Source: a virus. From it: a stretch of DNA of 64,000 nucleotides. The stretch's first letter is position 1. Each line of letters opens with the position of its first letter. Positions 1 through 64,000 of the stretch are shown here, in pieces. The DNA lies in IMG/VR virus record IMGVR_UViG_3300020202_000068, positions 1 through 64,000 of that record; one strand, 5' to 3'. Both the position numbers and the translations under genes were made by a program. The notes below the pieces were generated by a model. That model ran no database searches. It was not told where the DNA came from and was given only the letters and a program-made list of their open reading frames with translations.

Positions 1-53
1 AGGATCAAAGATAAGGCCTACGGAAAAGCTACTTCCCGGGACCAGGAACGATC

Positions 54-335
54 GTGTTTGTTTTCCCGCACGGCCCGTACGTGGGCGTTGAGTTTGATGA
101 CGTGGGCCTGGACAATGCTGGCCATTCCATAAATGGCTTGGCTGCTGATGGTCATGGATGGAACCTCACCTACGAGGAACTCGACCTAGTCAAGGAGCCA
201 CCCGCTCCTTCCTCTCAAGAACTCGCCTGGTTCGATTACTGCGATCAACTCGAAGGCAAGCTCTCCCGGACTGAAGAAGAGGCGAAGAACCTCTTCCTGG
301 CGGGATGGGAAGCCGCGAAGGGAGGTGGGCCATGA
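54..335 (+). CDS. SH3/CAP-Gly-like small protein, paralog 1 (5' end uncertain)
   Basis: VGVEFD..GH...G.GW...EELDLV pattern shared with the next two ORFs; ATGA overlap with next gene. Confidence 0.6.
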   Translation: MFVFPHGPYVGVEFDDVGLDNAGHSINGLAADGHGWNLTYEELDLVKEPPAPSSQELAWFDYCDQLEGKLSRTEEEAKNLFLAGWEAAKGGGP

Positions 336-601
336 AATTCAACGTCGGCGACCGCGTCAGCACCTACAGCGGCAAGACAGGGACCGTGTGCCACATCCAC
401 CTGGATGGTGACGATGTATTTATCGGGGTCAAGATGGACAACCCGGGGTGGGGACTGCACGATTGCCAGAATAATTGCGAATGGGGCCTGGGGAGATATT
501 GGTGCAATGACCAGCTTGAGCTAATCACCCCCGCTATCGACCCTCAGGAGCTAGCCGAATGGGATGAAATCGACCAAGCGGCCGATGGGGGTGAGACATG
601 A
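332..601 (+). CDS. SH3/CAP-Gly-like small protein, paralog 2
   Basis: MKFNVGDRV...GTV...IGVKMDNPGWGLHDC...GRYW; SD GGAGG before ATG 332. Confidence 0.75.
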   Translation: MKFNVGDRVSTYSGKTGTVCHIHLDGDDVFIGVKMDNPGWGLHDCQNNCEWGLGRYWCNDQLELITPAIDPQELAEWDEIDQAADGGET

Positions 602-876
602 AGATTCCCATTGGGACCAGGGTGATCATCGCTCGATCCAGATGCGCCATGTATCAAGGATTGACTGGGAAATTTGTCGGCCCATCAAATGGGGGAGGAA
701 GCGCTGGAGTGGAACTGGACCTTCCGAGGGGCATCCATTCCTGTGGAGGACGTTGCAAGCGCGGTCATGGCAAGTATTTCCCCTGGGAGGAAATCGAGCC
801 GATCAATACGCCACCCATCCCCCCTGAGGAGCTTGCTGCCTGGGACGAGATAGATCAAGCAGGGGACGGCGCGTAA
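598..876 (+). CDS. SH3/CAP-Gly-like small protein, paralog 3
   Basis: IGTRV...GVELDLPRGIHSCGGRCKRGHGKYF; ATGA overlap. Confidence 0.75.
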   Translation: MKIPIGTRVIIARSRCAMYQGLTGKFVGPSNGGGSAGVELDLPRGIHSCGGRCKRGHGKYFPWEEIEPINTPPIPPEELAAWDEIDQAGDGA

Positions 877-1382
877 GGCGGGCTTCCCTCGTCATTAGGG
901 TGACTAATAGCCCCAATGCGATGCTCCTGCGTCTGTCTCTCGGATCGTCTAACCCCGATGCGGCTTACTGAGGGAGTTACGGTGCATGACTTGTGACCGG
1001 GACGTAGCCCGCATTGCTGGATCAACTACCAGCCCGTGGCCCGGGAACGCAATCGCTGGGTGATGGCGATCGCCGCTACAGCCTTTGGCCGCATAAGGCC
1101 CACCAGTCATCACGACGGTGGGTACTTCTATTCCGCGTTCTTTTGGTGATGCAGGAAGAACAACGCGGCAGCAAGAAACCTGCCCAAGAGAGTCTGTCGG
1201 CGCATAGAAAAGCCCAAGAGGGATTGCTCTCTCCTGGGCCTTCCATTTGCTTGGGTTGCTCAACACCCCAGCACGGACAGACGACGCATTGAATTGGTTG
1301 GCCACTTCCATGTGGCGAGCTTCCGTGCATGAGGACTGTGTTGAGCTGCTCCCACAATACCACATCCACGAGGAAATAGGCA

Positions 1383-1625
1383 ATGCTGCTCTACCGAACC
1401 GGGCCTGGCACCGACCAGTCCCAATGGAAGATCGTCCAGATCGCTGACAAAGACGAGGACAACTTCGTCTGCGAATGCGAGACGCCTGAATTGGCACAAC
1501 TGATCGTGTCCTGCGTGAACACGATCGACTACCTGGCACCATTCGACCCACGTCTGCTCTCCAAGGCCAACCTCATGAATGCCTGGAAGCGGGTCAGGTC
1601 GGCAAATAAAGGGGAAATCGTTTAA
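1383..1625 (+). CDS. hypothetical protein
   Basis: SD-like GAGGA upstream; coupled to next ORF. Confidence 0.65.
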   Translation: MLLYRTGPGTDQSQWKIVQIADKDEDNFVCECETPELAQLIVSCVNTIDYLAPFDPRLLSKANLMNAWKRVRSANKGEIV

Positions 1626-1840
1626 TGGCGATCAAGAATCGTCTGGGGCAGGAAGTGACTGGCTGGGAGGCTTTAGTCGTCACAGCTGAGCACCAGCGTG
1701 ACCTCTATGGTGAGGAGATTGTGGCCATCGCCAGATTATTCGGGATCACGGCCTGGGAATACAAGAACCTCAGCGGCCCGCAGGTACTCCATCTGGCGGA
1801 CTGTATCAAAGAAGCAATTAAGGAGTTACCCCAAGAATGA
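1625..1840 (+). CDS. hypothetical protein
   Basis: TAATG overlap, operon context. Confidence 0.65.
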   Translation: MAIKNRLGQEVTGWEALVVTAEHQRDLYGEEIVAIARLFGITAWEYKNLSGPQVLHLADCIKEAIKELPQE

Positions 1841-2130
1841 AGCTCAGTAGTCACGTCTCAGGTGATGGCCATGTGTTTTATTTGGCTATAGACGATCCAC
1901 GGCACATTGTGGTCGCATGGGTCGGCAAGGATCATGAATCGGAGGCGACGGAGATCGTTCGCCGCTTCAACGCTCATGAGGAGCTGGTAGAGACGCTGGA
2001 AATGCAGATCGCCAGGGTGGAAGGCCATTGGGACCATCCACTGCTCGTTAAATACGGTCCGCTAAGGACTGATCCGGCGACTGATATGGCCATCATGGCC
2101 AGGGCGATGCTGGCCAAACTCAAGGAGTAA
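1837..2130 (+). CDS. hypothetical protein
   Basis: ATGA overlap, SD AAGGAG. Confidence 0.65.
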   Translation: MKLSSHVSGDGHVFYLAIDDPRHIVVAWVGKDHESEATEIVRRFNAHEELVETLEMQIARVEGHWDHPLLVKYGPLRTDPATDMAIMARAMLAKLKE

Positions 2131-2207
2131 CCCATGGACTATCTCATCCTCATCAGCCTGTTCACGCTGGCCGTGATCGGGCATGAATTACCACGCTGGA
2201 GGGCCAC

Positions 2208-2405
2208 ATGACAAGCCTGGAGATTAGGAGCCAACCGGCTCCTGAGTTCGGGAACTTCCACGTCTGGGCCTATCGTGGCGAGCAGTGGAAGCATTTAGGT
2301 TCTTTTCTCGTCCGCAAGGAGGCGGAAGCATGTTTCAAAGAGCATTTACGGGAAATCGCCATCCAGGATGGCTCGGACTACTTGTTTGGTCAGCGACCAG
2401 CATAG
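2208..2405 (+). CDS. hypothetical protein
   Basis: SD GGAGG, operon context. Confidence 0.55.
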   Translation: MTSLEIRSQPAPEFGNFHVWAYRGEQWKHLGSFLVRKEAEACFKEHLREIAIQDGSDYLFGQRPA

Positions 2406-2505
2406 TCCTCTGGGCCGGCTGTGCCCGGGACAAAGTGACCGTCAAGGCTGAAATGAAGCCTTTTACGAACGATCTGACCTGCACCATTCAATACGAGGTG
2501 AGTCG

Positions 2506-2757
2506 ATGATCTATCTCGCGTGGCTGGGTGGCATCGCTGCCATCTGGCTCGTTGTGGCTGGGGTGATCGCCGGGACGTTCTTTAAGAACAGCAGCGAGGC
2601 TAAGCGATGGGACGCTGTCGCCATATTCCTCTGGCCATTCACGCTGTTCTTCCTCAGCACGTTTGGCCTGGGGATATTCATCGGCGACTCCATCCGCCGG
2701 AAATGGCCCTGGCTGGCCAACTCGGATGAGTGGGATCAACGAAAGGACAACCCGTGA
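2506..2757 (+). CDS. small membrane protein (2 TM)
   Basis: two hydrophobic stretches; SD GAGGTG. Confidence 0.7.
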   Translation: MIYLAWLGGIAAIWLVVAGVIAGTFFKNSSEAKRWDAVAIFLWPFTLFFLSTFGLGIFIGDSIRRKWPWLANSDEWDQRKDNP

Positions 2758-2924
2758 ACCGCTGGACCATTCGATTCGAAATCGACGGCATCAAGGAGAC
2801 CCGCATCTCTCCCTGGATGCCTGATGCCAATGCGGCTTTAGTTTGGCTATATCGCCAGAAGCCCTTAATCCTCAGATGCCTGGAGACCTTGGTCGTCAGG
2901 CCCTACCAAAAGGGGGATTCATGA
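2754..2924 (+). CDS. hypothetical protein
   Basis: GTGA overlap with SD AAGGA. Confidence 0.55.
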   Translation: MNRWTIRFEIDGIKETRISPWMPDANAALVWLYRQKPLILRCLETLVVRPYQKGDS

Positions 2925-3124
2925 TCACGTTCGAGGATGGGTATTTCGAGGTCTTAAAGGAGCATAGCTGCCTGGAGACGGGTGGGGAGTCGGTCGATGT
3001 CTCTGGGAATGGGGCTGATGTCGTGCGGGTGAATGATCGTGAGGTCGTCGTGACCATGCCAAATGGTGGTTACGTGCGTCTCTGGTCCACTCACCCGATT
3101 AAAGCGAAGTGCAAGCCTGAGTAA
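2921..3124 (+). CDS. hypothetical protein
   Basis: ATGA overlap, SD AGGGGG. Confidence 0.6.
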   Translation: MITFEDGYFEVLKEHSCLETGGESVDVSGNGADVVRVNDREVVVTMPNGGYVRLWSTHPIKAKCKPE

Positions 3125-3199
3125 CGTCCCGTAATCGGCCGCCCTAGTAATAGGGCTGCCATTTATCGGTCGTTCCTGTCACTAATCGAGGAGTCTTTT

Positions 3200-4510
3200 A
3201 TGGTCACGGCAATCGTGGGCCAGGGTCCGCCCTTGGCCAAATCCCTGCACCCTGGCAGGCTGGTGAAGCTGCTCCAAGCCAGCAAGACCCAGGTGGGCTA
3301 CAACCACCGCCCGCCCGTCAATCGCGTCCTGCGGGTCCACAGTAAATACAGCTGGAAGGAGCAGCCCTGCGTTTACCTCCAGGATGAGCTAACCGGTACC
3401 ACCTACGGCACCACCGAGCTGGACAGCGTGTTCGCGGCGGTCAGTCGGCGCGAGAAGGCCGAATACCGGGACGAACTCACGAAGCTCTACATCTCCGGGA
3501 AACGCTCCCTGGGGGGTAATGGCTGTGGGGGACGCGGGACCGACCCGGAGGTGTTCGTGGTGAACGGGGAGGGCGAGATCATCCCCGCCTACCTGTTCCT
3601 CCCGTCCAAGGCCGCGCCGCTCTATATGAAGGGGGCCCTGGGGGACGTGAAGGCCTTCTACGACGGCTTCCAGGCTGAGTTCACGGTCGGCGTGGCTGGC
3701 TGCCACGAGAACCTCTGTCACGATGTCCGGTTGGGATTGAAGTCGATCTACGAGGCGGCTAAGAAGCTCGACCCCACAGCCAAGCTGACACATCAATGCG
3801 TCCTGGACCTGCCTGAGCACGTTTGGGCCACCACCCCCGCTGAGCAGCGAGTCTTGGGCTGCGATCCCTCCTCGAATGTCTATTTCGAGGGACCGAATCC
3901 CCGCCTGGGAACCGCCGAGGAGCTGCCTTTCCGCTTTGCGGGCTGCCACCTGCATTATGCGATCGGCAGCGATCAGTCCCTGAAGGCTAAGCAGGGGATC
4001 GTGAAGCTCCTGGATGCGATCTCGGGGGTCTGCTCAGTCAGCCTCCTGCGGGGCCTGGAAGACCCGCGTCGCCGGGCCTTCTATGGCCTGGCGGGGGAAT
4101 ACCGGCTGCCGCAGCACGGGCTGGAATGGCGGACGCTGAGTTCCGCGATTCTGATCCACCCGGTCGTTTGGCATTTGGTCTGCGATCTGTCCCGGAAGGT
4201 CGTGGCGATTGCCTTGAGCGATCAGGCCTTTATCTGGGACTGCTCCGCTGATGAGGCTCAGCAGGTCATTAACGACCTGAACGTCCCGCTGGCCGAAGAG
4301 ATCATCCACCGCAACGAGAAAGCCTTACACGCGATCTTGCTCGGCACGTATGGAGCCCAGGAGGTCATCGAGAAGTCCACCCGGCTGATCCTGGAAGGGG
4401 CGGAGAACTGCCTGCCATCGCTGGATGTGGTCGCCAACTGGCACCTCAACGAGGCCCAGTGGCCCCGCCAACCGCAAATGAGAAACACCACACTCAAGGC
4501 GAAGCCATGA
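3200..4510 (+). CDS. phiEco32-like COOH-NH2 ligase type 2 (glutamine synthetase-like fold)
   Basis: GTDPEVF, DGFQAEF, GCDP, RFAGCHLH, RRAFYGLAGEYR, GLEWRTLS motifs. Confidence 0.88.
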   Translation: MVTAIVGQGPPLAKSLHPGRLVKLLQASKTQVGYNHRPPVNRVLRVHSKYSWKEQPCVYLQDELTGTTYGTTELDSVFAAVSRREKAEYRDELTKLYISGKRSLGGNGCGGRGTDPEVFVVNGEGEIIPAYLFLPSKAAPLYMKGALGDVKAFYDGFQAEFTVGVAGCHENLCHDVRLGLKSIYEAAKKLDPTAKLTHQCVLDLPEHVWATTPAEQRVLGCDPSSNVYFEGPNPRLGTAEELPFRFAGCHLHYAIGSDQSLKAKQGIVKLLDAISGVCSVSLLRGLEDPRRRAFYGLAGEYRLPQHGLEWRTLSSAILIHPVVWHLVCDLSRKVVAIALSDQAFIWDCSADEAQQVINDLNVPLAEEIIHRNEKALHAILLGTYGAQEVIEKSTRLILEGAENCLPSLDVVANWHLNEAQWPRQPQMRNTTLKAKP

Positions 4511-5037
4511 CGGGTTACCTGCAAAATATCCTTCTTCAACCGCACCACCAAAGGAGCAATGCCGTGTCTGTTACCGCATCTATCAACCCCCTGCCGGTGT
4601 ACGTCACCGATGCAGACGTGAACCGGGTAGCACCCAAGAAAGAGGAGGATTGGGTCGTTAATTTTGGCGACCCGAACGACAGCGTTGAAGAGTTTCCGTT
4701 CTGCTGTGCCATCGGCGTCATCGGGCACGCGATCGCCACTGAAGGTGACTACGACCGAGAGATTGAGAGCCTCACGCCGCAGCACGGAGAAGCCTTCTTG
4801 AAAGCCATGAAGGAGGAGGTGGCTGGACGTTCTCGGGAAGGTCTAATCCTCTACACCGTCACCGACAACCAAGTGGTGGAGCGGGCAGGCCTGGAGGCGG
4901 TTGGCTTTCAAATCATGGCCGTCTTCAAGAACCCTAAGACCGGCAATCGGATCACGCTTTACGGTCTTTTGGTGAACCAGCCGCGTAGCCGGCCGGTCCA
5001 CCCTAAGGCCGCGAAGAAGAAGCTGAAGCGTAAATAG
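4507..5037 (+). CDS. hypothetical protein
   Basis: ATGA overlap with ligase gene. Confidence 0.65.
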   Translation: MTGYLQNILLQPHHQRSNAVSVTASINPLPVYVTDADVNRVAPKKEEDWVVNFGDPNDSVEEFPFCCAIGVIGHAIATEGDYDREIESLTPQHGEAFLKAMKEEVAGRSREGLILYTVTDNQVVERAGLEAVGFQIMAVFKNPKTGNRITLYGLLVNQPRSRPVHPKAAKKKLKRK

Positions 5038-5084
5038 TCCAGCCCTAGCTTTCGACAAAATGTAAGCGCAGGCTGCTTCTCACG

Positions 5085-5121
5085 GGCTCCGCCGGCTAAT
5101 AAGCTGGCGGGGCCTTTTTTT
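5085..5121 (+). terminator. intrinsic terminator
   Basis: 13-bp GC-rich stem GGCTCCGCCGGCT/AGCTGGCGGGGCC followed by T7. Confidence 0.85.
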
Positions 5122-5189
5122 GTTGAGTGGACGGACCAATGTTTGGTTCCTGTCACGAAGTCCCATGTTTTTCTTAGGAGGTAGGTTTC

Positions 5190-5612
5190 ATGGCTGTGAA
5201 AGCGACTATTGGTGGCGGTGGTCAGGTCGGCACGCTCTCGTTCAACGAGATCATCGGCTACACGCCGGGTCAGGGCCGGGGGGACGCGAAGAAGAACTGC
5301 TACCAGAATGTCAACAATGGCAACATTCTGGTCGTGTTCGGCGTCAACGCCCAGCTCGTCGAGTACGAGCGCCGGCCCAGCGGCAAGCGGACCAACCGCA
5401 CCGGACTGACGCGGGCCGGTATGTTCGTGATCGAGAAGAAGACGGGCAAGCTCCGTCCGGTGACGGCCGACCGCAGCCCTGATGGCAAGAAGGTTTGGGT
5501 GCCGTACTCGGGCTCGATCACCATCGGGGGTAACCCCCACGTCATCCAGCCAGGCCAGAACGCCCAGGCGGCTGGCAGCGACGAGTACGACGACGAAGAC
5601 GGCGAGGCCTAG
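5190..5612 (+). CDS. hypothetical protein, acidic C-terminus
   Basis: SD AGGAGGT, strong GC3 codon bias. Confidence 0.75.
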   Translation: MAVKATIGGGGQVGTLSFNEIIGYTPGQGRGDAKKNCYQNVNNGNILVVFGVNAQLVEYERRPSGKRTNRTGLTRAGMFVIEKKTGKLRPVTADRSPDGKKVWVPYSGSITIGGNPHVIQPGQNAQAAGSDEYDDEDGEA

Positions 5613-5628
5613 GCAATCTGGGCTAACC

Positions 5629-5670
5629 CAAAAGCGACATGACTGTGTCGCTTTTGACGTAAGTCCTTAT
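5629..5670. repeat. palindrome plus TAAGTCCTTAT element, copy 1
   Basis: CAAAAGCGACA-N6-TGTCGCTTTTG-ACGTAAGTCCTTAT; recurs at 31033 and 39333. Confidence 0.85.
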
Positions 5671-5774
5671 CCGACGTGAGTCGCGGAGGTCCGTTCACCG
5701 GCCCTGGGCAGTAGCTTAGGGCCGAGACGCGGTTTTCCCTGTCACAAAACCTAGAGGAGGAAGGAGGGGATGCT

Positions 5775-7970
5775 ATGCCCCAAAACAAACGCTTAGCGGG
5801 GGTTCTAGATACCGAACTCACCACGAAGCAAGTCGCCGATTGGCTCACCGAGCTGATCGAGAGATTCTCGAAAGCCGCCCCCAAGGGCTCCGGCGAGCGA
5901 ACCGCCAAGGACATCGTCAGCCCGCTCAAGAAGCGGGTGGAGGAGTACCTGGCCCATCGCAAGCAAGGCGACCCACATCGCACCTCAACCCACACCGACC
6001 TCTGTGAAGGAGTGCGATTCGCCCTCAACAGCTTCCGCAACATCATCAATGTAAAGTCGGTAGAGGGGCTCAACATCGAGCCCTATCAGGCCGTCGCGGA
6101 TCGGCGCTGGGAGGAAGTCGTCAATGCCCGGATCGAAGGCAAGCACTGGACGTTCCCGTGCTGCCACTGTGGCCGAGGCGGGACGGAGCTAATTGCAGAG
6201 AAGTATTTCTGCGTCCGCTGTCGGGATGTCTATACGGCCGTTTGCCGGGGGTGCGACGAGCGGTCGGATAAAGCCGACATGCGAGTCGTGACCAATGAAG
6301 ACGCGGCGGAGCTGTATTACTGCGAGGAGTGCGTCAGTGGGCTCGATACTCATGAATGCACGGCCTGTCACGTCCCTTACTTGGGGCGCGAGAACCACGG
6401 CCATCGGCACTCCGCCGAACTCAAGGCCGCTGGCATCTCCGCGTGCCGGAACTGCGCGCCTGGCTACCGGAAGCTGCACTGCGGGCACTGGTGGCCCAAC
6501 GGCGGACATCGGCAGGCGGTTGTCGTCGATACCGAGGACGACAATCGCGTCCGTGAGACCGTCATCGAGCAGGGGCAGCATGTCTGCGACAACTGCCTCG
6601 ACCGGCGACATCGGGACGATGCTTTGCCTGAGTTCTGGCGGCAGAAGGTCCCCAAGGTCAACGGCAGCCTCTTCACGGAGGTTGGCTCGCTACGGACGTT
6701 CGGGGTCGAGCTGGAGTTCTGCGAGGTCTATCAGATGCCTCGCATGAGCGACGACATTAAGAACTACTGGACCGCCAAGGAAGATGCCTCCCTGCCACGG
6801 GGCGGGGTGGAAATGGCTTCCACGATCCTCCATGGGGATGAAGGATTGCAGCGGATTCGCGAGCTATGCGAGTACGCTCATGCCCCGGAAGGCAACCCCA
6901 AGAAGAAGTGGGCCGTGGATGCCAGGAGTGGCTTTCATCTGCATGTGGGTCTGGCGACGGACAGCCAGGAGCAGGTGGCCGCGATTGCGATGGGGTATTT
7001 GCAGACGTACGAGCTGTGGCGGCTGTTTGTCGCTCCCAGCCGGACGAATAGCTGCAAGTATTGCCGCCGCAACCGGATCACCCCCGCTCAGCTCGTCGGC
7101 TATCAGCCTCGGGAGTACATCCAGAAGCTGACGGCTCTCGACGACCGGCGGGTGTGGTGCAATTGGCACTCCTATCCGGCTCGGCAGACTGTCGAGCTGC
7201 GGGTCCATCAGGGCACGAAGGTGTATGAGAAGATCGCGAATTGGGTCAAAGCCCATACGCGGTTCTGCGACTGGTGCGCCAGCCTGAAGAACCCCAAGAA
7301 GGTCTATGAGCGGCTCAAGGATTACGAGACGAAGCCGCGTGAGCTGTTTCTGATCGTGGCCCAGGAGGCCTGGAAGGATCGGGAGCTGGGTATGTGGTTC
7401 CGTAAGCGGGCAGAGGCGCTGCACGAGAAGGGCAATCGCCTCCTGTCGCATCGCAAGCTGCGGCAGAAAGGGATTGACCCGAAGGCAGTGCCGACGTTCA
7501 CCAACGGGACGCTGACCTTCAAGGGGAGAAGGCTGTTCGTGGTGGAGTACGAGCGGACAATCTACGTGATTGACCGCGAAAACATCCACGACTCGGGTGG
7601 CGTTAGATTCCTCCATCCAACCAAGGACGATTGGATCGCAAGCCCCAGTCGCCGATTTCTTACCCGAGAGGACGCCGAGAGGTGGTGCATTGAGCACGCT
7701 GATCAGAACCAAGTCCCAGTCGAGACGCTCGCGGACGAGATCGCTCGTCGCATAGCCCGGGCGAGCGAGAACCGGCGGGCACGTCCAGCGAATCGGGTTG
7801 TCATGCCGGAGTTCGCTATCAGCTCCGGGCCATGGACTCCTGATCCGCTGCCAGCGACTGTCGAGGTAACTGACGAGATCACGGCTGGCGATCGTCAGCT
7901 ATTAGATGATCTGGATGATGAGGACGAGCCAGAGGAAGAAGAGGAGTCGGTTGCGGACGACATCTTCTAA
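5775..7970 (+). CDS. amidoligase (Amidoligase_2-like) with N-terminal Zn-ribbon repeats
   Basis: RTFGVELE, EDASL, EMAS, SGFHLHVG, TVELRVHQGT motifs; multiple CxxC pairs. Confidence 0.85.
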   Translation: MPQNKRLAGVLDTELTTKQVADWLTELIERFSKAAPKGSGERTAKDIVSPLKKRVEEYLAHRKQGDPHRTSTHTDLCEGVRFALNSFRNIINVKSVEGLNIEPYQAVADRRWEEVVNARIEGKHWTFPCCHCGRGGTELIAEKYFCVRCRDVYTAVCRGCDERSDKADMRVVTNEDAAELYYCEECVSGLDTHECTACHVPYLGRENHGHRHSAELKAAGISACRNCAPGYRKLHCGHWWPNGGHRQAVVVDTEDDNRVRETVIEQGQHVCDNCLDRRHRDDALPEFWRQKVPKVNGSLFTEVGSLRTFGVELEFCEVYQMPRMSDDIKNYWTAKEDASLPRGGVEMASTILHGDEGLQRIRELCEYAHAPEGNPKKKWAVDARSGFHLHVGLATDSQEQVAAIAMGYLQTYELWRLFVAPSRTNSCKYCRRNRITPAQLVGYQPREYIQKLTALDDRRVWCNWHSYPARQTVELRVHQGTKVYEKIANWVKAHTRFCDWCASLKNPKKVYERLKDYETKPRELFLIVAQEAWKDRELGMWFRKRAEALHEKGNRLLSHRKLRQKGIDPKAVPTFTNGTLTFKGRRLFVVEYERTIYVIDRENIHDSGGVRFLHPTKDDWIASPSRRFLTREDAERWCIEHADQNQVPVETLADEIARRIARASENRRARPANRVVMPEFAISSGPWTPDPLPATVEVTDEITAGDRQLLDDLDDEDEPEEEEESVADDIF

Positions 7971-8014
7971 GCGTTAACTAACTGTCACAAACTCTTGATA
8001 AATAAGGACTTATC

Positions 8015-8245
8015 ATGGATCAATCAGATGGATTCAGGGGCCTACTGGACCGCGTGTCGGTCCATGGTCCTGAGATGTGGGAGAACGACACTGGTCCTCC
8101 TGGCTGGCACGCAGTCTCGCACGACGACCTAAGTATCGTCGCCTACTTCTTGTTTGAGGCTGACGCTTACCGCTATCGTCTGGACCTGATAAATCGGCTC
8201 CTGAACGAATTGCCTCCAGAGTTTCTGGGGGCCGGAAGTCAGTAG
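8015..8245 (+). CDS. hypothetical protein
   Basis: SD TAAGGA; overlapped by the 3' tail of the antisense HNH ORF. Confidence 0.55.
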   Translation: MDQSDGFRGLLDRVSVHGPEMWENDTGPPGWHAVSHDDLSIVAYFLFEADAYRYRLDLINRLLNELPPEFLGAGSQ

Positions 8246-8762
8246 TGCCGTCGTTCTTTTTGGAGTTGCAGGAGTGACACAGGGGCTGCCTGTTCGAGAT
8301 GCTGTTGGTGCCGCCAAGCGACACGGGGATCACATGGTCAGCGACCAGTCGATCCTTGCTGCCGCAAGCCAGACACCGATAGCCATAAACCGACAGGAGC
8401 AGCTCCCAGTCCTCTTCTGTCCAGGTTCCTCCTGCGGCGCGGAGGCGATCAACATACTGCCTCTCGTAGGCGCGTATCTTGGCCCTGTTCTTCTTGCGGT
8501 ACTCGGCCATGTAGGCTCTGGCCTTGGCCTTACCATCCTCAGAGGTTCTGTTGGCAGACTTACGTGCCTTTACGTCTGGATTGGCGTGATGCTCAGCTTG
8601 CTTTGCTCGCACCTTGTCGCCATGGGTGGCTTTATATCGCGCCCACCGGGCGGACTGACAGGCTCGGCAGTGAGGCTGCAAGCCGTCTTTAGCTGAGTGA
8701 CATTTAGCGAAATCCTCGACGAGTTTTTCGTGTTTGCAGGAGCAGCATGTTTTAGTTTCCAT
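8034..8762 (-). CDS. HNH endonuclease with N-terminal Zn finger (homing-type)
   Basis: CxxC..K....F N-terminus; CLACG...DHVIP...GG.N...N...LCHSCN. Confidence 0.85.
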   Translation of the reverse strand: METKTCCSCKHEKLVEDFAKCHSAKDGLQPHCRACQSARWARYKATHGDKVRAKQAEHHANPDVKARKSANRTSEDGKAKARAYMAEYRKKNRAKIRAYERQYVDRLRAAGGTWTEEDWELLLSVYGYRCLACGSKDRLVADHVIPVSLGGTNSISNRQPLCHSCNSKKNDGTTDFRPPETLEAIRSGADLSGPDDSGKRQPQTRSRRRYLGRRARLRASQEDQCRSPTSQDHGPTRGPVGP

Positions 8763-8768
8763 GCAGCT

Positions 8769-8796
8769 ACTGTATCATTTGCGAACTTACTGTCAA
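8769..8796 (-). promoter_or_regulatory. sigma70-like promoter of the HNH gene (leaderless)
   Basis: TTGACA-16-TACAGT with extended TG; ATG 6 nt after the -10. Confidence 0.6.
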
Positions 8797-8815
8797 GAAT
8801 AAAGGAGACCACAAA

Positions 8816-10354
8816 TTGTGCGGATTATTTGGCGGACTTGGTGCCAACATTAATGTCCATGCGGTGCGTCACCTCGCGGCTCTCAATGAGAGTCGGGGGC
8901 GTGACTCCGCTGGCTTCTTTGACCAGCATGGAGACTGGCTTAAGAAGGGTTATACCTCGATCACGGAGTGGCTCAAGGACGAAGGGCTGCGGGACAAGCT
9001 CCAGCGGATGTGCCTCACGGGGGCCGTCTGCGGGCATACCCGGGGCTCGACTCGTGGGAACCACAAGACCGAAAACGCCCATCCCTTCGCCTACGGCGAG
9101 GAGGGCAAGCAGGTAGTGCTCTCACACAACGGGGTGATCGACGCCCCGGCGAAGTACGACGTGGATTCGATGTACATGGCCGACTTGCTCGCTCAGGGCA
9201 AGCCTGGCCAGTACCAGGAGGCCTTGGGGGGTGTCTCGGGGTGGTACGTGCTGACCTGGCACGACGAGCGGACGGGTTGCATCTACTTCCTTAATTGGAC
9301 GGGCACTCTATGCTTCGCCCCGCTGGGGGACACGATCTACTACTCGTCCGCCAAGCAGCATCTCCAGCAGGTCCTGGCCCACCCTAAGATTCACGAGACG
9401 GTCTCGGGGGAGGTTTGGATGTGGACCGGCAAGAAGATGAAGCCGCTCAAGCACTTCACCGGGAAGGTGCGGACCTATACCCAGAGCAATAATTATGGCC
9501 AGCAATGGGACGACACCCGACCCTCTGGATCGGTTCTCAAGCTCCGCTCGACCGGCAAGTGGGTCGCCAACCTGCGTGGCGCTTACTTCGCGGAATTGAC
9601 CGACCAGGAGAAGTGGGAGGAGATGTACGGGAACGACCCCAACCCTTACACCTCCAATGGTAAGTGGCCCGGGTTTCAAGTGATCGAGGCGCATATCAAG
9701 AACGCGACCATCATTGACTTCGACGGCAAGCCCGTCTCCAAAAAGAAGCTGCGAAGAGGGATTCGCAGCTGGGTCGGTAACGACGACACCGAGCTGGAGG
9801 AGTCGGAGAAGCAGGGAGTGGTGGTCGTGGATAGTCCCGGCGTGGCCGATACCAAGGTTGTTACCACTGTCCAGAATGCCACCCCCGAGCAGAATGAGGC
9901 CCTCGATAAGTTCTTCTCAGACAACCAGATCGGCAAGGAGACGTGCGTGGCCTGTGAGGGAACGGGGCTGGCCACGCAAGGGAGTGAGTTACGCTGCCGG
10001 CCCTGTAACGGGACGGGCAAAATGATCGCTCACGCCCTCGTGAAGGCCGATGTCGCCAAGCGGGCGGCGGAGGCCGAAGCAGGGGACAACGTCGCCAAGG
10101 CCCTGGCCCTGCAAGAGGAGATCAATCGCAAACAGCGTGATCTTCGCTACCGGGACCGCTCCGATGCCTCGGCGGCTGCCAGAGCGGCCTTAAACGCCCA
10201 ATGGCAGAAGCTGAGGGCTAAGGGCATGGATGACGAGACGATCGGCAAGGAGCTGTGGAGGGCCGGATTCTACGAAGACATCTACGACCTGGACGAGAAA
10301 GACCTCCTCCCACTGCGGGGCTGGATGGAAAACGACGCCTTCGCCATGGACTAG
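8816..10354 (+). CDS. class II (Ntn) glutamine amidotransferase with C-terminal CxxCxGxG Zn finger
   Basis: MCGLFG, RGRDSAG, GHTR, NAHPF, HNGVI, DVDS motifs; TTG start after AAGGAG. Confidence 0.9.
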   Translation: MCGLFGGLGANINVHAVRHLAALNESRGRDSAGFFDQHGDWLKKGYTSITEWLKDEGLRDKLQRMCLTGAVCGHTRGSTRGNHKTENAHPFAYGEEGKQVVLSHNGVIDAPAKYDVDSMYMADLLAQGKPGQYQEALGGVSGWYVLTWHDERTGCIYFLNWTGTLCFAPLGDTIYYSSAKQHLQQVLAHPKIHETVSGEVWMWTGKKMKPLKHFTGKVRTYTQSNNYGQQWDDTRPSGSVLKLRSTGKWVANLRGAYFAELTDQEKWEEMYGNDPNPYTSNGKWPGFQVIEAHIKNATIIDFDGKPVSKKKLRRGIRSWVGNDDTELEESEKQGVVVVDSPGVADTKVVTTVQNATPEQNEALDKFFSDNQIGKETCVACEGTGLATQGSELRCRPCNGTGKMIAHALVKADVAKRAAEAEAGDNVAKALALQEEINRKQRDLRYRDRSDASAAARAALNAQWQKLRAKGMDDETIGKELWRAGFYEDIYDLDEKDLLPLRGWMENDAFAMD

Positions 10355-10485
10355 CACGGTGGACAACCACCCGGCCCTGGGAAACTGGGGCCGGAAACTT
10401 GTCAGATCGTGAAATGATGGCATTGACAGCCATCGTTCAGTTTTCTACATTGTCCGCGTCACACTTAATGAGGAGGTTCCTGAGG

Positions 10486-10950
10486 ATGCCCAGTGTTATG
10501 CAGATTCGCCGGATGGAGGAGTTCCGGGAATACTTTCGCCAGAAATGGGCGGGACGGGTCACGGATTGGGAGGTCGTCAAGCAGGATATGCTGGACAAGA
10601 ACCCTTGGCTCAATAAGGATCGCTGGCCCAATCTCCGCACGCAGCTGAAGAAGATCAACGATGAGTCAGTGGGTCGCCGGGAGTCGGCGGCACTCGTGCC
10701 GGCGGTGCCCGTCGCCCAGCACGAAGACAACGGCCAGGTGATGGAAATCCCCACACTAACACTCCCCCGCGAGCTGTCGGATGAGGCCCGGGAGTGCATC
10801 AACCGGCTCCTGGAGGAGAATCACCGACTCTCCACGGACATCAGCCTGAAGGAAATGGAGATGGGTGGGCAGAAGCAGCGGCTGGCTGGCCAAGAGGCCC
10901 GCGTGCGGCTGCTGAAGAAGATCGCATTCGAGGCCATTGATGCCCTGTAA
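10486..10950 (+). CDS. hypothetical coiled-coil protein
   Basis: SD AGGAGG upstream of ATG 10486. Confidence 0.65.
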   Translation: MPSVMQIRRMEEFREYFRQKWAGRVTDWEVVKQDMLDKNPWLNKDRWPNLRTQLKKINDESVGRRESAALVPAVPVAQHEDNGQVMEIPTLTLPRELSDEARECINRLLEENHRLSTDISLKEMEMGGQKQRLAGQEARVRLLKKIAFEAIDAL

Positions 10951-10966
10951 GGGAATTGGAAGGACC

Positions 10967-11060
10967 GTGCTAGTAGCTCAACGGTAGAGCGCCGCAGAAC
11001 AAGGACCGCGAAAGCGAGCACCGCCTACGGAGGTAGCTGGATCGTCACCAGCCTAGCACC
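10967..11060 (+). ncRNA. tRNA-like RNA with the anticodon loop replaced by a 29-nt insert
   Basis: acceptor GTGCTAG/CTAGCAC, D arm GCTC-AACGGTA-GAGC, T arm GCTGG-ATCGTCA-CCAGC; no 7-nt anticodon loop. Confidence 0.8.
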
Positions 11061-11062
11061 CT

Positions 11063-11233
11063 TGTCGGTGGAGAAAGGTCAACAAGTGCAACGAGGGTGG
11101 CGCTTAGGCCGTACCCAGCTGGGCACCCTCACCGAGCAGTGATCCGCGTGGAGCGACAAAATCCATTAGGTGTCGAAAAAGACACTGACCGAAGCGTCAA
11201 CCCCACCGGGTGAGCACACGCTGCCCACCGACA
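11063..11233 (+). ncRNA. multi-stem structured RNA of unknown class
   Basis: closing stem TGTCGGTGG/CCACCGACA plus at least four internal helices. Confidence 0.6.
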
Positions 11234-11241
11234 TAATACAC

Positions 11242-11310
11242 GGCAGGAGACGGGAACTGGATTATTTCACCCTTGGGTGGATGACCATGAAGAAGGGAAC
11301 GTCTCCTGCC
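11242..11310 (+). ncRNA. small structured RNA
   Basis: perfect 11-bp closing stem GGCAGGAGACG/CGTCTCCTGCC with an internal hairpin. Confidence 0.5.
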
Positions 11311-11322
11311 ACCTTATAAGGA

Positions 11323-11910
11323 GTGCTTATGATCGACACATTCAAGACTGCTGATGAATGGATGGAGGCAGTCAGGAAGGAAGGTCGCGAGGAGAAGGCG
11401 AAGCACCCGTTCCGCTACTTCATGCGGAGGACATGGCCACGGTTCTGGCGGTGCTATATCCACGAGCCCTGGTACTGGCTGAAGTGCCATGTTTGGCACC
11501 GCTATAACGTCCTGGTCATGCGGGATTTGCCGCCGACCTGGGTAGATCGAGACGTGGCGATCCTGCACGCCAACTTCCAGATACTGAAGGACTTTGTGGA
11601 GAAGGAGGATCGCGGTTCCGAGGAGTTCCCCGGTCACACCCAACGGTCCCGGGAGGACCTCATCAGCGACTACTGGATTTGTAAGGAACGGGAGTATTGG
11701 ACGGAAGAGCAGATCGCCGAGAGCAGGAAGTTCGCGGAACAGAGAGCGGACGACTGGATGGAAATCAAGGCTCTATACGACTGGTGGGAAGTGCGTCGTC
11801 GCGTTGGAGATGATGGCGACTGGGCTCCAGGAGCCGAGATGAATCAAGATCAAGAGGACACCGAGAAGCTCAAGCGGCTCATCGAGCTGCGTGGGTATCT
11901 CTGGAGTTAG
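11323..11910 (+). CDS. hypothetical phage protein
   Basis: SD TAAGGAG; Trp-rich, ends LKRLIELRGYLWS. Confidence 0.75.
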   Translation: MLMIDTFKTADEWMEAVRKEGREEKAKHPFRYFMRRTWPRFWRCYIHEPWYWLKCHVWHRYNVLVMRDLPPTWVDRDVAILHANFQILKDFVEKEDRGSEEFPGHTQRSREDLISDYWICKEREYWTEEQIAESRKFAEQRADDWMEIKALYDWWEVRRRVGDDGDWAPGAEMNQDQEDTEKLKRLIELRGYLWS

Positions 11911-11938
11911 TTTCGTTTGTTCTTTGGAGGAATATGTA

Positions 11939-12241
11939 ATGGCAGATGTGATTAAGTTGGACGAGGCTCGTCGCCCGGACATTAGCGATCGCCAAGTGGA
12001 GTTCTGCAAGGAACTCATCGGCATCGGGCTGACGAGGAACACGATCGTGGGCCTAGTGATCGGCAAGGACGTGGACAAGCTCAACCACGCCGAGATCAAT
12101 GTCGGCTACAAGCTGATCAACCAGTGCCGGGAGGAGTTGGGGTATGGGTTGATGGACGCTCGTCGCGCCCAATCCCCGTTCACCATCGCTGCGGTGCGGG
12201 CGGCGGCTCGCAACCAGAAGGTCAAAATCCGTATCGCCTAG
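11939..12241 (+). CDS. hypothetical protein
   Basis: SD GGAGG. Confidence 0.7.
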   Translation: MADVIKLDEARRPDISDRQVEFCKELIGIGLTRNTIVGLVIGKDVDKLNHAEINVGYKLINQCREELGYGLMDARRAQSPFTIAAVRAAARNQKVKIRIA

Positions 12242-12249
12242 GAGGCACC

Positions 12250-12489
12250 ATGACGGCGACTGAATGGCAAACCAAGCCCCTGGGTGAGGTCTTTACCGAG
12301 GGGCAACTGAAGCAGGCACGGGACATCTACAGGCTCTACGACAGGCCCAGCAAGCCCTGCGTGGACCATCTCCGGGAGGAGATTACCGGGCCTCTTATTA
12401 AGCAGATCGACGAGCGTACCGGCCAGGAAAACGGCCCGGCCTATTGGGCCTGGGTTCTGGCCTATGACCTGGGAAAGGATGAGGCATGA
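12250..12489 (+). CDS. hypothetical protein
   Basis: SD AGGAGG. Confidence 0.65.
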   Translation: MTATEWQTKPLGEVFTEGQLKQARDIYRLYDRPSKPCVDHLREEITGPLIKQIDERTGQENGPAYWAWVLAYDLGKDEA

Positions 12490-12707
12490 CCAGAGTCAGA
12501 GACAAGAAAGAACCCGTGGTGATGATAACGCTACGGGTCCCTGAGTGGCTGCACGATGCGATCGTGGATACCGCCCACGAGAACCGTGTCAGCATGAACG
12601 AGTATTGCCGGCAACTACTCGAACAAAATGTTGCCCCCGCCCCGAAAGGATTCACGAATGCTGCCGTCGCTAACCATCCTCTCTCAGCTCAAGTCCGCCG
12701 GGCGTGA
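12486..12707 (+). CDS. Arc/HicB-like ribbon-helix-helix DNA-binding protein
   Basis: ITLRVPEWLHDAIVDTAHENRVSMNEYCRQLL. Confidence 0.8.
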   Translation: MTRVRDKKEPVVMITLRVPEWLHDAIVDTAHENRVSMNEYCRQLLEQNVAPAPKGFTNAAVANHPLSAQVRRA

Positions 12708-12894
12708 GGCGGCCTATTACGGGGCGCTCCTTACGGACTGCCCGCACCAGACCGCTGACTTGAAGGCAGCATGGGAGAGGGGTTGGCACTTAGGGCGACA
12801 AGACCGGGCCGAGGATATACAGGACGGCCGGCACCCCGATCAACACACTGTCACAAAAAGGAAAAGGAACCATGCTGCATCCAGAGCCAGTTAG
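12658..12894 (+). CDS. Rmf/CrpP-like protein
   Basis: G..A...G.....CPH......AWERGW..G motif. Confidence 0.6.
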   Translation: MLPSLTILSQLKSAGREAAYYGALLTDCPHQTADLKAAWERGWHLGRQDRAEDIQDGRHPDQHTVTKRKRNHAASRAS

Positions 12895-13198
12895 CGGGGG
12901 CGCTGCCCTCGAAAACGTCATCGAGCGACTCATCGCCCGCAAGGCGGTTCATGCCAGAAAAGGCATCGTTATGGGCGAGGAGTGCTGGGTTGACATTTTT
13001 GATCACCTTCGCGAGGAGGTGAAGGAGCTGGAGGATGCGGTATGGGCTAATCACGCACTCCCAGGCAGTGCAGGGATTGGCGAAGAAATTGGTGACATAC
13101 TCGGGATCGTCGTCCACGCCGCACTCAAGGCCGGCTTCTCGGTGGGCGAGATCGTAAACATGGAAATCGAGAAGCTGAAGGAACGATTCCCTGAATGA
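12872..13198 (+). CDS. MazG-like nucleotide pyrophosphohydrolase
   Basis: LREEVKELEDA...EEIGDIL (EExxE/EExxD). Confidence 0.75.
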   Translation: MLHPEPVSGGAALENVIERLIARKAVHARKGIVMGEECWVDIFDHLREEVKELEDAVWANHALPGSAGIGEEIGDILGIVVHAALKAGFSVGEIVNMEIEKLKERFPE

Positions 13199-14256
13199 AC
13201 ATTACGACCAGCATTAAGACAGTTAAAGATTCCCTCCGCGAGTGGCAGGGCCAGCGTGGCCTGAATTACGCCGTGGAGGGCTCGTTTGAGAACGGTGGGG
13301 ACTGGGAAGCCTCCCACCAGACGCCAGAGAAGGCTCGCGAGACGATGGAGGTCATGAAGGGCCTGATCGGGATCGACCACGAGTTCGAAGTGGACGATAA
13401 GACCCGCCAGTACCAGGGCCGCACCCAATACCGGCTCAAGAACTGGCCGGGCAAGCCGCAGTACAGTGGAGGTGGGGGTGGTGGTCGCTCTGGTGGAGGC
13501 AGCTTCCAGACACAGTACCGCAACTCCGAGCAGGGCGCGAAGGAAGAGCGGGACTCAATTGCTCGTAGCGTGGCCCTTCAGCAGGCCGTCGTCTTTATCG
13601 GCAGCGACAGTAAAGAGCCTGGGGAGGTGCTTTCGGCTGCGGATCGCTTCTACGAGTGGCTGGTGAAGAATAATAAGCCCGTCTCTCAGGCCTTTCAGCA
13701 GGCCGCCAACACCGAGGCAACAACGCCCGTCACGGCCGGCACACAGAGCAAGATAGTCCAGAAGGCCAATACGCTCTTCAACGAACCCGACAAACCGGCT
13801 CCTCCGGCTGGTGGCTACAAGACGATGACGTGCCCTAAGTGCGGCAAGCCAGAAGCCGTCCGCAAGAGCAAGCTCGACGGAACACCTCCCTGGTACTGCT
13901 ACAGCAAGATCGGTGGCTGCGGGCATCAATGGGGCGATACCCAGCCACTCACCAGCGACGCGCCGGTCGAGCATAAGTCCCCCGCCGTCCTGGCATCAGA
14001 ACAGATCGCCCTCTCCGTGAAGAAGGGGGACATGACTCATCTCAAGAAGGTCATGGAGCGGATCGCGGAGCGGGTGATCGACGGGGGTATCAGCCAGGCG
14101 GAAGCCGACGAGCTGGACATCGAGACCCAGACAGCCAAAAAGGCCATCGAATCAGGCCAATCGTACAACGAGTGGTATCAGAAGATGCTCCAAGCCGTGC
14201 AGAATCGCGAAAGCGAAACCCATCCCGATATGCAGGAGCTTGAGAAGAGGTTCTAG
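13195..14256 (+). CDS. putative ssDNA-binding/recombination protein with Zn ribbon
   Basis: Gly-rich linker, SIARSVALQQAV segment, CPKCG...C......GC ribbon. Confidence 0.45.
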   Translation: MNITTSIKTVKDSLREWQGQRGLNYAVEGSFENGGDWEASHQTPEKARETMEVMKGLIGIDHEFEVDDKTRQYQGRTQYRLKNWPGKPQYSGGGGGGRSGGGSFQTQYRNSEQGAKEERDSIARSVALQQAVVFIGSDSKEPGEVLSAADRFYEWLVKNNKPVSQAFQQAANTEATTPVTAGTQSKIVQKANTLFNEPDKPAPPAGGYKTMTCPKCGKPEAVRKSKLDGTPPWYCYSKIGGCGHQWGDTQPLTSDAPVEHKSPAVLASEQIALSVKKGDMTHLKKVMERIAERVIDGGISQAEADELDIETQTAKKAIESGQSYNEWYQKMLQAVQNRESETHPDMQELEKRF

Positions 14257-14299
14257 GGGTTAGGAAGCCCGCTGTTTCGTTTACTTCTTTGGAGGATTT

Positions 14300-15313
14300 A
14301 TGACTGCTGTAGCTACCGCTCCGGCCACTGACCGCCAGCTGACGATCGAGATGCCGGATGAGCCGATTTACGACATCTCCAGCCTTGGAGAAGGAATTGC
14401 TCTTCGCAACCGCCGTACCGTTGAGTTCACGACCGAGTTCGCCGCAGACTTCCTGAGTCGCTATGCGGAGTTTTGGGTTAATGACGAGAAGGTGGATCGC
14501 AAGCTCTCCGACAATCATGTGATCTACCTGGGTCGCGAGATGCTCTCCAGTAACTTTCGCTGGGAGCAGGTTAATCTCGTGATCGCGGAGGTTGAAGGCA
14601 CGATCTATCGCCTCAACGGTCAGCACACCGCCTGGGCCCGGCTGTACGCCGACGACGAGGGCCTCGATAAGAAGACCCGCTGCCCGGTCCAGCTCCTGCG
14701 GTACAACTGCGAGACGATCCAGGACGCACGACGACTCTACGCCTCCCTGGATCGCGGCCGTCCTCGCGGCCAGAATACCGTCGTCCAGTCCCATCTCCTG
14801 GGGACCGAGGAGTTCGAAGGGTACAAATCCAGCCAGCTCAGCCTCCTCTCACAGGGCCTGGCGTTCTGGATGTGGGACAGTATGCACACCCGGGGCCTGC
14901 ATGGCGGGGACGATCGGGCCTACCTGCTCCTCAAGGACTACCACAAGCTGGCCCTGGCGGTCGGCAACATCATTAAGCAGTCCAAGGCCTCCGACTTTAA
15001 GCATATGAAGCGGGCTCCGGTCGTGGGAGCAATGTTCGAGACCTTCAGCAAGGCCCCGCAGATCGCTCACGACTTCTGGCTGTCCGTGCGGGATGGGGTG
15101 GGCATCGGTGACAAAGAGGACCCCCGCTGGACGCTCCGGGAATACCTAAAAAACACGATCCTCTCGAAGTCCAAGGTCCATGCCGACCTGAAGATCGTGA
15201 CTCAGGAAGAGACCTACCGGGCCTGCGTTCATATGTGGAACGCTCACCGCTCTGGGCGGCGGGTGAAGCACATCCGGGTCAACATGACGGAAGCCCGGCC
15301 CACGGCCCGTTAA
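14300..15313 (+). CDS. ParB/Srx-like (DGQHR-variant) domain protein
   Basis: RKLSDNHV...M....F...YRLNGQHT..A...LDRGRPR. Confidence 0.65.
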   Translation: MTAVATAPATDRQLTIEMPDEPIYDISSLGEGIALRNRRTVEFTTEFAADFLSRYAEFWVNDEKVDRKLSDNHVIYLGREMLSSNFRWEQVNLVIAEVEGTIYRLNGQHTAWARLYADDEGLDKKTRCPVQLLRYNCETIQDARRLYASLDRGRPRGQNTVVQSHLLGTEEFEGYKSSQLSLLSQGLAFWMWDSMHTRGLHGGDDRAYLLLKDYHKLALAVGNIIKQSKASDFKHMKRAPVVGAMFETFSKAPQIAHDFWLSVRDGVGIGDKEDPRWTLREYLKNTILSKSKVHADLKIVTQEETYRACVHMWNAHRSGRRVKHIRVNMTEARPTAR

Positions 15314-15325
15314 TTCAACCATTAG

Positions 15326-15958
15326 ATGGCAGCGAGGAAGACGACGCCTGTCATGGAGATCAATATGCCGGCACCGAAGATAGTTCAGAAGCTACACGAC
15401 AAACCGTCGTTCCCGACGACGTACAAAATCGCCTGCCGGGACCACGGCAAGCAGGTCTCTGCCATCATGGATCGGGTCGCAGCCAGCAAGTCCGAGACGA
15501 TTAAAGCAGCCGTCAACGACCCAGCGGGGATTAAATGGCAGTTCGTAATGGCGCGGGCGAAAGACCCGGATGACCTGGAGACCGCCGAGCAGATCAAGGA
15601 CTACTTCATCAAGAAGAGCAGGGTCTATCTCAAGGCCACGGTCGGTGCGCCAGGCTCCGGGGGACGTTCCCTGCAATACGAGCCACTGGACACCATTCCG
15701 GTCTCGATCATGGCCCTCTTCGAGCAGAAGGCCAGCCAACTGGCGAAGCGCCGCGACCAGGAGGATACTGACATCGACGCCGAAGAGGAGCAGGGGGCCC
15801 TGATGATCGGCTACCGGGGAGACGAGGACAGCCTGGTCTCGATCCTCGATCGCTGGTGGACCACCCACCCTCAAGCCGATAAGCGGCTCTACTACTACGT
15901 GCGTGAGGGAGTAAAGCAACTTATGGAGTCGGCTGGCGAAACCAGCCGGAGACGATGA
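15326..15958 (+). CDS. hypothetical protein
   Basis: long ORF in operon, GC3 bias. Confidence 0.65.
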   Translation: MAARKTTPVMEINMPAPKIVQKLHDKPSFPTTYKIACRDHGKQVSAIMDRVAASKSETIKAAVNDPAGIKWQFVMARAKDPDDLETAEQIKDYFIKKSRVYLKATVGAPGSGGRSLQYEPLDTIPVSIMALFEQKASQLAKRRDQEDTDIDAEEEQGALMIGYRGDEDSLVSILDRWWTTHPQADKRLYYYVREGVKQLMESAGETSRRR

Positions 15959-16740
15959 GCGATACAGCGAGGCCGGGGGAATTGCCGACAGAGGTAGACA
16001 ACAAACGCAATAGCATTATGTGGATACACTACCCGCCAGCCGAAGGGTGGGCGCTGGTCAATCGTGGAGTCACGGAGTTTAACCGTCACAAGATGGTGTC
16101 TATCAGCTTCTCGGCTGACGGTGGTAAATCGTGGTCTAGCTGTGGTTTCGCAAAAAGGAGTTGGGCTGAGTCACTGTTTGCCAGGATAGATTCGGCCCTC
16201 AAGGCCATCGCGCCCGCTGGAGAGCAGACCCCAGATCAGCGACGAGCCACGGCCGCCGCAAGCATCACGGATGAGCAGCTATCGTTAGTCGAAGTGTCCG
16301 AAGAACCCGCCGGCGAGCAAAGGCAGGGTGAGAAGGTGGCGTGGTCCGCCGAACGTATCCGCAAGGAGCTTGGTCAGTTGTTCGCCAATCGCTTCAACTG
16401 CTGGGCGAAGAAAGTCGATGACCCAGAGCCGGACGACGAGATCGGCAGTCACATGGCCATGTCGCAGGATCGCTTCGTTGAAGTGGTGGGGCCGCTCTTA
16501 AAGCAACTGGCCGACGATTACGGGATGCTGACTGCGGCTGCGACCCGGGCCAAAGAGGCGGCAGAGAAAGAGCGAGGTGCGATTGCCGGCGAGATATACC
16601 GGCTCAAGATCGCAGCCAAGCAACTAATGAAGGCGCTCGATCAAGACGAAGCGTCAGGACTGGCGGCCTTTAAAAATTCCGACCACACACTCGTTGGCGA
16701 CCTACTGGAGCTGAGAAGGGCGTTAAATGTCGGGCGGTAA
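15955..16740 (+). CDS. hypothetical protein
   Basis: ATGA overlap. Confidence 0.6.
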   Translation: MSDTARPGELPTEVDNKRNSIMWIHYPPAEGWALVNRGVTEFNRHKMVSISFSADGGKSWSSCGFAKRSWAESLFARIDSALKAIAPAGEQTPDQRRATAAASITDEQLSLVEVSEEPAGEQRQGEKVAWSAERIRKELGQLFANRFNCWAKKVDDPEPDDEIGSHMAMSQDRFVEVVGPLLKQLADDYGMLTAAATRAKEAAEKERGAIAGEIYRLKIAAKQLMKALDQDEASGLAAFKNSDHTLVGDLLELRRALNVGR

Positions 16741-16746
16741 TCCGCA

Positions 16747-16775
16747 TTGACAAATTGACGGCAGGATGCCATTTT
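16747..16775 (+). promoter_or_regulatory. sigma70-like promoter
   Basis: TTGACA-17-CATTTT with extended TG; ACTGTCAC at the predicted start site. Confidence 0.6.
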
Positions 16776-16827
16776 GTCCCGCACTGTCACAAAACTACGT
16801 CACGCACACCATCGGGAGGGATTTCGT

Positions 16828-17601
16828 ATGGGTCAGGAGTTGAAGGCCGCCGGTTTAGCTCAAGGCCGCATTACGCTCAAGACCGCCGCCGAGCACATCA
16901 ATCGGCTGCACCAGGAAGCCACGAACTTCTGCAAGGCCGGGCTGCTGAAGGCCATTGAGGCAGGGGAGGAGTTAGCCAGGACCAGGTCCGCCATTAAGCA
17001 CGGGGCGTTTGGAGCCTGGGTCGAGTCGGAGTGCGAGTTCACGCTCCGCACGGCCCAGCGCTACATGGACCTCGCCGAGAATAAGGACAAACTGTACGAG
17101 GACATTGGCCCCGGGCAGATGTCGATCACGACCTTAAATGAGGGGATTGCCAAGCTCACGCAGAAGCGCAAGGAGAAAAAGGATGCTCTTAAAGCCGCCA
17201 CTTTACCAGCAAGGGAACCTGCTGTTTCAGAGAATAAACCCACGGAGGGAGCCGTCGATGAGTGCATCAAGGGAGGAGCCCACAATTGGGAAGGTGACGT
17301 GGAGCTTCCCGGCGAGTTCTGTGCCAAATGCCACGAAGCGCGACCCGCTGTACGATCGGCCCCTGACGCGGATGATTCGGGATATTCTGCGGCTGAACGA
17401 TCCGACCCTGAAGAGGAAGCTGATTGTGGCCTGGCTGAGAGGGGATTGGCCGACGATCTCCTCAGCGAACTTGCCGCCCTACTCAAAGAGGCAGCGGACC
17501 TCGTTGACCAAGCGGCGAAAGCCCGCCCGTCGCCGCTCAAAGAAAGCGTCCTGACGAGCCTGACCGTGGCGTATGAAGATGTTCTTAAATGGAGGAAGTG
17601 A
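16828..17601 (+). CDS. DUF3102 domain protein
   Basis: INRLH...AIEAGEEL...KHGAFGAWVE..CEFTLRTAQRYM.LA. Confidence 0.85.
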   Translation: MGQELKAAGLAQGRITLKTAAEHINRLHQEATNFCKAGLLKAIEAGEELARTRSAIKHGAFGAWVESECEFTLRTAQRYMDLAENKDKLYEDIGPGQMSITTLNEGIAKLTQKRKEKKDALKAATLPAREPAVSENKPTEGAVDECIKGGAHNWEGDVELPGEFCAKCHEARPAVRSAPDADDSGYSAAERSDPEEEADCGLAERGLADDLLSELAALLKEAADLVDQAAKARPSPLKESVLTSLTVAYEDVLKWRK

Positions 17602-17876
17602 TGAGCGTTGAAACTGATGGTGATGTCCCCATTGAATCGCTCCTGGCTGAATTGTGGTCGGCCGCTCCTATGCCGATCTCGCTCACCATCGGTGAGTGGG
17701 GTTATGCGATGGCCGATATGGAGATGAGCATCAAGCGATCCAGGGCAGCTGGCGAGACGACGGTCGCCGACTGCCTGGAGGCCATTCTCCACAAGATGGA
17801 GGGCCAACTATTTCCGCAGTTTGGGCTGTCGTCGAGCGTCGAGGAGATTCGCCAGGCTACACGATTACAGGACTGA
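17601..17876 (+). CDS. hypothetical protein
   Basis: SD GGAGG, TGATG overlap. Confidence 0.6.
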   Translation: MSVETDGDVPIESLLAELWSAAPMPISLTIGEWGYAMADMEMSIKRSRAAGETTVADCLEAILHKMEGQLFPQFGLSSSVEEIRQATRLQD

Positions 17877-17890
17877 GAAGCTAAGAACGG

Positions 17891-19456
17891 ATGCTGGAAT
17901 TACGTGACTATCAAGTAATCGCGGTCCGTCAGGTGTTTGACGCCTGGCGGGCTGGTCATCGTTCGGTGGTGCTCGTCGCGCCAACAGGGATGGGGAAGCG
18001 GATCGTGGCCTTGTGGCTGATGCAATACGCAGCCCAGGCCCGGAGGAAGGTGCTGTTCGTGGGCAACCGCCGGCTCCTGATCAACCAGGCCCAGGTCGAT
18101 GCCGAGAAGTTCGGCCTGGATTACGGCGTGCTAATGGCCGACGCCGAGATGGGCAACGCCGGAGCCTCGAACCAGATCGCATCCATTCAGTCCCTGGAGA
18201 GCTGGTATTTCTATGAACGATTCTCCGACATTCCCACCGGTAGGGGACTGCCCCCAGCCAACTGCGTCATTATTGACGAAGGCCATCAGGATGTTGGACG
18301 ATATGGCACCCTTCTTGGGTTTTATCCCGATGCAAAAATACTCATCCTTACGGCGACACCTGCTGGCGCTGAGGGCCGGGCTCTCGTCCCGTCGCCCTAC
18401 GAAGTGATGGTCGAGCCGGTGAAGAACTCGCAGCTCATCCAGCGATTCCGCGACACCGGAGAGGGACTCCTCCCCGTGAAGGTGTTCGCCCCCAGCGAGC
18501 CGTTTCTCAAGGGAGTCTCGATTGATGGTCAGAAAGAATACAACCAAGCGAAGCTCGGCAGGGCGGTCCAAAGCTGCACCGTCGCGGCCGATGTCTTCAA
18601 AGAGTGGGAGCCGCACCAAGACCGGGCGACTGTCTGCTTTGTCCCAGGAATACCTTTCGGGCGTTCACTCGCCGGGCAATTCAATGATCGTTACGGTTCA
18701 GGGACGGCACACCTCATCGAAGCCAAGACAAAACCCCACGATCGGGAGCGGATTATTAACTCGATTAGAGACGGGGAGAGCCGGGTGCTGGTCTCGTGCG
18801 ACGTTCTACGAGAGGGGTTTGACCTGCCCCTACTGTCTCTCGGAATTGATCTACAGCCTAATGCTCAGCTCCGAACATACTGGCAAAAACTTGGACGCAT
18901 TAAGCGTCCTGAAGCAGGTCAAAGTGAAGCTATTTGGCTTGATTTCGCCGGCAACTACTGGCAGTTCCCCCACCCCGACGAAGACCCGGAGTGGCCGGTC
19001 GGCAGCGAAGAGACGACACAGGAGCTGATCCAGCGGAAGCGGAAGGAGCAGGGCGAGTCGCAGCCGATTATGTGCCCGAAGTGCTCGTACGTGCGGGCCA
19101 AAGGCCCTACCTGCCCCAACTGTGGCCACACCTCCGCGAATCCGATCCGCCGCATTCGGATGGGGGACGGCAGGCTGCAAGAGGTTCCGGCCGTGGCCCG
19201 TAAGGCCAAAGAACTGACGGCCGAGCAGCGGATGTTCAATAAATGGAAACAGAGGCTCTTTGCGGCCCTGCATTCCGGCTTGACGTATGGGCAATGTGCT
19301 GCCATCTTCAAGCGAGAGACGGGTCAGTCACCGCGTCACGGGTGGCCCGGGGTTTATCCCGCCCACGATCTATCGTGGAGCCGGAAGCCTCAACATGATC
19401 ACAGTCGTGGCAGCCTCAACGCTGCCTGCCGTCACTATCAGGAGTCCATGGAATGA
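17891..19456 (+). CDS. SF2 DEAD/DEAH-box helicase (RadD/YejH-like) with Zn ribbon
   Basis: LRDYQ, APTGMGK, IIDEGH, LTATP, EGFDLP, QKLGRIKR, CPKC..CPNCG. Confidence 0.92.
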   Translation: MLELRDYQVIAVRQVFDAWRAGHRSVVLVAPTGMGKRIVALWLMQYAAQARRKVLFVGNRRLLINQAQVDAEKFGLDYGVLMADAEMGNAGASNQIASIQSLESWYFYERFSDIPTGRGLPPANCVIIDEGHQDVGRYGTLLGFYPDAKILILTATPAGAEGRALVPSPYEVMVEPVKNSQLIQRFRDTGEGLLPVKVFAPSEPFLKGVSIDGQKEYNQAKLGRAVQSCTVAADVFKEWEPHQDRATVCFVPGIPFGRSLAGQFNDRYGSGTAHLIEAKTKPHDRERIINSIRDGESRVLVSCDVLREGFDLPLLSLGIDLQPNAQLRTYWQKLGRIKRPEAGQSEAIWLDFAGNYWQFPHPDEDPEWPVGSEETTQELIQRKRKEQGESQPIMCPKCSYVRAKGPTCPNCGHTSANPIRRIRMGDGRLQEVPAVARKAKELTAEQRMFNKWKQRLFAALHSGLTYGQCAAIFKRETGQSPRHGWPGVYPAHDLSWSRKPQHDHSRGSLNAACRHYQESME

Positions 19457-19863
19457 AGGCTGAAGAATTGACCGCTGATTTTTTGGATTGGCTCAAGGGG
19501 GTGGGCGAGAAGTCCGCCGAGTTCATCGAGCGCGAGTCCCCACTCTTGGCCCAGGAGATCGTCGCCTGGCACTTCTGGAGCAACGCCGTTGAGGCGTGCC
19601 TGGGGATTCTATTCGCTTCCGTATTCGCTGCCGCATCTGCATATGCCTTTCGGAAGTGGATGCAGATGGCCCCCATCAGCCGGGACACTCCCAATGAACA
19701 CGATGGGAAAGTGCTCGCGCTGGGCTTCGGCTGGGGAATCCTGGCCGCTATCGCCGTCCTGATTTTGGCGATTCATCTAACGGATGGCGTCTGGGGTATG
19801 GCAAAAGCCTCCTGCGCCCCGCGTCTCGTCATCATCGAAAACCTGAAAGGACTCGCGAAATGA
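19453..19863 (+). CDS. membrane protein
   Basis: two hydrophobic helices; ATGA overlap. Confidence 0.7.
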   Translation: MKAEELTADFLDWLKGVGEKSAEFIERESPLLAQEIVAWHFWSNAVEACLGILFASVFAAASAYAFRKWMQMAPISRDTPNEHDGKVLALGFGWGILAAIAVLILAIHLTDGVWGMAKASCAPRLVIIENLKGLAK

Positions 19864-20111
19864 CTAAGGAAGCTATCGACGCCATGCTCGACCAGCTGGA
19901 AACGGCCATGCGTGAGTCGGCCGAGATGATGGTCAAGCTCAAGGCCCCGTCCACCGACGGCTCGATGCGGCCATCGCAGAGCCTGCGGATGATGTCGATC
20001 TGCGTGATGTTTGGCGAGATCATTGCCAGCTCCTTGGATTCCGGGGACAGGTCGGCCATGGAAATGTACCGGCGCATGGTCCAAGAGCTAAATGAGAGGG
20101 AAGATGACTAA
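19860..20111 (+). CDS. hypothetical protein
   Basis: ATGA overlap. Confidence 0.6.
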   Translation: MTKEAIDAMLDQLETAMRESAEMMVKLKAPSTDGSMRPSQSLRMMSICVMFGEIIASSLDSGDRSAMEMYRRMVQELNEREDD

Positions 20112-20445
20112 CCAGGAACTGCGGGATAACATCCTCCGGGACATCAAAGCCGCCTACCGGGACATCAAGCGGCTCAACTGCCAGCTCAATACGCCGGCCA
20201 TGAAGCGGGTCTATCGGACAATCTGCCCGGCCAGGAAGGCGAGGGACGAGCAGAAGTCTGCCTACCGGATCGGAATCATGGAAGCAGAGGATGAGCTGCT
20301 TCTGGCCTGGGATCGACTGCCTGAGGTAGATAAGCGGCTTCCGCCCACAGCCAGACTCAAGGAGGCGATGGCCTTCGGGGCTTCGCTCACGCGGCACCCC
20401 TATCGCCGTAAATACATGAAGAACCAGCTACAGCTGACGACCTAA
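20104..20445 (+). CDS. hypothetical protein
   Basis: SD GAGGG, operon context. Confidence 0.65.
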   Translation: MTNQELRDNILRDIKAAYRDIKRLNCQLNTPAMKRVYRTICPARKARDEQKSAYRIGIMEAEDELLLAWDRLPEVDKRLPPTARLKEAMAFGASLTRHPYRRKYMKNQLQLTT

Positions 20446-20523
20446 CGGAGCCGCAGGGATCGCGGTGGCCGGCAAGGACCGTCGGCCTGGCAAGGACGCG
20501 ACCGGGCGAAGAGGCCCATTTTT
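20445..20523 (+). ncRNA. CsrB/RsmZ-like GGA-repeat RNA ending in a terminator
   Basis: ACGGA, CCGC-AGGGATC-GCGG, GGCCGGC-AAGGACC-GTCGGCC, GC-AAGGAC-GC, then GGGC/GCCC-ATTTTT. Confidence 0.65.
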
Positions 20524-20538
20524 CGTCCATCACGCGCC

Positions 20539-20567
20539 TTGACGCCAGTCACGGCCAAGTCAATAAT
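20539..20567 (+). promoter_or_regulatory. sigma70-like promoter
   Basis: TTGACG-17-AATAAT; ACTGTCAC at the predicted start site. Confidence 0.65.
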
Positions 20568-20733
20568 CCACCACTGTCACGCAGCAGCTCAGCGTAAGAG
20601 GTCCTTTTCCGGCTCGTCCGGCAGGGCCGACCGAGAATAATCTCTTAGCCTTTCTGGCCACGGGACTCCTGCTCGGTCGATCACCCTGGTGACAGGGAGG
20701 GCCTCTTACCCTGGGCTGCCCAAGGAGTCACGG

Positions 20734-21138
20734 ATGAGCCTGACATTCAGGAGCGAATCCGACCTACTGCACTATCTCACCACCTCCCCACGCGGGAAGG
20801 GCATCCTCCGCGAGGCCTGTACCGAGAAGTGGATCACTGACGAGATATTGGAGTACAACCGCACCACGCACATCCTCGTGAAGGCTTATCGGGACGGCTG
20901 GATCGAGGTCTATGGACCAAAGACTACCCGCGCTCGCATCGTCTTCCTGGGTCGCACAACGACCTTCCCCGAGTACGAAGTCACCCTTGAACGGCACCTT
21001 GATAGCCTCCTACCCACGCCGTATCGCGAAGTGCATTACCCCGGAAACAGACGGGCCATCGGCTATAGGTATAGCGGTCTTGAGAAAGACCGAGAGGTGA
21101 GGCTGCCGTGGAGCGGAGCGTTAAAATGTTCGAAGTGA
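20734..21138 (+). CDS. hypothetical protein
   Basis: SD AAGGAG. Confidence 0.7.
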   Translation: MSLTFRSESDLLHYLTTSPRGKGILREACTEKWITDEILEYNRTTHILVKAYRDGWIEVYGPKTTRARIVFLGRTTTFPEYEVTLERHLDSLLPTPYREVHYPGNRRAIGYRYSGLEKDREVRLPWSGALKCSK

Positions 21139-21323
21139 GGAGCGTAGAAGGTAAGTTGCTGGGTAGCTACCTCATCAAGGATGAGGCCATTGGCCGCATG
21201 AATGAGTGGCCCCACGCTCATTACGTGGTCGAGGTGTACGAGGTGCGGCAGCTGGTCACTACCAAGGAGCAGGGAGGCTCTAGTGAAGCGAATAAGCCCG
21301 AAGCGCCGGAAGCGTATTTCTGA
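21126..21323 (+). CDS. hypothetical protein
   Basis: operon context. Confidence 0.55.
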   Translation: MFEVRSVEGKLLGSYLIKDEAIGRMNEWPHAHYVVEVYEVRQLVTTKEQGGSSEANKPEAPEAYF

Positions 21324-21648
21324 GGTCGCTCCGTTCCGGGAGGCCTTCAAGCTGGAAGTCGGCTGCTGTGAGCGATGTCGCAAGCGGAGACACCTGGATG
21401 TCCATGAAATCGCCCGAGGATGTGACCGCAGCAAGGCCCTCGACAAGCGATACGCCCTGCTCGTGCTATGTCGAGAATGCCACGATCACATGGATCATTG
21501 GTCCCGTGCCAAGCAACTATGTCTGCTGTATATCCGACGACCATACGACTTTGATCTCGGACGCTATCACGTCCTTATTTGCCGCCGGACTCCCGAGATG
21601 GGCGAAGTCCTGGCCTGGGTGGAGCATTTAATGGAGGAGCTAAGATGA
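21283..21648 (+). CDS. HNH-like nuclease
   Basis: CERC......DVHEI.RG..R......LCRECH. Confidence 0.7.
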   Translation: MKRISPKRRKRISEVAPFREAFKLEVGCCERCRKRRHLDVHEIARGCDRSKALDKRYALLVLCRECHDHMDHWSRAKQLCLLYIRRPYDFDLGRYHVLICRRTPEMGEVLAWVEHLMEELR

Positions 21649-22097
21649 CTGACAGTGACGCCGGGTGTCTATTTATGGTTGTGATGGCCACAGTGGCGGG
21701 AGCCGCCGGTATCGGTGGAGGATGCGTGAACAGCAGCTGGAAGAATGCTGCAATCCGAGAGGGAGTGGCCAGCTACGATCCGGCCACGAAGGAATTTAAG
21801 TGGAAGGGAGAGTCCGATAAGCCATCAGAACCCAAGCCGGAGCTGAAGCTCGGACAGCCGGTCGTGGTCTTGCACTCCACTACGGACGACCCTTTTTTCG
21901 AGGGCAAGGTCCTGGCGTTCACGGCCGACGGCCAGATGGCTAAAGTCGCCGACACTGGTACATTCCAGTGGCAACATATCGCAAAGCTACGACCTATCGC
22001 CACACCGGAGAAAGTCGATGAACTGCAAGGACGCATCGGAAGTCAAGCAACTCGCCAAGCAGAGCGACAAGGCGAAGCTGGAGAACAGCTTCCATAG
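21645..22097 (+). CDS. hypothetical membrane-anchored protein
   Basis: N-terminal hydrophobic helix; SD GGAGG. Confidence 0.6.
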   Translation: MTDSDAGCLFMVVMATVAGAAGIGGGCVNSSWKNAAIREGVASYDPATKEFKWKGESDKPSEPKPELKLGQPVVVLHSTTDDPFFEGKVLAFTADGQMAKVADTGTFQWQHIAKLRPIATPEKVDELQGRIGSQATRQAERQGEAGEQLP

Positions 22098-22425
22098 CCA
22101 TTGGGTGCTAATGTTCGGCGACCTGCCAGAGCCGGTACGGCAGCATCCGATTCTTAACCCCGAGACGAACCGCCATTTCAAGCTGGACTTCGCTTGGGTA
22201 GAGGAAAAGCTGGCAGTGGAGATTCAGGGCGGGGCCTGGGGGAAGGGCGGGCACAACACCGCGCTGGGTCAGGCCCACGACTACGCCCGCCACAACTACC
22301 TGACTCGCATCGGCTGGAGAATCCTGTATTTCAACTCACCCATGCTCAAAGACACGGCGGGCTGCGTGGAGCTGACCGCTGAGATACTATGCGGGGCCGA
22401 AGAAGTGATCCCGACGGAGGAATGA
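22018..22425 (+). CDS. DUF559/Vsr-like endonuclease
   Basis: DFAW.EEKLAVEIQGG.W..GGH......D..R.N.L...GWRIL.F. Confidence 0.8.
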   Translation: MNCKDASEVKQLAKQSDKAKLENSFHSHWVLMFGDLPEPVRQHPILNPETNRHFKLDFAWVEEKLAVEIQGGAWGKGGHNTALGQAHDYARHNYLTRIGWRILYFNSPMLKDTAGCVELTAEILCGAEEVIPTEE

Positions 22426-22428
22426 GTA

Positions 22429-22614
22429 ATGCCCAACTACCAATGGACCATCCCGAGAGCGTCAATGCAGGCTTACGGCAAGTGGTATGTTTACGATCCG
22501 TTCCTGGATCGCTTCGTCTCGAAGGAGCATGAGAGTAAGAACAGTAAAGAGCGTCGTGAGCGCGAGGCCCGTGAGCTGGCTGAGTTCGACGAGTGGGACC
22601 AGCGGCTGGATTAA
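22429..22614 (+). CDS. small protein ending ELAEFDEWDQRLD
   Basis: SD GGAGG; last + strand gene before the convergent late operon. Confidence 0.6.
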   Translation: MPNYQWTIPRASMQAYGKWYVYDPFLDRFVSKEHESKNSKERREREARELAEFDEWDQRLD

Positions 22615-22946
22615 CCAATCTCCTGGTAGGTCAGGTGGCCCATTACCGCTGCCGTGCCGGCCTCGATGCTCAATGACGCGCCGGCAGCCGTCTCTAGAAG
22701 TCCCATCGGGCAGTAATTGCCCTGCACCACCAGATCAGCTGTGGTCGTGACCATTACGCCCGAGAGGGCCGTCCCGGCGGCTCCGCTCTCGAACCGCACG
22801 GTCCCGGCGGCGGACTGGCGGATGTAGTACGCCAAGACGCGAATCTTCTTACCGGCAACGGCCGCTACCGCCTCTACATCGCCAGCTCCAGCGCTCGTGA
22901 TGACAGCGAACTTAACAGGAGCCAGGGACTGGCTGGGATGGTGCAT
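22611..22946 (-). CDS. virion structural protein (putative)
   Basis: Ala/Gly-rich beta protein at the end of the late operon. Confidence 0.65.
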   Translation of the reverse strand: MHHPSQSLAPVKFAVITSAGAGDVEAVAAVAGKKIRVLAYYIRQSAAGTVRFESGAAGTALSGVMVTTTADLVVQGNYCPMGLLETAAGASLSIEAGTAAVMGHLTYQEIG

Positions 22947-22964
22947 TATCGTAATCCTTTACGG

Positions 22965-23318
22965 TTAGTCTGATCCGTGGTATCGCGCGACGTACGCTAA
23001 TCGCCTAAATCCTACCCGATCACCAGAGCCGGTGGCGGTGATCTCCAGGTAGTACGTGGAGTTCTCCGTGAGCGATACCCCGTCTTCCAGGACCCCCTCG
23101 TAAACCCCCTGCGTGCCCGTCACGTAGGTCATAGAAACGGCGGAGGCTCCAGAGACCGCCGATCCAGCGGAGTTCTTGAGGGTGAATGTGAGCGTGGCGT
23201 CATTCAGAAAGGTCCCGGCCACCCGGTCGTACAGGCCGCTGCCAGGGACATCCCGATCGCCCCAAAAGACGACATTGTCCTCGCCGATGTATAAGTTACC
23301 GCCCTTGATTCCTGGCAC
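22965..23318 (-). CDS. virion structural protein, Ig-like (putative)
   Basis: GTG start with AAGGA; beta-strand-rich. Confidence 0.65.
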   Translation of the reverse strand: MPGIKGGNLYIGEDNVVFWGDRDVPGSGLYDRVAGTFLNDATLTFTLKNSAGSAVSGASAVSMTYVTGTQGVYEGVLEDGVSLTENSTYYLEITATGSGDRVGFRRLAYVARYHGSD

Positions 23319-23342
23319 AGCAGCATCCTTGCCGCAAAAGGC

Positions 23343-23555
23343 CTATTCGGCTCCCGATCCATTCACGTAATCCACAATCCCAACTTCCCCTTCCAGCCGG
23401 GCTCGCAGGCCTATCTTACCATCTAGGTAGGGGTAAATCCCGACCATCCCGATCAGCGCGTTCACCAGCGGCACGGCCTGGGCCTCACCAGCCACCCAGG
23501 TCCACATCTGACCTGAGCAGTCCAGCTGCCCGGATTGATGGAGTTCGGTGATCAT
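23343..23555 (-). CDS. hypothetical protein
   Basis: TAATG coupling. Confidence 0.5.
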   Translation of the reverse strand: MITELHQSGQLDCSGQMWTWVAGEAQAVPLVNALIGMVGIYPYLDGKIGLRARLEGEVGIVDYVNGSGAE

Positions 23556-25123
23556 TAGGTGGGTTGCGTGCGGAACTGAATAAAGCGGGTGGCGCAGCCA
23601 GTCCCAGTGAACTTCAAGAGGATGTTATCCGCCGTCATCTCGGTGCTTGTGAGGGTGATCTTATAGGCCCCAGCACTGATCTCGCTGGCGCTGTTCGAGC
23701 AGGAGGCAAAGGCTCCGCCATCCTTACTGATTGTGGCCGTGACCGTGACTCCCGTCTCCGGGGTATTGAAGTCCGTGGCATCCACCATCACGAATGTCAA
23801 GTCAGCCAGGGCCACTCCACGGGTGGGGCGATTCGGATTATCGGCAATGATGGAGTCCACGAGCAGGTCCAGCCGACCGCCATTGGCCCAATCCGTTTGG
23901 AGTTCATTCGTATCCGCCAGGATCGCCGTAATATCCGTCTGGGCCGTGGAGAGCGATGAAGCTGTAGCGTAGCTTGCTGCTGCAAGCGTCCTAGCCTCCA
24001 TCTCGGCATTTGTGGGTGGGTCGTACACGGCCAGGGCGTCTGCTACTTCACTCTGTGCTTCGGCGTCCCAATCCGCGTTCCACTGCGCCGTCGCATGCGG
24101 GAGAATCGCGAACTCACTGCCTGACGTGGGCGTTGTGATCCAGGCTGGTGTTACCGTCGCCGTCTTCGAGCTGCCCACGTAATCCGTGATGAGCCTCGAC
24201 TGGCCCGCACCAGTGCCGCTTGTGATCCGCAGCACATTGCCGTTGTAGATGTCATCCGTGGCGCTGGCAGACGTATCCAGAACCGCTGTCGTGGAGGTGC
24301 TGCCGCTTTGGCAATTCACACCGCTGCGGATAGCCTTCCAGCCAGAGCCGGTAGCGAAGGAATCGGCCCCCACTCCGCCGCTGGCAATCGTAACCCCCGC
24401 TGAGACAGAGGCGACGCTTCCCAGTAGATTTCCCGTAATGTTATCGACAGTGAAGTTCACTCCACCCGTTCCGTCGAACGCCGCCTCCAGGCTATCGGCG
24501 GCCGTAGAGTCACCGCTGATTTGGGCCATGTTCACGGCTGGGATACCGCTGGCGAACGTCCCCGCCGAACCACCAAAGTTCACCACATTCACCCCAAGCT
24601 GCGCCGTACTCGTCGAGACAGCTGAGCCGGCGATGTTGATGAGGTTCGCGCGGACTTCGGTTGAGGCGACTGCGGTGCCGGCCCAGTGGGTTGTGTTAAC
24701 TTCTGGGCGTCCGCTGGAGAAGGTGCCGTTGCTGCCGCCAAATTGGGTGACGTTGGCTGGCAGGTTAGCCGCGCTTAAGTCAGCTTGATACATCGCAGAG
24801 GCGTTGCCGTACGTCTCGACATCGAACATTTGGTCTTCAACGGCCTTGGTTGCCGAGTCGGCTACGGTGATGCTGAGGACTTTGCATTGCAGCTCGGCAT
24901 CGCTGAATACAAACTTCCACATCGCCGTGTTGCCCATCGTGATAGCTGTCGGGAGCGTGCCGATGTTCGCAGCAGCGGCTCCATCCTTCGACACCTTCAC
25001 GTCACCGGCTGATGGCGTCCAATCAGCGCTCACCGCGAAGTCCACGACGGCACGCTTGACAATCGGCACGTAAACATCAGCGCCCGTGCCAGTGCCGTAT
25101 TTGCGAAGAAAAACTCCCATCAA
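23555..25123 (-). CDS. tail fibre-like protein
   Basis: Ser/Thr/Ala/Gly-rich; repeated VN..Q..G..; ITSGTGAGQSR.I.DY; SKDG domains at both ends. Confidence 0.7.
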   Translation of the reverse strand: MMGVFLRKYGTGTGADVYVPIVKRAVVDFAVSADWTPSAGDVKVSKDGAAAANIGTLPTAITMGNTAMWKFVFSDAELQCKVLSITVADSATKAVEDQMFDVETYGNASAMYQADLSAANLPANVTQFGGSNGTFSSGRPEVNTTHWAGTAVASTEVRANLINIAGSAVSTSTAQLGVNVVNFGGSAGTFASGIPAVNMAQISGDSTAADSLEAAFDGTGGVNFTVDNITGNLLGSVASVSAGVTIASGGVGADSFATGSGWKAIRSGVNCQSGSTSTTAVLDTSASATDDIYNGNVLRITSGTGAGQSRLITDYVGSSKTATVTPAWITTPTSGSEFAILPHATAQWNADWDAEAQSEVADALAVYDPPTNAEMEARTLAAASYATASSLSTAQTDITAILADTNELQTDWANGGRLDLLVDSIIADNPNRPTRGVALADLTFVMVDATDFNTPETGVTVTATISKDGGAFASCSNSASEISAGAYKITLTSTEMTADNILLKFTGTGCATRFIQFRTQPT

Positions 25124-26391
25124 TCAAACCTCGTGTACATGCCGCGCATGAGGCCGCGAGTGCCACGTTCCAATTGCGTGTAAACGATTCCGACAGCGGA
25201 CAAGTCAGCCGCCTCGAAGTCGTCATAAAAGACGTTGGCGATATCCACGCCATAGACCCCACCGCGGGTGTTGCCGGCAATCGAGCTATCCGTCGTTGGT
25301 CCCCATTCCGTGGAACCGTTGCGCGAGCCGGTGATGCTTGAGCCGTTGCACGAGATTTTCAAAACGTCATTCGCATTGAGCGAAGACGCCCCGCCGGACG
25401 CAATCAGCGTGTACGTTCCCGTGACAACCTTGAAGAAGTCGTATCGCGAGTTGGACGCTCGCCACAGATTCACATAGGCCGTTTCGGCAGAGCCTGAAAA
25501 CCTCGCTGTCACACCCCTATTGCTTGTGCCACCGCTCACCCATTTGACCTGTCCATAATGATCGGACGATGAAAGGTCGGAGTCTGCCCGGACTGTCCGG
25601 TTGGCGGACGCCCCGGAATCAAGGCGAAGCTGATTGGTGTTATTGCTCCACGCACCGCTCACTTCGGACCAGGTAAGCGTGTTTCCGGGGGTTGCGCTGT
25701 CGGCCGCGTTGAAGTTGTCGGTGATCGTGGTTTCATGCTTGAGCCGGCCAGGCACGTCCTGCTGGAGCGCCTGCGGCACCAGCTCGCGCCAATCCTCAGC
25801 GCCTTGCAGCCCGAATTTCTCGCACCAGAAGTCGAGCACGCGGCGATGGTGCTCGCGATCCCTGAGCCTGCCCTTCTGGGCATCGTCCATCAGCTCGGCA
25901 AACTGTTTCCTGAGCAGATGTTTGATCTTCGGCGTGTGGTCATTGCCACGAGAGCCCGGCCTGCCCCACTCGAATCGCTCGCTCAAGACGCGGCTGTGGC
26001 CAGCCATATAGAGATCAAGCCAGCCAGAGAGCGACGGCATGAGCGGCAGGGGTCCGCTGGAGCCATCCGGGTCCGAGCCGCCAACCAGGCAGTCGTAGAT
26101 CAACTCCACCAACCTGTCGCCGCGTGGACGATAGCCAGCGAGCGATTGGAAGGCCGACCGCATGTCGTTGCCAGCCGCCAGCTCCCGGCAATCGCCATCA
26201 CCCAGCAGCGCGTACTCGCTCGGCAGAACCGCGCCACTCGTCCAGCAGACGCAAACAGGACGGTCGCTGCCCGCAATGGCTTGGCTTGGAACGCTGCCCA
26301 AGTCGATCATGCCCAGCGTGCCAGCGGGACGGGAGAAATGCCCGCCAAAGTCATTCACAACCCACGGAATGGGACCGATGTAATACTTCAT
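25120..26391 (-). CDS. virion protein with C-terminal lectin/ConA-like beta domain
   Basis: DNFN..D...TW...SG.W ... FYDDFEA pattern. Confidence 0.6.
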   Translation of the reverse strand: MKYYIGPIPWVVNDFGGHFSRPAGTLGMIDLGSVPSQAIAGSDRPVCVCWTSGAVLPSEYALLGDGDCRELAAGNDMRSAFQSLAGYRPRGDRLVELIYDCLVGGSDPDGSSGPLPLMPSLSGWLDLYMAGHSRVLSERFEWGRPGSRGNDHTPKIKHLLRKQFAELMDDAQKGRLRDREHHRRVLDFWCEKFGLQGAEDWRELVPQALQQDVPGRLKHETTITDNFNAADSATPGNTLTWSEVSGAWSNNTNQLRLDSGASANRTVRADSDLSSSDHYGQVKWVSGGTSNRGVTARFSGSAETAYVNLWRASNSRYDFFKVVTGTYTLIASGGASSLNANDVLKISCNGSSITGSRNGSTEWGPTTDSSIAGNTRGGVYGVDIANVFYDDFEAADLSAVGIVYTQLERGTRGLMRGMYTRFD

Positions 26392-26828
26392 CCGGCCACC
26401 TCCGCGCAGTTCAGCCCGTTGATGTTGACGCCGGGATCAAGCTGGCTCGCGAGAGACTGAATAAGCGAGCGGTACGAATCGCCGTCCTGGTGACTGGCGT
26501 CGAAGTTCAATCCATTTCCGTCGAGGTTATAGGCTTCGACACTCTGCACCAGACCCGTGCGGGCCTCTGACTCCATGCCGTCCATACGCCCATCGAGGTT
26601 GTAATCTGGGAAGACGTATGCATTGGTGACCGCTGCAATCGCATTCACGTTGGCAGTTGCGACGAGGCACAGCGCGAAGTTGTGCTTCGGTTGGCCAAGA
26701 TTGGGGCCGCTCGTGTGGGTCGGGATGATGGCCGCACTGTTCACGTTCGCGACATCCGAGACGGACGCACGATATACATCCTCTCCGACGCCGGTTCCAA
26801 TGATCGGGCTAATCATGTATCGCAGCAT
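26388..26828 (-). CDS. hypothetical virion protein
   Basis: ATGA coupling to the downstream gene. Confidence 0.65.
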   Translation of the reverse strand: MLRYMISPIIGTGVGEDVYRASVSDVANVNSAAIIPTHTSGPNLGQPKHNFALCLVATANVNAIAAVTNAYVFPDYNLDGRMDGMESEARTGLVQSVEAYNLDGNGLNFDASHQDGDSYRSLIQSLASQLDPGVNINGLNCAEVAG

Positions 26829-26843
26829 TCAATCACTCCCTAT

Positions 26844-26924
26844 TTATCGTTTTCGAGGCTGCATGAGTTCTTTCCGACGTTCCTTCGGCAGGTATTCGCG
26901 TTCAACCAGTTCCGGGTCGTGCTG
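26844..26924 (-). pseudogene. displaced duplicate 3' end of the 27399..27785 gene
   Basis: QHDPELVEREYLPKERRKEL vs QWDVELAEREVLPKEKRKEL. Confidence 0.75.
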
Positions 26925-26925
26925 G

Positions 26926-27402
26926 CTAGTTGTTGGCTGGGGTAACCCAAGACCGGCCGTTCCTGATGTGTTTAATAGCTGCCTGCGAAACACCAAAAGC
27001 GGTTGCCAGAATGCGCTCATGCACTCCGGCTGCGGATAGCGTTTTGATGTTTTCAACTTCCCATTTTAGCAGCCGCGACCTGTAGTGCCGCTCGCCGCAT
27101 GGGATTGTTCCGTGAGCGATCCGGTCACGATTGTTCTCGGTGACAGTGCCCCACACCACGTTATTGGCGTGATTGTTTCGGGGATTCCCGTCTTTATGGC
27201 GGCACACAGCCCCCGCAGGGCGAGGACCGTTAAAAGTCTCGCACACGAGTACATGAACGTGATACGTCTTGCCGTCTAGGGAGACGTTGAAATACCGCCC
27301 ATTCCACGATAGCTTCAAAGCCTTTAGAGAGCCACGCCTCTCACTGAGTATTAGCCCGTCTGTTGTCGCGTAATACCCAACACGATTGGCGATTGGCCTC
27401 AT
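26926..27402 (-). CDS. HNH homing endonuclease (NUMOD4/HNH_3-like)
   Basis: VHVLVCETF.GPRP...CRHKDGNP.NN...N..WGT..EN..D...HGT; C-terminal HTH-like segment. Confidence 0.88.
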   Translation of the reverse strand: MRPIANRVGYYATTDGLILSERRGSLKALKLSWNGRYFNVSLDGKTYHVHVLVCETFNGPRPAGAVCRHKDGNPRNNHANNVVWGTVTENNRDRIAHGTIPCGERHYRSRLLKWEVENIKTLSAAGVHERILATAFGVSQAAIKHIRNGRSWVTPANN

Positions 27403-27785
27403 TTCCTCTTTGGAACGCAAGGCAGTAGCTCCTTCCTTTTCTCTTTTGGGAGAACCTCCCTCTCTGCCAGCTCTACATCCCATTGTGTCCAGGTCTCTCG
27501 GGCGGCTCGTGAGGTAATGTGGCGGGTTTGCTCTCCGTCCTGCCAGTGACAGGTCCAGTAGCCAGTCTGCCAGTCCTTTTCCGGGAGCTGCTCGTGCTTC
27601 TTCACCAGCCGCCAGGCCCGTACATTGTAGCGGCCATCACCACCCGACCAGTCGTAAAAAATAACCTGATCGAAGACAAGCCTCCCATGCTCGTCAAAGA
27701 AGTGATTGACCTCAATGAGATCGACCGTCTCTCTGGAGGTGCTGTCACGCGGGATGACCCCTAGGAGCAGCAATAAGATCGGCAT
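27399..27785 (-). CDS. conserved hypothetical protein (planctomycete-like)
   Basis: VDLIEVNHFFDEHGRLVFDQVIFYDW...AWRLVK; family recalled from memory, not searched. Confidence 0.7.
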   Translation of the reverse strand: MPILLLLLGVIPRDSTSRETVDLIEVNHFFDEHGRLVFDQVIFYDWSGGDGRYNVRAWRLVKKHEQLPEKDWQTGYWTCHWQDGEQTRHITSRAARETWTQWDVELAEREVLPKEKRKELLPCVPKRK

Positions 27786-27794
27786 TCGTGCCTC

Positions 27795-28010
27795 CTACGA
27801 GTCTGTCTCCAGGACGATATTGCCGTTCCTGAGCACGCGAGCCTTAATTCCCAGCGAGGCCCCGGAGATCAGGTCCTCGTTACTGAAGGTCCGCTTGCTG
27901 AACCGCACGCCAGCTAGCGCCATCCGCTCCCGGAGGGAGTCATTCTCAGCCCATAAGGCCCCGATAATGGCCAGCAACTCTTTATTGGTCGGGTCGATCA
28001 CTACGTCCAT
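27795..28010 (-). CDS. hypothetical protein
   Basis: SD AGGAGG. Confidence 0.6.
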   Translation of the reverse strand: MDVVIDPTNKELLAIIGALWAENDSLRERMALAGVRFSKRTFSNEDLISGASLGIKARVLRNGNIVLETDS

Positions 28011-28019
28011 GCGGGCCTC

Positions 28020-28370
28020 CTATTGCCTGTCCCGTTCATCCAGGACGCGATCGAGGTGGCGGTGTACGTTCTGGTCATCCGTGGCGGCCTTGGCGGCCTC
28101 GGCGATATGGCCCAGCATCTTGGGCACCTTCGACTGGACTGTGAAGCTCTTAGTGAGCATGTCCAGGTTCTTGGTATTAGCCTCCAGGCTTTCTGTATTG
28201 CGCTTCGAACAGTCCTTGAGCACGTCCGTCAGCTCGATCTGGCCCTGAAACCACTTCCCCCCGTACATCCAGATCAGGTACATCACCAGCCCGAAGATGG
28301 CCGTGAGGGGGCCTTTCTCCAGGAGGTAGGTGACGACGCTGCCGATGTCTGGTGCTTGCGCGAATAGCAT
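28020..28370 (-). CDS. holin-like protein (1 TM plus coiled coil)
   Basis: hydrophobic N-terminal helix; lysis-region position. Confidence 0.5.
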   Translation of the reverse strand: MLFAQAPDIGSVVTYLLEKGPLTAIFGLVMYLIWMYGGKWFQGQIELTDVLKDCSKRNTESLEANTKNLDMLTKSFTVQSKVPKMLGHIAEAAKAATDDQNVHRHLDRVLDERDRQ

Positions 28371-28396
28371 GGGGCGAATCCATTCGTCCTAATTAA

Positions 28397-28846
28397 CTAC
28401 CACCTACGGAAGATGCCCCTCACAGGCCGACTATTATTGTAATAGCTACCTTGAGAGTAGTAGTTGCTGTAGGTTGAGCGGGCTGGTTGGGGGCAGGTCG
28501 CGCAGACCGGAGCGGTGGCCGGGGCCGCGAACACTGTCGGCCTGGCTTTCAGCCCCTCGTTTTCCTTCCGCAGCTCCGCGATCTCCATATCGAGGAGCAC
28601 CAGCTTGGTTTGCAGCTCCAGCTCCGTGGCTGTGAACTGCTCAGGTGGAAGATGCTGGGGCGTACCGTCGTCATCGGCAGAGGCCCCAGCGCCGTCGTCG
28701 GAGGAGGAGGCCGACTCGGCAGATGATTCGTTGCCAAAGATCACCTTCTTGATGATCGCGGCGGGGATGCTGGGTTTCGGAGGCTCAGGCTTCTTAAACA
28801 AGAAGAGCACCACAACCACGATTCCCAGCGCTAAAAGACGGTTCAT
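28397..28846 (-). CDS. membrane-anchored coiled-coil protein (spanin-like?)
   Basis: N-terminal TM, coiled coil, CxxC. Confidence 0.5.
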   Translation of the reverse strand: MNRLLALGIVVVVLFLFKKPEPPKPSIPAAIIKKVIFGNESSAESASSSDDGAGASADDDGTPQHLPPEQFTATELELQTKLVLLDMEIAELRKENEGLKARPTVFAAPATAPVCATCPQPARSTYSNYYSQGSYYNNSRPVRGIFRRW

Positions 28847-29307
28847 GCGACGACCCTCCGAGACAGCAGGCGAACGAGTGCATTCAGCCACCAATCGTTC
28901 CAGCCGCTAAGAATACAGTAATTGCGATCGAAGACCCCATCGTGATGGCCAGCGTGGTGCTGGGGGCTGATGATCAGGCGCGTGGCCTGTAAGAACGCCA
29001 CAAACCTCCCACCGCCCTCATGCGCCCAGTAATGCGGGAGCTGGGCGAAGCAGCCGATCACACCCGCGATCGTCAGAAACTCTGAGTGAACCCAGGCCCC
29101 GTAAACCAAGGCCGGAATAGCTGCCAGCATAGGCTGCCAGTCAAAGCCGTCCATGGAATTGGTCTTGTGATGGTTCTCGAACAGGTCGATCTGCTGCTGG
29201 ACGTTCCAGCCCTTGTCGGTGAGCAGGTGATAAACGCCCGTTAAGGCATCCACCAGAATGTAGGCCAGCACGGCTTTCACGAAGAGCATGAGGATCGCGA
29301 GCATCAT
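28843..29307 (-). CDS. TMEM189/CarF/FAD4-family lipid desaturase domain protein
   Basis: D..TG.YH...D, F..HH, HYWAH, LQ.....ISPQHH..HH....RNYCILSGW.D histidine boxes. Confidence 0.82.
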   Translation of the reverse strand: MMLAILMLFVKAVLAYILVDALTGVYHLLTDKGWNVQQQIDLFENHHKTNSMDGFDWQPMLAAIPALVYGAWVHSEFLTIAGVIGCFAQLPHYWAHEGGGRFVAFLQATRLIISPQHHAGHHDGVFDRNYCILSGWNDWWLNALVRLLSRRVVA

Positions 29308-30203
29308 GGACCCCCTACTGGCTTCAGCCAATCGTCCGGGGTGGTCATCGTGGCAATCGCAAACGACCCGCTCCAGGCACTCCTCATCGTCCCCTTGGAG
29401 TCATAACGGATCACATCGTAGCTGTCCGGGTAGGGGGCGGAGCTGATCTCGTTGCCGCTAAACTGGAGCCCCGCCCAGGGCACGGCGTGGCCCGAGCGAC
29501 CGACGCTCACCAAGTAACCGTGCAGGAGCAGGCACACAGCCTGTTCGTACGAGGAGGGGAAGATCACCTCCAGGGGTTTGAACCACTTAGCCGTCTCTTC
29601 CCAGCCCGCCGGGAAGCTGGAGACACTGACCCAAGGGCCTTTGGACTGATTCTTTCCGCCCTGGCCAGTCGTGCCTTGCAGGCTGTGTTTGAAACTGTAT
29701 TCGAGGGGCTGAATCTTCTCCGGCAGGAAGCCTCGCCGACAAGCAATCTCCAGCACCTGCCGGATGCCTGCTCCGCCCCATTGCCGGGGGTTAGCCTCGG
29801 CGTACACCGAAAGCGGGCTGAGCCAGACCGAGCCCTTCACCGACTCGTCGTAGCGGAAGTCCTTCTTCGGGCCGTCGGGGAAGATGATGCCCCGGGCCCG
29901 GTTGCGGGCCGCTTCGGCATTCGCCCGGAGGGAGTGGCAGGTGCATTCGTGGGTGGGTGACTGGTTCGTGAAGCGGTCCAGCCGATTCATCCCCCAGGTC
30001 TTGTATTTGTCGTTGTCGCGGGCCTTATCCGCCCAGTCCTTGGGCTCAATCCAGAGGGCCGTCGGGAACTCTCGCGAGGATGAGCCGCAGACATCCATCA
30101 AGACATCGCGGGTGTCCCCGGCCTGAATCTCGACCGGGTAACCGTCGTGCTGCGGAAGGACTACGTCAACGAGTTTGGGGTCAACTGGGTCGAAGCTGCT
30201 CAT
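29304..30203 (-). CDS. papain-like (C1/C39) cysteine peptidase, candidate endolysin
   Basis: NQ....ECT (catalytic Q/C), LSP.SVY, GHAV, DSY. Confidence 0.65.
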   Translation of the reverse strand: MSSFDPVDPKLVDVVLPQHDGYPVEIQAGDTRDVLMDVCGSSSREFPTALWIEPKDWADKARDNDKYKTWGMNRLDRFTNQSPTHECTCHSLRANAEAARNRARGIIFPDGPKKDFRYDESVKGSVWLSPLSVYAEANPRQWGGAGIRQVLEIACRRGFLPEKIQPLEYSFKHSLQGTTGQGGKNQSKGPWVSVSSFPAGWEETAKWFKPLEVIFPSSYEQAVCLLLHGYLVSVGRSGHAVPWAGLQFSGNEISSAPYPDSYDVIRYDSKGTMRSAWSGSFAIATMTTPDDWLKPVGGP

Positions 30204-30580
30204 TTCAGTACCTCCATGACATCAGCTTCCGTCTGCGGGGCCTTCACGGTCTTCAAGACCTTCTCGCCAGCCGTGGCGACAGCCGCTGGCAGGCCAGACT
30301 CTCTAGCCGCTGCCACCGGGACCTTGTATTGGTCTGGAATCTCGCCAGAGCCATCCGTGGAATCCACTTCATGGAACGTGGCAACTAAACTTAAGTCTTT
30401 GTCGCGATTAAGTTTATCGAATGCTGCCTGGACTGGGTTCGGAATGCCGCCCGAGTCCTTCTCGTACACATAAGTCACAGCCGTGGCCTTCTGTGTGGAC
30501 GGGAAGATATTCGGTAGGTTGCCCTTGAACGCGAAGTACAAGAGCGCCAACGCCAGGACAGTGCGTAAGTCAAACTTCAC
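30200..30580 (-). CDS. membrane-anchored thioredoxin-like-fold protein
   Basis: signal anchor; D.D...LP...... pattern; no CxxC. Confidence 0.5.
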   Translation of the reverse strand: MKFDLRTVLALALLYFAFKGNLPNIFPSTQKATAVTYVYEKDSGGIPNPVQAAFDKLNRDKDLSLVATFHEVDSTDGSGEIPDQYKVPVAAARESGLPAAVATAGEKVLKTVKAPQTEADVMEVLK

Positions 30581-30590
30581 AGCCGGCCTC

Positions 30591-30989
30591 CTATTCCGCG
30601 CAGTGTTCGCACTTCTTCATGACCTTCAGGACCGCCTCTTCATGGTCCTTATCGCCAGCTTCCTTAGCCTTAAACAACTCCTCCAGGAGCTTCTTCAGGA
30701 AGTCGGAGAAGTCAAAAGGACCGGGGGCGGGTGGGGTGGGATCAGTGTTAGGGGGCTGCGGCTCCAGGCGAGCCAATAGGAACTTCAACAGCTGCACCAG
30801 AATCGTGGAGAAACTGAAGCCGCCGCCTGCCTGAGCGGGCTGACTACCCCGGAAGAACAGCAAGTAGATCGCGATCGCTGCGGCGATCAGCGGGTGGGAC
30901 TGAATCAGTCCAATCAGGAAAGAGATGTCTTGCACGACAAGGCCTCCATGCCAAAGAACGTCCATCATCGACCAGCCGTGATCATACAC
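30591..30989 (-). CDS. membrane protein (start uncertain)
   Basis: hydrophobic helices, Pro-rich linker. Confidence 0.55.
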   Translation of the reverse strand: MYDHGWSMMDVLWHGGLVVQDISFLIGLIQSHPLIAAAIAIYLLFFRGSQPAQAGGGFSFSTILVQLLKFLLARLEPQPPNTDPTPPAPGPFDFSDFLKKLLEELFKAKEAGDKDHEEAVLKVMKKCEHCAE

Positions 30990-31032
30990 GGAACGTCAGT
31001 GGTTACGCAAAGACCCACCCGAAATGGCTAGG

Positions 31033-31073
31033 CAAAAGCGACATGCCGTGTCGCTTTTGACGTAAGTCCTTAT
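31033..31073. repeat. palindrome plus TAAGTCCTTAT element, copy 2
   Basis: CAAAAGCGACA-N5-TGTCGCTTTTG-ACGTAAGTCCTTAT. Confidence 0.85.
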
Positions 31074-34000
31074 TTCTTGGTTGCCTTTCGCTTCTTACCA
31101 CGCTCATCGAGCAGGCTGTCCAGGGATTTCAGCTGGGCCACCAGCGCCTTTTTCTCGGGTGAGAGCGACGCAATTACGTCCTTCGGGATGTAGGCGCTGG
31201 AGAAGACCCGGCCACCGAGCTGCTTCTCGACGCGAGCCACCCGGTTGCGCAGCTCACGATCCATCGAGGCCGGAGAAACGTCCGTTAGATGCACACCAGT
31301 TCCGAGATTAACCGCCTTGGTGGCGGCGTTCTTGCGGGGATCGGTGAGTGTGCGGAGGGACGTAGCCACGCCCGAGAGCGGGGAATTCGAGAGCACATGC
31401 TCCATCAGGCCGCTGCCTGGATACCGAACCGGCTCCTTGGACTGCCGTAGGCCTGTCAGTTGGCCGATATTCGCCAACGTGCGGCCCAGCGGTGGGTCCA
31501 GGTCTTCCAGGTCTCGACCACCGAACGGCCCCTTCTGAAAGGCCGAGCGGCCGAACATATACTCCAGCGGGCCCTTAATGACCGGGCTGGTGCGGCTGAT
31601 AGCCTCCAACCCAACCTGCTTCAGGCTGGGGGTGGCGAATCCGGCTGGGTCTTCGAAGCCCAGGCCCAGGCCCGTCAGGTAGCGGCGCGAACCGTCCTGG
31701 AGGTCGCCTAGAGGGATACTGGCGGTCTCGGAGAGGTATTCAGGGGATAAGTCTTCGTGGCGGTGCTCGCGGCCCAGAGCCTTTATAGTCTGGGCCATCG
31801 GGCCGCCGGGGCTCGTCAATAGCCGCTCAATCGTCCATGGCAGGTTATTCCGACTGAACACATAAAACGGCACCACCCGCCGCATAACCTCCCGCTCGAA
31901 CGGGGCCATCGCGTGAGTCGAGTAGTCGTAATGCACCTCGGTCACGATCTTGGCGGCTTGCTCAGGATCAAACCCCTTGCCCTTCAGGTACTGATAGAGG
32001 GCCGCCCGGTTGTGATACTCCACCACCCGGTTCATCTTGGCGTTGGTCTGCATCCAGGTCCCAGCACCTTTACGAACCCCCTTCACGCCCTGGCCGAGCA
32101 GCGACGAGGGGTCGGCCGTGATCTGGCTCTCGACCTCTTTCGCGGTGGCCTTGATGTTTAGTGGGTTGTCTGGCAGGGCCTGATGCGGTGGCATTGCTCC
32201 CTGATAGACGTGCTGGTGGGCTTCGAGGGTCGAGTCGGCCCCGAGAATACCCATTACCTCCAGCTCACGCTCAAAGGACTTATCGCCTTTCCGCCAGAGA
32301 CTATTCACCTCGCCATACGCCTTCACGTAGTCCGCAATGTCGGCCGGGTTCTCGATGTACCCGCTAACAAGGTTGGCATACTGACCGCTGGTGTGATTGC
32401 GGAACCAGAATGCCGGCTTAACAAGCACCATCGCCGGTTTGAAATAACGATTGACGGTATCGAGCGTATTAGTGACCAGGTTTGCCCATTCCGGGTTCTC
32501 GTAGGTCTTAATGACGGCCGCTGCCGCATTAGCCAGCTCTGCCGGAACACGGGCCGCATCCAGCTGATCCAGCGGCACGCCAGACAACTTCCAGAAGTGC
32601 TGAAGCGCTGTATTCGGGTCCATCCCGGCGTGCTTAAAGGCGTCTTCTAGCCGCACCCCATCGCTGCCGAGGTTCATGTGGAAGGCTTCGTGAATAGCAC
32701 GGAAGGAGGCGTTCCGTTTATGGGCCTGGAGCATGTACCGTCCGAGGTCCTGGAAGGTCATATTGTCGAACAGTCGCTTCTGCTTCTCGACAGCGTCGGG
32801 GCTGGCGGCTTTCGCATACTCCGCCAGCTCTTTGGCGTGGGAAATCGAGTCCACGATGTCGTCTTTGGCCCGATAGCCGAGGTTGGGGAAGTCCTTGAGG
32901 ATTTCAGCCGCCCCACCCTCAGCGCGGTACTTCGGGTTCATTCGCAGGTCTTCAATCTGATCGGCACGCAAATGCCGCAGCGCCTCCTGGCGACCAGCCA
33001 TAGACTCGTGTCCGGTTGGCAGCTGACGGAAGGTATCCAGCGGACCTGTGCCCCGCTTGGACATATGCCTGGGGAAGTGCTGGAATTCATCAGTCTCGTC
33101 AATGAGATGCCCTTTACCGCCCATCTCCAGGTTTTGCCGCCACAGCTCGTCTTTGGCGGTGACGGCGTCCTCAGCCAGCTTGGCGATGTCGTCTTTCAGA
33201 GCGGCGGGAATCTCCGCTCCTGAGGCAAATTTCTCGATAGCCGCGTCCACATCCCCCTTCGTCTCGGCCGTCATGCGGAGAATGCGATCAAAGACCCGGG
33301 CTACGGGATCATGGGCAGCCCGCAGGCTCTCCGGTAGGTCGGCTGAGTTCGCCTTGGTGAGCTTCTCGAAGGGCATCTTTACCGTGGCCGTGGCCCCGGT
33401 CTGTGGGTGGGTGAAATGCACCTCTGCCCCGTCGTCCACCACCGAGGCAACGTACCCGTAGTTGCCACGGTCGGAGGCCTGAACAAGGTCTCCCTCTCGG
33501 AATGGCTTCGCTGATGCCTTGACGCCCTCAAACACATACGACTTACCGCTCCCAACATCCAGCCGAGTCCTTGCCCCTGGCTGGAGGATTTCGTCGGGAC
33601 CCAGCTCTCGCCATCCGTCAGGAGCGGCCTGACCGGCAGGCTTAAATGCCTGGCGGAATTTATCATCCACTTCCTTGAAGCGGTCCCAGAACTGGAGGGA
33701 TTGCTGGACGACCTGGCGGCGAGCAGCGGGCATCTTCTCGCTGGCCAGCTCAGAAACCACCTGGCCGTACTTATCGAATCGGCCACCCGATGGACCATGG
33801 AACAGGCCCTTTACCGTCCGCTTCACGGCACTGCCAGCGGCAGCAGCGGCGCGAGCACCGGGGATATAAGAGGCGGCTTTCCCGAGCCCTTCGATCAGCT
33901 TGGCCCCGCCCTCCCCAGCGCCCAGTGTTTGCGTCCCCATCCCCGGAATCCACAGATTCGCCACCCCGCCCAGAGGTTCTTTAAGTATCTCGTCGAAGTT

Positions 34001-34582
34001 CACACCCATCTTGGTGGCGGCATTCTTCGCGGCTGATCGGCGGGTGGTCTGCGTGGCCTCATCCCCGAAACTCAAGAGATCATCGAGCGTGGTGCGGGCC
34101 ATGGCCGGGGCGCGGCCCATCGTGGCACCTGCCCCCAGCTTGCCGGAGCGGCGGCCAGCGGCGGTCGCAGCCTTCGCCACGTCTCTCAGGGCCCCGGCCG
34201 CGTGAGCGACCTTCCCGGCCTTCGTGGCAGCCCCCAGCTTCGTGGCAAAACCAAGTGGATTGAGATACGTCAGCGGGTCAGTGGCAATATCCACCGCCAG
34301 CCCGGCACCCCAATTACCCCATGTATCCTTTCTTCCCACCATCCCGGCCTGTCGAAGCAGGTCCCGGCCCTCAACCCGGCCTTCCCCGGAGAGCGGGTGC
34401 AGGATCGGGGTAAGTGGGTTCTTGCCGGCCAGGGCGTTCTTAACGACGGCTCCCGGCGTTCCCAGGACGTTGCCGATATACGAAAGCCCACTCAGTCCGA
34501 CACTCTTGGCCTTCGAGAGGACGCCTTCCGGCTCCGGCGTCGGGCCGAGGAGCTGGTCTTCCGTGTATTTACGCTTAGCCAT
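31070..34582 (-). CDS. large internal virion/ejection protein (putative)
   Basis: 1170 aa Ala/Gly-rich helical; DIATDPLTY, F.FRNH, HYDYS...FER..MRR.VPFY.F.R.N motifs typical of podophage DNA-transfer proteins. Confidence 0.65.
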   Translation of the reverse strand: MAKRKYTEDQLLGPTPEPEGVLSKAKSVGLSGLSYIGNVLGTPGAVVKNALAGKNPLTPILHPLSGEGRVEGRDLLRQAGMVGRKDTWGNWGAGLAVDIATDPLTYLNPLGFATKLGAATKAGKVAHAAGALRDVAKAATAAGRRSGKLGAGATMGRAPAMARTTLDDLLSFGDEATQTTRRSAAKNAATKMGVNFDEILKEPLGGVANLWIPGMGTQTLGAGEGGAKLIEGLGKAASYIPGARAAAAAGSAVKRTVKGLFHGPSGGRFDKYGQVVSELASEKMPAARRQVVQQSLQFWDRFKEVDDKFRQAFKPAGQAAPDGWRELGPDEILQPGARTRLDVGSGKSYVFEGVKASAKPFREGDLVQASDRGNYGYVASVVDDGAEVHFTHPQTGATATVKMPFEKLTKANSADLPESLRAAHDPVARVFDRILRMTAETKGDVDAAIEKFASGAEIPAALKDDIAKLAEDAVTAKDELWRQNLEMGGKGHLIDETDEFQHFPRHMSKRGTGPLDTFRQLPTGHESMAGRQEALRHLRADQIEDLRMNPKYRAEGGAAEILKDFPNLGYRAKDDIVDSISHAKELAEYAKAASPDAVEKQKRLFDNMTFQDLGRYMLQAHKRNASFRAIHEAFHMNLGSDGVRLEDAFKHAGMDPNTALQHFWKLSGVPLDQLDAARVPAELANAAAAVIKTYENPEWANLVTNTLDTVNRYFKPAMVLVKPAFWFRNHTSGQYANLVSGYIENPADIADYVKAYGEVNSLWRKGDKSFERELEVMGILGADSTLEAHQHVYQGAMPPHQALPDNPLNIKATAKEVESQITADPSSLLGQGVKGVRKGAGTWMQTNAKMNRVVEYHNRAALYQYLKGKGFDPEQAAKIVTEVHYDYSTHAMAPFEREVMRRVVPFYVFSRNNLPWTIERLLTSPGGPMAQTIKALGREHRHEDLSPEYLSETASIPLGDLQDGSRRYLTGLGLGFEDPAGFATPSLKQVGLEAISRTSPVIKGPLEYMFGRSAFQKGPFGGRDLEDLDPPLGRTLANIGQLTGLRQSKEPVRYPGSGLMEHVLSNSPLSGVATSLRTLTDPRKNAATKAVNLGTGVHLTDVSPASMDRELRNRVARVEKQLGGRVFSSAYIPKDVIASLSPEKKALVAQLKSLDSLLDERGKKRKATKK

Positions 34583-34620
34583 TGATTCCTTCCTTGGAAT
34601 CTGTAATTCTAGTGAATCCC

Positions 34621-34973
34621 TGGAGGGACGCCGCTATAGAACCTCCAACCCTGGCGTTCGGGACGCGGCACAGAACGCATTGATGGGCCCGTAGCGGCAG
34701 TGGCTCCCGGTTGCAAACGGCTGCAAGCTGGATGGTGCAAATCCATCACCCGTCAACTGTCTTAGCTTCGGTCTAACGAGAGCCGTCATCTTCTCGTGAG
34801 GTGTGCGGGCGACCTTCATCGCTTTTGCAACACACCCGCCCGCAAACCCTGGTAGCAGCAGGGAGGGCGTATCGTCAATCAGGAGCCATCGACCAGGGCT
34901 CCGGCTTAGTCCGTCGGGCCTAACGAGCCTCCAATGCAATGGCGGACTTCACGGCCACTAGCAGAAGGTGGCC
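34621..34973 (+). ncRNA. array of about 9 tandem stem-loops including a tRNA-like unit (34680-34756)
   Basis: consecutive 5-8 bp inverted repeats; G.U pairs indicate the + strand. Confidence 0.55.
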
Positions 34974-34978
34974 AAACT

Positions 34979-35067
34979 CCCCGTATCGTTTAGTGGCAAG
35001 ACTTCGTGCAAAACTGGCCTCGGGCTGTAATTGCACGGTTCCCGGCGTTCGATTCCCGGTGCGGGGG
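34979..35067 (+). ncRNA. tRNA-like RNA with an extended hairpin instead of an anticodon loop
   Basis: acceptor CCCCGTA/TGCGGGG, D loop AGTGGCA, T loop TTCGATT; anticodon arm TCGTGCAA-AAC-TGGCC-TCG-GGCTG-TAA-TTGCACGG. Confidence 0.75.
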
Positions 35068-35069
35068 CT

Positions 35070-35141
35070 GAGTCCTTAGCCTAGAGGAGAGGCATCCGTC
35101 TTCTAAGCGGATATACGCTGGTTCGAATCCAGCAGGACTCG
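35070..35141 (+). tRNA. tRNA-Arg(TCT)
   Basis: GAGTCCT/AGGACTC acceptor, TCCGT-CTTCTAA-GCGGA anticodon arm, GCTGG-TTCGAAT-CCAGC T arm; CCA not encoded. Confidence 0.92.
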
Positions 35142-35246
35142 CTCACCAGCCTGGAAGAATGCCGATCCGCTGTGACGGATTCGCGTGGGTGACACACGAG
35201 ACGAGGTCTTGATCCGGGAGTCCGGGGAGCCAAAGTGATGCACGCC

Positions 35247-35519
35247 TCAGCGGTCGGCACCAGGTTTTTCCAGATACTCGATCAGCTTGTCCAAGTACCA
35301 CCGGCACTTCTTCAGGTCCTGGACGCCGTTCTTGAGCTTCCACCGCCAGAGATACTTGATGCAGTTGCCGGTGAGTACCCCCTCGAATCCGTCGAGACCC
35401 TGCGTGACCACCTCAATGGCCTGGATGCACTCAACTCCGCCTTGCCGGTAATGATTGGGGTTGATCGCTGGATCGCTCACAGACGGCTTCCCAGAGTCTT
35501 CGTTCGAGGGCTTTGACAT
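35247..35519 (-). CDS. DUF3310 (SaV-like) protein
   Basis: INPNHY..GG.ECI.AI...GN.IKYLWR...KNG.QDLKK..WYL. Confidence 0.88.
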   Translation of the reverse strand: MSKPSNEDSGKPSVSDPAINPNHYRQGGVECIQAIEVVTQGLDGFEGVLTGNCIKYLWRWKLKNGVQDLKKCRWYLDKLIEYLEKPGADR

Positions 35520-35642
35520 GGCAGATGGAGTATTTCCCGAGGTCGTTGACGGCGGTTAGATACTGGCGCAGTAGCTCTCGGTAATGATCGTTCACGGTGG
35601 GCTTCCTTGCTAGATGAAATGCGGAGGGTCGATCTTACACGA

Positions 35643-36725
35643 TCACCCACGAACTGCCTTCAGAAACGTAAGCCCGTCTTCTAACTGGTGGAAGCCAACG
35701 ATCTTGCGTCGATCCGGGAAGATCACGAACGTTGGGCATGTAGGGCGGGTCTTATTCCAGCCGAACTGCCGAGAATAAGCCGACGTGATCTGATAGGACC
35801 CCGGGCGACAGGCCCACCGCTCGATCCCGTGGCCGTAAAACGGCTCGACACAGCCCAGGTGGTTGTGGCAGATGCAGCCGATGTCCCAGTCGCACTCACC
35901 ATTTCGGAACCACTGCTTTGGCGCGTGCGTCTCGTTAAACGATGAATTGAGGCGGTACTGGTGCCTGACGCCCACCTTATACGACTGACCCCCCGTACGA
36001 ATCTTCAGGAAGGCCTCGTCCGGGGCATAGCACACTCGATTCCGCTTCAGCAGGCTCGATAGAACGTCCACGCCAGCAATTTGATTCGTCCACAGGTCGT
36101 GATTACCAGAAATAGCAACGAGGACACGATGAGCGAAGATATTCAAATACCACTCAAACAACTCCATCTGCTCGCTTGGCTGGGACCTCGCGGCGAGGAC
36201 GGCGCTACGGTGCTTAATGTGGTTGTCCGTGGCGTCCCCGCCGAGGATGGCGTAGCACCCATCACTTTCAGCCACCGCCACGGCATCCTGGCGCATCCTG
36301 GCCAAATCGACCGTGTTCCCAAGGCTAATATGCTGGTCGCTGATGAACGTAATAGCGCATGGCTCGGCTGGGAGTTCGACACTGAACTCCGACATGAGCA
36401 GTGAGCGTTGAATCTGATCAGCGTTCTCAACCTCTGCCGCCTTCCAGCGGGCCTCTGGCGAGCTGGATTCGGGCGGGATATAGGCGGGGACGACTTCCGG
36501 TCTGGTTCCCTCGGCGATCTTCAGCTGGGCCCTGAGAGCGGCCAGCTCCATTTCCTTGGCCTCCAGCGGGTCCACGGGAGCGGGTTGGCCGGAATCGGCG
36601 GCCAGCTTCTGCTGCCAGCCCCAGGCCGTGGAGCGGGGGACCCCCACGATCCTCCCCACCTCCGTCGCCCCCACCCCCAACGCGAATAGCTTCTCCGCCT
36701 CAGCCTTCTTGGCCAGATCGTCCAT
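35643..36725 (-). CDS. calcineurin-like metallophosphoesterase with N-terminal HTH
   Basis: SDQH, GGD..DN, GNHD, RH, CHNH motifs; EVGRIVGVPRSTAWGW HTH. Confidence 0.85.
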   Translation of the reverse strand: MDDLAKKAEAEKLFALGVGATEVGRIVGVPRSTAWGWQQKLAADSGQPAPVDPLEAKEMELAALRAQLKIAEGTRPEVVPAYIPPESSSPEARWKAAEVENADQIQRSLLMSEFSVELPAEPCAITFISDQHISLGNTVDLARMRQDAVAVAESDGCYAILGGDATDNHIKHRSAVLAARSQPSEQMELFEWYLNIFAHRVLVAISGNHDLWTNQIAGVDVLSSLLKRNRVCYAPDEAFLKIRTGGQSYKVGVRHQYRLNSSFNETHAPKQWFRNGECDWDIGCICHNHLGCVEPFYGHGIERWACRPGSYQITSAYSRQFGWNKTRPTCPTFVIFPDRRKIVGFHQLEDGLTFLKAVRG

Positions 36726-36893
36726 GATTACTCCCAGTCCCTGAGATCAATTCCGCTCTCAAGATCGTCCCTGACTGCTGTCAGGAGGTCGTTTTCGTTC
36801 ACGGCTCACCCCCATCCGTGTGAGGTAAACCCCTGAGTTTGTGCATTCTTTTGTAGGGCGGGAGGGAATTTTTGTCGTGCGGGCTTCCGGGGT

Positions 36894-36922
36894 TTGCAAT
36901 AAGTCGGGGGCCTTGCTATGGT
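36894..36922 (+). promoter_or_regulatory. sigma70-like promoter
   Basis: TTGCAA-17-TATGGT with extended TG. Confidence 0.65.
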
Positions 36923-37024
36923 TACGGACGGCAAGAGGGTATGGATTTACATGACACATCTTCAGCAATACAATCTGAGCAGCGTCTGTGGGTCCGGCCT
37001 CTTGCCAAGAGCCTCCACGATATT

Positions 37025-37066
37025 GGCCCAGCACTCCGCCTTGTAAGCGGTTTGTTGGGCCTTTTT
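37025..37066 (+). terminator. intrinsic terminator/attenuator
   Basis: GGCCCAGCA...TGTTGGGCC-TTTTT. Confidence 0.55.
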
Positions 37067-37323
37067 CGTGCGCTGGCTCCTTATTCGGAGGCGGTATTGG
37101 ATGCCGCCCGGCAAGGACGTGCCGGATAAACCCGCCACCAGGCGAGGTAAAGACGCCTATCGAAATCAGTCACCCATAGCCGAGAGGCGGGTGCAGGTTG
37201 GAACGCTATCGTTCTCCCGGTCATGCTGACGACTCCAGGCCAGGGCTAATAGAGATAGCGGCGGTGGAGGAATCCTAAGGCCGTTGTTAATAGAAACTTA
37301 GGACGCTAGAGCGATGCCCGGCT

Positions 37324-37398
37324 CCGTCGGTTATCAGGCCAGCGATTTTCCGTACAGCACGGAGTCGCTGCGCTCAACCCTCACCGTCGGTTATCAGG
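37324..37398. repeat. 15-bp direct repeat x2 (60-bp period)
   Basis: CCGTCGGTTATCAGG at 37324 and 37384. Confidence 0.8.
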
Positions 37399-37408
37399 GT
37401 TCACTGAC

Positions 37409-37885
37409 ATGACGACAGATATGTCGGCCTATCCGGCCAGAGACAGGCTATTGAGGCTCATGGGCTATGAGAGCTACAGCCAGTACCTGGCATCAGCGTT
37501 ATGGAGACGCATACGAGAGGCGGCTTTAGCCCGTGATGGCGGGAAGTGTCGATGCGGGAGCCCAGCGACCCAGGTTCACCATAAAAACTACAACCTCCTC
37601 ACCCTCCAAGGAGAATGTCTGTCTGGCTTGGTATCTGTCTGTGGTGGGTGCCACTATGGGGCTGAGTTCTCGAAGTACGGGAAGACGACGCTGAAAAGAG
37701 CCAATAGCAGGCTGAAGACGATCGCCAAGAGGCGGCGTAAATCGAAGGTGGCAGAGTCACCGGAGTATCGCGCTGCCGTAGCCAGGAAGTGGCGGCTCCT
37801 GCGTGGCGGTAGGCCGAGAGAGGAGATCGCGAACGAGCTAAAGGCCGTCCGATCGGAGATTCGCAGGTTGATCGCTGAGCAGTAG
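37409..37885 (+). CDS. HNH endonuclease
   Basis: YL.S..W...R...L.RDG.KC.CG.....VHH..Y...E...L..VC..CH. Confidence 0.8.
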   Translation: MTTDMSAYPARDRLLRLMGYESYSQYLASALWRRIREAALARDGGKCRCGSPATQVHHKNYNLLTLQGECLSGLVSVCGGCHYGAEFSKYGKTTLKRANSRLKTIAKRRRKSKVAESPEYRAAVARKWRLLRGGRPREEIANELKAVRSEIRRLIAEQ

Positions 37886-37952
37886 GCATGGGGCACCTGC
37901 GCGCTAACCCGGAGTTCTTGGATAGAGGTTATCTGTAAAGGAGACCGTGGCC

Positions 37953-38474
37953 ATGGCTGAGAAGTGGAGGCCATATCGTTCAATCGGCAAGGAGCTGGTT
38001 GAGAGATATGGCCAGAGCGGAGAGATGAATTTACTGGACAAGGAAACTGACATATTGAGTGTCCTCTGCTATCTGACCAAGGAAGTATCCGAATTAAAGA
38101 ACCTACTGACCGTGTTGAGTCTTGATCGTCTGCATGTCGCAAGAGCAAGCCATGAGGACTGGCGTCAGAGAAACCAGGAGCTTGACAACTGGATTCAAGC
38201 GAAAGAGGCCAGACACGGTCCAATCCCAAAGCGTGTCAGGTCGTATATCTCTAGTCAGTGGCTGGCTGTATGGGATGGCTTGAACACAATGAGATTGCCG
38301 TGGGTTGAAGAAGATGGCTCGATATTTGGCATCACGAGGCGTAGCATCATCATTCCAGGGCCGAAATGGGAGCCAAAGTTCACCACGCGATCGAAAGTGG
38401 CCAAAGAATACCAAGACTGGGTCGGCACGGTTCGCAAGCCCGATCGCTCAGCTTCACCATCGGAATCCAATTAA
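37953..38474 (+). CDS. hypothetical protein
   Basis: SD AAGGAG. Confidence 0.6.
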   Translation: MAEKWRPYRSIGKELVERYGQSGEMNLLDKETDILSVLCYLTKEVSELKNLLTVLSLDRLHVARASHEDWRQRNQELDNWIQAKEARHGPIPKRVRSYISSQWLAVWDGLNTMRLPWVEEDGSIFGITRRSIIIPGPKWEPKFTTRSKVAKEYQDWVGTVRKPDRSASPSESN

Positions 38475-38488
38475 CTAGGAGCCTGACA

Positions 38489-38674
38489 ATGGCAGTTAAG
38501 TTTGTAACGGCAGAGCACCGAGAGGTGCGATCTGAGGATGGAAAGAGACTTCTTGGGTTGCTGGTTCGTAATGATGGGGAATGGCTATTCAGTCCCCGGC
38601 TGGAGGATATGACCTACCAGGACCTGGAGATGGTTAGTCATCACCTCCGGGTCATCAATGGAGCCGTCCAATGA
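38489..38674 (+). CDS. hypothetical protein
   Basis: SD AGGAG. Confidence 0.6.
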   Translation: MAVKFVTAEHREVRSEDGKRLLGLLVRNDGEWLFSPRLEDMTYQDLEMVSHHLRVINGAVQ

Positions 38675-38889
38675 AGCTCCCCCTGACACCGGCCCAGAAG
38701 GACGTGCTGGACCAGATCGACCGCTACATCTTCACCCACGGCTACCCACCCACCATCCGAGACCTCAATGCTCTCAATGGCTGGAACAGCCCCAATGCCG
38801 CCATGCGGCACATCCGGGAGCTGCGCCGTAAAGGCTATCTCAAACCCAACCCCGAGGGACGAGCCCGTGCGCTCGTGATTCAGCGATGA
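38671..38889 (+). CDS. LexA-type winged-helix DNA-binding domain protein (no peptidase domain)
   Basis: LT..Q..VL..I..YI...GYPPTIR.L....G..S..A...H...L..KGYL......ARAL. Confidence 0.88.
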   Translation: MKLPLTPAQKDVLDQIDRYIFTHGYPPTIRDLNALNGWNSPNAAMRHIRELRRKGYLKPNPEGRARALVIQR

Positions 38890-39152
38890 TCTATAAGGCC
38901 CAGTGGCCGCTGGCAGGCCTGAAGATGGTCGTGATCTATCCCGTGGAGCAGGAGCGACTCATGCCCCTGGAGCGGGACACATATTTTCTCCCGGCCACGC
39001 CCCAACTACGGAAGCACCTCTTCGACGGTCGCTTCATCAAGGTCTATTTCGAAGGCAGCTGCCTCCCCGGACTAGCTCCCGCCGTCAAAGAGTTCGTCCG
39101 CCACGAGGATTGGGTGGAACGTGATCCCCTCACAGGAGAATTAGTGCCATGA
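38886..39152 (+). CDS. hypothetical protein
   Basis: ATGA overlap. Confidence 0.6.
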   Translation: MIYKAQWPLAGLKMVVIYPVEQERLMPLERDTYFLPATPQLRKHLFDGRFIKVYFEGSCLPGLAPAVKEFVRHEDWVERDPLTGELVP

Positions 39153-39361
39153 GCGAGCCGATAAAGTTCATGGGAGAGGTGATCATTCCCGTGGGTAGGG
39201 GGCACCTGCTCATTGAGTCCTGGACCGAGCCGGGGGAGTACCACAGCATCGACCTAGAGGAAGGCTCCTGCTCCTGTCGAGGCTGGGAATGCACCCGAGG
39301 GTGTCGTCACTTGGATGTCGCCCGCGAGCTGGCAAAAGCGACACAGCCGTGTCGCATTTGA
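39149..39361 (+). CDS. SWIM zinc-finger protein
   Basis: Y.ID.....CSC.GW.....CRH. Confidence 0.75.
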   Translation: MSEPIKFMGEVIIPVGRGHLLIESWTEPGEYHSIDLEEGSCSCRGWECTRGCRHLDVARELAKATQPCRI

Positions 39362-39375
39362 GCTAAGTCCTTATT
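39333..39375. repeat. palindrome plus TAAGTCCTTAT element, copy 3
   Basis: CAAAAGCGACA-N6-TGTCGCATTTG-AGCTAAGTCCTTATT. Confidence 0.8.
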
Positions 39376-39391
39376 CTACGTGTAGGCTTAG

Positions 39392-39646
39392 GTGGATAAG
39401 GAAAGATGGATAAGACTGATGGAGAGCAGCGTGCTATCGCTCACACAGGAGGAGCTGGACATCGGCTGGCACTTCTGCGGAGACTGGGATGGCCTGCTGG
39501 TCAGTCCGTCAATGCCGATGGAATGGGACTGCTGCACCTGCATTGCACCCGAGGATAAGAATTATTATGAGCGGCAAAGCGCTAACGGAATTGACGCGGG
39601 GGGAGCTGCTGGAGAAGTGCCTGGACCTGATCGAGGCCCTACATAA
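39392..39646 (+). CDS. hypothetical Cys-containing protein
   Basis: GWHFC.DWDGL......EW.CC.C. Confidence 0.55.
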   Translation: MDKERWIRLMESSVLSLTQEELDIGWHFCGDWDGLLVSPSMPMEWDCCTCIAPEDKNYYERQSANGIDAGGAAGEVPGPDRGPT

Positions 39647-39947
39647 GAAGCACGAGCAGCTCCGAGAGGCGAAACGGGACCTGCCTTTTAATAAGGCCGC
39701 CAACGAACGCCATCAGCTCCATAAGCGGGCCTGGGGCCGCCGCAAGGCTCACCTGCTGGGCCTGCTAATCGAGGCCCAGCGGCTCCTGGAGCTGGCCGAT
39801 AAAAAAGGCTTCATCTACTCCAAGGACATCGTCTCTGCCATCCAGTACGAGCTGGACTGCGGGGAGCGTGATTTCCAAAAGCACCTGCACCGCAAGAAGA
39901 TAAGGAGGCTCCATGCTGCCGCCAGCCGCCCGCTTGATAGAGCGTGA
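39567..39947 (+). CDS. hypothetical coiled-coil protein
   Basis: operon context. Confidence 0.55.
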   Translation: MSGKALTELTRGELLEKCLDLIEALHKKHEQLREAKRDLPFNKAANERHQLHKRAWGRRKAHLLGLLIEAQRLLELADKKGFIYSKDIVSAIQYELDCGERDFQKHLHRKKIRRLHAAASRPLDRA

Positions 39948-40191
39948 GTCCGCCTTCCGGCAGGGGTCCTGCTTCCACGACTTCATGGACAAGCCATGTG
40001 CCCCGGGAGATGCGTGTGCATACGACGCCCTGGGGGCGATCTTCAACGCCTACCGGAATACCGATCCCGAGAACCGCCATCTCGCTGCCAAGCGGGCCTT
40101 CGCCCTCTGTCGGGCACGCTACGGCCACGCCATGCTGGGCAAGCTCATTTGGGAGCAAGCCCTGGAATTACTAACCGACGCCGACTGCTAA
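39913..40191 (+). CDS. hypothetical protein
   Basis: SD AAGGAGG; abuts the convergent gene. Confidence 0.6.
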   Translation: MLPPAARLIERESAFRQGSCFHDFMDKPCAPGDACAYDALGAIFNAYRNTDPENRHLAAKRAFALCRARYGHAMLGKLIWEQALELLTDADC

Positions 40192-41904
40192 CTACTTCCG
40201 AGGACCTCGCTGCATGTCCTTGGTCTGCTTTCCCGTGATCTTTCCGGCGATATAGCGGCCAATTTTTCCAGCCCACGCCTGGGGACTGAATGGGTTGGTC
40301 AGGTCCATCGGCGATGCCGGTCCGGGCCGCATAGGTTTCTCGGTAAGGCCCAGGCCCAGTTCCTGGTCGCCGGTCGCTTCGCGGAGGATTTTGTCCTGGT
40401 CTTCCTTGTTTGTGACGCCATTCGCGGCTAGGTCGGCCCGGGCTCCTTCGATGTCACCGCCAGTAGCTTTATCTCGCACCGAACCAGTGACCTGTTCCGG
40501 CAGGCTGGGGGCCGTTGCCAGCGGCGGGGGCTTGGGCGCGGCTGGGCCGTTCTCAGCCTCCGTGCGGGCACGCTGGGCGTCCACGATAGCCTTGTTTCGA
40601 CCCTCAGCAATCTTCTCGTTGGAGGTGATCTGCCTCTCAGCTAAGCCGAGTCGCTTGTCAGCCATAAGCTGCTCACCGTTCATCCGTGCTTCCATTCCCT
40701 TGCGGGCCTGGTAGGCACCAGGATTGGCCGCAGCGAACCGCTCTTCCACGGTCAGGTGGCCACGCTTGACGCGCACCGCATCCCGTCGCCCCTTATCCTT
40801 TTCCTGGGCCTTGGCGGTCGCCAGCTCCCGCCGCTTACCGAGTTCCGCCTTGCGACCGGCGAGGTACTTCTGCCGGGCGGGAGCGCTGGCGGTATTGGCC
40901 TGCTTCGCAGCCTCCACCCGTTTGGCGGCACTGCTGCCCTGGTTCGGCGTCAGCGATCCACCAGGCGTCTCTGTGTACTGACCAGCTGGAAACTGAGGCT
41001 TCTGGGCAAGGTCAAGTTCCGGTCGTGGTGTCGGTTGGTAGCCGGTTGGCCGCTTATTGATGCTGGCCAGCATAGCCTCGCGGCCATTACCCTGGATGCC
41101 GATGTTTCGGGCAATCCGCAGGTCGTCCTCGGTGATATTTGGAGTCCCCTGACCGAAGTTCCCGCCGACCGTCGTGCGCGGCATGTGGCCGTGAGCTTGA
41201 TAAACCTGATTGGCTCCGTAGTTGCTTGGCAGCATTCCATTGCTGGCTGGGTTCGCCAGGGCATCTGCGTAATGCCCAGCACCGCTCACCGGCCCGCTGG
41301 GGAATCTCTGTTCGATATCCGGCATCGACCCTTGAAGGTTATGGTTGCCGCTGGAGATGGCTCTCAGGGCTTGTAGCGATGGATGATTATCGACCGGGCT
41401 CGGCGGCTGCATCGCCCGGGCTGCCGGGCTACCTGCGATACGGTCGGACTCTCCGCCAGGCGTGAAGATGCCGTACGGGGCATTGGGCCCGAGGTTCGGA
41501 TTCCGACCAGTCCTCATATACGCATCCCAGGCCTGAGCGTGGGGCAGCGGTTGTGCTGGAGCCGGAACTTGCGGAGCGACCGCCTGTGGCTGGACGGGTG
41601 TGCTTGGTTGTGGCCTGAGCGCCTCGGCGGCACCAGCTTCCATGCCTTGAAAAGGAGACGGCCCTGGCTGTGGAGGAGGCGGCGTGAGTTGGATGGGGTT
41701 CGGACGAGCCGCTACCGGGTGCTGCTGGCCCGCTACTGGCTGAGGCGTCAACCCAACGCTGGGAGGCCCAGGTTGAGCGTGGAGATACCCCTCCCGCGTC
41801 CCCGACGGGGCCATCTGCGGCCCCGGAGGCCGCCAGGGAGCCGATAATCCAGTCGGGGATTTGTATCCGGCAGTCCGCTTGTTCGCCGTGGTGGGATGGG
41901 GCAT
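40192..41904 (-). CDS. Pro/Gly/Ala-rich internal virion (ejection) protein, putative
   Basis: low-complexity N-terminus, helical C-terminus, late-strand position. Confidence 0.55.
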   Translation of the reverse strand: MPHPTTANKRTAGYKSPTGLSAPWRPPGPQMAPSGTREGYLHAQPGPPSVGLTPQPVAGQQHPVAARPNPIQLTPPPPQPGPSPFQGMEAGAAEALRPQPSTPVQPQAVAPQVPAPAQPLPHAQAWDAYMRTGRNPNLGPNAPYGIFTPGGESDRIAGSPAARAMQPPSPVDNHPSLQALRAISSGNHNLQGSMPDIEQRFPSGPVSGAGHYADALANPASNGMLPSNYGANQVYQAHGHMPRTTVGGNFGQGTPNITEDDLRIARNIGIQGNGREAMLASINKRPTGYQPTPRPELDLAQKPQFPAGQYTETPGGSLTPNQGSSAAKRVEAAKQANTASAPARQKYLAGRKAELGKRRELATAKAQEKDKGRRDAVRVKRGHLTVEERFAAANPGAYQARKGMEARMNGEQLMADKRLGLAERQITSNEKIAEGRNKAIVDAQRARTEAENGPAAPKPPPLATAPSLPEQVTGSVRDKATGGDIEGARADLAANGVTNKEDQDKILREATGDQELGLGLTEKPMRPGPASPMDLTNPFSPQAWAGKIGRYIAGKITGKQTKDMQRGPRK

Positions 41905-42120
41905 TGTCGTTCCTTCTATTGGCTAGTTGGCGACCATCCTGGCCGCATAACGATCAGTTATTTACCGGACAATCGTTCACTAGAAATCCTACCACAAGGC
42001 GATTCCAATGGACCTGTCGGGTGGATCGTCCGTAAAAATCCACGCCAGGACCAGGAAATGCTGGTGATCGGCCGTCAATGTGTCGTCAAAATGTCAATAC
42101 GGACAGGGAGGTGTCCCATC

Positions 42121-42318
42121 TTGGTGCTATCACGAAAAAAAGGCGAACGTCTTATTATCGGCGAGGACATCGCGATTGAGGTCGTCGAGGTCAGGGGAGA
42201 CCGCGTCAGGCTCGGCCTGGAGGCACCGGACTATGTATCCATCGTCCGGGAGGAGCTATTAGACGTGCTGCGGGAGCAGGCGCAGCGCGAGACTAGGCTG
42301 GCGAGGGCAGCCGGCTAG
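42121..42318 (+). CDS. csrA: carbon storage regulator CsrA/RsmA
   Basis: (M)LVLSRKKGERLIIGEDIAIEVVEVRGDRVRLGLEAP..V.IVREEL with the conserved R44 equivalent; TTG start after GGGAGG. Confidence 0.95.
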   Translation: MVLSRKKGERLIIGEDIAIEVVEVRGDRVRLGLEAPDYVSIVREELLDVLREQAQRETRLARAAG

Positions 42319-42656
42319 TCGGTAAGTCGGAAGAGCCTACGGAAGAATCGCGAGGCCCTGGCTCCCAGTGAGTTCAGGGTCTCTTCTCTTTGTGGGCATT
42401 TGCAGGGCTTTACCAGACCAAGCATCCGCTTGATCCGATTGATTCGTCGTGGGGTGATGCTGAATACTTCCGCGATGATAGAGACCCAGCAGCCAATCTC
42501 ATGGGCGAATGGCAGTCCATTGCAACTTGCCAAGATTTTTTCGTTTCCGTGAGGCGTCGATAGCGGCCTCGTGTGGCGCGTGCATGTTGGCCGGCGGCAT
42601 CGCACGCGGCGAATTCCGTTTACCGTGTCGCAGATGTCCTCCCAGTCACATCGCAT
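42315..42656 (-). CDS. Cys-rich protein
   Basis: KPCKCPQREETLN motif. Confidence 0.65.
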   Translation of the reverse strand: MRCDWEDICDTVNGIRRVRCRRPTCTRHTRPLSTPHGNEKILASCNGLPFAHEIGCWVSIIAEVFSITPRRINRIKRMLGLVKPCKCPQREETLNSLGARASRFFRRLFRLTD

Positions 42657-42657
42657 A

Positions 42658-43236
42658 TTATGGCACGAATGTTACGGATGCTGTTGAGCCGGCCCCCGCA
42701 CAGTATCGCGTTGGCGTGGCAAACGGGGCGCAGTTAACCGCAGCATCGCTGAATAAGGTGAACACCTCGCCCGACCATGATGCGCACGGGGTTGTCGAGG
42801 TTCTCCATTCATAAAAGCACGTTCCCCCACCTGCGATCGAGAGCAATGCCGCTCCGCCGCTTCCGTTGCCGAGAACGCTCATTCCCGACCCCGAAAAGAC
42901 AGTTCCAGGGCAAGGAGTCGGGTCAGGTCCGCTGTCGGCCGGCGTCATGCGGTAGTTGCAGTTTGGAACGTCAAATAAATCGTCGCAGACATAAGTGGCA
43001 TTCATATTTTCGCATGCTGTGCATCCGGCGTCTGCCATTCCCGCGATCACTACTGAGTAGTAGCTCGGGAAGCAATCACAGGCTGCTACGCAGCAACCAC
43101 ACCCCGGCCACCAGCCGAATCCCGCAGCGAACACAACAAAGGAAGCCTCCAGTGACCATGTCGACAGAGCGATAGCGGTCAGGCACACGAGCCCCTTGCG
43201 GATGGTCGGTACTAGAGGGTGTTCGCGCATCAACAT
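42658..43236 (-). CDS. Cys-rich tail-tip protein (putative)
   Basis: GWWPGCGCC...CDC; many Cys. Confidence 0.6.
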   Translation of the reverse strand: MLMREHPLVPTIRKGLVCLTAIALSTWSLEASFVVFAAGFGWWPGCGCCVAACDCFPSYYSVVIAGMADAGCTACENMNATYVCDDLFDVPNCNYRMTPADSGPDPTPCPGTVFSGSGMSVLGNGSGGAALLSIAGGGTCFYEWRTSTTPCASWSGEVFTLFSDAAVNCAPFATPTRYCAGAGSTASVTFVP

Positions 43237-43865
43237 TGAACCCACATAAGCGCCGGGATACCATTGCCGATCGTCACTCCGCAATACTTTCCGTTGACGC
43301 TCGTAAGCGCTGTGCCACGGTTAACGACGCCCGTAATGTTCATCGAGGAGTCTGTTTGGTAGGTCGTGCCGACGTGCACACTGACAGTGCAGGTATTGCC
43401 CAAACTGACGTTTGTATCGTCAATCTTCCCAATGACCGTGTGAATTCCTAACCACTGAGCAACGACGACGTTTTGCCCGGCAGAGGTTGTAGCGCCGCCG
43501 ATAATTCCATAGCCGTAGTAATTTAGTTCCAGGGTGTGCTGCCCGTGCTTGGGACCATAGACCGCGCCGGCGGATGGGGCGCTGCCGTTGTAGCGCACAA
43601 AGCCTGGCTTCAGGAGATCGGCAGCCCAACCTTCACTGGAACTGCTGGCTCCGATCGCCCAGGGGCCAGTGACGTAATAGGCCCCAAAGTTGAACTGAGT
43701 GCTGGTGGAGTTGGGCTTGATGACAGACAACACGGGCTCGCCGTCTGAGGTCGTGACAGTGCCGTTCGCCAGGACCACGGAATGCGGCGGAATCACTGCT
43801 CCGGTCGCGTTCTTGACTCGGAACCAGTTGCGACGAAAGGATGGGGCGATTTCGTTGGAGATCAC
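43230..43865 (-). CDS. tail protein (putative)
   Basis: VKNATGAVIPP.SVV; beta-rich. Confidence 0.65.
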   Translation of the reverse strand: MISNEIAPSFRRNWFRVKNATGAVIPPHSVVLANGTVTTSDGEPVLSVIKPNSTSTQFNFGAYYVTGPWAIGASSSSEGWAADLLKPGFVRYNGSAPSAGAVYGPKHGQHTLELNYYGYGIIGGATTSAGQNVVVAQWLGIHTVIGKIDDTNVSLGNTCTVSVHVGTTYQTDSSMNITGVVNRGTALTSVNGKYCGVTIGNGIPALMWVQC

Positions 43866-45409
43866 GGCAGCTCCTCCAGCTTAAGGGCGAACCGCTTCTC
43901 CTGGGCGGAGCGATCGAGCACGTCGTACTCACCACCTTCATAGACCCTGGTCCGGGGAGGCTTATTGATCACCCACTCCCAGGTCACTTGGGCGATATTG
44001 CCGTTCAGTGTCCCGAATACCAGGCCTGGATAAGTGATCTCGCTGGAGTACGGACTTTGGTACTTGTCGATGAAGATTTGGACGTAGGCGTCGGCTTCAG
44101 CGATGGTCTGCTCCTCTGTGCTTAGCCCGCTCTGGAGGTCATAGACCGAGAACAGCTCGGGACGCCGGAGGAGCAGGTCACCGCCATCCCCGCCAACTGT
44201 CCCGAAGCGGTAGATACCGCCCACAAACCCCTCGACGGTCTTGAGCTTATAAGCCGTAATCAGATAGAGCGTTGGCTCGGCAAAGGTCCCCGTGCTGGAG
44301 AGCTTGAAGAGTGGCGTATTAAACTCCACGATCTGCCGTTCCCTATGGAGGACGAACGGCACGAAAGATCGCGAGTTGGTGTGATTAGTGGCGATTTCCA
44401 GATAGCCCCAGCACTCCCCGACCTCGACGTAGGGCTGGAGGCTGTGCTGGACGTTGTGATAGTCGGTCTCGGAATAGAGGATGTAGTCCTGGAGAATGTA
44501 TTGGTTGATGTTCGTGATCGGGAAGGGGAAGTTCCCGACCGGCAAAGTGCCGTTCTCCTGGCCGATAATCTTGTACATCCGGTACACATCCTCGAAGGCC
44601 CGAATGCGATGCTGGGCATTGCCCGACAGGCCAGCGAATATCCAGGGGTGCTCGTAATCCCAACCACCAGCGGGTTTGATGTTGGTTTGGGAGAGCGACT
44701 TCTGCTGGTTGCTGGGATAGTCCCGACAAGCAGCCTGAAGCCTTAGCCGGCTCTGCCAGAGGCTGTCTCCGCAGATCACCACCACGCGGTTGGGGACGTT
44801 GGCCCGAGGAGCGAACTGCACCTTCGGCAGGACCTCGCCGACATCCGTGGGCGTCCCATTGCCCTGCCCCAGCCGCCAGATTTCCACCTGATTCGTGAGT
44901 GGGTTCAGCACGACCTCGCAGGCTACATAGTCACAGAGCCGCTGAAGGGCGATGTCCGCTCGCTCGTTCTGCCAATTGCAGCGGGGAAAGACCCCGCCCG
45001 GCATTTGACTCACGTCGTAGCCTGACTCGCCGATGGCATCTAAGAGCAGGGTCGCTAATTCAGCTGGTGACTTCCTGGTGATCTCGTCGATCTCGCCCGC
45101 CGCTGTCCGTCGGTTCCAGTCGCCCCCGATCGTCTTCCCCGCCCACCGCCACCGCCGGTCTAAGAGATGCACGGCCAGGATCGGGTGGCCATTATGACGC
45201 TGCCGGAGATGGGCCGATTTGATGGCCATATCCGGGAATTGCAGGGAGATTTCGTTGTAGGTCAGGGTGAGCGTACCGACTGAATCCACGACCTCTTGCG
45301 GGGTTAGGTAAAGACAGGCGACCGAGGGGGTCACGCCCCGCGCAAACGGGAAGCGGACGGCCCGGATACCGCTGAGTCCGCTATGCGTAATCCCTGATTG
45401 AATCGGCAT
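43862..45409 (-). CDS. baseplate hub/tail protein (putative)
   Basis: DRRWRW, AL..LCD...C.VV pattern; position after tail genes. Confidence 0.6.
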   Translation of the reverse strand: MPIQSGITHSGLSGIRAVRFPFARGVTPSVACLYLTPQEVVDSVGTLTLTYNEISLQFPDMAIKSAHLRQRHNGHPILAVHLLDRRWRWAGKTIGGDWNRRTAAGEIDEITRKSPAELATLLLDAIGESGYDVSQMPGGVFPRCNWQNERADIALQRLCDYVACEVVLNPLTNQVEIWRLGQGNGTPTDVGEVLPKVQFAPRANVPNRVVVICGDSLWQSRLRLQAACRDYPSNQQKSLSQTNIKPAGGWDYEHPWIFAGLSGNAQHRIRAFEDVYRMYKIIGQENGTLPVGNFPFPITNINQYILQDYILYSETDYHNVQHSLQPYVEVGECWGYLEIATNHTNSRSFVPFVLHRERQIVEFNTPLFKLSSTGTFAEPTLYLITAYKLKTVEGFVGGIYRFGTVGGDGGDLLLRRPELFSVYDLQSGLSTEEQTIAEADAYVQIFIDKYQSPYSSEITYPGLVFGTLNGNIAQVTWEWVINKPPRTRVYEGGEYDVLDRSAQEKRFALKLEELP

Positions 45410-45424
45410 TTAGGAGAACTTGCG

Positions 45425-45622
45425 ATGGATGAGATGCGAATGACTTCTGAGGCTCTGGATTACGTGGATAAGCTGCACTGGAGGTTTAATAAGCTGCTGT
45501 GTGATGCCGCCTTCTCAGAGGCTCATGAACGTGGCCGGGAGGTTGTGCAGGTAATTGATGTCCAGCATGTGCTCTCCAGGGTCTGTGAGCGGATATTCGA
45601 TGAGGAGATCGCCAAGCACTAG
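45425..45622 (+). CDS. histone-fold protein lacking helix alpha1
   Basis: gapless match of RMTSEA...AAFSEAHERGREVVQVIDV to archaeal HMf RVSDDA...EAIKLARHAGRKTIKAEDI; SD AGGAG. Confidence 0.7.
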   Translation: MDEMRMTSEALDYVDKLHWRFNKLLCDAAFSEAHERGREVVQVIDVQHVLSRVCERIFDEEIAKH

Positions 45623-46947
45623 CTGAAGGTGATGGTCTTGTTCGTCCGTGGATGAATGATGGTGACTTCATCAAGAGTGCAATCAATCAGCTGGATTACT
45701 ACGTTCCCGGTCCTTCCCTGGGGGTCCCTGAAGGTTGATCCGGCAGACATGGTGATCGTGTTGGTGATCGCGAAGCTGGCCACGCCCTTGGTGCAGTCGA
45801 TCTCGCCACCGTTGAGGTCGAGAGTGGTGATCGTCGCCGCCCCAGTGGGCCAGAACTTCGCTCCCTTGTTCACGGTCAGGCTGGTAATGGTCCCGGCCCC
45901 ATGCTTCCAGATGCCACCGTTCGCCACCCCAGTCGCTAAAGCGGAATTGGTAGTCAGGCTCCCGCCGTTGATCGTGACCGTGGCGGAATTGAACGTGACT
46001 CCTGAGCTACAATAAGTCTCGGCCTGGGAGGTGGGGCCGCTACCGTTGATCAGCGTCGTGCAGGTAAAGGTCTCACCGCCATAAAAAGCCAGCCCCACAT
46101 CCCCGTCGAGGTTCCGCACGACGTTGGAGTTGTTGTTGCCGATCAGGAGGATGCAGGGGACACCGTTTGTTTCCCGCGTACCCTTACCGAAGACGTTATA
46201 GACCGAGGCGACTGTGCCGCCGTCGAGCTTGATCCGCCCGCTGCCAGGTCCCGCCCCGACTTCCAGGTCGGCATTCGTGAAGCCGTCAGCCGTGAGGTAT
46301 TGAGGGGTGCGGTATTCCGGGTAGGGGTTCGCCGAGTCATCGACGTTCGTCCGGGCCAATCCGATCTTGCCGTTGTAGCTCTTGTACTTCGTGAATTGGG
46401 TGACCGCGATCGCTCCCAGGTCCAGCTCCCACAGGCAGTCCACGCTGCCGGTGTCGAAGATGACCGTGTCGCCATTACCAGGAACCGCGTTACCATCCCA
46501 GTTATCGGCCTGATTGGCGTGATTGCGGCTCGTGGCGGCTGTAGCGGCGTTGGTGTAGTTCACTGCACCGTCGCCAGCCGTCGTCTCCGCTTCCGTCATC
46601 GTGAACGGCGTGCCAGCTAGAACCCCTGTGCCGGCCGTCGTAATCGTGACCGTGCTGGAGCTGACCGTAGCTGAGAGGTTGCCGAACTGCGGAATGCCCT
46701 GTGCCCCAAGGTCAGCGATCGAGGGCACGCAGCTGGCGGTCGTGTCGGCAAGAGTGTCGCCGTTTAGGGCCTCTTTGATCGTGGTGGCAACGCCGGCTGT
46801 GGTAGTGTTGGCACCAATCGTGATCACGAAATCGACATTCGCGATCGTGTACGTTTCAGTGTCTCCGGCCCCCCACGTACCAGACACGATCGCTGTCGCG
46901 ACTTGCCGCACCGCCTTCGAGGCACCAATCCATTTTGCAGTGGCCGT
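45619..46947 (-). CDS. tail protein with beta-helix region (probable ACG start)
   Basis: Thr/Gly-rich; frame open to ACG-GCC-ACT-GCA-AAA-TGG behind an SD hairpin. Confidence 0.7.
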   Translation of the reverse strand, partial: TATAKWIGASKAVRQVATAIVSGTWGAGDTETYTIANVDFVITIGANTTTAGVATTIKEALNGDTLADTTASCVPSIADLGAQGIPQFGNLSATVSSSTVTITTAGTGVLAGTPFTMTEAETTAGDGAVNYTNAATAATSRNHANQADNWDGNAVPGNGDTVIFDTGSVDCLWELDLGAIAVTQFTKYKSYNGKIGLARTNVDDSANPYPEYRTPQYLTADGFTNADLEVGAGPGSGRIKLDGGTVASVYNVFGKGTRETNGVPCILLIGNNNSNVVRNLDGDVGLAFYGGETFTCTTLINGSGPTSQAETYCSSGVTFNSATVTINGGSLTTNSALATGVANGGIWKHGAGTITSLTVNKGAKFWPTGAATITTLDLNGGEIDCTKGVASFAITNTITMSAGSTFRDPQGRTGNVVIQLIDCTLDEVTIIHPRTNKTITFS

Positions 46948-46977
46948 ATAAGTACCCTGCCTTCCTTGGCTTGGGGG

Positions 46978-47709
46978 TTATTCCTTCGATGTCGGGAAGA
47001 TGTCCAATTGCCCGAATGTGCTCGGGTCCCGGTACATCGTGTACGACCATCTTATCGGATAGAACCGCAGGCCATTCCCCAGCTGCTGAGCATTCGAGCG
47101 GATGATGCTCCGGGCAGCTTCCATCTCGCCAGCGGGGTTAAGTGGGCCAGGCTCGTCCGGGTAGGCCGTATAGCCGATCGCCATCCCGGTTTGCTTGTAG
47201 GTAACGGCTGTCTTTTGGGCGGTGAAGATGGCCCGAGGGATGTCATCGATCGTCTCCAGGACGTACCAGCGGGGTCCGCCTGTACCGATCGTCTGGACGG
47301 TCTCCTGCCAGTAAATAAGGTCCTCATCGCAGGCATCATAGACGGCCTGAACCGTGAAGGAGAATGACCGCCGAGTCACCAGCTCCGCCCCGTCCCCTTT
47401 GGGGAACGAGTAGTTCACGCAGCGAACCGCCGAGACGCAGTCCCCGCTGTGACGGATGACATGCGGCGTCCCGCCACTGACTCCGTATGTGAAGTCCACG
47501 CCCACGTTCCTGAGGGCCTGCTCAATAACCGGGATGCGGCCAATGATCTCCCCAGCCGAATCGCCCTGGATTTCTCCGAAGCACTGAGCCGTCTCGGTCC
47601 GCTGGAGCCGTCGCCCTCGCTGGGAGAATGTAGTCTGCTTGTTGACATTGACGAGGTTGACCTCGTTCTCCTCGAAGGAGAATCCTCCGAAGCGGCAGAA
47701 GCTGGCCAT
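46978..47709 (-). CDS. tail protein (distal-tail-like, putative)
   Basis: position after tail tube; SD GGGAGG. Confidence 0.6.
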   Translation of the reverse strand: MASFCRFGGFSFEENEVNLVNVNKQTTFSQRGRRLQRTETAQCFGEIQGDSAGEIIGRIPVIEQALRNVGVDFTYGVSGGTPHVIRHSGDCVSAVRCVNYSFPKGDGAELVTRRSFSFTVQAVYDACDEDLIYWQETVQTIGTGGPRWYVLETIDDIPRAIFTAQKTAVTYKQTGMAIGYTAYPDEPGPLNPAGEMEAARSIIRSNAQQLGNGLRFYPIRWSYTMYRDPSTFGQLDIFPTSKE

Positions 47710-48293
47710 TACAACCTCCCACGCTCAAGGCGTTCGAGGATGCCGTCTAGCTGCTGGGTGTGATCCAGGAGGAAGTCGGCGGTGGCCTGACTGAAGTTAC
47801 CGGCTGACTGGATGTATTGCTTGAGGGGCTCGCCCGCCTCTTCGGGGCGTGGACCAGGAATTCCCGGTAGGGCACCTAGCCCGCCCTGGATCGTGCCACC
47901 AGCCTCGTAGAAGTCTTTTAGGGTTGCTGGTGGTGCCTGAGGATCGTCCTCTGGCATGTCGCTTATGTCTGGCGATGCTGGCTGACTAATGGGCTCGACG
48001 GCAGCAGAGGCCTGGTGGGCCTGGGGCTGAAAAGGTTCGTTGGTCTCCAGGGTTTGGAGCTGATCCTTAAGGGCTTCGTCTGGGTGGATTGGGGAAACGC
48101 CTTCGTCGGCGATCTCCGGCTCCTGAGCCATCTCTGGCTCATTGGCTTCCAAGTGTTTAAGTTGGGCGTCCAATTCCTCGGAGCTAGGCAATTCAGGCGC
48201 AGGCTCATCCCGAGAGACTTCCTCATTGGTGATGGGTCCCTCCTCCCAGTCGTCATCTTCGCCGCCGTTATCGACGATTGTGTTAATAGCCAT
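47709..48293 (-). CDS. acidic, largely disordered tail-region protein
   Basis: E/D/P-rich; TAATG coupling. Confidence 0.6.
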   Translation of the reverse strand: MAINTIVDNGGEDDDWEEGPITNEEVSRDEPAPELPSSEELDAQLKHLEANEPEMAQEPEIADEGVSPIHPDEALKDQLQTLETNEPFQPQAHQASAAVEPISQPASPDISDMPEDDPQAPPATLKDFYEAGGTIQGGLGALPGIPGPRPEEAGEPLKQYIQSAGNFSQATADFLLDHTQQLDGILERLERGRL

Positions 48294-49234
48294 TACGTGG
48301 TCTCGTCAATCGTGACTTCCAAGCTGGCCGTACTACTGACTCTGCGGGCCGAGAACTGCAACTGGAGATCGATTTCGCTCTTCCCGGCTACGACCGGCGT
48401 CACCACATCGGCCTGAAGCATTCCGAACGTGAACAGGATGCTGGTGTTTCCATTAACGAACGTCAGCGTGCCGGCGGCTGAGCTGCCCAGGGCGACGTTG
48501 TAGAGGTTGGAGGTCCCAGAGTCGTAGGGGTGCGTCGTCTGGAGCGTGATCGTCCGCCGTGTCGGGCAGAGTGAAGTCGGCTCTAAGGCGTTCACATACC
48601 GAGGCTGGACATGGTTGTTGATGTCCAGGCGGAAGGATTTGTATTCACGGGCCGACCCGCCGAGCACTAAGCGGCTAGTGCCGGAGTTATCGCTGTCTTC
48701 CAGGACGAGCGGCGTGTACTCTCCGGTAACGCCCAGGGTGACGCTGGGATAGCTCTCGGCGGAGGAGGGGTCCTTGTAGCTGCGGAACATGCACTGCACG
48801 GCACAGCGGAGGAAGTTCGGACCATTCCCAGGACCCTTCTGCTCGCCTTCGATGATGCAGCGATTGACGACGCCGTTGTAAAACTCATGGACGCCCGTGA
48901 CTTTATCGACCAGCATCCCGAAGGTCTGGAGGGTCTCGGCCAAGGCGAAGGTGTTCGTGCTCTCGTCGCTCCCGAGAACCCACGGGAAGAAGAAGTCGGC
49001 AAATCCCGGCGAGAGCCCAAAGACTACCCACCCGCCGTAGAAGTACGGCTCCATCCGTGCCCGTTCGGAGATTTCCTCGCGGGTCCCATGGATGAAGTCT
49101 GGGACGCCATTGCGAGCCCGTTTTTGCAGGGACTCACGCGCAAACGGGAAGCCAGTGGCTCCCGAGCTGAAATCAATCTCACCCGACCCCTCCTTCATGC
49201 AGAGGCGGGCGAGGGCTCCTTGTGCGCACGGCAT
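48293..49234 (-). CDS. tail tube protein
   Basis: F..ESL, GTR, Y.G.V, F.LDINN...RY...P......RTI pattern of phage tube proteins. Confidence 0.7.
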   Translation of the reverse strand: MPCAQGALARLCMKEGSGEIDFSSGATGFPFARESLQKRARNGVPDFIHGTREEISERARMEPYFYGGWVVFGLSPGFADFFFPWVLGSDESTNTFALAETLQTFGMLVDKVTGVHEFYNGVVNRCIIEGEQKGPGNGPNFLRCAVQCMFRSYKDPSSAESYPSVTLGVTGEYTPLVLEDSDNSGTSRLVLGGSAREYKSFRLDINNHVQPRYVNALEPTSLCPTRRTITLQTTHPYDSGTSNLYNVALGSSAAGTLTFVNGNTSILFTFGMLQADVVTPVVAGKSEIDLQLQFSARRVSSTASLEVTIDETT

Positions 49235-49376
49235 TGGCGAGCATCCTTGCTCTGGTTATTTGATCCGTATAAACGCTCCTGGAATTCATTTCGGAGCGTC
49301 TCCAAGTCCCAGCTGCCACGGTCTTCATCCTCCCACTGCGGCTTTCTTGCTAGATGCGACAGAAGGAGTAGCTCGA

Positions 49377-49847
49377 TCATGGATTCAATTCTCGCAACCA
49401 CACGACAACAACCAATCGGCTGATGTTGCAATTGGGGTATTTCTTGGGGTTACTCAGCGACTCCCCCGAGCGGATGACCCTGCATACATGCTCGCTCGGA
49501 TCAGTGCTGTTTACGATTGTAACCGAGAGCCGTTGGTCGGTCAGTCTGCGGCGGACCAGCTCCCGCCAGGCTTGCATCTGGTCCCCGGACAGCCGGGCGT
49601 CATAGTCGTCCTTCTCGACGAACACGATCCCGCAGGTGTAGCCAATATCCTGGGCCCCGATCACCCCAGCTGCGTACTGCTCCCCGAGGTCGTAGATCGT
49701 GACCCCACGGAGCGGCTCCCCCTGGATCAGCCAGGAACCACGAACCTGGACCTCCTCGTCTGCCATATTGTCGGGCTGGAGGTCTTTTATGAGGTCTCGC
49801 AGGGCGGCCATCACCTGACCGTGATTGGAGCCAAATGACTCGGCCAT
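49377..49847 (-). CDS. tail completion/terminator-like protein
   Basis: position between adaptor and tube; TAATG coupling. Confidence 0.55.
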   Translation of the reverse strand: MAESFGSNHGQVMAALRDLIKDLQPDNMADEEVQVRGSWLIQGEPLRGVTIYDLGEQYAAGVIGAQDIGYTCGIVFVEKDDYDARLSGDQMQAWRELVRRRLTDQRLSVTIVNSTDPSEHVCRVIRSGESLSNPKKYPNCNISRLVVVVWLRELNP

Positions 49848-51043
49848 TAGGGCTGCGTCCCTCCGGTTGTGAGGTCAGCACTGGCGACAATGTCGGCTAG
49901 GTTACTAACCATCTTCCCGCCGGGCTGGGTTTCCTCCATTCGCTGGTCAGCAGCCATTGCCAGGCTCAGGGCCCGCTCGTACCGGGCCTGCCGCTCTTCG
50001 TAGCCCTTCCGGTCGCCTGGGGCGAACTTCGCCTCACAGCCCAGCAGGAAGGCGTTCCGCATAGCTCCGGGCTCGATGTCGATCCGGCTGGAGATGCGGT
50101 AATTACTTCCCGAGAGGGTGGTGTCGGCGTCTTGTTCGAGGATCAACTCGGTGGCGGAGTTGCGGGTCTTGATCACCCGCTGCATGGCGTACGGCTCCAG
50201 CCGGTTCTTGTCGATCTCCCCCTGAAAGTCTGTGGGAATCTTTACCGATCCGGTGGCACTGAACCGCATCACGCACCCCTCATGGGCAGCGGTGAACGTC
50301 GTGCTCGTGCCGGTGACCGTGGCGGAGTCGGCCGTCGTGGCCACCGTCCCGATGCTGTGGTAATCCAGGGTCTTTAATGGCTGGGGCCAAAAGAGTCCCA
50401 GAGCTTGGTAGGTGATGGCCGAGGCTGGGGCAGGGGCAAAGTGGATGGCCAGTCCCGAAGCATATCGCTCGGACCGAAACACTGAATACATTCTTGGCGT
50501 GCTGGCGGTTCTGGCGATTCGCTGCTCGGCGATAATATCTCCGGGGTCAACGCACTCAACGAGTCTCCCAGGGGAGGAAGTGTCATAAAGGGAGAGGAGC
50601 TTACGAAGGTTATCGGGGAGTTCGTAGGTGTCTCTAGCAAGCGTATAAGACGTTCCCGACGCAATATCTCTCGTCGGAGCGTCCTTCTCATCCAGAACCA
50701 CCACCGTCGAACTCGTGCGCGTAGTGATCCCATAACGGTTCCCTGCAATCCAAAGAGCGTATTTCGTCACGTCGCTGGGCCAGGTCGTGCTGGTCAGCGT
50801 CACTGAGCGGGTCGAGGCCGTATAGGCGACCGAGCCGGTCGTCTGCTGGGCTGCTGTGGGGATCGTGATGGGCCGGTAGTAGTATCGCCAGTTCCGCCGC
50901 ATGGCGATCTCGGCGTACATCTCCTGCACGGCCCGCGTAGCCATCCGGCGACTACGGGGCGTTGAGTCTCCTGAGAGCACGGAATCCAGGACGTGATCGA
51001 CACAATCCTGGACCGTGAGGAGTGGATAATTGATTAGGCTCAT
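49847..51043 (-). CDS. head-tail adaptor protein with inserted beta domains
   Basis: V.E.Y..I..RRNW.Y, YELPDN..KL, FAPAP, Y...L..A...D motifs. Confidence 0.7.
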   Translation of the reverse strand: MSLINYPLLTVQDCVDHVLDSVLSGDSTPRSRRMATRAVQEMYAEIAMRRNWRYYYRPITIPTAAQQTTGSVAYTASTRSVTLTSTTWPSDVTKYALWIAGNRYGITTRTSSTVVVLDEKDAPTRDIASGTSYTLARDTYELPDNLRKLLSLYDTSSPGRLVECVDPGDIIAEQRIARTASTPRMYSVFRSERYASGLAIHFAPAPASAITYQALGLFWPQPLKTLDYHSIGTVATTADSATVTGTSTTFTAAHEGCVMRFSATGSVKIPTDFQGEIDKNRLEPYAMQRVIKTRNSATELILEQDADTTLSGSNYRISSRIDIEPGAMRNAFLLGCEAKFAPGDRKGYEERQARYERALSLAMAADQRMEETQPGGKMVSNLADIVASADLTTGGTQP

Positions 51044-51073
51044 ACGCAGCCCTCCATGGCTGGAGGACTAGGC

Positions 51074-51739
51074 TTAGAAGCCGAAAATCTCGATCAGGAA
51101 CTTACCGGCCGTGTAGGTGCCGACCGTACCAGCCGCACCGCACGTCAGATATAGATACTCGGTCGAGAGCGGGACGGTCGTGGCACCCTTAACCGTGCCG
51201 TTCGCCCAGGCCCCACCAGCGGTGATTACCGCCGTCTCGGCCAGCGAAGCGATGCCACCATCGAACACACCCGTGCCTTCCGTGGCCGAGTAGAGGTCGA
51301 TGTCGGTGACACCCGTGGCAGGGGCTTCCAGGCAGGTCATCCGTACCGCCAGGATCGTGGTCCCGCATTCGGCCGCTGTGAGCTTGGCGATGTAAGCCGC
51401 CGACCCACCCTGACCGATGATGTCCAGGTCCGTCGTCGAGGACTGAAGGTCCGTGATGTCGATCAGGATCGAAGTGACGTACAGATTGCCTTCCCGGCGG
51501 AGGCTGTTCTTATAGACCGTCCCGGCACCGCCAGTGACGCCAGCCCCAGCACCGGTGGCCAGGCCGGATGGATTCAGGACCACGCCAGTAGCGCCCTTGC
51601 TGGAATCCAGGACCAGCGCCTTCGAGGCCTCAGCCGTACCAGCCGTAGTCACGTCGTAGATGTCTCGGAACTCTTTCGAGGCTCCGATACTACCGAGGGC
51701 CGAGTTCAGGCGGTTCTTCAGGTTTTGGGAGAAAGACAT
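51074..51739 (-). CDS. virion structural protein
   Basis: TAGTAEASKALVLDS, YTAGKFLIEIFG. Confidence 0.65.
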   Translation of the reverse strand: MSFSQNLKNRLNSALGSIGASKEFRDIYDVTTAGTAEASKALVLDSSKGATGVVLNPSGLATGAGAGVTGGAGTVYKNSLRREGNLYVTSILIDITDLQSSTTDLDIIGQGGSAAYIAKLTAAECGTTILAVRMTCLEAPATGVTDIDLYSATEGTGVFDGGIASLAETAVITAGGAWANGTVKGATTVPLSTEYLYLTCGAAGTVGTYTAGKFLIEIFGF

Positions 51740-51774
51740 CGGGGGGAATCCTTTCCTTGAGGCGATGCTTTGCC

Positions 51775-52461
51775 TTATTTGGATGGACCAAAGCGGTCCA
51801 GCACTTTCTCGCGAGCCTGTTTCCTGTCCAGACCCTTAAAGGCATCTTTGTCCTTTTGTAGCATCATCCGGCCTTTTTTACGAATGATGTCGTCGGCTAG
51901 CGGGACGGCCGTCTCGTATGGGTCCTCGTCGGGGTCCCGGTGATCGACGGTCACGGCCCCATCGCATTGCCAACCCCGCTTTTGGCAGAGGTTTTTGATG
52001 TAACTCCTTGCCCCTTCGAATGGTACGACCGCTTCTGGGTCAGCCTGGTAGCGGGCCAGCTCGGGCATGTACTCTTTATTCGTGATGTCAACGCCCTGGG
52101 CCGCCAGCTTCTTTTTGATCGTTTCGACGTAGCGGGGGTCAAAGACCTGGTGCCAGGGCTTCCGGCCGGCCCAGAAGGTGTCGGTGGTCTTAAGGCCGGG
52201 AGGGGCGTTGAGACTGAGCATCGTTGCCCAGCGATCCCCGGAGGCCATCTTGTCCTCCCGCCGGACCCGCACATAGATCGCCCCCCGGCTAACGTACGAC
52301 CCGCCCTCTGTGACCATCTCCATGCAGCGGGCTAAGACCTCCGGGCTCACGTCATGAAACTCTTCCATGATCTCTTCGACCAGGGGCGGGAAGGCCACGA
52401 GGTCCGCGTACCCACACCAGTCGGGATTGTCCCGGAAAAACTTCTCCAAATCCATTTCCAT
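51775..52461 (-). CDS. hypothetical protein
   Basis: SD AAGGAGG before MEMDL. Confidence 0.65.
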   Translation of the reverse strand: MEMDLEKFFRDNPDWCGYADLVAFPPLVEEIMEEFHDVSPEVLARCMEMVTEGGSYVSRGAIYVRVRREDKMASGDRWATMLSLNAPPGLKTTDTFWAGRKPWHQVFDPRYVETIKKKLAAQGVDITNKEYMPELARYQADPEAVVPFEGARSYIKNLCQKRGWQCDGAVTVDHRDPDEDPYETAVPLADDIIRKKGRMMLQKDKDAFKGLDRKQAREKVLDRFGPSK

Positions 52462-52577
52462 CCTCCTTGCTCGATCCTTGAGTAAGTAGTGCCTCTGGAA
52501 GTCCTCGCCAGTGACTAAAAGTTGAGGTTGTGCCAGAACAAGAGTACCCATAAGTATTCCAGCGACCATTTCACGGG

Positions 52578-52877
52578 TTACTCCTCTGAGAATGGGATTG
52601 GTGGCATGTACGACTGAACGACCTGTTCGCCTCTCGCGGCCCCCATAGCCACGGCCAATCCCCTGTCGATCTCCATCTCGGGCTCATCAGCAAGCCGCAG
52701 ATTGTTCAGGAAATTGGCGTACTGCGAGGCACGGCGATGATGGTCTGGCCCATAAAAGCAAGTCACCATCGCGTTATCACGGAGGTACGGTGTATTGACC
52801 GGGTGGCACTCCACTCGCGTGCAGCCGCGATATGCCTGGTCAGGCATGACGTTGATTAGGTAATCGCAGTAGTTCAT
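52578..52877 (-). CDS. hypothetical protein
   Basis: ATGA overlap with portal stop. Confidence 0.5.
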   Translation of the reverse strand: MNYCDYLINVMPDQAYRGCTRVECHPVNTPYLRDNAMVTCFYGPDHHRRASQYANFLNNLRLADEPEMEIDRGLAVAMGAARGEQVVQSYMPPIPFSEE

Positions 52878-55800
52878 TTCTTACTCCCTGAGGGTTTCGG
52901 CTTGGCTGCGGCTACGGCTTTTGTAGCCTGCACTTTCGCCTGTGTCGTTTGTTTGGTGCTATCCACTTTGGCCTTCGTGGCCTGCTTGGATTGCTCGATC
53001 TTCTGCTGGCCCTGGGCCTTATCGAGCTGCATCTTCTGAGCGCCCTGGGCGAGCTGCTGGCCTCCCTGCGCCTTCTGGAGCTGAAGCTGCTGCCGTCCCT
53101 GAGCAATCTGAAGAGCCCCCTGCTCCTTCGTCACGGCCAGGTCCACCTGACCCTTCTCCTGCTGGAGCTGGAGGTCCTGCTGATGCTCCTGTTGTTTGAA
53201 CTGCATGTCAATCTGCTTTTCCTGAATCTTCAGTTCCAGCTCGACACGCTTGGCCTCTAGCTCAGCTTGCAGCTTCTGCATTTCCATCTGGAGCCGCTGG
53301 ACTTCAGCCTCCTGCTCCATCTGGAGTTCCTGCTGCTTGAACTGGGCTTCCATTTGAAGCTCGACCATCGGATTGGCCTGGGCCTCGCCCTGGAGCTTCA
53401 TGGCCTCGGCCTGGAGCTTCTGAACCTCTGCCTGCTTCATCTGCTGATCCAGCTGGGCGTTCGGATCATTCGGGTCCTTCTGCGGGAACATGAGTCCGTC
53501 CAGCTCCATGTCGTGCAGTTCCGCGAACTTCCGCATGTAGCCGTTGGCCGGCTCGTAATCGCCGGAGAGTTCCCCGTACTTCTGCACCATTGGCAGGAAG
53601 CGGGTCCCGAACTCAGAGAAGTTGTCGATGTCTCGATCCTTGTTTGGCCGGCGGATACTGGCCGCTGCGACCTCGTACCTCATCTGCCGCATGATCAGCT
53701 CGTGGTCGGCGTTCTCGATGTACTGGGCCCAGAGAGAGGCTCCCGTGCGGCCCATGAGCGGGGCCACGTCCTTGCTCTTCACGAACATCCAGGCGATCAA
53801 GGCCTCGACGCTGGCCACCCGGCTCTGCCACTCCACGACCTTCTTCTGCATGTGCTCGGGACGCACCCCGACCGCTTGCTTGCGGGCGTTGGTGGTCTCG
53901 GCCGTGCGGTCCTGGGTGCCGCCTTCGTTCTGGCCATACACGAACGGGGTCATACCCATCCGCTTATCGAACAAGCTGTTCAGTAGCTCCAATACCTCCC
54001 AGGGGTCCTTATTAATGTCCTTGCCCTCGACGAGCTGGATCATCTTCTTGACATCCTGATCACCGCCGATGGGAATCCCGAAGACGCTCATATCGTCGCC
54101 GTCTTCGAGCTGCTTCTTCAGCTCGTCGTGGTACTGGCTCATCACGGCCCACATCTGCCGGCTGGATTGCCAGGTGCGGTTCACGAGCCAGGAGACAATG
54201 GCGTTGATCGCCTTTAGCTCACCCAGAGCGGGAGCCAATGGAGGGAGTCCGTATGGACTGTCTGTGTCCTGGTAGAAGATGAGTCGCTCAACAGGCCATC
54301 TATCATCGGTCCAGAGAGGGATAGGCCACTCGAAATGTGATCTAACCTCTTCAGAACTAGCTCCGCTCCTAATTTTGTCGGATGGGCAGTTGAGTGGGTA
54401 CGGGCAATCAGGGCAGATCGCAAGGTAGGCGTAATCACCGACGGTTTCCTCCAGCTGATTCTTGAGCATGTCCGGCATCCCGGTCATCCGGCTGCCGACA
54501 CCGCATTTCGACCAGATTTCGTACCAGACCACCAGGTCGTTCGTCTTCCCGCTCTTCCGCTCTCCGGTGGCTTGGCCTTCCTGGCTCATGGCTTCGGCGT
54601 AATGCCAGCCTGACTCTAGGGAGGCCTTGCCTTTGAGAGCGCCTTTAGGGAGCTTGAACTTCCGCTCGACCTGCCAGTGGGGCTGGATGTGCTTGCGGGC
54701 CACCCACTTACACTGTTGGGAGGTCTTGAAGTCAGGGTCGTAGATCAGGTCTTCCGGGGGGCAATGGAAGCAGCCAGTGAGCTGGAGATCGGAGCCCGGC
54801 ATCGTATAGGGACCCGGGATCAGGCAGCCCGCCCCCTTGAGCATGGCGTCTAGGACCGCCAGTTCGTTATGGCCCGAGAGCCCGTCCCCCGGCATTTCCC
54901 GGGGCGTGTAGTTCAGCCACTGCTGCATCATGTGCCCGACGATTTTGTCGCTGGCACTTTCCTGGGCAGCTTGCTGCTGAATGAACTGATAGAGCTGCTG
55001 ATCGGGGAACAGCTCGGGTGGGATTTCCAGCAGCTTTTTGCTCGTAGCTGTGCGATGCGGTACGTCCCATAAGAGATTGGGGCCGAAAACCGCCACATAC
55101 TCGAAAGCCTTGTTGATATTGATCCGAAAGCGGGGAGCCTTCACTCCCCGCCAGAACTTCTTGGCGTACAGCGGGTCCCACATGGCAGCCGCTGACTTGC
55201 CGTAGAACATGACGCAATTGCCGCTAATTAGCGGCTTGCCGTTGCGGCGTGTGATCAGCGTACCGTTCGGGACGGTGGCGCAGTACACCATTCCGTCGTA
55301 CTGCTCCGTGTGGTACTTCAGCTTAATCTCGTCGCCGGTGTGTCGCTTTAGAGAGGCTCGCTTGCCTTCGCTCCAGGAGGTCACGAGGTAGAGCTTGCCG
55401 CTCATCCCGGTCCTGGTTTCGAGGCCTGGGTCGGTGATCGCGTATGGTGCTGGCTGTCTCTCGCTGATCGAGGCGCTGCGGCCGATCTTGAGCCACAACT
55501 CCTGGATGTCATCGGCAAGCTGTTTGCTGGCTGTTCCTGATATGGCATGGCCGTGGCGGACGTGGCCGTCACCGGCCAGATACCCACGCAGGAACGCGCG
55601 GATCACGTTCTGGGGGGAGTCTTTAACCCACTGAGGAACCCGCTTGTCGTAGCAGCTTGTGCCGAACTGGCGAAGGTATTCGCACAGCTCCTTGCTGGTG
55701 AATGTGTACGACTTCATCAGCTTGCTATACGGCGGAGCTGGGAACCCGACCCGCTTTGCCAGCTGCTCGTAATACCTGCGTCCAGCCGTCTTTTTCTGCG

Positions 55801-56383
55801 CAATGCCAACTCGATATGGAACGCGAGCTTTCTTCTCGCTCTTTTTCGAGCACCAGCCTTCGGCAATGTAAAAGCCAAGCCATTCGGCGAAGTCAGCCGG
55901 GTCGGTGTCGCCAACGAAATCAGGCAATCTCGGCTTAGTGCCATGCCAATTGGCTGAGGTCAGCTTTAGTTGCTCGCTACGGCGAAGGGAGCTGGCTTCC
56001 TTCAGGGCGGCCCGCCCGGAGTGTGGCGGGAAAAAGACCATTCGGTGGCCTGGGGTCACCATGGCGTCAAGAGACTTACCGGCAAAGCGGATCATCTCAC
56101 CGGCCCTGTGGTGACGGACCAGCCTGGTAGGAACCTGGAACTCGATTGTGTCGGTTTCCAGGTTCACGGTCCCAAGCGGCTCGTCGCCGGTTAGGTCACT
56201 GAAGAGCATCCAGCCGGTGCTGGTGAGCACCTCTGTTTGCTCGTCATGGCATTCATCCGCCACTTCCTTCCACCGCTTGCGGGCGGGGCAGGTCAGCGCA
56301 GACTCCAGCTTGGCTAACCAACCTGTAACAATAGGGCGCAGGAATTCATAATTCCTGTCCTCGAAGGCTGCCAGGTCTTGCAT
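52874..56383 (-). CDS. portal protein (P22-like, Q-rich C-terminal coil) containing an intein
   Basis: DAMLKGAG, PEDL.YDPD...CKWVA, RTAET motifs; position after TerL. Confidence 0.85.
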   Translation of the reverse strand: MQDLAAFEDRNYEFLRPIVTGWLAKLESALTCPARKRWKEVADECHDEQTEVLTSTGWMLFSDLTGDEPLGTVNLETDTIEFQVPTRLVRHHRAGEMIRFAGKSLDAMVTPGHRMVFFPPHSGRAALKEASSLRRSEQLKLTSANWHGTKPRLPDFVGDTDPADFAEWLGFYIAEGWCSKKSEKKARVPYRVGIAQKKTAGRRYYEQLAKRVGFPAPPYSKLMKSYTFTSKELCEYLRQFGTSCYDKRVPQWVKDSPQNVIRAFLRGYLAGDGHVRHGHAISGTASKQLADDIQELWLKIGRSASISERQPAPYAITDPGLETRTGMSGKLYLVTSWSEGKRASLKRHTGDEIKLKYHTEQYDGMVYCATVPNGTLITRRNGKPLISGNCVMFYGKSAAAMWDPLYAKKFWRGVKAPRFRININKAFEYVAVFGPNLLWDVPHRTATSKKLLEIPPELFPDQQLYQFIQQQAAQESASDKIVGHMMQQWLNYTPREMPGDGLSGHNELAVLDAMLKGAGCLIPGPYTMPGSDLQLTGCFHCPPEDLIYDPDFKTSQQCKWVARKHIQPHWQVERKFKLPKGALKGKASLESGWHYAEAMSQEGQATGERKSGKTNDLVVWYEIWSKCGVGSRMTGMPDMLKNQLEETVGDYAYLAICPDCPYPLNCPSDKIRSGASSEEVRSHFEWPIPLWTDDRWPVERLIFYQDTDSPYGLPPLAPALGELKAINAIVSWLVNRTWQSSRQMWAVMSQYHDELKKQLEDGDDMSVFGIPIGGDQDVKKMIQLVEGKDINKDPWEVLELLNSLFDKRMGMTPFVYGQNEGGTQDRTAETTNARKQAVGVRPEHMQKKVVEWQSRVASVEALIAWMFVKSKDVAPLMGRTGASLWAQYIENADHELIMRQMRYEVAAASIRRPNKDRDIDNFSEFGTRFLPMVQKYGELSGDYEPANGYMRKFAELHDMELDGLMFPQKDPNDPNAQLDQQMKQAEVQKLQAEAMKLQGEAQANPMVELQMEAQFKQQELQMEQEAEVQRLQMEMQKLQAELEAKRVELELKIQEKQIDMQFKQQEHQQDLQLQQEKGQVDLAVTKEQGALQIAQGRQQLQLQKAQGGQQLAQGAQKMQLDKAQGQQKIEQSKQATKAKVDSTKQTTQAKVQATKAVAAAKPKPSGSKK
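55217..56251 (-). mobile_element. intein with LAGLIDADG (DOD) homing endonuclease, 345 aa
   Basis: E|CHDEQTEVLT..GW, VTPGH, WLGFYIAEG, FLRGYLAGDG, VYCATVPNG..ITRRNG....GN|C. Confidence 0.93.
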
Positions 56384-56400
56384 TTAGGCGTCCTTGCCTG

Positions 56401-56868
56401 TTAGGCCGGGGCCGGCAGGATGTCCGGCGGGCGTCGCTTCACCAGGGGAGCGGTCTTTCGCTCCTCCTGCTTCTTCTTAAACAGGTCCTCGTTCGCTTTG
56501 GCGTTTTCCTCGCCAGCCCGAAGGTTGGTTTCCCGTTTAGCGATCTCCGAGCGATGGAGGTCGTAATCCCCATCTTCGATGTCGCTCTGCCGGACGTAAT
56601 CCCAGGCCCCGTTGTTGCGGGTTCCGGGGTTCGGCTTCTGGTGAATTTTAGCAGAGACGTGGTACACGCCGGGCCTGTGCTGGGGAAAGCTGTTGATCGG
56701 GAAGACCACCAGCTTCAGCCGCCCGGGCCCTTCGATACCGCTGATCTGGGCCGGAACGGGGTGTTTCAGGTCCCCGCCCACGTACCAGACCACCTTCTCA
56801 CCCACCGGGGGAGTCGGCTGGAGGTTCGCTTTGTCCTCCTGAATTTCCTTCCAAGCTACCTCGTTCAT
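56401..56868 (-). CDS. hypothetical protein
   Basis: ATG 56868 behind an AAGGA hairpin. Confidence 0.65.
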   Translation of the reverse strand: MNEVAWKEIQEDKANLQPTPPVGEKVVWYVGGDLKHPVPAQISGIEGPGRLKLVVFPINSFPQHRPGVYHVSAKIHQKPNPGTRNNGAWDYVRQSDIEDGDYDLHRSEIAKRETNLRAGEENAKANEDLFKKKQEERKTAPLVKRRPPDILPAPA

Positions 56869-56997
56869 CGGAATCCTTTCCTGGGGTAACAAAAATAGTG
56901 AACGTCATGTCCCCGAACGGCATGTTCAGATCGTAACGCCCGTCAAGGAGCAGCTCCGTGCCGTCTCCTAAATTCTCATCGAGCCAAATCGCACTCA

Positions 56998-57318
56998 TTA
57001 CAGGTCAATCCTTGAGAGAAGCTCGCCGACTCGGTCGTTGAGGCGGTCGAGGACGTGATAGGTGTGGTTTAGCTGCTCGGCCACCTTGCAGCTGGAGCAG
57101 TCCCCCTGGGCACCAGGCGGAACCGCCGCTGGCGACGATGGTCGCATGATCGGCTCAAGCCGCGAGAACAGCATCCCGATCTTGTCGTCCAATGCCGAGG
57201 CGGCACTCTCTATTGAGCTAAAGGCGATCGCCACGCCGGAGGCTGGCCGATCCGTCCCGACATGACACATATCTCGCGTTGGGCTGTCCTGGTATCTCAT
57301 CTGCATTCTCCCTGGCAA
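56998..57318 (-). CDS. hypothetical protein
   Basis: operon context. Confidence 0.55.
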   Translation of the reverse strand: MPGRMQMRYQDSPTRDMCHVGTDRPASGVAIAFSSIESAASALDDKIGMLFSRLEPIMRPSSPAAVPPGAQGDCSSCKVAEQLNHTYHVLDRLNDRVGELLSRIDL

Positions 57319-59115
57319 TTAAACGGCAGCCCCTGGTCCGAAGTGGACGTACTTGCCACCGTTTTCTAGGTTCATTTGGCTGATCAGGCCCATGGCCGTG
57401 TGATAGGCCATGCTGCCTTGTCCTTTGCGGTTCTCAGGGGTGATGTAGGCCGTACCGTCCCGGAAGCGGCCGGCGATGTATTCGGCGATGTATTCGACGC
57501 ACATCACGCAGTCGTTCACTCGTTCGGCCTCACCGTCGTCCGTGGGGACGCTTTCCCCTTCGGCATTCTTGACTTCCTTCTTACGGAAGCTGCGGACCTC
57601 GCTGATCGTCAACGGGCATCGCTGCGAGAAGAGGAGACGTGGCCAGCCCCGTTCCGTGGGCTCCATGAGGTCGCGGACCATCCGGCGACGGAGGGCCTTG
57701 TCATTGCAGCCCCGCATAAAGCCGTGCTTCGTGACCCGGCTCTCCAAGCCCTTCTTGCGAAACTCTTCCTCATAAGCCGCGAAGACGGTAGAGTCTGAGC
57801 CGACCGAGGTCTGACGACCCACCATCTGATCCATCACAAAGGCCTCGAACTTCAGGTCCCCGACCCGCGAAGCCACCACCCCCGCAAACATGGAGGGCGT
57901 ATGTTTTCTGACGATGATCTCTTCTTCAATGATCAGCCGATTGCCCAGCTCTTTGAATGTCGGGGGCGGGACGACGCAGACCAGGGCGGCGGTGCGGGTA
58001 TGGCTCGGGTCGATCACCAGGTAGCGGGTCCAGTTGGCCGGCAATCGGTTCGGGTTTTTAGCCAAGAGCGAGCAGATCGCCTTCCAGGCGTTCTCTTCCT
58101 GCTCCTTTTCCAGGAACTCCTGCGGCTTCACGATATGCAGGGCCGAGCCGAAGTTGTACATCAACCGCCCGCTAATGAACGCACTGATGTCACCCTGGTT
58201 ACGATGGGCCTCATCGTCGTCGTTATCCATCCGCTCGATCATTTCCTGGAGACCGAGCTTGTCGGAGTAGGGATTATCGACGCTGACCAGACGGAAGACT
58301 TTGATTGGTGGTTTGTTGGTTTCCTTTTCCCCGCCGGGCTCGTACCGTTTGGCCCGCTCGATGGTTTTGATCAGGGCTTCATTGGCGACCTGCGGCCACA
58401 CCGACCACAGGAACCAGCCCCGAGTCGTGGCCAGACGATCCTGCCATTCCTTGAGGTAAGAGCCCTTATCCACGTCCTCGTCGATCCAGATGCCATCGAC
58501 GGCGTCTCCCTTCTTCGGGCTGTCCCCGGTGCTGGGATAGGCGCAGATCGTGGCTCCGTTGGTGAGCCGCACGCTCTTGAAGACGTTGCCGGCCGCACTC
58601 TCCATGTGCCAACTCTTGGGCACGATCATGTGCTCGCCAAACAGCGGCGGGGAGAGCTGGCTCTCGTTGTACCGCTCCCGGTCGAAGTTGGGGTTATAGG
58701 CCCGCCACTTCCTGGTGGTCAGGTCCTGGATGATGCGGAAGTTCGCTCCCTCTCCGAGGCCCGGGGCGAAGAGTCGGTGATAGAGGGTTTGGCCGATATG
58801 GTTCACGTCGAACCCAATTACCCAATAAAGGCCCGGGTTCTTTTTGCTGGGAGCCCGAAACCGGAGTGGTATTTGAGTCCCGTCTTCGCGGGTGATCGGG
58901 ATGCCGAGAATGCGGCTGGCGAACTCCATCACCACCGCGATGGTCTTGCCCGACCGCTTTCCTCCGATGGTCAGGACCTCACTAGCCGACGACTCGTGAA
59001 CCGGGAGTTGGAACTGGGTCGGTCGATAGACGTGGAGCGGGTGCTGCTCGCGCAGCTCTAGCTCTAGCAAGCCCTTCTTGATCGTCTGGAGTTCGTATTT
59101 ATTCGATCCCGGCAT
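57319..59115 (-). CDS. terL: terminase large subunit
   Basis: Walker A GGKRSGKT, Walker B GIWIDE, DNPY, IDPS nuclease motif, C-terminal DC. Confidence 0.9.
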   Translation of the reverse strand: MPGSNKYELQTIKKGLLELELREQHPLHVYRPTQFQLPVHESSASEVLTIGGKRSGKTIAVVMEFASRILGIPITREDGTQIPLRFRAPSKKNPGLYWVIGFDVNHIGQTLYHRLFAPGLGEGANFRIIQDLTTRKWRAYNPNFDRERYNESQLSPPLFGEHMIVPKSWHMESAAGNVFKSVRLTNGATICAYPSTGDSPKKGDAVDGIWIDEDVDKGSYLKEWQDRLATTRGWFLWSVWPQVANEALIKTIERAKRYEPGGEKETNKPPIKVFRLVSVDNPYSDKLGLQEMIERMDNDDDEAHRNQGDISAFISGRLMYNFGSALHIVKPQEFLEKEQEENAWKAICSLLAKNPNRLPANWTRYLVIDPSHTRTAALVCVVPPPTFKELGNRLIIEEEIIVRKHTPSMFAGVVASRVGDLKFEAFVMDQMVGRQTSVGSDSTVFAAYEEEFRKKGLESRVTKHGFMRGCNDKALRRRMVRDLMEPTERGWPRLLFSQRCPLTISEVRSFRKKEVKNAEGESVPTDDGEAERVNDCVMCVEYIAEYIAGRFRDGTAYITPENRKGQGSMAYHTAMGLISQMNLENGGKYVHFGPGAAV

Positions 59116-59669
59116 TAGCCATCTCGTCCGATAATTGAGTGCATAAGCATCATGTGCAGGTCACCATGGCAAACGAGGCCATGATTTCGATTCCAGCACC
59201 GGGGGTACAGGAACGTCGGCCCTCCTGCTGCTTTGTACTTGTCCACGTTCTCGTCACGATCATCGACCAGCAGCCGAACGGGAGACGCCATAAACTCCTT
59301 GGCTGATCCGATCATTAGTCGCTTTGAGAACTCTGGCAGGTTTTTCCTGACCCAATCTCGCTTCCCTTCGACGCAGCCAGCCGTGGCACAGGGGGCTGTC
59401 AGCAGGCAGACGTTGTCAGTGCCAACCGCAGAGTCCAGGACTCCGAGAATGTCCTGGGCATCTGGCATCCAGTCCATCGTGCTCCAGAAGTCGTACCCGC
59501 ATGGGCTCCAGAAATCACTGGCCGACATGCCCCAGATTTTGTCCATCTCGAATAAACCGCGATTCTCTCCATGGAGAAATGGGTTCGGGCGGTTGTGTAG
59601 TTGACAGATGTGTTTCACGAAGTCCGTGAGCACGCCATCCATATCGAGTAATACTTGCTTAATCACCAA
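59115..59669 (-). CDS. HAD-family 5'(3')-deoxyribonucleotidase
   Basis: LDMDGVLTDF, LTAP, K..W, LVDDR..N, WN. Confidence 0.88.
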   Translation of the reverse strand: MVIKQVLLDMDGVLTDFVKHICQLHNRPNPFLHGENRGLFEMDKIWGMSASDFWSPCGYDFWSTMDWMPDAQDILGVLDSAVGTDNVCLLTAPCATAGCVEGKRDWVRKNLPEFSKRLMIGSAKEFMASPVRLLVDDRDENVDKYKAAGGPTFLYPRCWNRNHGLVCHGDLHMMLMHSIIGRDG

Positions 59670-60192
59670 TCTCCTCCTGTCCCAGGATGGCCTTGAGGGC
59701 GGCCCCTTTCGCCAGGCTCTCTGGCGTCGAGCCGCTTAGTAGCTCGGTCATGCGGACGATGAGCGTGGCCTTCAAGGTCTCGTCGTCCATCTGCTTCCAG
59801 TCGTCTTCGAGCTTCATGCGATCCACCTTGGCGTGGAATCCAAGGAGCTTGAGGGCGGCCTGTACAGCCTGAGGCTTGGTCTTCGGGTGATCACCCATAT
59901 CCTTGATCCAGGTGACCACATCTTCCATGAAGGCCACCGGACCACCCCAGGCGTCGTACCCCTGAGACACCATCTGTTCTAACGGACGCAGGCCCTTGCC
60001 GGCTTCGTTGGCGTCGAACAGCTTGGCGATAACCTGCCCGGCCTTCTTGACTCGGAGGTCCTGGATGCGCATGGCCTGGTCAACGGGGACGCAGGCCTGG
60101 CATCGCTTTTCCCCGACCGGCAGCCCGTCAAATTCAATGACAGGCTTCCACGCCAGGCAGCCGGGGCACTGGAGTTTCTCAGAATCGCTCAT
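59659..60192 (-). CDS. putative terminase small subunit with Zn finger
   Basis: helical, A..LL..H.K motif; near TerL. Confidence 0.45.
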   Translation of the reverse strand: MSDSEKLQCPGCLAWKPVIEFDGLPVGEKRCQACVPVDQAMRIQDLRVKKAGQVIAKLFDANEAGKGLRPLEQMVSQGYDAWGGPVAFMEDVVTWIKDMGDHPKTKPQAVQAALKLLGFHAKVDRMKLEDDWKQMDDETLKATLIVRMTELLSGSTPESLAKGAALKAILGQEEIGD

Positions 60193-61885
60193 TGGTTAGC
60201 TCAGCTAAACGCTCCAGGTCAACCCGCTCGTCATCGTTATCGGCCGGCTCAGCGATGATCTTCGTCTTCTGCGTGACCCGCAGGGCCCAAACATCGTCCG
60301 AGTTCTGGAGGATCAGGTCGTTCTCCTTGGCGAACTTCTTCACCAGGCGAGCGGTCTGCGTCCGTTCGAATCCCAGGCCCGCGATCAATCCACCCGGCTG
60401 GACGTTCGGGAGCCATTGCTCCAGCTTGTCGGCCGTCACGCATTGTTCGAAGAACACGCAGTCCAGATGCTGCCGATCGGGCGGGAATGGCTGCTTCCGC
60501 TGGAGGTTGTCGGCATGGATACGACCTGACTCGATCTCCTTGGAGAAAGTCTGGTTGAACTGTTCGGCCGGGATGGTGCTGAAGCCGTGGATCGTGAAGT
60601 TGTCCAGGGCGTAGATGTGTGAACCTTCCGGCAGGGCCGCGTTGATGGCGGCCGTCGATTGGCCCGTCCCGCCGTGAATCACCGCTACTTCCAGAGCCCC
60701 GCCACGGCGGGCCTGGAGCCAGCTCATCAGGGCCTCGACACCTTCCAGGGAGCGGCCGAAGTCCTTGCCGTCGTAGATCGCGACTTTCTTCCCACCGACC
60801 GTCGTGTAGGTCAGAGGCTTATCGCCGTGATCCTGGCCATTGCCGTCATAGCTGGCAACGGGCGTCTCGATCACGTCCGTGGCGTCTTCGTCGATGTCCG
60901 TATCGTCGTCAGCCTCGACCTCGTTAATCTCGGCTTGAATCAGCTCTTTAGCCGCAGCCATCTGCTCTTCCGTGATCACTACACAGTCGTCATCCGGGCC
61001 CAGCATCTGGCCGAGCTTCGGCAGGTCCTTCGTGCAATCGAGCTGGACCTTACCTTCCCGCACGGAGACGGGGTCGGCGAGGGCGTCCCGCATGTTCTTC
61101 GCCACCGACTCAACAGGTGTTACGCGCGGCCGCCCGACCTTCTTGGGCTTGTAATGCAGAGCCCAGGAGTCGCAGGCTGCGAAGCATACGTCGATCTCTT
61201 TTTTGATCGACCAGTAGAGGCTGAGATTGCGGGTGCAGTAAACGTCCTCGGTGCTGTGTTTCTCGCTGTGGTCTTCATTCCACTCGTAATCGAAGTACGG
61301 CTTCGGCGGGCCGTCGAAGATGTTGGTTGTGAACAGGCAGCAGCCGGTCGGCAGGGCTGCCACCGGATGAATCCCGCGTAGGCGAGCCGCCTCATTGCGG
61401 GTCAACAGCTCCAGCTTCCGCTGCGGGTATTCCTCATCGCTCTCGTTATCCATCCACTCAAAGAGGTACGGGACCTCCCCGCCGCTCTCGTGGACCGGGT
61501 GCGGGGGAGGGCCGCAGTAGGGGGCACCGATGACCGTTGGTAGTCCCTGAATCAGGCGGTCGTAGGCGAAGTCGAAAGAGACCGACCAGAAGGGCTTTGC
61601 CTGAGGGTCGTAATCCAGATACCCATCAGGTTCATTGTCACTGTCGAGCATCAGGATCGTGTCGAAGCCTTCGTCTCGGGCAATCCGCACGGCCCGGTTG
61701 CGGGTCATCGTGATGGGTGTGTCCGAGAGGATAATCGGCTTGATCCGGTCGATCCGCTCGTCGCCCTTCATCTGAAGCATGGCCCGGGCAGCCCAGAGCA
61801 TCATCTCCGGGATCACCGAGCTGACCCCACCATTTCCCCCGTAACAGAAGAAGCAAACCAGGACATCGACTTTGGCTTTCTGCAT
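60179..61885 (-). CDS. GT2-like glycosyltransferase fused to a degenerate SAM-methyltransferase domain
   Basis: TRNRAV, MLDSD (DxD), PTGC.L, TEDVYC; C-terminal EV....G.ST, IYALD.F, W...V.PGGLIAG. Confidence 0.75.
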   Translation of the reverse strand: MQKAKVDVLVCFFCYGGNGGVSSVIPEMMLWAARAMLQMKGDERIDRIKPIILSDTPITMTRNRAVRIARDEGFDTILMLDSDNEPDGYLDYDPQAKPFWSVSFDFAYDRLIQGLPTVIGAPYCGPPPHPVHESGGEVPYLFEWMDNESDEEYPQRKLELLTRNEAARLRGIHPVAALPTGCCLFTTNIFDGPPKPYFDYEWNEDHSEKHSTEDVYCTRNLSLYWSIKKEIDVCFAACDSWALHYKPKKVGRPRVTPVESVAKNMRDALADPVSVREGKVQLDCTKDLPKLGQMLGPDDDCVVITEEQMAAAKELIQAEINEVEADDDTDIDEDATDVIETPVASYDGNGQDHGDKPLTYTTVGGKKVAIYDGKDFGRSLEGVEALMSWLQARRGGALEVAVIHGGTGQSTAAINAALPEGSHIYALDNFTIHGFSTIPAEQFNQTFSKEIESGRIHADNLQRKQPFPPDRQHLDCVFFEQCVTADKLEQWLPNVQPGGLIAGLGFERTQTARLVKKFAKENDLILQNSDDVWALRVTQKTKIIAEPADNDDERVDLERLAELTNERF

Positions 61886-61899
61886 TTCCAACTCCTCCA

Positions 61900-61946
61900 A
61901 TAAAAAACCGACCGCTGAGACCGTGCAGGCGATCTCAGGGTCGGCT
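61900..61946 (-). terminator. intrinsic terminator downstream of the capsid genes
   Basis: CCGACC-CTGAGA...TCTCAG-C-GGTCGG-TTTTTT on the - strand. Confidence 0.7.
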
Positions 61947-62041
61947 AAACCCCAGTGGATTTTCATCCACAACAAAGCTCCCCTCAGGGAAAAAGGAGCC
62001 TTGTTCTATGTCCCATACCTGCATATGGGGATTTCGATCGC

Positions 62042-62680
62042 TTAGAACAACTGAACGTCGATCAAAATGTCGGCGTTCGTGTTGCCAGTCGTTTTGGCGG
62101 ACATCGCTCGGGCGAATTTGTAGAGCTGGTTGCTGTTGGCGAACGTGATGTTCGTCGTGACGCCAGCTTCCGAGATCGCGGGAACCACACGGCCGGAGGT
62201 CGTCGAGTGCGTCGAGGCGGCACCCGTCGAGTTCACCAACCAGTCGTCCACCGCAATGACGTTCGTGCCGTCAGCCGCGAGGCCGGTGAGGGCGAGCGTC
62301 GGACCTCGGACGGTCAGCCAGAAGTAGTCGTTGTTCGGGCAGCCCGTGGAGGGGAGCCATTCATCGACGATTCCGGCGATCGCCCGGTCGGGGCAGAACT
62401 CGGCGTAGCCATCCACCTGCTTGCCGCGCTGACCCGATTTCCAGGTCACCGCCATCTTCGGCAGGAGGGCCACACCACTCGAATTCCGTACGAGGATGCA
62501 GACCACTTCGCCACCCGAACGCGGAGCCTTTGGCCCGGTGCCCGAGTAATCGAGGTCTTTGAAGGTCTTGATGATTCCCTCAATGGCCTTGCTGGTCGTG
62601 CCGGTTGAGTCGGCAGTCCGGTTGGGGCCAGTGAGGTAGGTCTTCCCGCGCTGGGGAAGGGCAACAACATTGTCAGGCAT
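62042..62680 (-). CDS. capsid decoration/cement protein (putative)
   Basis: directly after MCP; VRNSSG.ALLP, GIVDE, FWL.VRGP. Confidence 0.7.
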   Translation of the reverse strand: MPDNVVALPQRGKTYLTGPNRTADSTGTTSKAIEGIIKTFKDLDYSGTGPKAPRSGGEVVCILVRNSSGVALLPKMAVTWKSGQRGKQVDGYAEFCPDRAIAGIVDEWLPSTGCPNNDYFWLTVRGPTLALTGLAADGTNVIAVDDWLVNSTGAASTHSTTSGRVVPAISEAGVTTNITFANSNQLYKFARAMSAKTTGNTNADILIDVQLF

Positions 62681-62754
62681 TGTGAGAAATCCTTTTCTCG
62701 CTAGTCAGTTTTTGCCTTTTGGCGAATACCCTGAATCCTGAGGGGTTAAATGGC

Positions 62755-63867
62755 TTAGGCGAAGTTCTTGAGCTTGGCGAAGAACTTCGGGCTCTCGAAG
62801 CTGGCCTGGCCGTAGAAGCCGCAGGCCCAGAGGGCCGCATAGCCACTACGCGGGTCTTCGGTCGGACCACGCATCCAGAACAGCTCGGGCATCAGGCTCG
62901 CGATCTCCATCTTGGAGGTGTTGAGCATGTAGCCGGTGTTGGCCGGGCAGTCGTAGTCCGAGCTGATCGCACAACCATCCTGGTTCAGGGTGAAGCCCTG
63001 GAAGCCGAGGTCGTTGGCGGTCTTGTGCGGGATGCTGATCCGGCGGATCGCTTCGTCGTGGTTCTTGTACGACTGGAAGAGATTGGGAGCCAGGACGCAG
63101 AGTTCCGGGCCACCCTCGTCGCCGTTGGTGTGGGTCAGCCAGGTGATCGTCTGGCTGATGACGCGCCAGCAGTTGTCTTCGAACGTGGTGCTGCCGGTGC
63201 CCCAGCCCGTGCTCGACCAATTGACCAGCTTCGGCGCGAAGTAGTCGTACTCGCTGTCGCCCGAGCCGTCCGGCCAGTCCTTGGCCAGCGTGGCATTGGG
63301 ATACGTTGAGAGAGCCGAACTCCAGGTCCCGCCCTGATCGGCGAGGTTGGTATTCAGGCCGGCGTAGCTGTCATTGGGTGTGGAGATGCGGTTGCCGGCG
63401 GCGCTATTGGCCTCGGTCATGAACGTCTCCAGGCCGTAGATCGCGTTCTCGCGACCCGACCCACCACCTGCGCTGTAGATTTCCGCTGCCAGACCGTTCT
63501 GGAGCTTCTTCATCAGGCGACCTTGTTTGGTCTTGAAGAGATTGACGAGAGCGGCTTCCCCGCTGTTCATCGCCTTCTGCTTCATCGTGATCGAGTCCGA
63601 GGCCTGGTAGCCCGACCACGGGAGGACGGCCTGTTGGAAGGCCTGGTGATTCGTAAAGTCGATCATCGAGCCGTCGCCATGCTGGTGCATGGTGGGCTGC
63701 GAGAACTCAACCTGCCAGCGGAACTCATAACCGCTGTTGTTGAACGTGATCCGGCCCTTCCGCTTGAGCATCGCAAACAAGAGACGCTTGCGAACGGTCA
63801 GGTCCGAGGCCCCCTTCATGTAGGCTGGCTTCGTGGTATTGATTACGCCAATCCATTCGTCAGACAT
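62755..63867 (-). CDS. major capsid protein
   Basis: 370 aa, strong codon bias, L...L..KG, N.GE..LVNL, I.GL, YMLN motifs typical of HK97-fold MCPs. Confidence 0.85.
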   Translation of the reverse strand: MSDEWIGVINTTKPAYMKGASDLTVRKRLLFAMLKRKGRITFNNSGYEFRWQVEFSQPTMHQHGDGSMIDFTNHQAFQQAVLPWSGYQASDSITMKQKAMNSGEAALVNLFKTKQGRLMKKLQNGLAAEIYSAGGGSGRENAIYGLETFMTEANSAAGNRISTPNDSYAGLNTNLADQGGTWSSALSTYPNATLAKDWPDGSGDSEYDYFAPKLVNWSSTGWGTGSTTFEDNCWRVISQTITWLTHTNGDEGGPELCVLAPNLFQSYKNHDEAIRRISIPHKTANDLGFQGFTLNQDGCAISSDYDCPANTGYMLNTSKMEIASLMPELFWMRGPTEDPRSGYAALWACGFYGQASFESPKFFAKLKNFA

Positions 63868-64000
63868 CGCTTTTCATCCTTGAAAAGGCCGGCGTAGGGC
63901 AGGCCGCCCAGGTCAGCGTCGTGCTGGCCCTAGGAAGGGCGTGATGCCTACTACCGAAATCTCGTCGTTCAGGCCGCCCCGCTGTGCTGCCGGTAAGCGT

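What the first reader, a model, noticed from the sequence alone, without database searches (positions are those of the whole stretch)
34979..35141. Second anticodon-less tRNA mimic in tandem with a real tRNA-Arg(TCT)
Seen: cloverleaf with canonical D loop (AGTGG) and T loop (TTCGATT), but the anticodon arm is an 8-bp stem, a 3x3 internal loop and a 5-bp hairpin; 2 nt later a normal tRNA-Arg(TCT) starts. It shares little sequence with the 10967 RNA but has the same design, suggesting a recurrent strategy of elbow-preserving, non-decoding tRNA mimics. The 3x3 loop is not a bulge-helix-bulge intron.
Basis: partly seen in the sequence, partly recalled or inferred. Interest (0 to 1): 0.7.

Follow-up and report, generated by a model that had tools for sequence, protein, structure and literature searches.

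The report
Anticodon-less tRNA relic beside phage tRNA-Arg
Next to its one working arginine tRNA gene, this uncultivated phage has a second gene that still has every hallmark of a tRNA but carries a sealed hairpin where the anticodon should be; it cannot read codons, no other sequence searched has a copy, and it is most likely an ordinary tRNA gene rebuilt or disabled in this lineage, not a proven "mimic".

Summary
Window 34979-35067 (+) folds as a tRNA cloverleaf. It has a 7-bp acceptor stem, a canonical D arm, a UUCGAUU T loop and all the elbow nucleotides. Its anticodon arm is a closed 35-nt hairpin. A normal tRNA-Arg(UCU) starts 2 nt later.

- **Not chance:** ARAGORN finds it 1% below its default cut-off, where 30 shuffled genomes give one hit in all. 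Rfam's tRNA model aligns it end to end at 19 bits (cut-off 29).
- **Cannot decode:** no single deletion gives a loop with U33 and a purine at 37. There is no bulge-helix-bulge motif. The phage encodes no RtcB, RNA ligase, splicing endonuclease or CCA enzyme.
- **An orphan:** the 660-nt non-coding island holding it and tRNA-Arg is missing from the four nearest relatives with readable synteny. No homologue appeared in IMG/VR, GTDB genomes or GenBank phages.
- **Sister RNA:** the RNA at 10967 is the positional orthologue of an ordinary tRNA-His in a relative.

Both therefore look like phage tRNA genes whose anticodon arm was rebuilt in this lineage. Whether this one is a dead tRNA or a co-opted mimic cannot be settled here; I lean slightly towards relic. 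Earlier notes of this scan describe similar designs on other phage DNA.

The parts
34979..35067 (+). c2: tRNA-derived RNA gene, 89 nt, with a cloverleaf frame and a sealed, extended anticodon arm. C1-G72, discriminator G73, no encoded CCA.
   Evidence: ARAGORN at -ps99 with introns allowed; RF00005 at 19.0 bits over model 1-71; pair list and cloverleaf energy.
35004..35038 (+). Extended anticodon arm: 8-bp stem (35004-35011 / 35031-35038), 3x3 internal loop (35012-14 / 35028-30), 5-bp stem (35015-19 / 35023-27), UCG triloop (35020-22).
   Evidence: RNAfold minimum-energy and centroid folds. With the outer 5 pairs forced, the inner 25 nt fold better than shuffles (z = -2.05, fraction 0.04).
35010..35027 (+). 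The 18 nt (AAAACTGGCCTCGGGCTG) that ARAGORN treats as an insert between positions 32 and 33. Removing it leaves the loop CUAAUUG.
   Evidence: The sequence is unique in the window.
35042..35059 (+). T arm: CCGG[C]G - UUCGAUU - CCCGG, with C35046 bulged.
   Evidence: Rfam alignment shows the c as an insertion; pair list.
35068..35069 (+). 2-nt spacer (CT) between the two genes, as in a dimeric tRNA precursor.
   Evidence: Sequence; ARAGORN coordinates.
35070..35142 (+). Canonical tRNA-Arg(TCT), with no encoded CCA.
   Evidence: ARAGORN; RF00005 62.8 bits.
34583..35246 (+). 664-nt non-coding island holding c2 and tRNA-Arg. It lies antisense to the flanking genes (DUF3310 at 35247-35519 and the 1170-aa ORF at 31070-34582, both on the minus strand).
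   Evidence: Relatives L003, L004, L005 and G005 have only about 22-130 nt between these two genes. The ORF inside the island lacks a coding GC pattern. The island folds somewhat better than shuffles (z = -2.2).
34953..34973 (+). Stable 7-bp hairpin with a 7-nt loop (GGCCACU-AGCAGAA-GGUGGCC), 5 nt upstream of c2.
   Evidence: z = -3.0, 0 of 200 shuffles fold as well. Its loop word TAGCAGMAGG recurs at 34853.
34680..34757 (+). Weak, possibly older tRNA-like element: 8-bp closing stem and a T-arm-like hairpin GAUGG-UGCAAAU-CCAUC.
   Evidence: The minimum-energy fold is a four-way junction, but z = -0.7. ARAGORN reports it only at -ps80, a setting that gives many false hits. Its T arm is 81% identical to that of tRNA-Arg.
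10967..11061 (+). c1: the sister RNA with the same design. It is an ex-tRNA-His whose anticodon arm is replaced by a 39-nt arm.
   Evidence: ARAGORN at -ps99. Positional and sequence orthology to tRNA-His(GTG) at L059:1501-1574.

Best explanation
c2 is an ordinary type-I phage tRNA gene, the upstream member of a tandem pair with tRNA-Arg(UCU). Its anticodon loop was destroyed in this phage lineage by about 18 extra nucleotides, which zip up with the old loop into a closed 13-bp arm.

Shown:
- It is tRNA-derived.
- It keeps the acceptor/T and D/T elbow architecture.
- It has no anticodon loop.
- It is lineage-specific.

Inferred:
- It is transcribed together with tRNA-Arg.
- RNase P cuts in front of C34979 and in front of G35070. 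The 3' CU is trimmed and CCA is added by host enzymes.
- The product is a stable L-shaped RNA that cannot enter decoding.

On present evidence it is most likely a disabled tRNA (a pseudo-tRNA) carried along with the working tRNA-Arg, with no demonstrated function of its own.
For: - **tRNA ancestry:** ARAGORN reports it just below the default cut-off, with almost no hits in shuffled or related DNA. RF00005 aligns it end to end at 19 bits. U8, A14, G15, G18, G19, A21, C48, G53, U54, U55, C56, A58 and C61 are all present.
- **Tandem spacing:** it ends 2 nt before a real tRNA.
- **No decoding:** the arm ends in a 3-nt loop. Every way of deleting one 18-nt block from the 25-nt loop gives A33, or a pyrimidine at 37, or both (read from the sequence; ARAGORN's best reading is anticodon AAU with U37).
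- **Lineage-specific:** the island is absent from L003/G002, L004/G003, L005/G004 and G005. Forty further loci show no tRNA or tRNA-like gene near the marker gene. Searches of IMG/VR and GenBank phages found no homologue. The one match in the GTDB genomes was to the generic frame only.
- **Precedent in the same genome:** c1 sits where a relative has a normal tRNA-His.
- **tRNA genes turn over fast in this phage group:** G005 has His only, G004 has Thr and Arg(CCG), and G002 has only degenerate pieces.
- **Signs of decay:** a bulged C in the T stem and a 3-nt variable loop. c1 has lost T54/A58 and gets no RF00005 match at all.
Against: - All four stems are still fully paired and every tertiary-contact nucleotide is intact, which random decay would erode.
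- The extra nucleotides do not merely disrupt the loop. They extend the anticodon helix into a stable arm (z = -2.05).
- Two genes in one 77-kb genome share this design.
- A tightly packed phage genome keeps 660 nt of non-coding DNA here.
- Ascertainment is biased: cloverleaf finders can only see relics whose frame is intact, so 'frame intact, loop destroyed' is partly what the method selects.
Confidence: 0.5

Rival explanations
1. Selected non-decoding tRNA mimic. The phage keeps an L-shaped, RNase P-processed, CCA-tailed RNA without an anticodon because the shape itself is useful. Possible uses are a decoy or sponge for host factors that attack or sense tRNA bodies or 3' ends, a stable scaffold displaying the hairpin to a protein, or a processing and stabilising element for the tRNA-Arg transcript.
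For: - Intact stems and tertiary nucleotides.
- A structured insert that stacks coaxially on the anticodon stem.
- Two such RNAs in one genome.
- An unrelated phage (L084) has two tRNA-Gln-derived paralogues with non-anticodon 6-nt loops in tandem before a real tRNA-Gln.
- Earlier unchecked notes of this scan report the same design in other phages.
- Phage tRNAs are known to be shaped by anticodon-nuclease defence (PMC10264068, listed).
- A pseudo-tRNA with a non-translational role exists in Bacillus cereus (PMC3399842, abstract listed).
Against: - No conservation at all could be shown: absent from the four nearest relatives with readable synteny and no homologue elsewhere.
- The hairpin has no recognisable protein-binding motif and no GGA.
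- Without an anticodon loop it cannot mimic the substrate of an anticodon nuclease.
- The T stem carries a defect.
Confidence: 0.33
2. A working tRNA interrupted by a short protein-spliced 'mini-intron' of 14-18 nt, of the kind called enigmatic in Lak megaphage tRNAs. After excision and ligation it would decode.
For: - ARAGORN models it as a tRNA with an 18-nt intron.
- Published precedent that phage tRNA genes can carry short inserts of unknown removal mechanism (Devoto et al. 2019, PMC6784885).
- In a register shifted by one, deleting 14 nt leaves GUGCA-CUGUAAU-UGCAC, a good-looking Tyr-type arm (read from the sequence).
Against: - In the register that fits tRNA geometry the spliced loop is CUAAUUG: anticodon AAU with A34 and pyrimidine 37, which I know of in no bacterial decoder.
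- The Tyr-like register leaves 2-3 nt between the D and anticodon stems, and bacterial tRNA-Tyr is type II (own knowledge).
- The two 3-nt loops face each other instead of being staggered by 4 bp, so there is no bulge-helix-bulge motif.
- The phage has no RtcB, RNA ligase or splicing endonuclease.
- c1 has no GUG anywhere in its 29-nt loop, so the same idea fails for the sister RNA.
Confidence: 0.07
3. Not an RNA gene: a chance cloverleaf, or the sequence serves another role on the DNA or on the minus-strand mRNA (for example an attP core or an intercistronic structure).
For: - The cloverleaf is not the minimum-energy fold and z = -0.9.
- No promoter or terminator consensus was found in the island.
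- The flanking genes are transcribed from the other strand.
Against: - The shuffle control.
- The end-to-end RF00005 alignment.
- The exact 2-nt abutment, on the same strand, to a 62.8-bit tRNA.
- No tyrosine integrase in the genome.
- The bulged T stem argues against a copy of a host tRNA 3' half.
Confidence: 0.05

Closest known systems
Canonical type-I elongator tRNA (Rfam RF00005), small-D-loop kind
   Same: - 7-bp acceptor stem, U8, 4-bp D stem with AGUGGCA loop, G53-C61, UUCGAUU T loop, short variable loop.
- The same D-loop and T-loop words occur in phage tRNA-Trp, Gln, Thr and Val genes.
   Different: - The anticodon arm is 13 bp plus an internal loop and ends in a triloop.
- No U33 and no anticodon.
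- Bulged C in the T stem.
- 19 bits against the gathering score of 29.
'Enigmatic' introns in Lak megaphage tRNAs (Devoto et al. 2019, PMC6784885)
   Same: A phage tRNA gene with a short extra segment in the anticodon region, too small for a group I intron and of unknown fate.
   Different: - The Lak inserts leave a recognisable anticodon and are conserved across cohorts.
- Here no sensible anticodon is recovered and nothing is conserved.
Pseudo-tRNA 'tRNA-Other' of Bacillus cereus (PMC3399842)
   Same: A tRNA-shaped gene that does not work in translation (abstract).
   Different: That one has a deletion phenotype. No function has been shown for c2. The two share no sequence relation that I tested.
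YrlA, the tRNA-like bacterial and phage Y RNA (Rfam RF02553)
   Same: A non-decoding RNA that keeps the tRNA elbow and has a long stem at the anticodon position (own knowledge, and a lead).
   Different: - YrlA is circularly permuted: its ends are on the long stem and its acceptor is sealed. c2 has free acceptor ends and a sealed anticodon arm.
- No Rfam match other than tRNA.
- Presence of a Ro60 gene was not tested.
Engineered 'tRNA scaffold' for expressing RNA in E. coli (Ponchon and Dardel; cf. PMC3753655)
   Same: The design is the same: a tRNA body with the anticodon arm swapped for a foreign hairpin, giving an RNA that is processed and stable (own knowledge; paper listed).
   Different: That is a laboratory construct. 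Whether nature uses c2 this way is unknown.
Stable tRNA-like RNAs in phage tRNA clusters (T4 RNAs C and D; T5 RNA1/RNA2)
   Same: Small stable RNAs of unknown role, co-transcribed and co-processed with phage tRNAs (own knowledge; T5 lead).
   Different: I did not test for any sequence or structural relation. blastn of c2 against GenBank phages finds nothing.

Membership tests
tRNA (RF00005) | Cloverleaf with 7-bp acceptor stem, D arm with G18 G19, and T arm with a T-psi-C-R-A loop | tested here: met
   The T stem has one bulged C.
tRNA (RF00005) | 5-bp anticodon stem closing a 7-nt loop with U33 and a 3-nt anticodon | tested here: not met
   The arm has 8 + 5 bp and ends in a UCG triloop.
tRNA (RF00005) | Score at or above Rfam's gathering score (29 bits) | tested here: not met
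   19.0 bits. Not reported in the gathering scan or in the 700-nt E-value scan.
Archaeal/eukaryal-type spliced tRNA | Bulge-helix-bulge motif: two 3-nt bulges on opposite strands, 4 bp apart, at the splice sites | tested here: not met
   The two 3-nt loops lie directly opposite each other.
Archaeal/eukaryal-type spliced tRNA | Exons rebuild a usable anticodon loop | tested here: not met
   Best case is CUAAUUG, with A34 and U37. The other splits give A33.
Archaeal/eukaryal-type spliced tRNA | Splicing endonuclease and RNA ligase available | tested here: inconclusive
   The phage genome has none (PF01974, PF01139, PF09414). The host is unknown, so host enzymes could not be checked.
Group I intron in a tRNA | Self-splicing intron of about 200 nt or more with the P1-P9 core | tested here: not met
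   The insert is 18 nt. No Rfam intron match.
tmRNA | tRNA-like domain plus a tag reading frame and pseudoknots | tested here: not met
   ARAGORN finds no tmRNA. The RNA is only 89 nt.
YrlA / Y RNA | Permuted topology with a sealed acceptor stem and a Ro-binding stem formed by the 5' and 3' ends | tested here: not met
   The ends are at the acceptor stem. No Rfam match.
   Absent from all relatives reached. Pattern and BLAST searches found no homologue; the one GTDB match was to the generic frame only. The closer relatives (71-75% identity) could not be fetched.

The most novel reading that the evidence does not exclude
Phages repeatedly convert their own tRNA genes into anticodon-less, L-shaped RNAs. 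They keep the frame that RNase P, the CCA enzyme and modification enzymes recognise and swap the anticodon arm for a hairpin. They then use these RNAs as decoys or scaffolds in conflicts over host tRNA. On this reading c2 and c1 are two independent conversions in one genome, one from an unknown isotype and one from tRNA-His.
Probability: 0.25. Interest if true: 0.7.

Novelty: new member of a known kind. Interest (0 to 1): 0.33.

Why it matters
If c2 is only a disabled tRNA, it matters mainly for annotation. Standard tRNA finders miss it, and relaxed ones would miscall it tRNA-Ile with an intron. It also illustrates how fast tRNA genes turn over in this phage group.

If it is kept by selection, it joins a growing set of phage RNAs that retain the tRNA shape but drop decoding, whose purpose is unknown. 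The c1/tRNA-His pair would then be a clean before-and-after example of how such RNAs arise.

Tried and rejected
**Searches for homologues**
- megablast and blastn against GenBank phages matched only the tRNA-Arg. c2 alone found nothing.
- Four exact or gapped patterns in IMG/VR found nothing.
- One looser frame pattern hit only generic tRNA-Trp, Gln, Thr and Val genes.
- One GTDB-wide scan gave a single hit, an odd tRNA-'Ile'(GAT) in an Acidobacteriota tRNA array. It shares the D and T words that the pattern forced. I do not treat it as the ancestor.

**Synteny through flanking proteins**
- IMG/VR with the 1170-aa ORF and with the phosphoesterase; JGI metagenomes.
- The island was absent from every relative whose DUF3310/large-ORF junction could be read (four records), and no tRNA or tRNA-like gene lay near the marker gene in the other 40 loci.

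**Leads that turned out to be chance or unassignable**
- A 13-nt match of the insert to a multicopy element of the Acidobacteriota MAG is chance.
- The G002 word TAGGGTTATC is not enriched in the window.
- The isotype of the ancestor cannot be assigned.

**Readings rejected**
- Intron, attP, tmRNA, YrlA and tRNA-Pyl-like readings: see the membership tests.
- The ORF at 34634-34939 (minus strand) inside the island is rejected as a gene because of its GC pattern by codon position.
- No sigma-70 promoter or intrinsic terminator passed the consensus scan.

Full report
**Setting.** The window is the first 64 kb of a 77,276-bp IMG/VR virus record with about 59% G+C. The finding lies in a 664-nt gap (34583-35246). 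The gap separates two minus-strand genes: a DUF3310 protein (35247-35519) and an unannotatable 1170-aa ORF (31070-34582). The only ORF of any length inside the gap has a G+C pattern by codon position unlike the real genes (0.60/0.56/0.64 against about 0.6/0.45/0.75). The gap is therefore non-coding.

**Observation.** ARAGORN and Rfam agree on one canonical tRNA in the whole genome, tRNA-Arg(TCT) at 35070-35142, scoring 62.8 bits. Two nucleotides upstream ends an 89-nt stretch, 34979-35067, here called c2. It can be drawn as a cloverleaf:
- Acceptor stem CCCCGUA/UGCGGGG.
- U8 C9.
- D stem GUUU/AGAC with loop AGUGGCA.
- One linker nucleotide.
- A 35-nt arm.
- A 3-nt variable loop.
- T arm CCGG[C]G-UUCGAUU-CCCGG.
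- Discriminator G.

All nucleotides that build the tRNA elbow and core are present: U8, A14, G15, G18, G19, A21, C48, G53, U54, U55, C56, A58 and C61.

Two details were glossed over in the finding. The T stem needs a bulged C (35046), and the variable loop has only three nucleotides.

**Is it chance?** By energy alone it is unremarkable. The cloverleaf is 3.2 kcal/mol above the minimum-energy fold, and the z-score is -0.9. As a pattern it is not chance:
- With introns allowed and the threshold lowered by only 1-4%, ARAGORN reports exactly three genes in 77 kb: c2, the RNA at 10967 (c1) and tRNA-Arg.
- Thirty dinucleotide shuffles of the genome give one hit in all at the 1% setting and nine at 4%.
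- About 300 kb of related phage loci give none at a 3% lowering. The five related records (about 207 kb) give no false hit at 1% and one, inside coding sequence, at 3%.
- On a short slice with laxer filters, Rfam's tRNA model aligns c2 over all 71 model positions at 19.0 bits (E 0.052). It puts 25 nt where the model has 9 and treats the bulged c as an insertion. The 700-nt search had missed it.
- Its same-strand position 2 nt before a real tRNA adds to this.

I take tRNA ancestry as established.

**Can it decode or be spliced?**
- The arm ends in a triloop, so as it stands it cannot decode.
- In the register that fits tRNA geometry, 25 nt lie between the 5-bp stem UCGUG/CACGG. Every way of deleting one 18-nt block leaves A33, or a pyrimidine at 37, or both.
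- ARAGORN's best reading is CUAAUUG: anticodon AAU, A34, U37.
- A register shifted by one gives a handsome GUGCA-CUGUAAU-UGCAC. It leaves 2-3 nt between the D and anticodon stems, and it would make a type-I tRNA-Tyr, which bacteria do not use (own knowledge).
- The two 3-nt loops face each other, so there is no bulge-helix-bulge motif.
- The phage genome has no RtcB, no RNA ligase (PF09414), no splicing endonuclease, no CCA-adding enzyme, no tyrosine integrase and no GIY-YIG endonuclease.

The intron reading is therefore weak. It has a published precedent in the 'enigmatic' tRNA introns of Lak megaphages (PMC6784885).

**Relatives.** The neighbouring phosphoesterase gene (35643-36725) served as the marker.
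- Its homologues at 62-68% identity lie in four IMG/VR records: G002, G003, G004 and G005.
- In all four the DUF3310 gene is followed within about 22-130 nt by the homologue of the large ORF. The island, with tRNA-Arg and c2, is simply not there.
- Forty more distant loci have no tRNA or tRNA-like gene near the marker gene.
- No pattern or BLAST search found a homologue of c2 in IMG/VR, GenBank phages or 185,579 GTDB species genomes.
- A looser frame pattern showed that c2's D-loop and T-loop words are shared by phage tRNA-Trp, Gln, Thr and Val genes. The frame is generic and the ancestral isotype cannot be named.

**The sister RNA gives the clearest clue.** G005 is a complete 70.6-kb relative. 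It has one tRNA, tRNA-His(GTG), at L059:1501-1574.
- Its flanking genes match the window's genes on both sides of c1.
- The alignment shows shared flanks (…GAAAGGG…TTG… upstream, CACCCTTGT downstream) and a shared frame.
- Between the two, G4:C69 became C4:G69 in the acceptor stem, and two T-stem pairs changed on both sides.
- The whole anticodon arm (CTAGA-TGGTGAA-TCTAG) is replaced in c1 by a 39-nt arm without GUG.

So c1 is an ex-tRNA-His.

tRNA genes in this phage group come and go. G005 has His. G004 has Thr and Arg(CCG) at other sites. G002 has none intact but has a 700-nt non-coding stretch with tRNA-like pieces.

**Relic or mimic?**

For a relic:
- No conservation.
- A defect in the T stem.
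- A sister RNA that has drifted further: T loop AUCGUCA and no RF00005 match even on a short slice.
- Rapid tRNA turnover in the group.

For a selected RNA:
- Every stem and tertiary contact is intact.
- The extra nucleotides build a stable coaxial extension instead of merely breaking the loop (z = -2.05).
- Two such genes occur in one compact genome.
- A 660-nt non-coding island is retained.
- An unrelated phage (L084) has two tRNA-Gln-derived paralogues with 6-nt non-anticodon loops in tandem before a real tRNA-Gln.

Ascertainment bias weakens the second list, because cloverleaf finders can only see relics with intact frames. I put the disabled-tRNA reading at about 0.5, a selected mimic at about 0.33, a spliced tRNA at about 0.07 and no RNA gene at about 0.05.

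**Mechanism, as far as it goes.**
- **Shown:** tRNA-derived frame, sealed anticodon arm, tandem position.
- **Inferred from established tRNA biology:** co-transcription with tRNA-Arg from an unidentified + strand promoter. RNase P then cuts 5' of C34979 (U at -1) and 5' of G35070, the CU is trimmed by exonucleases, and the host adds CCA. The product is a stable L-shaped RNA.
- **Aminoacylation:** it lacks G3.U70, a long variable arm and G-1, the identity elements that let some synthetases ignore the anticodon. It would therefore probably stay uncharged (own knowledge).

The scan's earlier notes describe the same design in other phages. They are unchecked leads and I do not count them as support.

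Noticed in passing
window 10967-11061 and L059:1501-1574: The sister RNA c1 is the positional and sequence orthologue of a normal tRNA-His(GTG) in a 63%-identical complete phage (G005). The frame and flanks are conserved, with compensatory changes in the acceptor and T stems, and the whole anticodon arm is replaced.
   Followed up: yes
L010 (G002) about 15161-15870, minus strand: A 700-nt non-coding stretch in the nearest relative. It holds two or three tRNA-like pieces, one of 124 nt with perfect 7-bp acceptor and 5-bp T stems. It also holds five copies of the word GGGCCGG...T(T)AGGGTTATC and is followed by an ORF with a GIY-YIG-like N-terminus (14357-15160, recognised by eye and not tested). 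No tblastx similarity to the window.
   Followed up: partly
L084:3247-3511: An unrelated 74-kb phage contig has three tandem units with one frame. Two have 6-nt non-anticodon loops and weak acceptor pairing and are not called as tRNAs at ARAGORN's default setting. The third is a real tRNA-Gln(TTG). One loop holds the word CTAACGAG, which also occurs twice in the window's island.
   Followed up: partly
window 34847-34863 and 34953-34973: Two hairpins in the island share the loop word UAGCAG(C/A)AGG, which occurs nowhere else in the window. The word CTAACGAG likewise occurs only at 34773 and 34920.
   Followed up: partly
window 34680-34757: A cloverleaf-like four-way junction with T-arm-like GAUGG-UGCAAAU-CCAUC. 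The 124-nt tRNA-like piece in G002 has GACGG-UGCAAUC-CCGUC. It may be an older tRNA relic, but it is not significant by ARAGORN or by folding energy.
   Followed up: partly
L076 (Acidobacteriota MAG, contig 19, about 311-312 kb): An array of 12 closely packed tRNA genes with encoded CCA and unusual D arms. It includes a tRNA-'Ile'(GAT) with loop CTGATCA (pyrimidine at 37) and only 6 clean acceptor pairs.
   Followed up: partly
window 34582-34610, + strand: A possible extended -10 promoter for the island: TTGATT, 17 nt ending in TGT, then AATTCT. It overlaps the start codon of the minus-strand 1170-aa ORF and falls below the scan tool's criteria.
   Followed up: no
L077:8064-8163: A 100-nt 'tRNA-???' with a 4-nt anticodon call and a long variable arm, 9 nt upstream of a tRNA-Trp in another phage contig.
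   Followed up: no
window, all likely genes: AGA, the codon read by the phage's tRNA-Arg(UCU), is rare in the phage's own genes: 3.1 per 1000 codons against 22.9 for CGG.
   Followed up: no

Follow-up and report, generated by a model that had tools for sequence, protein, structure and literature searches.

A stand-alone planctomycete-type csrA in an uncultured phage and candidate CsrA sites in the ribosome-site hairpins of its late genes

Phage T4 RegA is a phage-encoded translational repressor that acts at the ribosome sites of phage messages, its own included, and its sites are unstructured stretches of early messages. The phage CsrA proposed here would resemble RegA as a phage-encoded binder of several of the phage's own ribosome sites, but it has an unrelated fold and its candidate targets are hairpin loops of late genes. 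A second parallel is offered by the CsrA-FliW-flagellin system of B. subtilis, in which CsrA restrains the translation of a high-copy structural protein via a Shine-Dalgarno (SD) hairpin; it differs in that a Pfam FliW domain was detected neither in the phage nor in five related planctomycete genomes. The SELEX-derived CsrA consensus is RUACARGGAUGU, in which ACA and GGA are 100% conserved and ARGGAU forms a hexaloop (PMC7652899), and E. coli csrA is autoregulated through four mapped leader sites, one of which lies over the SD (Yakhnin et al. 2011, reviewed in PMC7652899). An initial annotation of the present DNA remarked that csrA genes are known in some phages, mostly without targets, and the published and archived genomes agree: csrA occurs in 30 of 2517 phage genomes (PMC7366521) and in 81 of 50,697 phage records, and the first functional test, a knock-down in 2025 that resulted in smaller plaques, did not report targets (PMC11879866). 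Host manipulation has been proposed for such genes elsewhere (PMC11879866, PMC7366521). Like the proteins of Pseudomonas RsmM-type phages, of Vibrio phages and of phage PTXU04 (gp28), the protein described below is a small, single-domain, phage-encoded CsrA; unlike these, to which targets have not been assigned, it belongs to the planctomycete type, is at most 48% identical to them, lies in a virion module and is found together with consensus sites on late genes of the same phage. Phage csrA has been catalogued since 2020 with one knock-down phenotype, and the locus presented here supplies candidate targets on the phage's own capsid and tail genes. Our literature search found no paper on CsrA sites over a phage's own late genes.

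The gene was found in an uncultured phage, IMG/VR virus record IMGVR_UViG_3300020202_000068 (77,276 bp), of which positions 1-64,000 make up the stretch of DNA analysed, hereafter the window. CheckV places the completeness of the 77,276-bp contig at 100%. The first 149 nt (window 1-149) are repeated at contig 77127-77276 apart from a single indel within a run of A, which suggests that the genome is complete and either circular or terminally redundant; IMG/VR lists the record as linear. An IMG/VR search with the 515-aa neighbour protein and an INPHARED search with the capsid protein returned no relatives of the phage. The initial annotation had described an intact csrA with a TTG start, on the plus strand amid minus-strand virion genes, and this description is confirmed by the open reading frame at 42121-42318, its match to the Pfam CsrA family and the flanking head, tail-tube and terminase-like genes. 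The minus-strand neighbours include the major head protein, the tail tube, the terminase-like gene and a 1169-aa intein-bearing protein (52874-56383), whose LAGLIDADG intein-type domain (Pfam, 52.8 bits) is probably an intein in a large virion gene, the portal or another. A divergent gap of 216 nt (41905-42120) lies between csrA and a 570-aa minus-strand gene that starts at 41904. The further description of csrA as antisense to the late operon is correct as to its orientation, which is opposite to that of the flanking virion genes, but the relation is positional only; a strong terminator-like hairpin separates csrA from the minus-strand genes upstream.

The coding sequence comprises 65 codons and ends with TAG at 42316-42318. 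Its 65-aa product scored 69 bits against Pfam CsrA (PF02599; cut-off 27) with residues 2-48 covered by the profile, a six-frame search returned CsrA at 69.3 bits, and the PHROG match was phrog_9500, 'CsrA-like regulator'. The single small domain fits the approximately 55-75 aa of the CsrA/RsmA family. Alignment to residues 2-55 of E. coli CsrA indicates that the equivalents of L4, R6, V40, R44, E45 and E46 are retained. According to the alignment to structure 1y00, the E. coli RNA-binding residues L4, R6, V40, V42, R44 and I47, of strands beta1 and beta5, correspond to L3, R5, V39, I41, R43 and L46 of the phage protein, while the position of E. coli L2 is taken by the initiator Met. R5, R30, A35, R43 and E45 are invariant across 17 CsrA relatives, and every invariant or nearly invariant position of this family is kept in the phage protein. 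We consider it highly probable that the phage CsrA is functional, and a dimeric protein binding GGA-containing RNA is its most likely form.

Database relatives point toward the Planctomycetota. All six species-genome matches to the phage CsrA (6/6) fall in this phylum at 43-58% identity, the best identities (66-67%) come from ENA assembly contigs of 678 and 2721 bp, and the JGI metagenomes reach at most 65%. The probable host is a planctomycete. Five related planctomycete genomes each contain 1-12 CsrA-family matches. Phylogenetic analysis, which the initial annotation had proposed as a check, placed the phage CsrA on an unresolved polytomy of a 73-row tree. Relatives of the phage CsrA subtype are encoded in 226 further IMG/VR stretches. 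Many of the top database matches are tandem two-domain CsrA proteins.

The gene is furnished with signals of its own. An SD of sequence GGGAGG (42106-42111) stands 9 nt before the TTG and 6 nt before an ATC codon (42118-42120) that occupies the start-codon position of the homologs (MLVLSRK...), the local reading being ATC TTG GTG CTA. The 75 viral csrA homologs with a readable start all begin with ATG, GTG or TTG followed by Leu, and the nearest metagenomic proteins likewise begin MLVLSRK. From this comparison, an ancestral ATG was probably lost to ATC, and the second codon, TTG, now serves as a weak start. Downstream, 34 nt past the stop codon, a 13-bp intrinsic-terminator-like hairpin is followed by a U-rich tract (UUCUCUUUGU, 42352-42393, plus strand; -21 kcal/mol, z -2.08); when read on the minus strand, the same hairpin is a weak fold (z -0.64). 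A sigma-70 scan of the plus strand before csrA detected no sigma-70-like promoter. The word CTGTCAC/A has 11 intergenic copies in the genome, located 15-50 nt before plus-strand genes and often directly past a terminator-like hairpin. These copies, of the form aCTGTCAC/A-nAA, stand at window positions 3176, 5150, 5739, 7982, 8790, 12848, 16784 and 20574 and at positions 71244, 71999 and 73619 of the full contig, and they are likely an early promoter or transcript-start element without a sigma-70-like -35. Before csrA, a one-mismatch copy (ATGTCAA, 42091-42097, plus strand) has its mismatch on the invariant C and is therefore weak as a promoter candidate. An 8-mer, GTGAACGA, located 68-69 nt before three minus-strand starts, among them that of the 570-aa gene, was also considered as a shared element; the similarity ends at the 8-mer, which is likely due to chance or to start-codon context. 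No Rfam family matched within 41800-42700, and tRNA-Arg was the only match in the entire window.

The csrA SD is contained in a possible hairpin, GGACA-GGGAGG-TGTCC (42101-42116, plus strand), in which the string ACA-G-GGA-GG-UGU approaches the SELEX core ACARGGAUGU. As in E. coli csrA, there is a GGA within the gene's own SD, where CsrA, if bound, could keep ribosomes out; unlike the four sites of the mapped E. coli leader, the SD site of the phage gene is the only credible one, and it is coupled to a TTG beside a lost ATG. Relative to the SELEX site, ACA, GGA and UGU are kept, and an additional GG that separates GGA from UGU enlarges the loop by two bases. The ACA-N-GGA core was found at 2 of 100 ribosome sites in the genome, csrA being one of the two, and the shorter CANGGA, which csrA contains as ACAGGGA, occurs at 10 of 40 minus-strand and 4 of 60 plus-strand ribosome sites. 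Any GGAGG-type SD contains GGA, though, and the hairpin is not the dominant fold. Taken alone it has a stability of -6.8 kcal/mol (z -0.07), no better than shuffled sequences. When upstream context is included, ViennaRNA favours UGUC-AAUACG-GACA together with GGGA-GGUG-UCCC, and the SD GGA is then unpaired with a probability of 3-10%. A perfect stem of at least 5 bp around the SD GGA was found only in csrA among 60 plus-strand genes, against 0.5 expected among the 39 with a GGA; such a stem around a given SD GGA arises by chance in approximately 1.3% of genes, making the csrA hairpin mildly unusual and not striking. The covariance model built from eleven late-gene hairpins, described below, did not match the csrA site up to an E-value of 10, and the csrA loop, read as GGGAGG or as the octaloop AGGGAGGU, differs in size and register from the ANGGAN hexaloop of the late hairpins. 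Viral csrA homologs display such a hairpin at their own SD little above chance (stems of at least 4 bp in 8 of 75, at least 5 bp in 3 of 75). The earlier claim that the SD is held in a hairpin survives as a statement about the letters and the stem of at least 5 bp; it is weakened by the shuffle-level stability, by the competing folds and by the absence of a hit to the late-hairpin model. Autoregulation remains a reasonable but unproven reading, and self-repression through the SD site, as judged from sequence, is possible at somewhat less than even odds.

Hairpins of a more regular kind surround the ribosome sites of the minus-strand genes. Among SD-bearing minus-strand starts, 12 of 29 contain a perfect stem of at least 4 bp around a GGA loop, against a null mean of 1.8 (0 of 2000 shuffles reach 12). 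Stems of at least 5 bp number six (0.44 expected) and those of at least 6 bp number three (0.10 expected). Plus-strand genes present the 4-bp feature at 3 of 39 starts with 2.2 expected. We defined the late operator hairpin as an ANGGAN hexaloop closed by at least 3 bp and ending 1-5 nt before a start codon. In an annotation-light count the share of ANGGAN hexaloops was 13 of 74 on the minus strand and 3 of 72 on the plus strand; the background amounted to 2.1% across other csrA-bearing loci (1.55 Mb) and to 3.7% across planctomycete genomes (275 kb; binomial P 3e-6). The enrichment on one strand over these backgrounds indicates that the hairpins belong specifically to one class of genes in this phage and are general neither to csrA-bearing phages nor to the likely host phylum. 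The circuit to which the initial annotation had assigned csrA is in this respect statistically real. Because the hairpins were chosen for their stems, a count of covariation among them is partly built in.

The SELEX loop AAGGAU is present in seven of the late hairpins, all on the minus strand. That of the major capsid gene, CUUUUC-AAGGAU-GAAAAG (UUCAAGGAUGAA, 63868-63889), ends 2 nt before the ATG and, on the basis of its loop, is a likely CsrA target. The others are GAGAA-AAGGAU-UUCUC of gene 62042-62680 (62681-62702), GGA-AAGGAU-UCC before the ATG at 56868 (56865-56886), the identical GGA-AAGGAU-UCC of gene 51074-51739 (51740-51761), GAGC-AAGGAU-GCUC of the tail-tube gene (49235-49256), (C)GGC-AAGGAU-GCU(G) of gene 22965-23318 (23317-23338) and CGUA-AAGGAU-UACG of gene 22611-22946 (22946-22967). 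Variant loops on the same strand are seen in AGGC-AAGGAC-GCCU of the 1169-aa intein-bearing gene (56382-56403), CAGCC-AUGGAG-GGCUG of gene 49847-51043 (51044-51065), GAUUCC-AAGGAA-GGAAUC of the 1170-aa gene (34582-34603) and CGA-AUGGAU-UCG of gene 28020-28370 (28370-28391). Compared with sites of the SELEX and RsmE-hcnA type, whose hexaloop is closed by AC/GU (PDB 2jpp family), these late hairpins share AAGGAU or ANGGAN hexaloops and short stems at the SD.

The explanation that best accounts for these observations, with a probability of about 0.55, is a stand-alone planctomycete-type csrA cassette whose product mainly targets the phage's own late messages, with possible feedback at a single site. 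In this reading the 65-codon frame, with its strong SD, weak TTG and dedicated terminator, was inserted in reverse orientation between minus-strand late or virion genes. Its main targets would be the late messages of at least 11-13 minus-strand genes, the capsid, tail-tube and portal-like genes among them, in which the ribosome site is enclosed in an ANGGAN hexaloop hairpin. CsrA bound to these hairpins would block entry of the 30S subunit, and it may also damp its own translation via the one off-pattern site, ACA-G-GGA-GG-UGU, with a loop two bases longer. That the phage CsrA, and not host paralogs alone, reads the late-gene hairpins is modestly favoured by the sequence evidence. A fuller scheme can be put forward tentatively, and we would not bet on it: a private Csr circuit, in which CsrA would silence late messages, including those of the capsid, tail-tube and portal-like genes, via AAGGAU hairpins, csrA would be self-limited, and relief would come from titration by the late messages or by a GGA-rich RNA at 20445-20523. 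If true, it would describe a virus that uses CsrA as a timer or homeostat of virion protein synthesis, of which we found no example in the literature. Self-regulation alone would be a modest extension of E. coli biology, and the value of the locus lies in the link between csrA and the late-gene hairpins; given candidate targets and a possible feedback site, the function of a phage CsrA becomes a simple question of binding and reporter assays.

Two other readings concern the region before the gene. The initial annotation pictured E. coli-style autoregulation at multiple sites over a transcribed leader of approximately 130 nt (42008-42110), one site lying at the SD. Its motifs are where it placed them (ATGGA at 42008, GTGGA at 42021, CAGGA at 42046 and 42052, ACGGA at 42099, GGACA at 42101-42105, GGGAGG at 42106-42111 and TGTCC at 42112-42116), the four upstream words spanning 42008-42056 on the plus strand. 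A spacing of approximately 50 nt, such as that between 42046-42056 and the SD, is within the range that one CsrA dimer can bridge. Six GGA words in 131 nt (41990-42120), one of them within the SD, would also recall the four leader sites, one over the SD, that are bound by E. coli CsrA (PMC7652899). The genome mean, however, is 2.8 per 131 nt, and six or more are reached in 7.8% of plus-strand windows. The 146-nt leader folds with the stability of shuffled sequences (z 0.09), and most upstream GGAs are base-paired in the ensemble of predicted folds, with mean unpaired probabilities of 0.04-0.67 according to the assumed 5' end. Moreover, the only promoter-like word, at 42091, would if used yield a leader of approximately 25 nt and leave the four upstream GGA words outside the transcript, and one gene call treats the region, which shares the csrA frame, as coding. 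The multi-site leader is unlikely on this evidence; the four upstream words are probably incidental, and the supposed leader at 42008-42120 may be untranscribed or even coding. The coding possibility corresponds to the second reading, an 86-aa product from ATG 42058; coding sequence and the SD of this longer frame would then account for the leader hairpin and both CAGGA words. One public annotation of the 77,276-bp contig lists this product (P0157), AGGA at 42047-42050 stands 7 nt before its ATG, and the frame is open from 41896. Two other gene callers chose the 65-aa form, however, and GGGAGG is correctly spaced for TTG or ATC. The in-frame extension (42058-42120, plus strand) has a negative codon score (-0.19 per codon; csrA, +0.11; phage-gene median, 0.23), contains rare ATA, AGG, TCA and TGT codons and is present in no homolog, the 75 viral homologs and the closest relatives all starting at MLVLSRK. 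The extension is probably not coding, we favour TTG 42121 over ATG 42058 by about 4 to 1, and the longer product is as doubtful as the multi-site leader. An upstream peptide, MLVIGRQ, was also examined as a csrA remnant; its local DNA and protein alignments scored no higher than shuffles, and the likeness is due to chance.

The remaining two readings concern the role of the gene as a whole. As a host-directed moron, csrA would be independently transcribed and would retune host mRNAs via the host CsrA network, and the late hairpins would either be read by host paralogs or do no more than expose weak SDs in loops as an aid to initiation. In agreement with this, csrA has an SD and a terminator of its own, is oppositely oriented and has a below-typical codon score (0.107 per codon, against a phage-gene median of 0.233); related planctomycete genomes have up to 12 CsrA paralogs, and host manipulation has been proposed for other phage csrA genes. 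A moron does not readily account for hairpins that are limited to one strand class at approximately 5-fold over the planctomycete genome background, nor for late loops that match the CsrA consensus and not a stronger SD. In addition, no tyrosine integrase was found in the phage, only a 292-aa serine recombinase, and a lysogenic-conversion role for csrA is therefore without support. We judge the host-directed role to be rather unlikely, yet less so than either reading of the upstream region. The gene might instead be a decaying remnant that lost its ATG, is expressed little or not at all and carries its hairpin by chance. An ATC where every homolog has a start codon, the weakness of TTG as a start and the low codon score would all fit decay; the intact frame, the conserved family positions and the retained strong SD and terminator speak against it, and we consider it very unlikely.

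Several further observations were made in the course of this analysis. A role of ribosome-site hairpins as a general trait of csrA-bearing phages was considered and set aside, as the annotation-free count was noisy and the stricter hexaloop ratio gave no general enrichment. In three csrA-bearing IMG/VR contigs an ANGGAN hairpin encloses the ribosome site of csrA (AACA-AAGGAU-UGUU in L018, AUUUC-ACGGAG-GAAAU in L031 and UCGA-AAGGAG-UCGA in L060), and in each, 2-3 other nearby genes have similar hairpins; this pattern does not reach significance when corrected for multiple testing. The 3' end of the helicase operon (20445-20530) contains ACGGAG, CCGC-AGGGAUC-GCGG and two GGCAAGGAC words, followed by a GGGC...GCCC hairpin with UUUUU; the late-hairpin covariance model found no match in this interval, and titration of CsrA by its RNA is a possible role. 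Beyond csrA, approximately 900 nt (42319-43229) that extend to a 211-aa gene display phage-like codon usage in no frame and include a 208-aa Cys/Gly-rich ORF (42658-43284, minus strand) and a 113-aa ORF, both with negative codon scores; it may be non-coding, or else a tail-tip gene that is atypical and was acquired recently. The late-hairpin model also located two extra sites, TCCGC-AAGGAG-GCGGA (2308-2329, plus strand), which precedes a plus-strand ORF of 59 codons by 3 nt, and CAGCA-AUGGAA-UGCUG (41227-41248, minus strand), inside the 570-aa gene that adjoins csrA.

Follow-up and report, generated by a model that had tools for sequence, protein, structure and literature searches.

Recognition of bacterial histones dates only from 2023–2025. 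Histone-fold proteins have already been catalogued in phages, both as 'phage histones' (Schwab et al., 2024; PMC11390915) and in a survey that distinguishes six viral histone-fold types, including VTTHFP, VHHHFP, VFFHFP and BBVHFP (Liu et al., 2025; PMC13681535). All of the catalogued phage and viral classes keep the α1 helix together with conserved lysines or arginines, and most of them have a truncated α3 (PMC11390915, PMC13681535). In the bacterial dimer histones (HBb/Bd0055) α3 is cut to 3–4 residues and α2 is shortened; conserved DNA-binding lysines are found in α1, the RKT tripeptide also contacts DNA, and the RxTxxxxD motif structures the L2 loop (PMC11390915).

Here, we describe a 65-codon open reading frame (ORF), the product of which is referred to as P0001, in an uncultured soil phage. 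The window, i.e. the whole stretch of DNA that was analysed, comprises 64,000 nucleotides from the beginning of a 77,276-bp IMG/VR record (IMGVR_UViG_3300020202_000068) that CheckV rates as complete. On balance, we favour the reading that the ORF is an accessory gene of a phage that probably infects Planctomycetota, and that it encodes a truncated and degenerate histone fold that would not bind DNA and would act via protein contacts.

P0001 has traits of several of the described groups. Like the bacterial dimer α3 histones of the HBb/Bd0055 type, it is small and predicted to form a dimer, with local similarity at residues 23–46 only; unlike them, it is devoid of α1 and the conserved lysines, carries REV for RKT and is acidic where they are basic, and it has a 19-residue C-terminal helix and an α2 of nucleosomal length instead of their curtailed α3 and α2. 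To the archaeal nucleosomal histones (HMfB; HMk, PDB 1f1e) it can be aligned without gaps from L1 to α3, with the same length of α2 and with conservation of the L1 arginine and the L2 arginine–aspartate pair, but it differs from these in the missing α1, a sub-threshold Pfam score, the lost lysine and threonine, an extra C-terminal helix and its acidity. Similarly, it resembles the catalogued phage histone-fold proteins in its tailed-phage origin, its small size, its single histone-fold unit and its C-terminal helix beyond the fold, yet it does not keep the α1 and the basic residues that all of those classes keep. VTTHFP and the phage histones have a complete α3 fold, then a loop and a long C-terminal tetramerization helix, whereas the helix of P0001 continues α3 without a loop.

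The insertion at a virion-gene junction

The terminase, major head protein, tail-tube protein and other virion genes of this phage are encoded on the minus strand at approximately 42.6–63.9 kb. The ORF (45,425–45,622, plus strand) lies between two genes of this virion module, a divergent gene of 515 aa (43,862–45,409, minus strand) and a convergent gene of 430 aa (45,619–46,911, minus strand). It starts with an ATG at 45,425 and ends with a TAG at 45,620–45,622, and a Shine–Dalgarno-like AGGAG, read directly at 45,412–45,416 on the plus strand, is positioned 8 nt before the ATG. The stop codon overlaps that of the 430-aa gene in a CTAG (45,619–45,622), and the gap between the ATG and the first base of the 515-aa gene at 45,409 is 15 nt (45,410–45,424). 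These observations confirm the description given in an earlier sequence-only reading of this DNA, namely a 65-aa ORF with a good Shine–Dalgarno sequence, a stop shared with the convergent gene in CTAG and a start close to the divergent start at 45,409. An in-frame TGA at 45,395–45,397, 10 codons upstream of the ATG, leaves no room for an α1. A TTG start at 45,398 (74 aa) was considered and rejected, as the longer frame would gain just 9 residues, would run over the divergent start codon and is without a Shine–Dalgarno sequence.

The 515-aa protein has 39 metagenomic homologues, 30 of which make up an alignment (A1) in which M1 is invariant; with this alignment, 11 related IMG/VR loci were retrieved, 10 of them with the junction. 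In nine of these 10 loci the flanking genes lie 0–22 nt apart, from an overlapping TAATG upwards, and the 430-aa protein shares 62% identity with its counterpart in locus L002, through to the same C-terminal T-F-S. Since the flanks abut in relatives and both gene ends are conserved, the intervening 209 nt (45,410–45,618) constitute a clean insertion, which the ORF and its 15-nt leader fill. The GC content of the insert is 51.7% compared to 58.8% for the genome, which places it in the lowest 3.3% of 209-nt genome windows. The tenth locus (L010; 2580–3001, plus strand) carries a different insert at the same junction, with a same-strand ORF of about 140 codons that encodes hydrophobic, membrane-like stretches, begins 2 nt past the upstream stop and ends with a stop that overlaps the next start codon. 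The presence of an unlike insert at the same position indicates that the junction is a recurrent landing site for accessory genes. A diverged relative of the phage also co-occurs in one of the soil samples, as judged from a 187-nt contig of a single run that covers 45,198–45,373, over the 5′ end of the 515-aa gene, with 31 differences; this contig stops short of the insertion.

Codon usage in the ORF scores approximately 0.25 bits per codon, which matches the average over 38 long phage genes and is attained by less than 1% of off-frame windows; the frame directly antisense to it yields 0.23 bits per codon, but is interrupted by stops. Of the six frames across the insert, only the ORF is open, and it is so from edge to edge. 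That the insert might extend either flanking gene was ruled out by stops in all three minus-strand frames. Contigs from four soil metagenome runs are identical over the ORF. A consensus scan of the plus strand, the coverage of which does not extend to planctomycete promoters, revealed no sigma-70-like promoter and no terminator; the insert is too small to hold its own promoter or terminator, and a promoter serving the ORF could only be located antisense within the first codons of the 515-aa gene. Taken as a whole, it is quite likely that 45,425–45,622 is a real protein-coding gene.

Accessory insertions of the lambdoid type in late operons are known as morons. As in morons, an extra gene is found here between genes that are adjacent in relatives, with a deviant base composition and an orientation independent of the operon; unlike morons, it has no detectable promoter or terminator of its own, and the inserted DNA hardly exceeds the ORF in length. 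We consider the ORF to be, very probably, a recently acquired gene of the moron type. It is accompanied in the same late operon by a second antisense gene, an intact csrA (42,121–42,318, plus strand; Pfam CsrA, E = 3.4e-19), the stop of which likewise overlaps that of the convergent gene via CTAG.

Other passengers and modules are apparent elsewhere in the genome. A 1169-aa ORF (52,874–56,383, minus strand) contains a LAGLIDADG_3 domain at residues 260–309 (E = 5e-14), which suggests an intein or a homing endonuclease within a large phage protein, and two HNH endonuclease genes (8034–8762, Pfam HNH, E = 4.5e-11; 26,926–27,483, HNH_3, E = 1.8e-11; both on the minus strand) represent further mobile-element-like passengers. 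A three-gene cluster at 3200–10,354 (plus strand), comprising a phiEco32-like COOH–NH2 ligase, an amidoligase_2 and a class-II glutamine amidotransferase-like gene, resembles peptide-ligase modules known from some phages. Beyond the window, at record positions 67,080–67,556 (plus strand), there is a small serine recombinase (Resolvase, E = 2.2e-19; open frame of 293 aa), and no tyrosine integrase was found in the phage genome.

Histone-fold likeness and absent features

Three lines of sequence comparison place P0001 on histone folds. With the Pfam profile PF00808 (CBFD_NFYB_HMF), residues 2–50 match profile positions 17–65 of 65 without gaps (E = 8.2e-4), at a score of 20.0 bits that is below the gathering threshold of 21.4, and in a six-frame scan of the 77-kb genome with the same profile the ORF was the only candidate (19.4 bits, E = 9.3e-5). 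The best PDB sequence match by phmmer was the second fold of the Methanopyrus kandleri histone 1f1e, to which residues 5–50 align gaplessly with 17 of 46 positions identical (E = 0.41). Seven α3 'bacterial dimer' histones of Planctomycetota (59–73 aa), reached via PF00808 matches in the phylum, were used for a further alignment (A2), and hhalign of P0001 against it gave P = 2.5e-4 over 24 columns (residues 23–46); the common region consists of the C-terminal half of α2 and L2, with L-C-D-A-A...A...G-R-x-x-V-x-x-x-D. An HMM built from 30 α3 histones of Planctomycetota gave P0001 13.5 bits, a score that none of 5000 shuffles attained (best shuffle, 10.9). PF00808, 1f1e and the α3 profile of Planctomycetota agree in the same register. 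By contrast, hhalign against full-length planctomycete histones (profile A3, n = 4) was not significant (P = 0.08). The proposal in the sequence-only reading that about 45 residues align gaplessly with L1–α2–L2–α3 is upheld by PF00808 and by the 17 of 46 identities to 1f1e.

From the Pfam and 1f1e alignments, the α2-equivalent long helix is assigned to residues 7–36 (45,443–45,532, plus strand; helix 2–36 in the AF2 model), and R5-M-T-S directly ahead of it represents the last part of L1. The sequence and profile alignments place L2 at residues 37–45, G-R-E-V-V-Q-V-I-D (45,533–45,559, plus strand), after which α3 is prolonged as one 19-residue C-terminal helix at residues 45–64 (45,557–45,616, plus strand; helix 46–64 by AF2), with Pfam coverage ending at residue 50. 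Within the RxTxxxxD motif, R38 and D45 are present and correctly spaced, while the threonine is replaced by V40 and the adjacent lysine by E39; the L1 'sprocket' arginine (R5) is kept. P0001 contains 14 aspartates and glutamates versus 9 lysines and arginines, amounting to a net charge of about −5 and a pI of 5.2, compared to a median pI of 8.9 among 30 histones of Planctomycetota. The missing α1, the retained GR (G37–R38) and R-x6-D (R38-x6-D45), the change of RKT to REV and the non-basic character had all been pointed out beforehand, and each holds. The absence of α1, the change to REV and the acidity together make it unlikely, as far as can be judged from the sequence, that P0001 binds DNA.

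Structure prediction gave a less uniform picture. The ESM Atlas model of P0001 (pLDDT 0.84) returned histone-fold families in eight of ten structure rows, with TM scores of 0.61–0.81 normalized by the query and neighbours that include CENP-X, archaeal histones and H4, and AAA_lid_2 in one row (TM 0.68/0.75). Its ten best family-bearing feature matches all fall within a single family or clan, that of the histone fold; one third of shuffled proteins display the same uniformity, and we treat the ESM Atlas matches as leads, not as proof. AF2, run on the single sequence, folded P0001 into a hairpin of two helices (2–36 and 46–64; pLDDT 74). With this monomer, Foldseek found nothing below E = 4.8 in the PDB, VIA-align found only generic hairpins and coiled coils there (Z up to 6.5), and a search of BFVD gave no specific match. 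On the refuting condition named in the sequence-only reading, a predicted structure that is not a histone fold, the two models thus point in different directions: the ESM Atlas neighbours are mostly histone folds, whereas the AF2 monomer is a plain hairpin without a specific PDB match. We regard descent of P0001 from a histone fold as likely.

Homologues proved elusive. A word-indexed search of 5.8 billion clustered proteins recovered only P0001 itself, HMMER over 1.84 billion representatives gave two spurious matches (a repeat protein and a GAF-repeat protein), and a search of IMG/VR yielded no homologue. Against 401 Planctomycetota genomes, P0001 had 13 matches at E up to 0.1, which is fewer than expected by chance, and PF00808 had no match in 10 related phage records. 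Four viral contigs were recovered with A2, and these encode full α3 histones that all keep α1. In their first survey, Liu et al. applied a cut-off of E below 1e-5 (PMC13681535), which P0001 would fail. The suggestion of a new phage histone class is not supported in that form, as phage histone-fold proteins are already catalogued and P0001 is a single ORFan in one phage, without a match in the 10 related records. It fails the defining features of every named class and is better described as a singular variant than as a class member; what is new is the combination, in one phage, of a missing α1, acidity, a prolonged α3 and a location antisense within the late operon.

Predicted pairing and the probable host

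A symmetric homodimer of P0001 was predicted by ESMFold2 with a score of 0.41, as opposed to 0.00 for the best of three controls, and so passed a mark that 21 of 30 one-chain pairs of solved structure attain, compared to none of 23 solved single chains. Contacts agreed between runs to at least 95%, and the partner pLDDT was at least 79. The predicted contacts connect residue 21 to its counterpart, which marks the crossing point of α2, residues 25 and 29 to 10 and 14, and residues 39–43 to 4–10. In the model, this pattern would fit an antiparallel histone handshake in which L2 packs against the N-terminal end of the partner, but a dimer of plain hairpins or an antiparallel two-hairpin bundle would give a similar contact map. 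Because histone dimers are among the solved structures, the pass may moreover reflect likeness rather than binding.

The best clue to the host is csrA. Its relatives were confirmed in at least six GTDB genomes, all of them metagenome-assembled genomes (MAGs) of Planctomycetota among the matches listed, at 43–58% identity, and sequence relationships of this kind suggest that the host is probably a member of this phylum. A scan of GTDB genomes with A1 found no prophage relatives, and a search of INPHARED found no related phages. Profile A2 detected α3 histones in 184 of 401 sampled Planctomycetota genomes (G016–G415; loci L026–L062), which makes a histone-bearing host plausible; PF00808 detected 13 of the same 401, nine of them above the cut-off, showing that Pfam badly under-detects α3 'bacterial dimer' histones. 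Two MAGs of Planctomycetota (G011 and G018) contain unusually many CsrA-family matches, six and nine, respectively, and some of these copies may be prophage-borne.

Neither PF00808 nor profile A2 found a histone in the five MAGs with the closest csrA among the matches listed, and in a subsample CsrA was present in 8 of 32 histone-positive versus 12 of 20 histone-negative genomes, a negative association. In addition, the likeness to planctomycete histones extends to just one half of the pairing helix, together with L2, and the α2 of P0001 is of nucleosomal length, 4–5 residues longer than that of planctomycete α3 histones, and this would strain a heterodimer with a planctomycete histone. The link to planctomycetes drawn in the sequence-only reading consequently stands in part: the csrA relatives, all from Planctomycetota among the matches listed, and the 184 of 401 genomes with α3 histones speak for it, while the five histone-free MAGs and the length of α2 speak against.

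Competing readings and a possible role

Several other explanations must be weighed. The gene could be real and its histone likeness convergent, P0001 then being a generic helical-hairpin dimer, Rop-like or AAA+ lid-like, with an unrelated role, e.g. in anti-defence or regulation. This would account for the plain hairpin of the AF2 monomer, the best PDB matches of which (Z 5–6.5) are unrelated hairpins and coiled coils, for the single AAA_lid_2 row and for a sub-threshold Pfam match with no homologues found to anchor ancestry. We nevertheless find convergence unlikely, given that three separate sequence tests lead to histone folds in the same register with no shuffle out of 5000 scoring as high, that no AAA-lid, Rop or other Pfam family is matched even at E up to 10, and that G-R-x-x-V-x-x-x-D falls exactly at the position of L2. 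That P0001 is a functional phage histone of a new class, which binds DNA and compacts or bends that of the phage or host, appears very improbable: the histone-fold similarity, the retention of R5 in L1 and R38 in L2, and the existence of phage histone-fold proteins (PMC11390915, PMC13681535) and of the four viral contigs with full α3 histones would be in keeping with it, but the net charge of about −5 (pI 5.2), the absent α1 lysines and the replacement of the lysine and threonine of RKT by glutamate and valine are not, and all four of the recovered phage histones keep α1.

It could also be argued that the 209 nt are non-functional, left over from an insertion (for instance a captured gene that has decayed to a fragment) and open in one frame by chance. 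Confinement to one phage lineage, with absence from 10 related records, the lack of a promoter or terminator in our scan, a fold truncated by the loss of α1 and an antisense codon score close to that of the ORF are what decay might leave behind. It would, however, hardly be expected to leave the sole open frame of six running edge to edge from an ATG with a well-spaced AGGAG, nor a confident predicted fold (ESM pLDDT 0.84) and a predicted dimer, and csrA, the second antisense gene in this operon, is intact and has a CTAG stop overlap of the same kind. Furthermore, two virion genes that are otherwise tightly coupled are separated by the insert, and because this comes at a cost, neutral junk would not be expected to last at this site. 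We accordingly judge a remnant to be less likely than convergence, and more likely than a DNA-binding histone.

We return to the reading of P0001 as a non-DNA-binding histone fold encoded by an accessory gene, which the phage would have acquired recently, in the manner of a moron, between two virion genes. The protein would retain the last residues of L1, a full-length α2, an L2 with its structural arginine and aspartate and a prolonged α3, and be without α1. It may pair with itself by the handshake surface, with α2 crossing antiparallel at residue 21 and L2 reaching the N-terminal end of the partner, and it may act by protein contacts instead of DNA binding. As the ORF is antisense inside a late virion operon, its product would have to be made while that operon is quiet, and expression might take place early in infection or in a carried state. 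Of the earlier interpretation, the real-looking gene, the L1–α2–L2–α3 likeness, the missing α1 and the loss of basic DNA-contact residues are retained, the planctomycete link is retained in part, and the new class is not.

Small acidic phage proteins that inhibit host nucleoid proteins are presumably the closest functional parallels; as such we take T7 gp5.5 and T4 Arn, directed against H-NS, and SPO1 Gp46, directed against HU. Like these, P0001 is small, acidic and encoded by an accessory phage gene, and its plausible target is a chromatin protein rather than DNA. It has no relationship to them in sequence or fold, however, and they are not known to derive from the fold of the protein that they inhibit. 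We infer, tentatively, that the role most likely for P0001 would be to interfere with one of the host's nucleoid proteins, by poisoning a host histone-fold protein as its partner or by serving as an acidic decoy, although even this role is doubtful. A poison or decoy aimed specifically at a host histone is unlikely, and slightly less likely still is a dominant-negative 'anti-histone', in which a histone-fold fragment, captured from or modelled on a bacterial histone and keeping the dimerization helix and L2 but neither α1 nor any DNA contact, would pair with a host histone, or cap it as an acidic decoy, and strip it off DNA in the course of infection.

If true, such an anti-histone would be the first phage counter-measure against bacterial histone chromatin, and our literature search found no report of phages interacting with bacterial histones. 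A pairing surface without the DNA-binding parts would also be a ready-made probe of whether bacterial histones matter in infection and of whether heterodimerization can poison them. Whatever the target of P0001, the locus is a clean example of a virion-gene junction that is reused as a landing site for accessory genes.
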